Part shown: positions 1 through 26,507 of the stretch, in pieces | How the letters are laid out: each line of letters starts with the position of its first letter | Position numbering within the stretch: position 1 is the first letter of the stretch | NCBI GenBank assembly: GCA_044356455.1 | Contig: JBIKWF010000058.1 | Location: 1 to 26,507, forward strand | Direction: 5' to 3' | DNA length: 26,507 nt | Origin: Bdellovibrionota bacterium | Lineage (GTDB): Bacteria; Bdellovibrionota_C; UBA2361; JBGSMV01 | Made by a program: the position numbers and the translations under genes | The notes under the pieces: model-generated | Told to the model about the DNA's origin: nothing | Database searches by the model: none | The model's input: only the letters and a program-made list of their open reading frames with translations

Positions 1-2
1 GG

Positions 3-251
3 ACGGAGGGGCGTCTCCCTATTATCGGCATCGGTGGAATCTCCTCGGTGGGGCAGGCCTTGCGATACATAGGAGCGGGCGCGTCGCTGATTCAGCTGTA
101 TACCGGACTTGTATATGAGGGCCCGCTCCTGGTGAAGCGTTTGAATGTGGGGATTGGCAGAGCGGTTTCGCGCGCAGGCTGCCGAAGTATTGCAGAGCTT
201 GTGGGGCGCGGCGCTCACGAGATCTCCCAGTTGGAAAGTGTGGCGGTATGA
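3..251 (+). CDS. pyrD: Quinone-dependent dihydroorotate dehydrogenase, C-terminal part (truncated by window start)
   Basis: Frame open from base 3: [15 protein letters not shown]...[17 protein letters not shown], the class 2 DHODH C-terminal signature; stop overlaps tgt start (ATGA). Confidence 0.9.
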
Positions 252-2326
252 CCGGGAGGTTAGATCTACGAATTCAAGCGCAAGACGCGTGGTCTCAGGC
301 GCGTGCCACAAGTTTCCGCACCCTGCATGGTGAAATTGAAACACCCATTTTTATGCCAGTGGCAACGCAGGCAGCCCTGCGCGGCGTGGATCTCGCTATC
401 GCTGAGAATTTTGATTATCGCGTCTTGCTCGCGAATACCTACCATCTACTTCTTCGCCCGGGACCTGAGCTCTTTCGAAAATGGGGCGGCATTCATCCGT
501 TCATGAAGTGGCCGCACGCGGTCCTCACTGACTCTGGCGGCTTTCAGATTTTTTCATTGTCAAAGCAGCTCAAGCTCTCAGAAGAGGGGGCGCGCTTTCG
601 AAGTTATGTGGATGGCGACGAGATCCTTCTCACGCCAGAGCGTAGCATTGAAACCCAGCGCGCCATCGGAAGTGACATTATGATGGTGCTCGATCAGTGC
701 ATCGATTCAACCTCTGACCTTGGTGCTTCTCGCGCCGCCTTGCAGCTCACCACACGTTGGGCGAAGCGCTCCCTTGCCGCACGTGGAGATTCCCCTCAGT
801 CTCTCTTCGGAATTATTCAGGGAGCCTGCTTTAAGGAGCTGCGCCGAGAAAGCGCTGCTCAGATTACGGAGATGCCGTTCGATGGGTTTGCCATTGGCGG
901 ACTTGCGGTCGGCGAAACGAGAGCCGAACGCGAAGACATGACTGAATACACGGCGCCTTTACTCCCGGCAGATCGTCCGCGCTACTTGATGGGAGTGGGT
1001 ACCCCCATAGATCTTTTAGAAGCGGTGAAGAGGGGAGTGGACATGTTCGATTGTATCCTGCCAACCTCACTTGCTCATCAAGGGGTATGCTTTACCACCC
1101 GAGGAAAAATTGATTTGCGCCGTGGTGTCTATCGAAACAACGAAGATTCGCTCGATCCTGCCTGTTCCTGCTCAACCTGCACCAGGTTTAGTAAGGCATA
1201 TTTGCATCATTTAGTGCGGGCTGGGGAATTTGTCGCAGACCAGCTTCTTAGTATTCATAACCTCTTTTTCTATCGCGAGCTGATGCGTGGCATGCGCCAA
1301 TCTATCCTGCAGGGTAGTTTTAGAGAGTTCTATACTCGTCAAAAGCCGTTTCTCGAGGCTCGAGATGTAGAGAACCCGAGTGTTCCTCCCAAGCGCAAGA
1401 AGGAAAGGGACGAGCATGCGCTTGGCGACTACCAGGTTGTGCAGCATAGCACCGGTGGTTTTGGTAGTGTTAAGCAAGTAAGCTCGGGCGAAACCATGCA
1501 TTCGGTGAGTGATCCGGTCGTTGAGGCTGAGGCGCTCTACGTAGATCAGTCTCGGCTTCGGGAAAGAGTTCTTGCATCTGGAGGCCCGCTGGTGGTCTGG
1601 GATGTGGGGCTTGGCGCAGCTACCAACGCTATGGTGTGCCTTAAGGCGCTTGAGGACATGAGGAGCGATGCCCCGCGCCGCCCTGTTCAGATTATTAGCT
1701 TTGAACGAGACCTTGATTCGCTCAGACTTGCCTTGCGGCATCCAAGACTCTTTCGCCATTTGCGACATCCCGCGCCGCATGCGCTTCTTGAATCGGGAGT
1801 CTGGCGCTCCAAGGAAGAGAGGGGCGTAGGAGAGGGAGCGTCGATAGAGTGGCGTCTCTTAAAGGGCGATTTTTCAAAACTTTTCGAATCGGCTCCGCTG
1901 CCCGAGGTTATTTTGTACGATCCTTTTTCGGCGAAAGTTGATACTGAGCTCTGGGAGTACTCAATTTTTGAACGCTTGCTTCGCTACTGCGAGCAGCGAG
2001 GAGATTTTGGCACTTCGCTCTACACGTATACGAACTCTACTTCAGTGCGAGCAGCACTACTTGCGGCAGGGTGGTTTGTCGGCCGCGGGCGAGCGACAGG
2101 TCCGAAGTCTGAAACTACGACTGCCGGTACACTGGCGACCTGTTCCTCTCCTTTTGCTTTGAACCTTCTCGGGAAAGAATGGCTCGAGCGCTGGGAGCGA
2201 AGTGATGCGCGTCAGCCTGCAGGTACAAGGGGGGAAGAGTTCCTCCTGCGCATCCCTGGCCATCCGCAGTTCGGCGGTTCGGCAGGAATACATGCAGAGA
2301 CAATTCAGGGGGCTGGAGTTCCATAA
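248..2326 (+). CDS. tgt: tRNA-guanine(34) transglycosylase fused to a C-terminal MnmC/MnmD-like SAM methyltransferase
   Basis: [41 protein letters not shown] and CxCxxC..H zinc site in aa 1-375; then [35 protein letters not shown], resembling the MnmC methyltransferase domain. Confidence 0.93.
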
Positions 2327-2566
2327 ACACAGTTCGGTGGTCTCGTGAGGGGAGCCGTGAGACATTCCTGCTCGCGAGCTACTATTTCGTACGGAAACCT
2401 GCTTATTCGCACTCATGCGAACTTTTGTGACAGGTTTTAAGTCACTTTGGTGGCGAAACATCCCATACCTCTGGACCCAATTCGACATTTGTTTTGAGCT
2501 CGGTGCGAGCGATTCTTCGGCATCTGCGTAGCAGGGCCTACGGGGAAGAAGTTCTTTTTTAGTTTC

Positions 2567-4057
2567 ATGGCGGTAGCGGTGAGGGTTCCTTTTGTTACGT
2601 CTGGTGGTCTTCTCTCTGGCGTAGTTCCGGGCGGGGCGGTTACGAAAAGCGCCTCAGGCCCGCTTGATTTACTTTCGCCTGGAATAGAGAGCGCACTTCG
2701 TGCCCCAACGGCTCTTACTCCACCGCTCGACAAAACGCTCGTAACATCTTTCTTGCGAGCTCTTGCGCGGTTGGTAGATCCAGAAAAAAACCCGATTGCG
2801 GAAGTAAGGGGAGAGCCGAGATCCGCTGCCTGGGAACTTCGCTTGTTCCCTCACCCCCAGCGGCCCTACCACGTGCCTCTTCGGGGCGACGTAGCGCTGC
2901 TTGCGGCGCGTACTCCCGATCTTACGAAAGAGTTCGTCATAGGAGTAAAGCGTTTCTGCCGCGACCAGGACATTACGCGCTTATATTTGTATGACACCAG
3001 GCTGAGTGACCGGGTAGTTGCACTTTGCAAGGTGCTTGAGCCGCATCTCAAAACACTAGTGATTCGCGATCATCACGGGGTAGGGGAAGGCGAGCAGGCA
3101 GGCGTGGCTGAACTTCGTGAGAAGTTTGGCTCAAGGGCAGACATTCGGGTTGTTTCAAAAAAAGATTCGCCGACTTGTTTTGATTTGCTTTCAGAAAATG
3201 AAGGAGAGCTCATTCGCGGTGAAGGGAAAGCGCTTGTAATTACCGCGCCTCTCGATCTCGATTCCCTGAATTGTATCGCGCGGGGCTTTGGGCTCTCGTA
3301 CCAAGGTCAGAATAATGATGTGCTCGCTATCGAAGCAAAAGATCGCGTGGCTCAGCGGGCAGGAGTTAGTCCCCTCGGAGATTTAATTCTAGACGCGCTC
3401 CGCGTGGGCCCCATGGTGCTTAAGGGGAGAAGTAGTGAAACCTTTGCCTCTCTTTTCCAGATAGCCGCGCTGCAAGCAATTCACCACGCAAGTTCATCTC
3501 ACGGTGCTGAGAAATGTTCTGATACCCCCGCCGGCGAAACCCTTTCTATGTTGGCCACTTTGGCCAAATCCGCCAAGGAATTGACTCTGGTTTCTCTGCT
3601 AAAAAGGAGCGTGGTCAGAGACCAGGTAGTATCTACCGGCGCTGCCCTCAACGTGTGCGTCGTAGATCTTGGTGATGAAGGCCTCGTTGAATCGGCGGCA
3701 CATGAAAACATGATACCGCAACGCTTTGAGCGAATCGGAGTGCGCTTGAACTTGGCTGCGGCAGAGGTTCGCCGCGAGCTGAGAAGGGAGCCAGAGCGAC
3801 TGAGGATGAGCACCCTAGAGGACGTCTGTTCTCATCTCATTCGACAAAAGGAGCTGCCGCGTAATATTTTTGTTTTTGTTCGCTATCCGGGAGAAGAAGG
3901 ACGGCAATCAGCGTTAGTGCGTTTTGCGGCGTTCGGCGAATATCGGCACGCGCCATTCGCCCAGCAACTCCCGTGGGAAATGTCACGTGTTGGGCTAGGG
4001 GTCATTGAAGACGAGAGCAAGTTCTTTGAATGGTTGAAGGCGCCAGCGGTTCTATAG
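2567..4057 (+). CDS. Hypothetical protein with DHH-like motifs
   Basis: 496-aa ORF filling the gap; LYLYDT, VIRDHH, SPTC and DLDS motifs; start codon uncertain. Confidence 0.65.
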   Translation: MAVAVRVPFVTSGGLLSGVVPGGAVTKSASGPLDLLSPGIESALRAPTALTPPLDKTLVTSFLRALARLVDPEKNPIAEVRGEPRSAAWELRLFPHPQRPYHVPLRGDVALLAARTPDLTKEFVIGVKRFCRDQDITRLYLYDTRLSDRVVALCKVLEPHLKTLVIRDHHGVGEGEQAGVAELREKFGSRADIRVVSKKDSPTCFDLLSENEGELIRGEGKALVITAPLDLDSLNCIARGFGLSYQGQNNDVLAIEAKDRVAQRAGVSPLGDLILDALRVGPMVLKGRSSETFASLFQIAALQAIHHASSSHGAEKCSDTPAGETLSMLATLAKSAKELTLVSLLKRSVVRDQVVSTGAALNVCVVDLGDEGLVESAAHENMIPQRFERIGVRLNLAAAEVRRELRREPERLRMSTLEDVCSHLIRQKELPRNIFVFVRYPGEEGRQSALVRFAAFGEYRHAPFAQQLPWEMSRVGLGVIEDESKFFEWLKAPAVL

Positions 4058-4198
4058 CGAAGGGCAAAAAGATAGGCTTTCGCGGACTTTTCCCTTTTCC
4101 AACCTGCCTTTTTTAGGCTCAAATTCAAACTATCTACCCTTGGGCCATAAAAAGGCCGCAACATGTCGGTATTTAAGGCAAGTTCCTTGGGAAGAATT

Positions 4199-4228
4199 TT
4201 GACGAGGAGGCAGTTACTCTGCTATACT
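4199..4228 (+). promoter_or_regulatory. Sigma-70-type promoter with extended -10, upstream of carD
   Basis: TTGACG (4199-4204), 18-bp spacer, TGc-TATACT (4220-4228). Confidence 0.6.
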
Positions 4229-4668
4229 CCCCTCAACTCGGGGTCTATCATTCTACGGCTCAGTTCCTCTGGGGCTTCGTGAGTCGGGGGCCTAATGTCT
4301 CGATTCTAGTGGAGCGAAGCTAGTGGTCCTTGCCGAGTAGGCTTTTATGCGTTTCTAGAGGTGTTCGAAAGGGGGCGCGCCTCTCAGATCAAAAATTTCA
4401 GCAATATTTCATCAGAATAGTTTTTCACCAGTATAGTTTTCAGCGTTTCGTTTTCCATGAGCAGGGCACTGATACCGCAAGCTGCGCAAGGAAAACCACG
4501 AGTTCAAGGTTAAAAATTGGTAGGTTGGTTTGCGCGGATAGGATACAATGTCGTCCGCGCGACTTGCGTGTGTAGCGCTTTTATCTGCTGCTAATTTGAG
4601 CACTGTTAAGCCATTTTAGCACCGTGAAGCAGCTCCAGCAGAGTTCGATTTTTTTATAGGGAGTCAAC

Positions 4669-5175
4669 TTGAGCATGAAGAACGCCAAAAGTGCAACTTT
4701 CAAGTCTGGTGATAAAGTCGTTTATCCTGGCCATGGAGTTGGACAGGTTAATGGAATCGTTGAACGCGCAATTCTTGGTACCGCACAAAAGATCTATGAA
4801 ATTACCATTCAGTCCTCGGGCATGAAAATCATGGTTCCCGTCGCGCAGGCTCCTTCGGTGGGGCTTCGCAAGGTAGTTGATAAGCGTGCGGTGGAAAAAG
4901 TATACGAGATTCTCAGGGATAGAAATTTTAAAATTGATACGCAAACGTGGAATCGAAGATTCCGCGAGTATTCGCAGAAGATTGAGACCGGGTCCGTATT
5001 TGAGATCGCAGAGGTGCTTCGCGATCTTTCCGTGCTCGGAGTCGATAAGGAACTCTCATTCGGCGAAAAGAAGATGTTGGATAAGGCCAAGACCCTTCTT
5101 GTTTCTGAGATTGCAATTGCGAAAGCTCGCACGCATGAAAAAGTCATGGTCGAACTTAAGGATATTTTCACCTAG
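4669..5175 (+). CDS. carD: CarD/CdnL family RNA polymerase-binding transcription regulator
   Basis: FKSGDKVVYPGHGVG, MVPV...VGLR, WNRRFREY, LSFGEKKML; GGGAG RBS; upstream of ispD as commonly seen. Confidence 0.95.
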   Translation: MSMKNAKSATFKSGDKVVYPGHGVGQVNGIVERAILGTAQKIYEITIQSSGMKIMVPVAQAPSVGLRKVVDKRAVEKVYEILRDRNFKIDTQTWNRRFREYSQKIETGSVFEIAEVLRDLSVLGVDKELSFGEKKMLDKAKTLLVSEIAIAKARTHEKVMVELKDIFT

Positions 5176-5216
5176 TAGTTGCTGAGAGGTCGATTCTAGT
5201 GGTCGACTTTGTAATG

Positions 5217-5274
5217 CCCCCGCTTTTTGCGCAGTTCCCGAGAGATCGGAACGGTGTGAAGGGTGGGGGTTTTT
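5217..5274 (+). terminator. Long hairpin plus U-tract, probable intrinsic terminator after carD
   Basis: CCCCCGCTTTTT...GAAGGGTGGGGG stem with several G-U pairs, inner GTTCC/GGAAC stem, followed by TTTTT. Confidence 0.6.
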
Positions 5275-5282
5275 GTTTCTAG

Positions 5283-5410
5283 GGGATCTCTGAAAATTAC
5301 AGCTATTTCATTTTTCTCTCTGTGAGCTCTGTGTCCTCTGTGGTTTTTCAACAATTTAAATCAACCACAGAGGACACTGAGTTCACAGAGCGGACTTTTT
5401 CGGAGATTCC
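5283..5410. mobile_element. MITE-like palindromic element, family B copy 1
   Basis: Ends GGGATCTCTGAAAA / TTTTCGGAGATTCC, flanks CTAG and CTGG, internal 28-bp inverted repeat 5318-5345 / 5363-5390 (26/28 complementary). Confidence 0.7.
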
Positions 5411-5466
5411 CTGGCCTCAAAATGCTCTTAGCGGCTAACCTATCTCAGAGGACCCTAGCCTGACCT

Positions 5467-6216
5467 ATGTCCGAAGAAATATTTCCGAGAACCACTGGCG
5501 GTGATTGTATTGCGATTGTCCCTGCCGCAGGCAGCAGTAGTCGCTTCGGGCAGGGGCGAGCCAAGATCTTTGCTGAAGTTGGTGGCATTGCAGTTCTAAG
5601 ACGGACTGCAGAAACTCTTGCGAGGGTGCCGTCAATACGACACATGGTTGTTCTTTCTCCCGCCGCTGAAGTTCAAGCAGTTACGCTTCTGTTAAAAGAC
5701 ATTCCCCAGGTGAGCGTGGTGGTTGGCGGAGCCACGCGGCAAGAATCGGTGGCGAGAGGGCTGGAGCATGCGCGTAGCGAACACGCCCTAAAAGATGAGG
5801 AGTATGTGCTCGTGCATGACGCCGCACGCTGCCTCGTTTCAAAAGAGCTCGTAGAGCGTACGCTTGCTGCAGCCAGGGAGTTTAAGGCGGTGACCACCGC
5901 TGTCCCAGTGGTTGATACGATAAGTGTTCGAGGTTCTGATAGTTTATCCCAGAATGAGCTCCCGCTGCTCATTTCCACGCTCGATAGAAACTCACTCGTA
6001 GCTATCCAGACGCCTCAGGTTTTTCGCGCCGATCTTCTGCTTGGCGCGCATGAGTCCTATATGCGTGATTCTCAAGGAGGAGAGGCTACTGACGACGCGA
6101 TGCTTGTTCGGAAGCACTCGGAGGTTCGGATTGTCGAAGGAGACCCGCGTAATATTAAGGTGACGAGGCCGTTAGATGTCGCGGTAGCTGAGGCCCTGCT
6201 GCGGGAAAATTTCTAA
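5467..6216 (+). CDS. ispD: 2-C-methyl-D-erythritol 4-phosphate cytidylyltransferase
   Basis: IVPAAGSSSRFG, GGATRQESV, VLVHDAAR, QTPQVF, TDDA, NIKVT motifs. Confidence 0.95.
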   Translation: MSEEIFPRTTGGDCIAIVPAAGSSSRFGQGRAKIFAEVGGIAVLRRTAETLARVPSIRHMVVLSPAAEVQAVTLLLKDIPQVSVVVGGATRQESVARGLEHARSEHALKDEEYVLVHDAARCLVSKELVERTLAAAREFKAVTTAVPVVDTISVRGSDSLSQNELPLLISTLDRNSLVAIQTPQVFRADLLLGAHESYMRDSQGGEATDDAMLVRKHSEVRIVEGDPRNIKVTRPLDVAVAEALLRENF

Positions 6217-6363
6217 TATACGCGAGAAAAACCCACCTCTGTGTACCCCTGTGCCCTCTGTGGTGAAATTCCCATGAAGATTTCACCACAGAGGACGCGA
6301 AGGTACACAGAGTTTTTTCAGGATTTCGGGTGTTTGAGGATTCTGAGGTCTTTCAGAGGTTCC
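6217..6363. mobile_element. MITE-like palindromic element, family B copy 2 (left end decayed)
   Basis: CTAA on both sides (6213-6216, 6364-6367); right end TTTCAGAGGTTCC; internal hairpin 6237-6269 / 6280-6312, similar to the copy at 8846. Confidence 0.7.
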
Positions 6364-7137
6364 CTAAAATTCGATCGTCAAGCCATCGTATCCCAACCGA
6401 ATAGAAGGTGGCAGTGCCGCCTCGGTCATCTCATGGTCAACGGTGTGCGTCATGTGGATGAGCCAGGTATGCTGTGCCCCAATCATTTTCGCAACCTCGA
6501 CGGCTTCTGAAATCGTAAGATGCGTCTTATGGGCCTCATGCCGTAGGCCATCAAGCAGTAAGTATTTCACGCCCTGAACCCGCGCCAAGGTAGCAGGGGG
6601 GATTTCTTTTACGTCAGTTAGGTATGCGAGGTCGCCAAACCTATAGCCCGTTACGGGAAGGGGGCCATGAAGCACAGGGAGTGGCTGCACGAGGACTCCT
6701 TCAACCTCAAAAGGGCTTTCGCCATCGATTTCATGAAGATCAAGTTTGGGAATCCCGCCGCCAAGATATTTCGGATCCGGATTGAACACGTAAGAAAAGA
6801 TATGCCTAATGTCTCTTAGAGTCTCTTTGGTCGCGTAGCAGGGGATGGCCTTTTTCTGAATAAAGTTAAAGGCTCGCAAATCGTCTATGCCGAGGATGTG
6901 ATCGGCGTGCGAGTGGGTAAAAAGGACCGCGTCTACGCGCCTGAGGTCTGCTCGGAGAGCCTGCTGCCGAAAGTCGCTGGAGGCGTCTATGAGTAAGGTG
7001 GTGCCATCCTCACGTTGCAGGGCGGCAGAGGTTCTAAGCCTCTTATTTCGGGGGTTCGATGACCTACATACCAGGCACTGACAGCCGGATACGGGTACCC
7101 CGGTAGAGGTGCCCGACCCAAGGAGGGTTAGTTTCAT
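6364..7137 (-). CDS. MBL-fold metallo-hydrolase (PhnP-like phosphodiesterase)
   Basis: LGSGTSTGVP..GCQCLVC, THSHADHILG, YLTD, LIHMTH motifs. Confidence 0.92.
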   Translation of the reverse strand: MKLTLLGSGTSTGVPVSGCQCLVCRSSNPRNKRLRTSAALQREDGTTLLIDASSDFRQQALRADLRRVDAVLFTHSHADHILGIDDLRAFNFIQKKAIPCYATKETLRDIRHIFSYVFNPDPKYLGGGIPKLDLHEIDGESPFEVEGVLVQPLPVLHGPLPVTGYRFGDLAYLTDVKEIPPATLARVQGVKYLLLDGLRHEAHKTHLTISEAVEVAKMIGAQHTWLIHMTHTVDHEMTEAALPPSIRLGYDGLTIEF

Positions 7138-7216
7138 ATGCGCCCGTTTACATCCACTTAGTAGCTATACTACTTTTCTTATAGTGTAATCGCCACTAGT
7201 GAACCAGAAGGGGCCT

Positions 7217-7717
7217 ATGTCAGAAGAAGGATCCGGGAATTCAAAATTTGTGGTGCGGGACCGTCGTCGCTTTGATAGCGAGGGCAATGATAGGGCAGAT
7301 GGCTCCTCGGAGAGAAGTTCCTCAGCGGCTTCGACTCCATCGCCAACCTCAGCCGGCGCCTCCTCTGCTTCTGTAGCTTCTTCGCGTGAGGCTCCCGCAT
7401 CTGAGCCTTCCGTTTCTAAACAAGAACAGGCTACCAAAGGGCGTCCTGATTTGGGCCCACCGCCAGATACAGAAATCAATTTTTCGTCATTCGTGATTTC
7501 TCTCGCAACTCAGGCCCTTATGCAGCTGGGCGAAATACAGCCTCCAGATGGCATGCCTATAGCCGTAGACCGCGATGGGGCTCGCCAGACCATCGATATT
7601 CTTTCGGTGATTGATTACAAAACGAGAGGCAATCTTACCGAAGAAGAGGCGAAGCTGATGGAGGAAGTGCTCCACCGCCTGCGCCTAAGTTACGTAAAAC
7701 ACATGAAGTCTGCGTGA
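7217..7717 (+). CDS. DUF1844 domain-containing protein
   Basis: FVVRDRRRF N-terminus, disordered linker, FSSFVISLATQALMQLG...ARQTIDIL..KTRGNLTEEE; ATG 7217 preferred over GTG 7199. Confidence 0.85.
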   Translation: MSEEGSGNSKFVVRDRRRFDSEGNDRADGSSERSSSAASTPSPTSAGASSASVASSREAPASEPSVSKQEQATKGRPDLGPPPDTEINFSSFVISLATQALMQLGEIQPPDGMPIAVDRDGARQTIDILSVIDYKTRGNLTEEEAKLMEEVLHRLRLSYVKHMKSA

Positions 7718-7893
7718 GTCGCGTGAATCTCCTTGGTGCCTTAGGCGCATCATAGTTTCAGTCGCATCTCACCCAGCGATCTGTCCAAATTATTGACGCG
7801 GTGTCGTCTTTCTTGGCACCCGTTTTTTTCTTAGAGGGAGCACTCTGCGCCTCTAACCTATTCAAACAAGGGCTTATTCCTCTTTCGCTTCTT

Positions 7894-7909
7894 TGGCACG
7901 CGATTCGCT
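7894..7909 (+). promoter_or_regulatory. Sigma-54 (-24/-12) promoter upstream of the ECF sigma gene
   Basis: TGGCACGCGATTCGCT matches TGGCACG-N4-TTGCW with correct GG/GC spacing and one mismatch, 53 bp before the ATG. Confidence 0.65.
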
Positions 7910-7962
7910 CTTAGGCCTCCCTAGGGACTGATTCCCACGGACGTTTTTAAAGAGGTTGCAGT

Positions 7963-8580
7963 ATGCTGAAGCGAACGGATGCGGAACTAGTAGCGGTAAT
8001 CCAAAGAGGGGACAATGAAGCCTTTGAGGAGCTGATGCAGCGCTACGTCAACAAGGCGTATGGGCTCGCGGCTCGGCTTACCAAAAACCGGGAAGATGCG
8101 GAGGAGGTGCTGCAGGATGTGTTCATCACCGTCCACCGAAAAATTTCGGCGTTTGAAGGAAAATCATCCTTCTCTAGCTGGCTTTACCGAATCACCGTAA
8201 ACGCAGCCTTGATGAAGTTAAGGAAGCGCCGGAATGACCGTCATGTCCATATAGAGGACGTAGTTCCAGAATATAGTAACAGCACTCTTCTTAAGACCTG
8301 TGCTCTGTCCGAGAGTGATGTACTTACCGACCGTCAAACCCTGCTCAGTGCTCTTGAGATGGCTATTCGAAAACTTCCGGATGAATATCGGCCGGTGTTT
8401 GTTCTTCGTGATATTGATGGGCTCACCAGTCGGCAGGTCGGAAAGATACTCCAGCTAAGCATTCCGGCGGTAAAATCGCGGCTCCATAGGTCCCGCATCA
8501 TGTTAAGACGTAAACTCTTGCCCCTCTACCGAGAAGTTTCAGAGCAGGCGAGGGCTCATATTGACAGAGAAGCGGCCTAG
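7963..8580 (+). CDS. ECF-type RNA polymerase sigma factor
   Basis: DAEEVLQDVF, FEGKSSFSSWLYRITVN (region 2); LPDEYRPVFVLRD..AVKSRLHRSR (region 4). Confidence 0.95.
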   Translation: MLKRTDAELVAVIQRGDNEAFEELMQRYVNKAYGLAARLTKNREDAEEVLQDVFITVHRKISAFEGKSSFSSWLYRITVNAALMKLRKRRNDRHVHIEDVVPEYSNSTLLKTCALSESDVLTDRQTLLSALEMAIRKLPDEYRPVFVLRDIDGLTSRQVGKILQLSIPAVKSRLHRSRIMLRRKLLPLYREVSEQARAHIDREAA

Positions 8581-8841
8581 GAGTGTGTCCCGTAGAAACA
8601 TAAATCTTCATTCTGGACACAATCCGTAGCCGCCTTTTCACGCTGCAGTTCGGTCGCGCCGAAATATGCGAAATGAAAAGGCGAGCTGAGCCCCTATTCG
8701 AGGAGATATCCGCGGAAGGGGCTACTTGCAGCACTCTAGGGAGTTCGGAGCCTTGAAGGGCGTATGAGCAATAGGGGCTAGGTGGGCTGTCCCGCTGCCA
8801 CCACAACATGTAGTGGTAGAAATTTTCTACGGGACAGACTC
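8581..8841. mobile_element. 261-bp MITE, family A copy 1
   Basis: 18-bp TIR GAGTGTGTCCCGTAGAAA / TTTCTACGGGACAGACTC; flanks CTAG/CTAA; inverted near-identical copy at 25057-25317. Confidence 0.88.
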
Positions 8842-8845
8842 CTAA

Positions 8846-8975
8846 GGAGCCTCTGAAAAACTCACCTCTATGTACCTCTGAGTCCTCTGAGCTGAAATTT
8901 TCATGAAGAAATTTACCACAGAGGACACGGAGGTACACAGAGGTGTATTAAGAATGAAGGTTTTTCAGAGGTTCG
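8846..8975. mobile_element. MITE-like palindromic element, family B copy 3
   Basis: TIR GGAGCCTCTGAAAAAC / GTTTTTCAGAGGTTCG, CTAA duplication (8842-8845, 8976-8979), internal ACCACAGAGGACACGGAGGTACACAGAG hairpin arm. Confidence 0.8.
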
Positions 8976-9152
8976 CTAACTTCTCAGGCGGTGCGCCAGG
9001 CGCGGTGCCTGAGATTCCATCTTAAGGAAGGCCAGACTTCGGCGGTCGTCTTGTGTGCGCTTGGCGCCTGTGTAATAGCGAGAAGCCTTGTGATTCCCTC
9101 CCATCTCGTACCACACTTGTAGCTCTACGATTATATTCTCCCGCGGCGCTCT

Positions 9153-10907
9153 ATGAAGTTGCTTTTCTCTTATCTCGCTCCACTCTGGAAGTTGGTTGCT
9201 CTCACGCTCCTGCTCGCGACTATCAACCAGGTATTTTCCCTGCTCGATCCCCTTATATTTCGCCACGTCATCGACGACTATGCCACGAAATATCAGGAGT
9301 ACTCAGAGTCTGAGTTTCTTAGGGGCGTACTTATGCTCCTTGCCGCCGCAGTTGGCGTGGCATTTGTCTCTCGGGTAGCTAAAAACTTTCAAGATTATTT
9401 CGTCAATGTAATCTCTCAGCGCATTGGCGCTCGCATTTATTCTGACGGACTTCGGCATTCTCTTCAACTCCCCTATGCGGTGTTCGAAGACCAGCAGAGC
9501 GGCGAAACGTTAGGGAAACTGCAGAAAACAAGAACCGATGTGGAAAAGCTCATGGCCGCGGCGGTGAATGTGCTTTTTACGACACTGGTTGGTTTTGTTT
9601 TTGTGATCACCTATGCAATTTCGGTGCATTGGCTCATTGCCCCCATTTATTTCAGCGTCTTCCCCATTATCGGTGGAGTGAGTCTTGCGCTCAGCCGCCG
9701 TATAAAAATTGTTCAGCAATCAATTGTCCGCGAAACAACGGCACTCGCCGGGAGTACCACGGAATCTCTCCGCAATATTGAGCTTGTAAAAAGCCTCGGT
9801 CTTGCGGAACAAGAAATCAATCGGCTGGAGCGCACCACGGATAGGATCCTTGAACTTGAGCTCAAGAAAGTTCGCTATATTCGAAAACTGAGCTTCATTC
9901 AGGGCACCACCATTAATTTTCTCAGGACCAGCATCATGTTCGTGATGCTGTACCTCATTTTTCTGAGAGAGATATCCTTTGGCGAATTCTTTTCTCTCTA
10001 CATCTATTCCTTTTTTATCTTTGGCCCTCTTCAAGAGCTTGGCAATATCATCGCACTTTACCGAGAGGCTGAGGTTTCGTTGGGGAAATTCGAAGAAATT
10101 CTCACCATTCCTGTTGAACCAAAGCCGGCAAACCCCAAACAAATTACCAACGTGGATGAGGTCTCGTTCGAGGGGGTTTCCTTTAGCTATGCGTCTGCTT
10201 CGAGACCCGCGCTTCAAGAGGTGAACTTCAAAGTTTCGCGAGGGCAAACGGTGGCGTTCGTAGGGCCTTCAGGCTCTGGCAAGACCACGGTTATCAAGCT
10301 GCTTGCGGGGTTGTATGCGCCGACCCGCGGGGTAGTTCGCTATAGTGGGGTGAGTGGTCTCGAGATTGATTTTGATGTGCTTCGTGAGCGCCTTGGTTTG
10401 GTGACGCAGGATACTCAGCTTTTTGCGGGGACTATCCGAGAGAACCTCCTTTTTGTAAGGCCGGAGGCTACAGACGCCGAATGTCTCGAGGCGCTAAGGA
10501 GCGCGGCATGTGCCACTCTGCTCGATCGCGCAGCGAAGGGACTTGATACCATGATAGGCGAAGGGGGAATTAAGCTCTCCGGTGGTGAGCGGCAGCGTTT
10601 GTCTATTGCGCGAGCCTTGCTCAGAAAGCCTCAAATCTTGGTGTTTGACGAGGCTACCTCCGCACTTGATTCTCTTACCGAGGAGGAGATCAATCGGACC
10701 ATACGTGATGTTTCTTCGGCGCGTAGCCATTTGACCGTTTTGGTTGCCCACCGGCTTTCTACGGTAATGCATGCCGATCGGATTATTGTTCTCGAAAGGG
10801 GGCATGTTGCAGAGCAGGGGAGACATGATGAGCTTTTAGCCCTTAAGGGGCTGTATTATGCGATGTGGCGTCAGCAGATAGGTGAGGGGAGAGCCGTATC
10901 CGCTTAA
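9153..10907 (+). CDS. ABC exporter, fused permease/ATP-binding protein (ABCB/MdlB-like)
   Basis: N-terminal TM domain; Walker A GPSGSGKT, LSGGERQR, Walker B ILVFDEATSALD, AHRLST. Confidence 0.95.
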   Translation: MKLLFSYLAPLWKLVALTLLLATINQVFSLLDPLIFRHVIDDYATKYQEYSESEFLRGVLMLLAAAVGVAFVSRVAKNFQDYFVNVISQRIGARIYSDGLRHSLQLPYAVFEDQQSGETLGKLQKTRTDVEKLMAAAVNVLFTTLVGFVFVITYAISVHWLIAPIYFSVFPIIGGVSLALSRRIKIVQQSIVRETTALAGSTTESLRNIELVKSLGLAEQEINRLERTTDRILELELKKVRYIRKLSFIQGTTINFLRTSIMFVMLYLIFLREISFGEFFSLYIYSFFIFGPLQELGNIIALYREAEVSLGKFEEILTIPVEPKPANPKQITNVDEVSFEGVSFSYASASRPALQEVNFKVSRGQTVAFVGPSGSGKTTVIKLLAGLYAPTRGVVRYSGVSGLEIDFDVLRERLGLVTQDTQLFAGTIRENLLFVRPEATDAECLEALRSAACATLLDRAAKGLDTMIGEGGIKLSGGERQRLSIARALLRKPQILVFDEATSALDSLTEEEINRTIRDVSSARSHLTVLVAHRLSTVMHADRIIVLERGHVAEQGRHDELLALKGLYYAMWRQQIGEGRAVSA

Positions 10908-11011
10908 GGGGCCAGCGCGCCTTTTCGGGTGGGCTTAGAGACCGGGGGAGTTAGGCGCCTAAGCCACTGAATTTATTGTCAACAGAACGCTCTCATACTA
11001 TACCCTTAGCC

Positions 11012-11935
11012 ATGCGCACACTTCTTGATGAGCTTTTCCTCAACATCCCTTGCGGCTTCCGCAGGACTTCCCAAATCTGTGCATCGCTTTTCGCTGGTGC
11101 CCTAAGTTTTGTTGTTGCCGGATGCAGTGTTCCTGACCCAGACCTTGTCACTCACGTAGTCGACCCTTCTGCGGTGATGCGCGGGAAAGAGCTCGCTCAG
11201 GGGCTTGCTGCCTGCGGATTTTGCCACGGTCAAAGTGCAGACGCGCAGAGTCCTCTGAGTGGTGGGCGAGTTGTTTATGATAAGTATGGAGAGGTGGCCT
11301 CTCCCAATATCACGGGATCCGCCTCGGGAGTCGGGGCGTGGACTACCAATCAGCTTGTACGTGCGATCCGTGCCGCAGTAAAGAAAGACGATGCGCTCCT
11401 ATCGCCAGAAGTCCATCGCGGATTTGAGTGGATGGCGGATGAAGATGTCCTCTCGATTGTAAGCTATTTGAGATCCCTGCCTCCTATAGAGAATGAGGTA
11501 GAAGCTCGTGACATCTCTTTTATTGATCGAAACACTACCGGCTTTTTTGATAGGGCGCAGGAGGTTCGTGGCTACGTCGCACGAATTCAGCCTAGATTTG
11601 AAATCGCCTACGGGGAGTATCTCGCAACCAGAGTAGCGCGTTGCCAATCCTGTCATAATGGTCCCGCAACCTTACTTACCGAGGAGCTGCCCTTTGCCGG
11701 TGGCAAATCCATTAAGACTGAGTCAGGAGAGCGCATTGCGCCTGCAATTACCGGCGCGGAGATCGATGGTCTTGGAAACTGGAGCGAGGAGCAGATTGTG
11801 CATTATCTGCAGAGCGGCGAAACGCCTGAAGGCCGCTCAATCGATGCTGCCTTTTGCCCTACAAATTTCTATCGGAACGCGGCCCCCTCTGATCTCAAAG
11901 CAATTGCGCATTTTTTAAAGGCAGTGCGGCCTTAA
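11012..11935 (+). CDS. Diheme cytochrome c, probable lipoprotein
   Basis: Two CxxCH motifs (CGFCH, CQSCH), each followed by PNIT/PAIT..G.G.W; lipobox-like VVAGC; ATG 11012 preferred over TTG 10976. Confidence 0.88.
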   Translation: MRTLLDELFLNIPCGFRRTSQICASLFAGALSFVVAGCSVPDPDLVTHVVDPSAVMRGKELAQGLAACGFCHGQSADAQSPLSGGRVVYDKYGEVASPNITGSASGVGAWTTNQLVRAIRAAVKKDDALLSPEVHRGFEWMADEDVLSIVSYLRSLPPIENEVEARDISFIDRNTTGFFDRAQEVRGYVARIQPRFEIAYGEYLATRVARCQSCHNGPATLLTEELPFAGGKSIKTESGERIAPAITGAEIDGLGNWSEEQIVHYLQSGETPEGRSIDAAFCPTNFYRNAAPSDLKAIAHFLKAVRP

Positions 11936-11946
11936 AAGTTATCTAG

Positions 11947-12072
11947 GAAACCTCTGAAAAAACGCGAAAGAGACCTTTTCTTGTCCTGTTTTCCCTCCGC
12001 GTTATTTAATAGTTTTCAAATAACGGGGGGGGACGCAGAGGGTGCTAAGAACGGAGGTTGTTCAGAGGCTTG
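11947..12072. mobile_element. MITE-like element, family B copy 4 (degenerate)
   Basis: CTAG then GAAACCTCTGAAAAAA ... GTTGTTCAGAGGCTTG; internal CGTTATTT/AAATAACG hairpin; right target site lost. Confidence 0.55.
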
Positions 12073-12082
12073 TCGTGCTTCA

Positions 12083-12116
12083 GGAGTCCCTTTTGAGCCA
12101 TTTCGAAAGGGATTCC
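12083..12116. repeat. 14-bp imperfect inverted repeat upstream of tsaD
   Basis: GGAGTCCCTTTTGA / TCGAAAGGGATTCC, 12/14 complementary, with the mismatches as G-U pairs. Confidence 0.45.
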
Positions 12117-12157
12117 TAAAGAAGCCATAAATCTGAGAGTCGGAGGGGGGGCTTGCA

Positions 12158-13195
12158 GTGCTTGTAGTGGGGCTTGAAAGTAGTTGTGATGAGACTGCCG
12201 CTGCGCTGCTGGAAGTTCATCCTGATGGCAAAACTAAACTCCTTGCGGAAGGGGTTTCTTCGCAGATTAGTCTTCATGCTCAGTATGGAGGGGTAGTTCC
12301 AGAGCTTGCTTCTAGGGAGCATCTTAGAAATTTCCCTCTCGTTCTTGATAAGGTCCTTCAAGATGCTGGAGTTGGCCTTGAAGCAATTTCTCATGTCGGA
12401 GTGACGTCGGGGCCGGGTCTTAAGGGGTGCCTGCTCATAGGCGTGGGGTTCGCTCGTGGATTTGCGATGGCCCGTGGCCTGCCGCTTCTTGGTATCAACC
12501 ATATAGAGGGGCACCTTCTTGCCGCAAAACTCGAACATCCCGAACTAGAGTTTCCGTTTCTTGCGCTTGTGGTTTCTGGTGGACACACCGAACTGATCGA
12601 GGTTCGTAGTTTGGGAAATTACCATGTCTTGGCGCGTACCATTGATGATGCGGCAGGGGAGGCGTTTGATAAGTCAGCCCACTTGCTTGGGCTCCCTTAT
12701 CCCGGTGGACCTGAGCTCGCGCGTCTTGCGGAGGGCGCTGATGAAAAACTGAGGGACGAGCTCTTCAAGGCCTTACCAAAGGTAATGAGGGAAGCCGAAG
12801 GGTTTAGTTTCTCTGGTTTAAAAACTGCCATAGCTTTGCTTGTTAAACGCGAAGCCAATAATCTTGCGGGCAATCCTCTCTATCGGGCGGCGCTGGCTTC
12901 TGCCATACAGGATTCGATTTTGGAGGCTCTTCTCCATAAAGTGAAGCTTGCGATTAAGGCCACTCAGCTAAAGCAGTTCGTTGTCACGGGAGGGGTCGCC
13001 GCAAACCGAGAACTGAGAAAGAGAGTTCAGTCAATTAAGGGGGTAAAGGCCTTTTTCCCGTCACCGGAGCATTGTGTCGATAATGCTGCTATGATCGCGT
13101 ATGTTGCAGGGCTGCGGTTCGCTGCAGGACAGCAGCCTTCATATAGCCCAGAGATAAAGAGTCGCTGGCCCGTGGAAGCCTGTGGGACGCCATAA
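12158..13195 (+). CDS. tsaD: tRNA N6-threonylcarbamoyladenosine(37) transferase subunit TsaD
   Basis: GLESSCDET, YGGVVPELASREH, NHIEGH, VSGGHT, DDAAGEAFDK, GGVAAN, DNAAMIA. Confidence 0.97.
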   Translation: MLVVGLESSCDETAAALLEVHPDGKTKLLAEGVSSQISLHAQYGGVVPELASREHLRNFPLVLDKVLQDAGVGLEAISHVGVTSGPGLKGCLLIGVGFARGFAMARGLPLLGINHIEGHLLAAKLEHPELEFPFLALVVSGGHTELIEVRSLGNYHVLARTIDDAAGEAFDKSAHLLGLPYPGGPELARLAEGADEKLRDELFKALPKVMREAEGFSFSGLKTAIALLVKREANNLAGNPLYRAALASAIQDSILEALLHKVKLAIKATQLKQFVVTGGVAANRELRKRVQSIKGVKAFFPSPEHCVDNAAMIAYVAGLRFAAGQQPSYSPEIKSRWPVEACGTP

Positions 13196-13296
13196 GAGGC
13201 AAATTACATTTTTTGTTTTGCATCCTTGAGTCTCCTGGGCGGGGGCTTGTAGAGGGACACCGTGGCTTGAAGAGGTGAGTTTTTAAGAGATTCCGT

Positions 13297-14142
13297 ATGA
13301 GACCCCGCGCAAAAGACGAATTGTCTTCCCTCTCGGTTACGCCGTCCAAGGAGCGTGGCCAGAATTTTATTATTAATCCTTTCGTTGTTGAAAAAATTGT
13401 TCAGTTTGGGGCTCCCCAGCCACATGAAAAGCTTGTGGAGATTGGGCCAGGGCTGGGCGCGCTCACGGCTGCCCTGGTAAATGCGGCTCCCCTTACTATT
13501 GTTGAGATTGAGCCAAGATTCTGCGCTGAGCTTGCGGCGAGATTTCCTTCTCTCACGATCGTTCAGTCAGACGTGAGACGAGTAGATTTTTCTACGCTTG
13601 GCTCGGATCTCACCGTATTTGGAAATCTGCCCTATTCATTCTCTACCGATATTATTTTCCACCTTTTAAAGAATCGTAAGTCCATTCGCCGCGCAGTCAT
13701 TATGCTTCAGCGTGAGTTCGCTGAGCGTGTGGCTGCCGATCCAGGGAGTAAGACCTATGGAAGCCTCTCTGTTGCGGTTCAGCTTTATGCCGATGCGTTT
13801 CTTGGTCCTATTATTGCTGGAGACTCTTTCCATCCCCCGACCAAAGTTGAGTCTCGACTTTTGCAGCTTACGATGCGGGCGTCTCCGCTCGTCGACGTCC
13901 AGGACCTTGAGTTTTTCGAGAAGGTCGTGCGTGCGGCCTTTATGCGGCGGCGAAAAAAGATAGCAAATAGTCTATCGGGCAGTGGCATTTTTACGGAAGA
14001 GGACGTTGAGGCAGCGCTCAAGGAAACTCAGCTCGATAGTTCGCGGCGTGCTGAAAGCTTCTCAATGCATGAATTTGCGCTTCTCGCGGAAGCCCTCTAT
14101 CGACGTCGAAAGGTAGAGGGAAAAAACGACCAGGCCGAGTAG
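13297..14142 (+). CDS. rsmA: 16S rRNA adenine dimethyltransferase RsmA/KsgA
   Basis: GQNF, EIGPGLGALT, GNLPY, MLQREFAER, YGSLSV, FHPPTKVES, RRK. Confidence 0.96.
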   Translation: MRPRAKDELSSLSVTPSKERGQNFIINPFVVEKIVQFGAPQPHEKLVEIGPGLGALTAALVNAAPLTIVEIEPRFCAELAARFPSLTIVQSDVRRVDFSTLGSDLTVFGNLPYSFSTDIIFHLLKNRKSIRRAVIMLQREFAERVAADPGSKTYGSLSVAVQLYADAFLGPIIAGDSFHPPTKVESRLLQLTMRASPLVDVQDLEFFEKVVRAAFMRRRKKIANSLSGSGIFTEEDVEAALKETQLDSSRRAESFSMHEFALLAEALYRRRKVEGKNDQAE

Positions 14143-14157
14143 GCAAACGAGGAGCGT

Positions 14158-16533
14158 TTAGTTGTTCGGGTCAAACCAGGAGTAGCGAGAAAGGGCTGCA
14201 AGTATTGCAGGCCGGGAGACCGCGCAGCCAAGGATTTGAGCAAGTATCTTTGATCTCTTCACCATACTTGCCTTGGGGCAATGCTGCCGCAGTGCTTTTT
14301 CTTTATTGGAGGCAAGCGTGGTGGGATCGATCAATCCTTCTTCGAGGTAGAAGCTCATTTCTTTGCCGCCTTCTCTGCTTAAGGGATGTCCTTCGGGAAT
14401 CTCAGCTGGAAAAACCTTCTCTTTGATTGCATAGAGAACAAGGGTGCGCACGCCTGAGAGCCCAAGCAGAGTAAGAGCTTGCTTCGTGCGAAGATCTCGC
14501 CCTTCAAAACCATCGAGGGTCTCGCTGATTTCACGTAGAAATGAGTGCTTGTTCTCAAGAAGACGTTCCTCATTTTTAAATACGGTGGGCTCAAAATAAA
14601 GAGAGCGATTCTTTTTCCCACGAAGTGTGTACGGGTGATTCGCGGGGCGTTTCGCAATCGGGAACTCCAGTTCGACTATGCGTGCTGCGATGCTCAGCCG
14701 ATTAGGCTTGCAGTTAAGCATCGCGCAGAGTGAGGCGTCGCGGTCTGGTAAGCAGTCGAGGTTTGGGTAGTGCTCCCCAATATGTCGTTTCATGTTGAGC
14801 AACTTTACGCGAGGGCCAACGAGGTCTTCGTCAAAATACGCGGAAAGGGTGTCACGAGGTAACCTATGGTCTCGAGGGATTCGTGGCAGAAGAATTCGTT
14901 GGCGCAGAAGTGCCCGCCTAACTTCTTCTACGGTTCCCTTTTGTGGGTCGATTCCCAAAAGTGCACAATCTACTGCGGAGATACGGTCCTTTCGAACGTG
15001 GTCCAGGGTTGGGAATTTTTCATAGAGAGCTTTACGGGCATTTATCTTGGCCCAAGCTGGGCCAACAGCCTGAGCATTAAAATAGAGCGACCTATACTTG
15101 AGGCCCGACATCGGGTGCTTGGCAGGACGCTCAGGACTCATCAAGTCAGCGTCAATGAAGGCCTTTGCGAGCGTGGCCTGTGAGACTTCGTCTCTAGGTA
15201 GGTCCACTAGTCTAAGCAGCTCAGGAGTGCGCGAAAGGTGGTCGAGAGAAGGGTGTTTCTTGAGAAGTAAGGCTCTGACGATCTCCTTTCCTTGCGGGGG
15301 AAAGTGCTGAGGTAAAAAAGGAATCTGAGTAAATCCCAGGGATTCTCGCAAATATGCAATCTCTTTTTGGGTAGATCTGCGTATATTAGAAAAGAAGTCT
15401 AGGTTATCTGCATAGAGTGAAAGGTTTGACCACCCGGGGGAGGCGTGGGGTGCAATAGCAAGCTCACGACCAAGAAATTCGAACCCAAGCGGCTTAACTT
15501 TCCCAGCCCACAGGGGCACCGGAATTCTCTTCGGCTCTGCGCTAAAATGGTTTTGAGCGAAAGCTTCAAGTTCACTCATGCGTGTTGAAATCAAGGATTT
15601 TGCACAGCCGTCGATTTGGCCAATTTGATCGTAACGAAGACCTAGCTGACGAAGGGCAAGGTAGCGCGTTGCGCGAGGACCAAGCTGTGCATGAAGTTTC
15701 TCAAGCTCCTCATTAAATGCAGCCTTGACCGAAACTTCCTCGCGAGGTGCGCTAGCCCGGTCCTCTGCATGCGAGACCGTGCGGCCATTAATTCTATTCA
15801 ATCTTAGCGCTCTCCTATATTCTTTAGGGGAGAGTTTCGCTTGTTGCTGTACCTCTTCACTTTCTAGAGCCGGGGCAATGCCTGTTTGCTTAAAGATGCG
15901 ATCTTGTGCACGTAGTAGTTCGGCTTCTTCAGGAGTCCGGTACTGATGCTGAGCGGTCTCTTTTCGAAGAATGCTCACCGTCTTATTCAGAAGCACCCTA
16001 AGAATGAACGGGCGGTAACGCCCAAGTTCTGGATTAAAATCACCTATTGCGCGGTGTAGCTCAGAGAGAAGTTCTTCTCGTAGCGGGTACGTCCTTGCTA
16101 AAAAAGAAAACTTGTATGCTATTTTTCCGAGAAGGGGGGTCGACTGAGCGACTATCCCGGACAGAACCAAGGGGGCATTGGCGCCCTCGCGCCAGGTAGC
16201 GAGAGAGAGGACTTTGTTGCTCGCAAGTTCTGTAAGAAGCCTTCCCATTCGCACTTCACGTCGCTCGGAGGGCGGCGATCTCTCCATTGACAATACTATC
16301 TCTTCTAGCATCTGAGGAGAGAGGCCTATGGCGGGTCCTGCCTGCCGAGATTTCTTGAGACAGATGGCGTCAAGTAGAGCCTCAACCTCCTCACGTGAGA
16401 GCCGAGCAGCCTGAGCGGAGACCGGCTTTAGCTCAATGTCGACCGCGAACGGACGAGGGACAGGCGCCTCTTTGGGAGCCTCCGTAGGTGTCTGTGAGGA
16501 TGTTTCGTTTTTCGTGCTCGAGATGGGGGGCAT
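14158..16533 (-). CDS. Divergent sigma-70-like protein with C-terminal ~81-aa tandem repeats
   Basis: aa ~125-325 resemble sigma regions 2, 3 and 4; periodic PxxH, SLYF and PxLD motifs in aa ~415-791. Confidence 0.7.
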   Translation of the reverse strand: MPPISSTKNETSSQTPTEAPKEAPVPRPFAVDIELKPVSAQAARLSREEVEALLDAICLKKSRQAGPAIGLSPQMLEEIVLSMERSPPSERREVRMGRLLTELASNKVLSLATWREGANAPLVLSGIVAQSTPLLGKIAYKFSFLARTYPLREELLSELHRAIGDFNPELGRYRPFILRVLLNKTVSILRKETAQHQYRTPEEAELLRAQDRIFKQTGIAPALESEEVQQQAKLSPKEYRRALRLNRINGRTVSHAEDRASAPREEVSVKAAFNEELEKLHAQLGPRATRYLALRQLGLRYDQIGQIDGCAKSLISTRMSELEAFAQNHFSAEPKRIPVPLWAGKVKPLGFEFLGRELAIAPHASPGWSNLSLYADNLDFFSNIRRSTQKEIAYLRESLGFTQIPFLPQHFPPQGKEIVRALLLKKHPSLDHLSRTPELLRLVDLPRDEVSQATLAKAFIDADLMSPERPAKHPMSGLKYRSLYFNAQAVGPAWAKINARKALYEKFPTLDHVRKDRISAVDCALLGIDPQKGTVEEVRRALLRQRILLPRIPRDHRLPRDTLSAYFDEDLVGPRVKLLNMKRHIGEHYPNLDCLPDRDASLCAMLNCKPNRLSIAARIVELEFPIAKRPANHPYTLRGKKNRSLYFEPTVFKNEERLLENKHSFLREISETLDGFEGRDLRTKQALTLLGLSGVRTLVLYAIKEKVFPAEIPEGHPLSREGGKEMSFYLEEGLIDPTTLASNKEKALRQHCPKASMVKRSKILAQILGCAVSRPAILAALSRYSWFDPNN

Positions 16534-16609
16534 CGCCAGGTTCCAGGCTGCTAGTCAAAGTGTCCCAAGCGGGGCGTGGCTATTCACAAAGGTGCTGCAG
16601 CATTTCCAA

Positions 16610-16870
16610 TTACGAGGGCACTCGCAACCCTTGCTCTCTTTCACCTCGTTCAGCTGCTGCTCCCGCAGAGCCTCTTTTGTTGAAAAAATCATCCGGAATT
16701 GCTCCGACCAGTTTCTCGACAGAATCACGTTTCACCCTCCAGTCAGAGCCGAGCTTAAATCCCTGTATCGTGCCGTCCCGAATTAGGTCGTAAACCTTGG
16801 GGCGGTGAATGCGAAGCAGAAGCGCCACCTCTTTTACTGTTAAAAGCATCGGATTCTTTGGATTGCTCAT
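16610..16870 (-). CDS. Excisionase-like (HTH_17/BldC-type) DNA-binding protein
   Basis: LLTVKEVALLLRIHRPKVYDLIRDGTIQGFKLGSDWRV; AGGAG RBS upstream on the minus strand. Confidence 0.9.
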   Translation of the reverse strand: MSNPKNPMLLTVKEVALLLRIHRPKVYDLIRDGTIQGFKLGSDWRVKRDSVEKLVGAIPDDFFNKRGSAGAAAERGEREQGLRVPS

Positions 16871-17098
16871 ATGGACTCCTACTTCCTGAATCAGCTTTGA
16901 AGCAACGCGCTTCGCTGCGACTAACTCATGCGCACCGCAATTGCCTGTTAGGTGTCTTGCGCTGCTCTCACCACCTTAAATCGTCAGATTCGAACTCTCG
17001 ATTCATAGGTAGGAAGTGGATTTTGGGGTGTGGGAATTAGGGAGATGCTCCTAAGAGTTTCTCTTGGTGCGTAAAAGCCCAGTATTGAGGGTCCTGAT

Positions 17099-17875
17099 TT
17101 ACTTACAGGCACAGTCCTCTATTGCAGGCGAACGTGTGGCATGGACGAGGCGCGAGACCTCATCAATAAGTTCATCGAACTCTGCGGGAGCCTGCTCAAG
17201 GTAACGAATGACGTGGTGATCAGCCTCGGAATACATCTTCACTCGCTTAGAGAGGGAGTTCTGTGCTGCGTCCATAAGCCGACGCGGAATTTCGCCCGGG
17301 ATTACCTTATCTTGTCCACCTGCAAGGATGAGCAAGTGTCCCCTGAAGTGAGCAAGAATCTCCCAGGCGTCGCTCTGCTCCCAGCTGCGCTCTTGCCGGA
17401 TAATGCGAGTGAACTCCGGCCCAAAGGGAACTCGGTAGGCATCAGGGTGGTAGACGGCGGGAACGCTGAGCACAAGAACCTCAGGTTCTACAGTCTGGCT
17501 TAGACGGACTGCATTATACGCGCCCATGCTAGACCCCCACAGAACTTGCGGGCGCTTCAGGCACACCTGCTTGATTATTTCCTCGGCTTGTTCGTCTCGG
17601 GCCGCAAGGCTTGATGCACTAAGCTCCCCGCCGGTTTTGCCGTGCCCTACAAAGTCAAAGGAAATGCTACCTAGTCCCGCGGCGGCCAAACGCTCTCGTA
17701 ACGTAGTGAAGCGAGCGGATTCTCCAGCGCCTGCTCCATGCAATAAAAGTATTGGACCGGGTTCTCGGATACTCGCTGCGGAGGGGGCCCCTCCAGGTGC
17801 GTGGAGGAGCGTGCCTCTAAGCGCGAAGGTGTTCCAAGGAACGGAAAAATTTGTTTCAAGGGGGATTTCTGGCAT
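17099..17875 (-). CDS. Alpha/beta-fold hydrolase
   Basis: LLLHGAG, FDFVGHG, nucleophile GSSMG, Asp in GQDKVIP, His in ADH. Confidence 0.9.
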   Translation of the reverse strand: MPEIPLETNFSVPWNTFALRGTLLHAPGGAPSAASIREPGPILLLHGAGAGESARFTTLRERLAAAGLGSISFDFVGHGKTGGELSASSLAARDEQAEEIIKQVCLKRPQVLWGSSMGAYNAVRLSQTVEPEVLVLSVPAVYHPDAYRVPFGPEFTRIIRQERSWEQSDAWEILAHFRGHLLILAGGQDKVIPGEIPRRLMDAAQNSLSKRVKMYSEADHHVIRYLEQAPAEFDELIDEVSRLVHATRSPAIEDCACK

Positions 17876-18140
17876 GGCTCCTATCTTTTCATTTTGCGTC
17901 TCTGGGAGCTATCGTTCAGCAGCGTTTGGAGTCGCGCTTTTAGCTCGTGGGAGTGGTAAATTACCCAAATTGTTCGGGAATCTTGGTGCGCAGGGGATTG
18001 GCCCCGCTGCCCAATGTAGCCCAAGGGGGCATTTTTCAACGATCCATGGCGGCTTAAATCTTCTTAGAGAAGAGCTGCCGAGGAGCGCCCCCTGTGATAT
18101 TTCACCCCCCTAGGATAATCTTTCGGTCAATTTGTAACGT

Positions 18141-19637
18141 ATGGGTATGCCAGCAGAAAAAGATTCTACACCGCCCCAACCGGACTCGGTGCCTGCCTCT
18201 TCGCCGACTCCTGCCGCAGGTACTCCCGTAGATGTGCGGGCCCTTATGGCCGAGATAAGGGAGAAGGTGAAGCGGAGCCTTGCGGAAGGCGGCCGGGACC
18301 GCCCGCAGCTACGACTTCACCAGGCAGATCAGAATGCACAGGCTTCAAGGAAAGCAGGGGAGCTCCTGCATTCCGAAGAGCTGCGCTTCTTGAATACCAA
18401 TTATTCATTCAGCGCAAAGTTAAGCTTCGATTCTCTCGCAAGTCATCGTCCAGGGGTCATCGGGCGCGCTATCGTGGCTGCGAAGCGCAAGCTCATTCGA
18501 ATCATTTTTGATTCATTGCTTAAAGACTATTTTGCTGCTGAGCGTGACTTTAATGCCAATGTCGTACGCTTTCTTAATGACGTCAGTAAATATGTTGATG
18601 CGCGCGACGCCTCAAACTTCTGGGAACTTATTCGAAAGATTGACGTCGATACCACCAAGGCCATGGAGCGCATCGAGCGTATTAGCGACGAGCATATGGC
18701 ATCTCTGCGCTCAAGCGAGAAGCAGTTACTCGAAGAACTCTATCGTTCTCTTGGTGAGGTGAATGGGCATCTTACCAAGCTCCAAGGTAGTTCCGAGAAA
18801 CATGAAGTCGCCCTCCAGGCAGTAGATAGCGTGGCGCGAGGTATTGAAGGGGCTCTGGCTAGAATCTCCAAGACTTCTGAAAGTACCGCGGGCGCTTCGG
18901 CTATGCAGTCGTCTTCTGCGGTGGTGGCGTCGGGAAGTGTGCCGGATCAGTCCTATTTAATGCTTGAGAATCGCTTTCGCGGAAGCGAGGCCGAGATTTC
19001 AAAGCGCATGCAGGTCTATCCTCCGCTCTTTATGCGAGCTTCGCTGCCAGTCCTCGAGATTGGACCTGGAAGAGGGGAGCTGCAGCTTTTATTTAAGGAG
19101 CTTGGAGTTTCCTCCTATGGCGTCGATATGGATGAGGCCATGGTGGAATGCGCCAAGGAGCGCGGAGTTGATGCGCGTCTTGGAGATGGGCTTAAGCATC
19201 TGGCAGAGATCCCGGACAGATCGCTAGGCGGCGTGATTGCTATTCAGGTAGTTGAGCATCTTACGCGCACACAGCTTCATCAGCTGATGGAACTATGTAG
19301 CAAGAAAGTAGTTGCAGGCGGGAAGGTGGTTTTTGAAACCATCAATCCGCAGTCGGTTACTGCTCTTTCTTCGAATTATTTCCGCGATCCTACCCACGTG
19401 TGGCCGCTACACCCCGATACGCTTTCCTACATGATGACGCTGGCAGGGCTTGACGTGAAGGAAGTGCGCATGTTGTCTCCGGTTTCTGACGAAGCCCAGC
19501 TTAAGCCCGTGCCGGTGCACGAGTATATGACTCCACGCTGGATGGAAACGGTGGGGGTGTTTAATCGCAATATTGCGCAGCTTAACGCGCTGCTTTATGG
19601 CCACCAGGACTACGCCGCTATTGCTGAGGTGCGCTAA
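18141..19637 (+). CDS. Class I SAM-dependent methyltransferase with N-terminal coiled coil (glycan chain-end methyltransferase-like)
   Basis: ENRFRGS, VLEIGPGRGE, QVVEHL, FETINP, DPTH; helical coiled-coil N-half; stop overlaps the next start (TAATG). Confidence 0.88.
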   Translation: MGMPAEKDSTPPQPDSVPASSPTPAAGTPVDVRALMAEIREKVKRSLAEGGRDRPQLRLHQADQNAQASRKAGELLHSEELRFLNTNYSFSAKLSFDSLASHRPGVIGRAIVAAKRKLIRIIFDSLLKDYFAAERDFNANVVRFLNDVSKYVDARDASNFWELIRKIDVDTTKAMERIERISDEHMASLRSSEKQLLEELYRSLGEVNGHLTKLQGSSEKHEVALQAVDSVARGIEGALARISKTSESTAGASAMQSSSAVVASGSVPDQSYLMLENRFRGSEAEISKRMQVYPPLFMRASLPVLEIGPGRGELQLLFKELGVSSYGVDMDEAMVECAKERGVDARLGDGLKHLAEIPDRSLGGVIAIQVVEHLTRTQLHQLMELCSKKVVAGGKVVFETINPQSVTALSSNYFRDPTHVWPLHPDTLSYMMTLAGLDVKEVRMLSPVSDEAQLKPVPVHEYMTPRWMETVGVFNRNIAQLNALLYGHQDYAAIAEVR

Positions 19638-20782
19638 TGGCCTCAATTCTTGTGCTCGGTGTAAAAGTTCCCTTTACGAAGGGCGGACAGGAAGTTCTCG
19701 TTCAGACTCTTGTCAAGGAACTTAAGGCGCGTGGACATGAAGTTGACGTCGTTGAACTTCCCTTTACCCCTGTGCCCAAAGAGCGACTTCTTGCGCAGGC
19801 AGCGATGTGGCGTTCGGTAGATCTTACCAGCTTTGCGGGGAAAGAGGTCGACTTAGTCATTGCCACGAAATTTCCGAGCTATTATGCCCGGCATCCCCGA
19901 AAGAGCCTCTGGCTCGTGCATCAGCAGCGTCCTCTCTATGATCTTTATGGCACCCGCTATTCTGATATTTCAGATGACCCTCGTGATGAGGCGCTGCGCC
20001 GCATGCTCATCGATGGAGATACCAAAGTAATTGGCGAGTGTGTCTATAGGTCTGGAATTTCAAAGAACGTAGTAACGCGGCTCCAAAACTATAATGGTCT
20101 TAGTGCGGAGACGCTCTATCCTCCTCTGCCCCTTGCGGGAAAGTATCGCTGCGAAGCAGTCCCAGAAGAGCCTTACATTCTCTCAGTAGGTAGAATTTGT
20201 TCTATCAAGCGTGTTGACCTGATGCTTAAAGCGCTTCCGATTATTCACCCTTTCGTTAAGCTCAAAATTGCAGGCACACCAGATGAGCCCGGCATCATGG
20301 ATTACCTCAGTAATGAGATAGATAAGCATCACCTCTGGGAGCGCGTGCAATTTCTTGGACGCGTGAGTGATGATGACTTACTTAGTCTCTACGCCAAAAG
20401 TCTTGCGGTATATTACGCGCCCCATAACGAAGATTATGGTTATGTCACCCTTGAAGCGATGGCTTCGGGTAAGCCTGTGATTGCCGCTCATGATAGTGGC
20501 GGCGTGCTTGAGTTTGTAAAACACGAAGAAAATGGGCTTATCCTAGAGCCCACCAGTGATGCGATGGGGCATGGCGTCAATCGCTTGGTCGAGGACCGCT
20601 CTTTTGCGGAAAAGTTAGGGAAAGCAGGACTCCGCTTCATAGAGGAAAGTGGGCTTAACCAGGCGGGCTGGGACAAGGTAGTAGAGAGGCTACTTTCGCC
20701 GCTAGACGAAACTTCAGGTAAGGAGTCCCTTGCGGCACAAGCTGTGCATGGAAGTCCTCAAGAATCGCTGGGAGCTTCGTAA
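19637..20782 (+). CDS. Glycosyltransferase family 4
   Basis: GGQE N-terminal motif, ATKFPSY, KRVDL, EDYGYVTLEAM (EX7E). Confidence 0.92.
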   Translation: MASILVLGVKVPFTKGGQEVLVQTLVKELKARGHEVDVVELPFTPVPKERLLAQAAMWRSVDLTSFAGKEVDLVIATKFPSYYARHPRKSLWLVHQQRPLYDLYGTRYSDISDDPRDEALRRMLIDGDTKVIGECVYRSGISKNVVTRLQNYNGLSAETLYPPLPLAGKYRCEAVPEEPYILSVGRICSIKRVDLMLKALPIIHPFVKLKIAGTPDEPGIMDYLSNEIDKHHLWERVQFLGRVSDDDLLSLYAKSLAVYYAPHNEDYGYVTLEAMASGKPVIAAHDSGGVLEFVKHEENGLILEPTSDAMGHGVNRLVEDRSFAEKLGKAGLRFIEESGLNQAGWDKVVERLLSPLDETSGKESLAAQAVHGSPQESLGAS

Positions 20783-20798
20783 AGAGCAGGTTAAAGAG

Positions 20799-22238
20799 AT
20801 GCCCCTTTCTCGCAATCACATCGTGCCAAACGCAGAGAAGAAGTTGCGTGTTGCCTGGTTCTCTCCCCTTACCACCCGGAGCACCTCGCCTGCGGCCTAT
20901 GTTTCGCACGTGCTGTTGCCTCTACTAAAGAAGCGCTGCGAAATTGAGCTTTTTCACGATAGTTTTGATCTTCATCCCGATTTCCCTACTTTTCATTATC
21001 TGACAGCGTGGGATCGGCACCGCCAGAATCCTTATGATATTTTCTTCTATCACCTTGAGGATCATAGGCGCACGGCCTTTGCGCGTATTCACCTAGCGCT
21101 CAAACCTGGACTCGTGTGGTTCCATGATTTGCTCCTTACTGACGATGGTCCCGAGCCAATTCTCAATAGCGCATGGGAGCGTGTAGTCGAAAAGTTTCAA
21201 GTAGCCACTACTCCTTGGCCAGAGCGAGGGGAGGAGTTTAAGAGGCCACGTCCCCACGCGGTGCGCGAAGTGGGCGTTGGTGGAATTCCTCTTTTTTCTT
21301 CTGAGAAGGATCTTAAAGAGTACCACTTGCTTGCCGCGCGTTCGGGCCGCGGCAAGGGACTTGCGTTCACGCATCCTTATTCGGAAATTTTGCAGACTTC
21401 TTCGGCAGAGCCCCTTGGGTTTTTTGTGCCCTATCCTGTCGCGACCGACTCGGTTGAGTTTAGCTCCCCAATTGGCACGGTGACTTCGCGCCCCTTCACC
21501 CTCGGGCTCTCTGCCGCTCCTGGAATTGAGGCGCGAGTGCCAGCGATTTTGGAAGGGCTAAAGCGCCTCAGTCCTCAAGGCCGTCCTGTGCAGCTAGTCT
21601 GGCTTGTTGAAGATGCGAAGGAGCAAGCTCTTGCAGAGGGCATGCTTAAAGATTTTGGGGTAGAGGGACTCTGTGTGTGGGGCGACCCACGTGCAGCGAA
21701 AGAACCTGCAACCAGAGAATCTGCGCAGTTCGGGCGCGGGCCTGCCGAGTGGAGCCGAGTACTCCCTTGCCTCGATGCGGCGCTGCATTTGCACTTTAGT
21801 GTGTTTGGGCAGCCAGGCCCCGCACTTGCGCTCTCGATGATGCATGGTCTTCCATGCCTCGTGAGCGATTTTGGCGGGAGTGATTTTTTACCTGAAGATG
21901 CCGTCATAAAAATTCGAGCCGGGGCGGGTGAAGCTCAAGAGATTGCCGGTGTAGTTGAGCGGCTAAGGTCGGGCGCGGTTCTTGTCGACCGAGCGCGAGT
22001 TTCCGCGGTAGCACTAGAAAGGCATGCGGCGGAGCAGATTGCTGAGGAGCTTTTTACTGCAATGCAGCTGTCCCTTCCCGTTGTTAAGCAGCTCCAGGCG
22101 CGCTGGGATAGGCTTGAAGGTGAGGCGTCCCGGGCGCTTTTGGAAGAAGTCGCGCCGCGTGCCCGGTCGTGGTTTGATAATGAACGGGACCTTGTTTTGA
22201 AGACGCCATTTTCTGAATTCGGATGGGGGAAACTCTAG
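20799..22238 (+). CDS. GT-B/GT4-like glycosyltransferase, divergent
   Basis: VAWFSP, DIFFYHL, PGLVWFHD, MMHGLPCLVSD; ATG 20799 preferred. Confidence 0.75.
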   Translation: MPLSRNHIVPNAEKKLRVAWFSPLTTRSTSPAAYVSHVLLPLLKKRCEIELFHDSFDLHPDFPTFHYLTAWDRHRQNPYDIFFYHLEDHRRTAFARIHLALKPGLVWFHDLLLTDDGPEPILNSAWERVVEKFQVATTPWPERGEEFKRPRPHAVREVGVGGIPLFSSEKDLKEYHLLAARSGRGKGLAFTHPYSEILQTSSAEPLGFFVPYPVATDSVEFSSPIGTVTSRPFTLGLSAAPGIEARVPAILEGLKRLSPQGRPVQLVWLVEDAKEQALAEGMLKDFGVEGLCVWGDPRAAKEPATRESAQFGRGPAEWSRVLPCLDAALHLHFSVFGQPGPALALSMMHGLPCLVSDFGGSDFLPEDAVIKIRAGAGEAQEIAGVVERLRSGAVLVDRARVSAVALERHAAEQIAEELFTAMQLSLPVVKQLQARWDRLEGEASRALLEEVAPRARSWFDNERDLVLKTPFSEFGWGKL

Positions 22239-23482
22239 TGGCCAAGCGCTATCTTTTTGTGGTCCCGCGTTACGGCGAGAAGGTAGGCGGCGGTGCCGAG
22301 ACGTTAGTACGAGAGGTTGCGGAGCGCTTAGCTTTGCGCGGAGATACTATCGAGGTCTTTACTACCTGCGCGCTAGATAACAGGACTTGGGACAATGTAC
22401 TTCCCGAAGGCAGGTCCACGGAAGGGGGAGTGGTCGTCAGCAGGTTCCCTGTGGACGCGCGTAGCCTTGATATTTGGGTGCCCCTGCAAATTAGAATTAG
22501 TGAAGGCATGCTGCTTACTCCCGATGAGCAGCTCCAGTGGCTCGAGCATGGTGTTAACTCCTCTGCGCTCTATGCCGAACTCCACCGTAGATCGAGTGAA
22601 TTTGCGGCTTGTTTTTTTGCGCCCTATCTTTTTGGCACCACGTTTTTTGGATCTCTCGTAGACCCAGGGCGCTCCGTGCTGATTCCTTGCTTGCACGATG
22701 AGCACTATGCCTACGTGGACGTTATTCGGAGCATGTTTCGCCTTACGCGAGGCTGCTTGTTTAATGCGGCGCCCGAGATGGATCTTGCGCGCGGCCTCTA
22801 CGGGCACCTAACGGGCGGCGAAGTGGGGATGGGCTTTGACCCATTCCCTGCGAAGTACGTTTCTGAGCTTACGCCCTATTTTGAGGACGCCTCTCCTTAT
22901 GTGCTTTACCTTGGCCGAAAGGAGACTGGGAAAAATGCCCACGTGCTCGTCGATAACTTCATGGCCTTTAAGGATGGTCTTGCAGAAGGGGCGCCAGGAA
23001 AGAACCTCAAGCTAGTGGTGGTTGGCGGCGGCTCGTTTGCCGATCTGTATAGGCCTCAGGCTCTAAACCGTTCCGATATTGTTGATCTCGCTCACGTATC
23101 GGAGCGTGATAAGCATCGCCTGGTAAAGCATGCGCTCGTGCTCTGTCAGCCCTCCACCAATGAGTCCTTCTCGATTGTTCTTATGGAGGCCTGGCTCCTT
23201 GGAGCTCCTGTGCTCGTGCATGCGGGATGCCCGGTGACTAGGGCGCATGCGATTGAAGCGGGAGGTGGGCTTTATTTTGGCGATGCTGAAGAGTTCTCAG
23301 CGGTGCTCGGGCAACTTCTTGCTGACGAGGTGAAAAGCTCTAGCAGTTTAAGAGCCAGACTTTCGGCAGGGGGCGCGGCCTACGTGCGCTCGAAGTATGA
23401 CTGGGCTGAAGTGCTTGCCCGGTTTGACAGGGTAGTGAAAGAGATTTTCACCGAAGCGCCCGAATCAATTGCGGCACGCTAA
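22238..23482 (+). CDS. Glycosyltransferase family 4
   Basis: VVPRYG..GGAE, TTCA, PCLHDE, YLGRKETGKN, ESFSIVLMEAW (EX7E); GTG overlaps the upstream TAG. Confidence 0.92.
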   Translation: MAKRYLFVVPRYGEKVGGGAETLVREVAERLALRGDTIEVFTTCALDNRTWDNVLPEGRSTEGGVVVSRFPVDARSLDIWVPLQIRISEGMLLTPDEQLQWLEHGVNSSALYAELHRRSSEFAACFFAPYLFGTTFFGSLVDPGRSVLIPCLHDEHYAYVDVIRSMFRLTRGCLFNAAPEMDLARGLYGHLTGGEVGMGFDPFPAKYVSELTPYFEDASPYVLYLGRKETGKNAHVLVDNFMAFKDGLAEGAPGKNLKLVVVGGGSFADLYRPQALNRSDIVDLAHVSERDKHRLVKHALVLCQPSTNESFSIVLMEAWLLGAPVLVHAGCPVTRAHAIEAGGGLYFGDAEEFSAVLGQLLADEVKSSSSLRARLSAGGAAYVRSKYDWAEVLARFDRVVKEIFTEAPESIAAR

Positions 23483-24838
23483 GAAATTGTTAACCTCCTC
23501 CATGATCATCTGCGCTATGGCTGGACCTTCCCTGTGAAGCGCAAGGGGTGCCTTTTCAAACCCCTCGCTCCTCAGCCAAGAAATGGAAAGCATCTCAATT
23601 TCCATGATCAGCCCATCGCGAAGAGTTCTTACGTCCCCAGAAGAGGGCAATGAGTTTTCAATCACACGTCGAATCCGAGTCATGCTCTCGGATATTCGCA
23701 AGATATCGCGGGGGGCTAGCACAGGTGTCACACCTGCATATGTCACGTTTCGACAGTGGCTTACCTTAAGGGCGACTTCTGCTAGTTCGAGTTGGTGACT
23801 CGGTAGTTGCCCTTGAGAACTTTGTCCTTGCCTAAGATAGCGGCGCAAAGCACCGAGCTTAGCAAAAAGAGTCTGCGCTGCGTTTGTGTCCTGAGAGTGA
23901 GTTACTACGGCACCGAGCTCGCGGTACAATTCTTCAAACCGCTGAAAAGCTGCCTCTATCGGAGAGGAAGAAGCACTCAAGGCACTCTTGGCAGCAGTAT
24001 CCTGACCTGGCTCGGCGTCTGCGCTCCCCGATAAAGAAGCGATTTCGAGGCTGCCTCCACATTCGGGGGCAGCGCCAAGAGGTAACGAGGAGGCGACATG
24101 GGGCACTGCAAGTGAATCAGGCAGCACCTCTAAAGGGGCTAAGCCTGCCTTTGATGAAGCCTGAGAAAACTTAGGGGCTTCTCTCGGTGTGCGCATAGCG
24201 AGGTCAGGTGGGCCGGAGAAGTGCGGCATTCTAAGCTCCTGAGCTCTTGTGCTTAAATTTTTCGAGGATGCCTTATTAGGAGAGGATGGCCCTCGCGCTT
24301 CAATGCCCGAAACTCTCTCGTGCGCGCGGACGGGGCGCGGTGGATCTGACGGCGGATCTTTTTCAGGATGCACAATTTTTCTGGGGAGGGAGGTGCGGGG
24401 TACTTTGCGAGGGGGAGGTCTAAGTGACTCAAACAGGTCTTGGAAAGTCTCTCTTTCGGGCTGGCAATCCTGGGGGGCAAGAGGAGGGGGCTCATACCCA
24501 AAAAGGGTAGACGGAGTTTTTTCCTGGCATCCAATGGCATATTCCCTGGCTGCCACACAAAATCTTGCAAGACCGTCCCCCGCTTTGGGGCTTAGGCGAA
24601 TGGTCCCGGATGCAAGATGAGCAAAGCTAAAATCATCAAGCAGGTCCCGCGAGGAGAGACTAAGGATATCAGCAGAGGAAATCCCGTCCTCCCTTAACAG
24701 CTGAAAAGCCTGGACCCCGAGGGTTCGTAATTCATTTGGTAGTTTCTGCTTAAGGTTGTCCAGCTCGGGATCCGTCCACGGGCGCTGGCCTCTTTGCCTT
24801 GGGCCTGCCGATTTTGATAGCTCTGCACCGTATGTCAT
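23465..24838 (-). CDS. Hypothetical protein: SAM/alpha-CTD-like N-terminus, Pro/Ser-rich linker, helical C-terminus
   Basis: 457-aa ORF with GAGGAG RBS on the minus strand; converges on the GT gene with an 18-bp overlap. Confidence 0.7.
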   Translation of the reverse strand: MTYGAELSKSAGPRQRGQRPWTDPELDNLKQKLPNELRTLGVQAFQLLREDGISSADILSLSSRDLLDDFSFAHLASGTIRLSPKAGDGLARFCVAAREYAIGCQEKTPSTLFGYEPPPLAPQDCQPERETFQDLFESLRPPPRKVPRTSLPRKIVHPEKDPPSDPPRPVRAHERVSGIEARGPSSPNKASSKNLSTRAQELRMPHFSGPPDLAMRTPREAPKFSQASSKAGLAPLEVLPDSLAVPHVASSLPLGAAPECGGSLEIASLSGSADAEPGQDTAAKSALSASSSPIEAAFQRFEELYRELGAVVTHSQDTNAAQTLFAKLGALRRYLRQGQSSQGQLPSHQLELAEVALKVSHCRNVTYAGVTPVLAPRDILRISESMTRIRRVIENSLPSSGDVRTLRDGLIMEIEMLSISWLRSEGFEKAPLALHREGPAIAQMIMEEVNNFLACRN

Positions 24839-24948
24839 AGGGCACTCCTCTTACAAAAGTGCGGCCCAGTCTGACCCCCCAAAACCCGTGCTATCCTATG
24901 GCAGATAAAATAGGAAGAGGAACAGTTGGATGGTTAGAAATTTGTTAG

Positions 24949-25052
24949 GGAGTATCTGAAGAATCTGCTACGCGTAATCTGCGTCCTTCGCGTTATTCAA
25001 TGCTTCTCAATAAACGCTGACTACGCGCAGCGCTGGATTTCTGAGAAGCGCC
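24949..25052. mobile_element. Degenerate family B-like element, copy 5
   Basis: TTAG-GGAGTATCTGAAGAATC ... GATTTCTGAGAAGCGCC-CTAG; core CCTTCGCGTTATTCAATGCTTCTCAATAAACG resembles the copy 4 core CCTCCGCGTTATTTAATAGTTTTCAAATAACG. Confidence 0.45.
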
Positions 25053-25056
25053 CTAG

Positions 25057-26507
<1,451 letters not shown>

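Follow-up and report, generated by a model that had tools for sequence, protein, structure and literature searches.

A group 3 sigma-factor variant with an undescribed tandem-repeat arm and a putative DNA-targeting role in a Bdellovibrionota bacterium

We analysed a 26,507-nucleotide stretch of DNA (the window) from a Bdellovibrionota bacterium, in which an open reading frame of 791 codons runs on the reverse strand between a gene that we take, from its sequence motifs, to be ksgA/rsmA and a gene encoding an HTH_17 domain. The frame, its parts in the order of translation and its two neighbours are listed below.

14158..16533, reverse strand: 791-residue ORF (N-terminal extension, sigma-28-derived head, cap domain and tandem repeats of about 77 residues)
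16399..16533, reverse strand: N-terminus (residues 1-45), Ser/Thr/Pro-rich, predicted unstructured; coil in a low-confidence single-sequence model
16228..16398, reverse strand: pre-sigma extension (residues 46-102); helices in the low-confidence single-sequence model
15946..16227, reverse strand: sigma2 with a region 1.2-like helix (residues 103-196); F176 corresponds to FliA Y76 and sigma70 Y430, and K184, S187 and R190 to FliA positions 84, 87 and 90
15784..15945, reverse strand: sigma3 (residues 197-250), from AF2 helices and hhalign alignment to FliA sigma3
15742..15783, reverse strand: sigma3.2-like linker (residues 251-264), low confidence and shorter than that of FliA; pLDDT below 50 at model residues 150-162
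15541..15741, reverse strand: sigma4 helix-turn-helix (residues 265-331); S224-equivalent retained, Q228-equivalent replaced by Thr
15280..15516, reverse strand: helical cap domain (residues about 340-418), which precedes the array in sigma-headed and nuclease-tailed proteins alike
15043..15279, reverse strand: repeat 1 (residues about 419-497), by repeat HMM
14806..15042, reverse strand: repeat 2 (residues about 498-576), by repeat HMM
14557..14805, reverse strand: repeat 3 (residues about 577-659), by repeat HMM
14317..14556, reverse strand: repeat 4 (residues about 660-739), by repeat HMM
14167..14316, reverse strand: repeat 5, helical half only (residues about 740-789)
16610..16870, reverse strand: HTH_17 gene (Pfam E 2.9e-14), upstream, 76 bp before the ORF start
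13297..14142, forward strand: ksgA/rsmA-like gene, convergent with the 791-residue ORF

The start codon of the ORF is uncertain, the database gene call (P0002) beginning at Met96; the extension at residues 46-102 is unconserved, and N-termini vary among relatives. The first 35 residues include 15 that are Ser, Thr or Pro, whereas 1000 long ORFs from the same genome average 7.5, and residues 1-45 are a possible export signal. The composition of the ORF (GC 0.516, GC3 0.497) is like that of its neighbours and gave no sign of recent transfer, and sigma-70-type promoter matches in 13900-17300 numbered 0, with 1.5 expected. By synteny the HTH_17 gene is a conserved neighbour of ksgA and is not specific to this ORF. 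The interval between the two genes is empty in genome G032, holds an argS-like gene in G034 and other genes in G033 and G079, while in G031 they lie on different contigs; judging by this gene order, the interval is a variable cargo slot. In G034, of the same genus, the family member lies elsewhere, beside tgt. We found no adjacent anti-sigma gene, no flagellar or secretion locus and no chaperone gene next to the ORF. Elsewhere the window contains a presumed tgt-like gene (248-2326, forward) fused to a C-terminal region that we take, again from motifs, to be MnmC-like methyltransferase, the N-terminal part being shared with a frame of similar length in G034; two long ORFs with low-complexity N-termini and no significant Pfam match (23465-24838, reverse, and 2567-4057, forward); and scattered palindromic repeat elements that are present many times genome-wide (8573-8978, 25038-25325, 6226-6312 and 5283-5405).

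The original prediction had placed a divergent sigma-70 domain within this frame, and profile and structure searches confirmed it: residues about 103-331 are sigma2, sigma3 and sigma4. A profile built from relatives gave the head 43 bits, while none of 500 shuffled sequences exceeded 9; hhalign aligned the family head with FliA at 98.3% probability over 165 columns, sigma factors made up all of the best 50 matches listed in a structural fold search, and a language-model result independently supports the assignment. The single-sequence AF2 model was useless (pLDDT 35.6); the alignment-based model was confident (pLDDT 90.6), its alignment containing 8 stand-alone FliA-like proteins in 69 rows, a possible bias in favour of a sigma fold for the head. 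As in the sigma-70 family, sigma2 and sigma4 occur in order with a sigma fold, and, as in group 3, sigma3 is present and region 1.1 absent. The protein lies below curated sigma thresholds, with 14.1 bits for Sigma70_r4_2 (Pfam; cut-off 25.7) and no NCBIfam sigma match; its relatives P0005, P0006, P0010 and L063 lie above such thresholds.

The group 3-like class proposed earlier can be narrowed. Among solved structures a family profile of 11 rows, the 791-residue protein included, matched FliA best (E 1e-21), followed by WhiG, SigF and SigB, with SigA at about 1e-11, which suggests that the head is nearest to FliA/WhiG (sigma-28) within group 3 of the sigma-70 family. TIGR02479 gave no match to the protein itself, and the best relative reached 66.9 bits against a cut-off of 189.6. 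As to descent from the FliA clade, profiles favour FliA/WhiG and a 24-row tree gave no supported clade for the 791-residue protein, which sits there on a long branch; since its placement is unsupported and the best-scoring match of one relative (L016) is SigB/F/G, repeated independent sigma-repeat fusions are possible. Sigma profile matches occur in 91 of 91 genomes of the order, the top stand-alone ones being a conserved FliA of about 250 residues, split over two contig ends in the source genome. Because this canonical FliA is a separate conserved gene across the order, the 791-residue protein is a free paralogue.

To compare functional residues we used the Pseudomonas aeruginosa sigma-28, which, as described in PMC12784957, is without W433/W434; in it -11A stacks against Y76, melting relies on R82, and the residues employed are R80, D87 and R97 for the -10 region and Q228 for -35. 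Fourteen heads were aligned, namely the 791-residue protein and 13 others with recognisable sigma2, one of which (L063) has tandem cap domains where the others have the array; six sigma4-only heads were excluded. Position 76 is aromatic in 13 of the 14 (F176 here), 12 have Arg at position 84 (where FliA has Ala and this protein K184), D87 is retained in 11 (S187 here) and R90 in 12 (R190 here), and position 57 is small in 12. By contrast with these retained positions, R80 remains in two heads, R82 in one and Q228 in four, and the -35 helix varies freely among relatives. None of the five promoter-reading residues R80, R82, D87, R97 and Q228 is kept in the 791-residue protein, in which region 2.2 carries L155 and E158 at the positions of FliA G54 and G57 (Ala in most relatives) and a four-residue deletion in the core-binding helix is possible. 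The erosion described in the original prediction therefore holds for the core-binding region of this copy, most relatives having Ala there, and holds only in part for the melting aromatics, since a W-dyad is normally missing from sigma-28 factors, as it is from that of P. aeruginosa (PMC12784957), and F176 preserves the Y430/Y76 aromatic. Taken together, the alignment points to a family with its own conserved sigma2 signature and relaxed base reading, not random decay; the 791-residue protein appears to be among its most eroded members and may keep only part of the activity.

That prediction, which took the protein for an unusual alternative sigma factor, a sigma mimic or decoy, or a repurposed DNA-binding protein, is correct as to the sigma domains of the head; the cap and the repeat half, its novel part, had been missed. 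The C-terminal 450 residues consist of the rigid cap and about 4.5 tandem repeats of about 77 residues, with pLDDT mostly above 90, and the half-repeat ending is found in several relatives as well. Each unit comprises four helices, a Pro/His loop and an S-x-Y-x-D motif, its core (TLDD..LA..LG...IA..LV..G) being helix-turn-helix-like, and has two variable polar/basic patches, one where the third helix begins, the other in the loop before S-x-Y. The repeat of the 791-residue protein gave nothing significant against Pfam, PHROGs, NCBIfam, PDB sequences (profile searches, E 0.15 or worse) or the ESM Atlas (no feature match, TM at most 0.37), and no significant match to a known DNA-binding domain; the repeats of relatives gave partial or sub-threshold Pfam matches only (linker histone, MarR, wHTH-PRTase, DEP). 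The fold-search lists for the whole model were filled by the sigma head, which does not make the repeat fold new. We rejected sigma3 and sigma4 as possible sources of the repeat, hhalign giving probabilities of 1-3%. In one relative (L063:6624-8924, forward; G080:C39) the sigma head is followed by four tandem caps and a half repeat, so that the cap itself is repeatable.

Neither the 791-residue protein nor its 51 relatives (best five families per protein for the latter) gave a Pfam match to TALE, STAR or mTERF, and no similarity of the repeat to these was found among PDB sequences. The near-identical repeats with few variable code residues that mark the TALE/STAR/mTERF type are absent from the 791-residue protein, whose repeats are 21-26% identical to one another. 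Within-protein identity is 24% in sigma-headed proteins and averages 41% (up to 67%) in nuclease-tailed ones, and the nearest repeat lies in the same protein for 4 of 82 sigma-headed repeats versus 35 of 85 nuclease-tailed ones. The repeats of sigma-headed proteins thus appear old and divergent, with no TALE-like code evident in them. The array of the 791-residue protein carries +3.5 charges per repeat (pI 9.6); across 58 proteins array pI ranges from 5.0 to 10.1, and basic charge is not general.

The protein had also been called an orphan, and a word-indexed homologue search did return its own shorter gene call alone, whereas a full HMMER search of 1.84 billion representatives found 51 proteins besides that call. 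Sorted with custom HMMs and Pfam, these representatives (50%-identity clusters) comprise 13 with a sigma-like head, seven of which have sigma2 and sigma4 and six mainly sigma4, with little beyond it left; 19 that share a C-terminal tail, which is cut short in one of them; and 19 with neither, several of them partial. Of 124 genomes in the phylum, 10 were matched by a two-repeat profile; they all belong to this order and span 9 genera. With the 791-residue protein as search sequence, 9 of the order's 91 genomes gave matches, itself included, and the homologue in G079 spans residues 106-787 at 27% identity (about 680 residues) with the domain order kept. Database labels of the carriers in the order are Dadabacteria, Deltaproteobacteria and Bdellovibrionales bacterium; labelled carriers of repeat plus tail are Woesearchaeota, Altiarchaeota and one contig labelled Methanosarcinales, and of 401 genomes sampled from the phylum of the Woesearchaeota carrier, 6 contain the repeat. 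Viral contigs searched with P0006 and metagenome contigs searched with the 791-residue protein yielded no relatives. On an archaeal contig (G393:C12), five or more clustered genes in tandem (among them L162, L166, L169 and L170) consist only of repeats, in a divergent version. The source genome encodes an 865-residue paralogue with cap and array, in which profiles detected no sigma head (G000:C176:24460-27054, forward), and, near a contig end, a truncated 54-residue duplicate of the junction of cap and repeat 1 (G000:C198:105-270, forward; 93% nucleotide identity over 130 bases).

Nucleases of the PD-(D/E)xK class are known with repeated DNA-binding modules of homing-endonuclease-like kind, and repeats followed by a nuclease tail are the layout of modular site-specific nucleases. 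The tail of the 19 representatives has an invariant Glu, Asp and Glu-x-Lys and weak matches to PDDEXK_3 (7.7e-5, one of seven members), RE_ApaLI (two of seven) and a PHROG endonuclease (4.6e-4), and is probably PD-(D/E)xK-like. The archaeal relatives, in which repeats precede this E...D...ExK tail, resemble such modular nucleases; the 791-residue protein differs in having no nuclease domain by profile search. In the bacterial order the tail occurs in 10 of 91 genomes, behind other sequences and never behind this repeat. Two unrelated repeat types are also followed by the tail. One is in the source genome, in a 1209-residue frame open at a contig end (G000:C97:53586-57212, reverse; L060:5587-9213), where about eight highly similar beta-rich repeats of about 100 residues, of two alternating types with few varying positions, precede the PD-(D/E)xK-like tail as the last part; related proteins occur in several genomes of the order. 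This protein looks more TALE-like than the 791-residue one, and an AP2-like nature of its repeats found no support in Pfam. The other, on a Peribacteraceae contig (L059:2919-5987, forward), is a third repeat type of about 100 residues containing Cys.

Compared with known systems, the 791-residue protein shares with FliA/WhiG the order and fold of sigma2-sigma3-sigma4, the missing W-dyad, the Y76 aromatic, R90 and the best family-profile match; it differs in being only about 15-21% identical, in about 460 extra C-terminal residues, in lying outside a flagellar locus and in the loss of R80, R82, D87, R97 and Q228, its relatives being far below the TIGR02479 cut-off. In dCas12f-sigmaE, according to the preprint text (bioRxiv 10.1101/2025.06.10.658880), sigma2 retains the ability to bind core and to melt DNA at lower specificity, and sigma4 acts as an adaptor. 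Both systems would combine reduced promoter reading and a C-terminal extension with targeting by another module, which is demonstrated there and inferred here; the present protein differs in its group 3 head and fused protein repeat array, with no Cas protein or guide RNA noticed beside its gene. The ECF41 and ECF42 factors, as PMC7826278 presents them, likewise have a sigma core, a long C-terminal extension (SnoaL or TPR) and no adjacent anti-sigma gene, but they are group 4 proteins with no sigma3 and with known extension folds, whereas the repeat of about 77 residues matches no Pfam family. With the TALE, STAR and pTERF/mTERF proteins treated in PMC11417379 the array has in common helical tandem repeats, variable positions and fusion to transcription or nuclease modules, and it differs in the length of its unit, in showing no sequence match and in the low repeat-to-repeat identity of the sigma form. 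That paper covers other repeats, its main text making no mention of sigma factors or archaea; its supplementary lists, with thousands of predicted DNA-binding repeat proteins, lay outside the literature in which we found no description of the repeat or the sigma-repeat architecture, and could contain it.

That the same cap and repeats occur with a sigma head and with a nuclease-like tail suggests a swappable DNA-targeting module, which might steer transcription. On this basis we tentatively propose, at a probability of roughly 0.4, that the array binds DNA and positions or tethers a sigma head which, though poor at reading promoters, continues to engage core polymerase; the protein would be a transcription factor derived from sigma-28, specific to this lineage and equipped with a targeting arm of its own. 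The array would bind double-stranded DNA, as we infer from its partner domains, helix-turn-helix-like spacing and charge; the head would dock on core RNA polymerase and open DNA through the retained aromatic. The base-reading residues of FliA being lost from the head (R80, R82 and Q228, and in this protein D87 too), site choice would be delegated to the arm, and transcription would be started or modulated at a few loci, independently of a flagellar promoter, by a logic much like that of dCas12f for its sigmaE, of which this would be a protein-guided analogue. We counted in its favour the fold, the affinity to FliA, the family's own residue signature, the separate FliA, the array shared with nuclease-tailed proteins, the basic array of this protein, the precedent of dCas12f-sigmaE and a FliA-ParB-like fusion in G028. 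The latter (L064:2915-7357, reverse; G028:C29) is a FliA-like head fused to two modules in 1481 residues, and in G025 a double module gene lies directly downstream of a FliA-like gene (L068:757-5196, reverse; G025:C1); from motif reading we take both pairs of modules to be ParB-like. Counted against it were the repeat's missing DNA-binding-domain match, the spread of array pI, low repeat identity, the fact that the order's tail never follows the repeat, eroded region 2.2, the missing D87, the sigma4-only relatives, the headless C176 paralogue, alignment bias and the unsupported tree position. A bolder form, which we regard as doubtful, holds that the unit of about 77 residues is an undescribed modular, sequence-specific DNA-binding repeat, joined here to a promoter-blind sigma-28 head and in DPANN archaea to a nuclease, and that the protein is a one-protein, protein-programmed initiator, a natural bacterial equivalent of a TALE activator, possibly delivered into prey.

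The eroded region 2.2 of this copy and the six relatives that keep mainly sigma4 would also fit a head that no longer works with RNA polymerase, in a DNA-binding repressor or nucleoid-type protein using the sigma4 helix-turn-helix and the array, or in a mimic titrating anti-sigmas such as FlgM, for which the genome has three matches above the curated cut-off beside several FliA paralogues. We consider this unlikely: most full heads conserve the sigma2 residues (Arg at 84 in 12 of 14) in a complete three-domain layout, and a mimic would have no need of an array. Slightly less likely still would be an ordinary alternative sigma factor whose head picks the promoter and whose repeat tail is a ligand- or protein-sensing extension, like the TPR of ECF42 or the SnoaL of ECF41. 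Here it weighs that the same array occurs with a nuclease-like tail, and alone, in archaea, which to our knowledge have no sigma factors, and that the -35 helix is free to vary among relatives, against a conserved promoter. C-terminal extensions are nevertheless the second most common ECF regulatory mode according to PMC7826278, no anti-sigma gene is adjacent, and several arrays are acidic.

Export of the protein as an effector that engages prey or host polymerase and DNA by TALE-like logic seems improbable. It would draw on the Ser/Thr/Pro-rich N-terminus and on an extra type III-like system: in the source genome 24 flagellin-N matches exceed the cut-off, some of them carrying large insertions of a repeat or beta-rich kind, and there are three FlhA/SctV and three FliF/SctJ-like genes, including two extra SctV/SctJ-like sets, with one SctV beside a FliA paralogue (C7) and another beside a Tad-like cluster (C184). 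DPANN archaea, the other labelled carriers, are host-dependent. The combination of SctV and a Tad-like cluster recalls the Myxococcus Kil/T3SS* killing system described in PMC12075869. At least 12 Ser, Thr or Pro in the first 35 residues were found in 6 of 14 sigma-headed proteins versus 11.6% of background ORFs, a background that includes off-frame ORFs; such N-termini are, however, common among the genome's orphans, the start codon is uncertain, and the gene lies outside secretion loci with no chaperone neighbour. Co-occurrence does not discriminate either, since 77 of the order's 91 genomes have at least three SctJ/FliF matches, none of which exceeds the YscJ cut-off, and 10 have the repeat. 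Most improbable in our view is a fusion that is decaying or spreading selfishly and now has no cellular role, as might be read from the patchy distribution (10 of 124 genomes), the different loci in sister genomes, the truncated duplicate on C198 and the long branch; against this stand an uninterrupted frame of 2.4 kb with a confident model and the conserved domain order of the distant G079 homologue.

In summary, the 791-residue protein is a real group 3 sigma variant with an undescribed repeat arm and a putative function. Even should this copy prove inactive, it defines a repeat family that lacks annotation and numbers at least 50 clusters at the 50% identity level. Promoter choice by sigma factors normally rests on their own sigma2 and sigma4 surfaces. 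An exception in print is the RNA-guided partner of sigma (bioRxiv 10.1101/2025.06.10.658880), and a fused repeat array would, if the proposed targeting arm is real, be a further route to sigma targeting. A repeat paired both with a sigma head and with a nuclease tail, in two domains of life, would then be a candidate programmable DNA-binding scaffold.

What the first reader, a model, noticed from the sequence alone, without database searches (positions are those of the whole stretch)
14161..15291. About 4.5 tandem ~81-aa repeats of unrecognised type fused to the sigma-like domain
Seen: periodic anchors PAKH/PRDH/PANH/PEGH (aa 470, 553, 630, 713), SLYF/SAYF/SLYF/SFYL (482, 564, 644, 727), a conserved Asn, and PSLD/PTLD/PNLD/ETLD (428, 508, 590, 671), each followed by an 'ALLG..' helix pair. 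The DNA-level repeat is no longer evident, so the duplication is old. The region is basic with no TM segment. I do not recognise the repeat family. Inference: a modular nucleic-acid-reading or ligand-sensing array that regulates or retargets the sigma domain in cis. This is the best candidate for an undescribed system in the window.
Basis: partly seen in the sequence, partly recalled or inferred. Interest (0 to 1): 0.75.

Follow-up and report, generated by a model that had tools for sequence, protein, structure and literature searches.

The report
Sigma factor with swappable repeat arm
This gene joins a worn-down copy of a bacterial transcription-start factor to an arm of undescribed ~80-residue repeats that in other microbes carries a predicted DNA-cutting domain instead, so the arm is likely a modular DNA reader that would aim the attached enzyme at chosen sites.

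Summary
The repeats are real: five three-helix bundles joined by four hairpin linkers, period 77-83 aa. They form a rare family with no curated-family or PDB-sequence match: 50 representatives, 12 of 91 genomes of this order, a few archaeal-labelled genomes. The array travels with an N-terminal cap domain. Of 64 proteins, 20 carry an N-terminal FliA-like sigma, 21 a C-terminal PD-(D/E)xK nuclease with intact motifs, none both. That nuclease family also accepts an unrelated 112-aa array in this genome. Three patches vary widely across the family but stay conserved between position-matched repeats of orthologues (6 of 9 non-overlapping pairs); two are basic and poor in acids. Most fusions lack the region-4.2 arginine. 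Best reading (0.5): the array reads DNA modularly and positions sigma/RNA polymerase, a protein-coded analogue of dCas12f-sigmaE. DNA binding and sigma activity are untested, and this protein's sigma is among the most degenerate. The scan already reported the same reading for this gene's sigma half (e1-8447214) and the 112-aa nuclease on other DNA (e1-9886215); neither is independent support.

The parts
14158..16533 (-). Whole gene, 791 aa (P0001): extension + sigma2-4 + cap + repeat array
16171..16533 (-). N-terminal extension, aa 1-121, Pro/Ser/Thr-rich start; true start codon uncertain
   Evidence: library gene call starts at aa 96
15559..16170 (-). Degenerate FliA-like sigma regions 2, 3 and 4 (aa ~122-325)
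   Evidence: profile of 11 homologue N-termini, built without this protein, hits aa 157-322 at 48.7 bits, E 4e-17; homologues hit Pfam sigma70 r2/r4 and TIGR02479
15304..15501 (-). Cap domain (aa ~345-410) that precedes the array in sigma-type and nuclease-type members
   Evidence: phmmer matches from aa 350-373 to N-termini of nuclease-type proteins; helical in the model; the cap profile hits other sigma fusions but not this protein
15151..15297 (-). Three-helix bundle 1 (aa 413-461)
   Evidence: coordinates
15061..15150 (-). Linker 1 with P-x-x-H...S-x-Y hairpin (variable tip MSGLKYR)
14902..15060 (-). Bundle 2 (aa 492-544)
14815..14901 (-). Linker 2
14671..14814 (-). Bundle 3 (aa 574-621)
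14572..14670 (-). Linker 3 (basic tip TLRGKKNR)
   Evidence: sequence
14422..14571 (-). Bundle 4 (aa 655-704)
14326..14421 (-). Linker 4
14191..14325 (-). Bundle 5 (aa 737-781), terminal
15271..15400 (-). 130-bp stretch with a 93%-identical orphan copy on contig C198
   Evidence: copy seen in all 4 runs laid
13297..14142 (+). Flanking conserved gene (RsmA/KsgA-like by recalled motifs), convergent with the gene
16610..16870 (-). Flanking conserved HTH_17 gene, upstream on the same strand

Best explanation
The repeats are an undescribed family of three-helix modules that likely bind DNA in tandem, and the array would hold the fused FliA-derived sigma domain, and through it RNA polymerase, at a long target of its own just upstream of a promoter. 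SHOWN: the repeat family; the cap+array cassette; its alternative fusion to an N-terminal sigma or a C-terminal PD-(D/E)xK nuclease-like domain; three patches (hairpin tip, start of helix 2, turn and start of helix 3) that differ between units but are kept by position in orthologues; loss of the region-4.2 arginine in most fusions. PREDICTED: the fold and a fairly rigid array (pTM 0.83). INFERRED: the patches contact bases, so each unit reads a few base pairs and unit order spells the site. Because the array follows sigma region 4, it would lie upstream of -35, take over -35 recognition, and leave region 2 to bind core enzyme and open the -10 region. In archaeal and some bacterial relatives the same array would aim a nuclease, like a natural type IIS/TALEN architecture.
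For: (1) Effector swap: 20 sigma, 21 nuclease, 0 both, 23 neither among 64 proteins. The catalytic-type E, D and E-x-K are invariant in 19 of 19 aligned nuclease members; a weak PHROG endonuclease hit covers that stretch (E 0.005). Both effectors act on DNA. (2) The same nuclease family carries a different 112-aa array in this genome and in relatives, so the slot takes interchangeable arrays. (3) Specificity-position signature: among columns of equally high family entropy, excess identity between position-matched orthologous repeats is 0.47, 0.48 and 0.43 in the three patches versus 0.19 elsewhere (116 repeat pairs). In non-overlapping protein pairs the patches are better kept in 6 of 9, including this protein versus L043 (0.28 vs 0.08). 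(4) Charge: hairpin columns carry 1.46 K/R vs 0.27 D/E per repeat, helix-3 start 1.77 vs 0.55, while columns 22-33 are net acidic. (5) Region-4.2 Arg is present in 2 of 19 fusions but in 3 of 4 stand-alone FliA/RpoH-like sigmas of this genome (its role in reading -35 is recalled). Replacement of -35 recognition by a separate DNA reader has a precedent in dCas12f-sigmaE (10.1101/2025.06.10.658880, passages). (6) I saw no recurring neighbour around the array genes in 13 regions from 12 relatives, judged by eye from ORF starts, not by a family scan. (7) Between two strain-level variants the array is better conserved than sigma2-3 (22 changes in ~460 aa vs 25 within residues 63-239).
Against: No binding data. 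This protein's sigma hits no Pfam or NCBIfam sigma model and lacks the region-2.4 Asp kept by 12 of 16 fusions; several relatives retain only region 4 or no detectable sigma. The patch statistic is weaker than it looks: patches were drawn after viewing, 18 of 29 protein pairs come from one clade, and 3 of 9 non-overlapping pairs show no excess. Variable ligand-facing patches also occur in protein-binding repeats (established knowledge). Nuclease-type arrays average only +0.6 net charge per repeat and several are negative. Coordinates were not returned, so I could not check that the patches share one face. Some members are broken.
Confidence: 0.5

Rival explanations
1. The array reads DNA, but this protein's sigma half no longer starts transcription. 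The protein acts as a site-specific repressor or polymerase decoy, or is a decaying fusion.
For: No sigma-family hit for this protein; region-2.4 Asp and region-4.2 Arg both absent; 23 of 64 members have neither effector detected (some are fragments); split or truncated members exist; patchy distribution and a lineage-specific insertion site.
Against: The 791-aa frame is intact and recurs nearly unchanged in other samples. Regions 2, 3 and 4 are all present in order. Sigma fusions occur in at least four families of the order, and three homologues pass the TIGR02937 cut-off (P0005, P0006, P0010; L051 too).
Confidence: 0.2
2. The array is a protein- or ligand-sensing extension that holds sigma inactive until a signal binds, like ECF41 (SnoaL), ECF42 (TPR) or ECF57 (WD40) extensions. 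In nuclease fusions it would sense an invader protein and release the nuclease.
For: Sigma factors without an anti-sigma often carry regulatory C-terminal extensions, some made of repeats (PMC8999054, passages). Helical repeat arrays with variable surfaces commonly bind proteins (established knowledge). Some arrays are near neutral.
Against: Acid-poor basic patches in both architectures; loss of the -35 Arg is not predicted by this model; no PADLOC match above noise in 11 proteins; the described extensions sit on ECF (group 4) sigmas, these on a region-3-containing scaffold.
Confidence: 0.15
3. The array reads single-stranded RNA (PPR/PUF-like) and couples sigma, or the nuclease, to a transcript.
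For: Basic, modular, position-specific surface fits RNA as well as DNA.
Against: Both partner domains are normally DNA-acting (established knowledge); units are ~80 aa, far larger than one-base RNA readers (recalled).
Confidence: 0.08
4. The proteins are exported into a host or prey cell, where sigma-array fusions switch on host genes (TALE-like) and nuclease-array fusions cut host DNA.
For: Low-complexity N-terminal extension; three FlhA/SctV-type export-gate homologues in this genome; carriers include DPANN-labelled archaea, generally host-dependent (recalled).
Against: None of the three reaches the hrcV cut-off; archaeal members start directly at the cap with no extension; no secretion genes among the window's ORFs (by eye).
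Confidence: 0.07

Closest known systems
FliA/WhiG (sigma-28), group 3 sigma-70 factors
   Same: Regions 2-3-4 in order; TIGR02479 is the best or second-best NCBIfam hit of all 7 homologous fusions scanned; the family profile's top hits in this genome are FliA-like.
   Different: All score far below the FliA cut-off (40-63 vs 189.6 bits); R-x-x-D-x-x-R replaces the FliA region-2.4 pattern; region-4.2 Arg mostly lost; 450-aa cap+array appended; no flagellar context in the window.
dCas12f-sigmaE RNA-guided transcription (10.1101/2025.06.10.658880; PMC13472631)
   Same: A separate targeting module would replace -35 recognition and position sigma-RNAP (passages; the second paper seen as search listing only).
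   Different: Here the targeting module is a fused protein array with no guide RNA or Cas-like gene seen, the sigma is group 3, and function is untested.
TALE, C2H2 zinc-finger arrays and their FokI fusions (recalled; PMC3017587 seen as listing)
   Same: Tandem modules with variable positions in front of a nuclease or joined to a transcription effector.
   Different: No sequence relation; ~80-aa units only 13-41% identical between divergent proteins' units; three variable patches rather than a di-residue; no conserved Cys/His zinc set.
[quoted passage not shown]
   Same: Sigma without a cognate anti-sigma plus a long C-terminal domain, repeats in ECF42/57.
   Different: Extensions are SnoaL, TPR or WD40 and regulate activity; none matched here, and none is described in the passages read as shared with a nuclease.

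Membership tests
sigma-70 family | Regions 2 and 4 detectable by profile | tested here: met
   Transitively: homologue profile hits aa 157-322, E 4e-17; four homologues pass TIGR02937. No direct curated hit for this protein.
sigma-70 family | Binds core RNA polymerase and starts transcription | not testable with these tools
   Needs biochemistry.
FliA/WhiG | TIGR02479 score above 189.6 | tested here: not met
   This protein no hit; homologues 40-63 bits.
FliA/WhiG | Region 3 present between regions 2 and 4 | tested here: met
   Aligned region 3.
FliA/WhiG | Region-2.4 Asp and region-4.2 Arg (positions recalled) | tested here: not met
   LLNKTVSILR and KSLIST in this protein.
ECF sigma with regulatory extension (ECF41/42/57) | Sigma2-sigma4 only, with SnoaL, TPR or WD40 extension | tested here: not met
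   Region 3 present; no such Pfam domain in 50+ proteins.
Winged helix / helix-turn-helix domains | Structural match of the unit to HTH or wHTH folds | tested here: inconclusive
   Three-helix topology and sub-threshold MarR-type Pfam rows in two homologues; structure searches gave nothing decisive.
TALE-like proteins | 33-35-aa near-identical repeats with a variable di-residue (recalled) | tested here: not met
   Period 77-83, low identity between units; no TAL Pfam hit.
PD-(D/E)xK nucleases (relatives' effector only) | E ... D ... (D/E)-x-K catalytic motifs | tested here: met
   E550, D584, E593, K595 invariant in 19 of 19; weak PHROG endonuclease hit.
PD-(D/E)xK nucleases (relatives' effector only) | Restriction-like fold and DNA cleavage | not tested
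   Both folding jobs went to the repeat; cleavage needs experiment.
Known anti-phage systems (PADLOC) | Match to a system model | tested here: not met
   One noise-level row (E 0.03) among 11 proteins.

The most novel reading that the evidence does not exclude
A new class of naturally programmable DNA-reading repeat, independent of TALEs and zinc fingers, shared by uncultured bacteria and archaea. It is used as a plug-in that turns a sigma factor into a single-chain, protein-guided transcription starter and a nuclease into a natural TALEN, with a three-patch code that can be read and recombined.
Probability: 0.35. Interest if true: 0.92.

Novelty: categorically new. Interest (0 to 1): 0.74.

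Why it matters
Sigma factors are thought to choose promoters with their own regions 2 and 4; the exception I found in print uses a guide RNA. A sigma aimed by a fused, shuffled protein array would be a further route and a compact promoter-independent activator. A new modular DNA-binding fold with natural nuclease and sigma versions is directly testable by SELEX on a few expressed arrays, and the aligned ~240 natural units give a starting set for deriving a code.

Tried and rejected
Family libraries: no repeat match in Pfam, NCBIfam, PHROGs (short local rows only), PADLOC or PDB sequences at E<=10. ESM Atlas: no usable feature hit for two queries and only TM<=0.35 structure rows. Structure searches: Foldseek found nothing at E<=0.001 for the 448-aa model in PDB and BFVD (41, 42) or the 109-aa unit in PDB; VIA-align against 48,161 chains gave 25 rows at Z 2.0-2.5 and none at Z>=5, a few being HTH proteins tied with unrelated helical chains. 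This shows neither a new fold nor a different one; my early winged-helix idea is left open. Complex prediction of sigma aa 95-250 with beta-prime 1-327: no answer, 0.29 against a mark of 0.32. Expression: no RNA holder listed. Whole-unit gain/loss: P0012 and P0052 differ by exactly two units, but P0012 is held only by one source while the long form is in several, so it may be an assembly artefact and was not used. Viral contigs: 0 of 63 pattern hits confirmed, nuclease motifs only. Word-index searches added 5 proteins and none. Sigma-70 promoter scan: 0 sites; no target DNA was identified. The 81-aa repeat on contig C154 is not detectably related (hhalign probability 1.6%). No sigma fusion of the 112-aa array in three long proteins checked. 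Literature: searches returned nothing, 73 and 135 only unrelated papers, 109 and 113 the analogues cited; subscription journals are not covered and no supplements were opened.

Full report
Observation. The stretch is the C-terminal half of a 791-aa ORF at 14158-16533 (-). No DNA-level repeat remains. AlphaFold2 with a 50-row alignment gives a confident model (pLDDT 94.6, pTM 0.83): a helical cap, then five three-helix bundles separated by four ~30-aa linkers, most with a small hairpin. A single unit folds the same way (pLDDT 96.3).

Family. phmmer against 1.84 billion representatives gave 50 hits at E<=0.001, one being this protein. An iterated 76-column profile finds 2-11 units per protein with near-invariant Pro6, Tyr20, Asn34, Leu46-Asp47 and Leu59. 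No curated family describes it. In genomes it is rare and patchy: 13 of 91 in this order, one of which is a nuclease-only match, none in the other 33 of the phylum, and 1 of 401 and 4 of 401 in the orders of two Woesearchaeota-labelled records (incomplete genomes, so 'not found', not absent). Record titles of nuclease-type carriers are Woesearchaeota (2), Patescibacteria, Methanosarcinales and Altiarchaeota; one sigma-type member is labelled Deltaproteobacteria bacterium. This genome has a second, diverged array protein on C176 and a 130-bp orphan copy on C198.

Architectures. Of 64 proteins (three near-duplicates dropped first), 20 have an N-terminal sigma, 21 a C-terminal nuclease-like domain, none both, 23 neither by these tests; the last group includes fragments, region-4-only forms and one more distant nuclease. 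The cap domain is shared by both types, and one relative has sigma followed by four cap-plus-bundle copies, so cap+array behaves as a cassette. The nuclease keeps E, D and E-x-K in 19 of 19 aligned members. The same nuclease family occurs in this genome behind an unrelated 112-aa array, and units of that array precede it in five relatives examined.

Sigma half. A profile of 11 homologue N-termini, excluding this protein, matches aa 157-322 at E 4e-17 and ranks FliA-like proteins highest in the genome. Homologues hit TIGR02479 and TIGR02937. Regions 2, 3 and 4 are present. The region-4.2 arginine is kept in 2 of 19 fusions versus 3 of 4 stand-alone FliA/RpoH-like sigmas; the region-2.4 Asp is kept in 12 of 16 fusions but not here. 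This protein is therefore a degenerate member, which is the main weakness of the activator reading.

Where variation falls. In 241 near-full units, variability between recently duplicated units peaks at columns 12-17 (hairpin tip), 50-54 (start of helix 2) and 62-67 (turn and start of helix 3). Between position-matched units of orthologous proteins these same columns are well kept: excess identity 0.43-0.48 versus 0.19 for 12 other equally variable columns (116 pairs). Because 18 of 29 protein pairs belong to one clade, I repeated this with nine non-overlapping pairs: patches higher in 6 (three of them from that clade), equal in 1, lower in 2. In one orthologue group at 32-41% identity, surface motifs such as RGS, PW, G-x-KGR and KQ are invariant by position. 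The hairpin and helix-3 patches are basic and poor in acids, other surfaces are acidic. This is the pattern expected of specificity-determining contacts to a polyanion, but it does not prove the ligand is DNA.

Context. The gene sits in a convergent gap between two conserved genes; that gap is empty in one relative and holds unrelated genes in two others (in the fourth the two genes lie on different contigs). Neighbours of the array genes in 13 regions from 12 relatives differ, judged by eye. Three of five nuclease-type loci share an adjacent ~350-aa gene with no Pfam match. Broken members exist, pointing to turnover.

Mechanism. Most likely (0.5) the array binds a long DNA site, the fused sigma recruits core polymerase, and region 2 opens the promoter at a fixed distance; placement after region 4 would put the array upstream of -35, clear of the enzyme (inference). 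Rivals: DNA reader with an inactive sigma (0.2), sensing extension (0.15), RNA reader (0.08), exported effector (0.07). Taken together, sequence-specific DNA reading by the array is about 0.7.

Comparison. It would work like dCas12f-sigmaE, where -35 recognition is supplanted by a targeting module (10.1101/2025.06.10.658880, passages read), and like TALE or zinc-finger fusions (recalled), but belongs to neither. Sigma factors with repeat extensions are known as activity sensors (PMC8999054, passages read), with other domains. Eight literature searches found no description of this repeat; unsearched journals and supplements could hold one. The scan's earlier report on this gene's sigma half reached the same reading; it concerns the same DNA and adds no evidence. 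Inconclusive structure, complex and expression tests are listed under Tried and rejected.

Verdict. Observation confirmed; undescribed repeat family with effector swapping shown at sequence level; DNA targeting and sigma retargeting inferred. Interest 0.74.

Noticed in passing
G000:C97:53586-57212 (-), L106; also L107-L111, L147-L149: Same nuclease family behind a different, highly regular ~112-aa beta-rich array; related arrays in G015 and G070 end in a more degenerate domain.
   Followed up: partly
G000:C176:24487-27057 (+), L001: Second array protein in this genome (856 aa) with a possible region-4-like helix pair near aa 90-140 (by eye) but no detected sigma2.
   Followed up: partly
G000:C198:105-234, L002: 93%-identical 130-bp copy of the cap/bundle-1 junction, directly followed by a 295-bp repeat also on C100; present in all four runs laid.
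   Followed up: partly
L051:6636-8924 (+): Sigma followed by four ~123-aa copies of cap plus bundle, without hairpin linkers: a second way to build an array from the same parts.
   Followed up: partly
L010:3114-4172 (-), L011:4865-5911 (+), L012:4816-5850 (+): Conserved ~350-aa gene of unknown function adjacent to the repeat-nuclease in 3 of 5 loci; no Pfam match, and none in NCBIfam, PHROGs or PADLOC for the one member scanned.
   Followed up: partly
G000:C154:111713-114505 (-): Another 81-aa repeat protein, not detectably related to this family; the genome holds several more long regular arrays (periods 63-72 aa).
   Followed up: partly
G000 contigs C41, C7, C110, C187, C117, C184: Many FliA-like sigma paralogues and three FlhA/SctV-type export-gate homologues, none above the hrcV cut-off.
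   Followed up: partly
window 248-2326 (+): tRNA-guanine transglycosylase-like domain fused to a C-terminal methyltransferase-like domain (recognised from recalled motifs); a similar gene lies next to the array gene in G001 (L045).
   Followed up: no
window 8573-8978, 25038-25325, 6226-6312, 5276-5410: Dispersed non-coding repeats with palindromic parts, copied on other contigs.
   Followed up: no
window 23465-24838 (-) and 2567-4057 (+): Orphan ORFs of 457 and 496 aa with no significant Pfam match.
   Followed up: no
G000:C95:7222-10374 (-): More distant relative of the same nuclease domain in a 1051-aa frame without repeats.
   Followed up: partly
L105:4908-6466 (+); L102:7084-8637 (+): Members split between sigma and array, or ending just after the array.
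   Followed up: no
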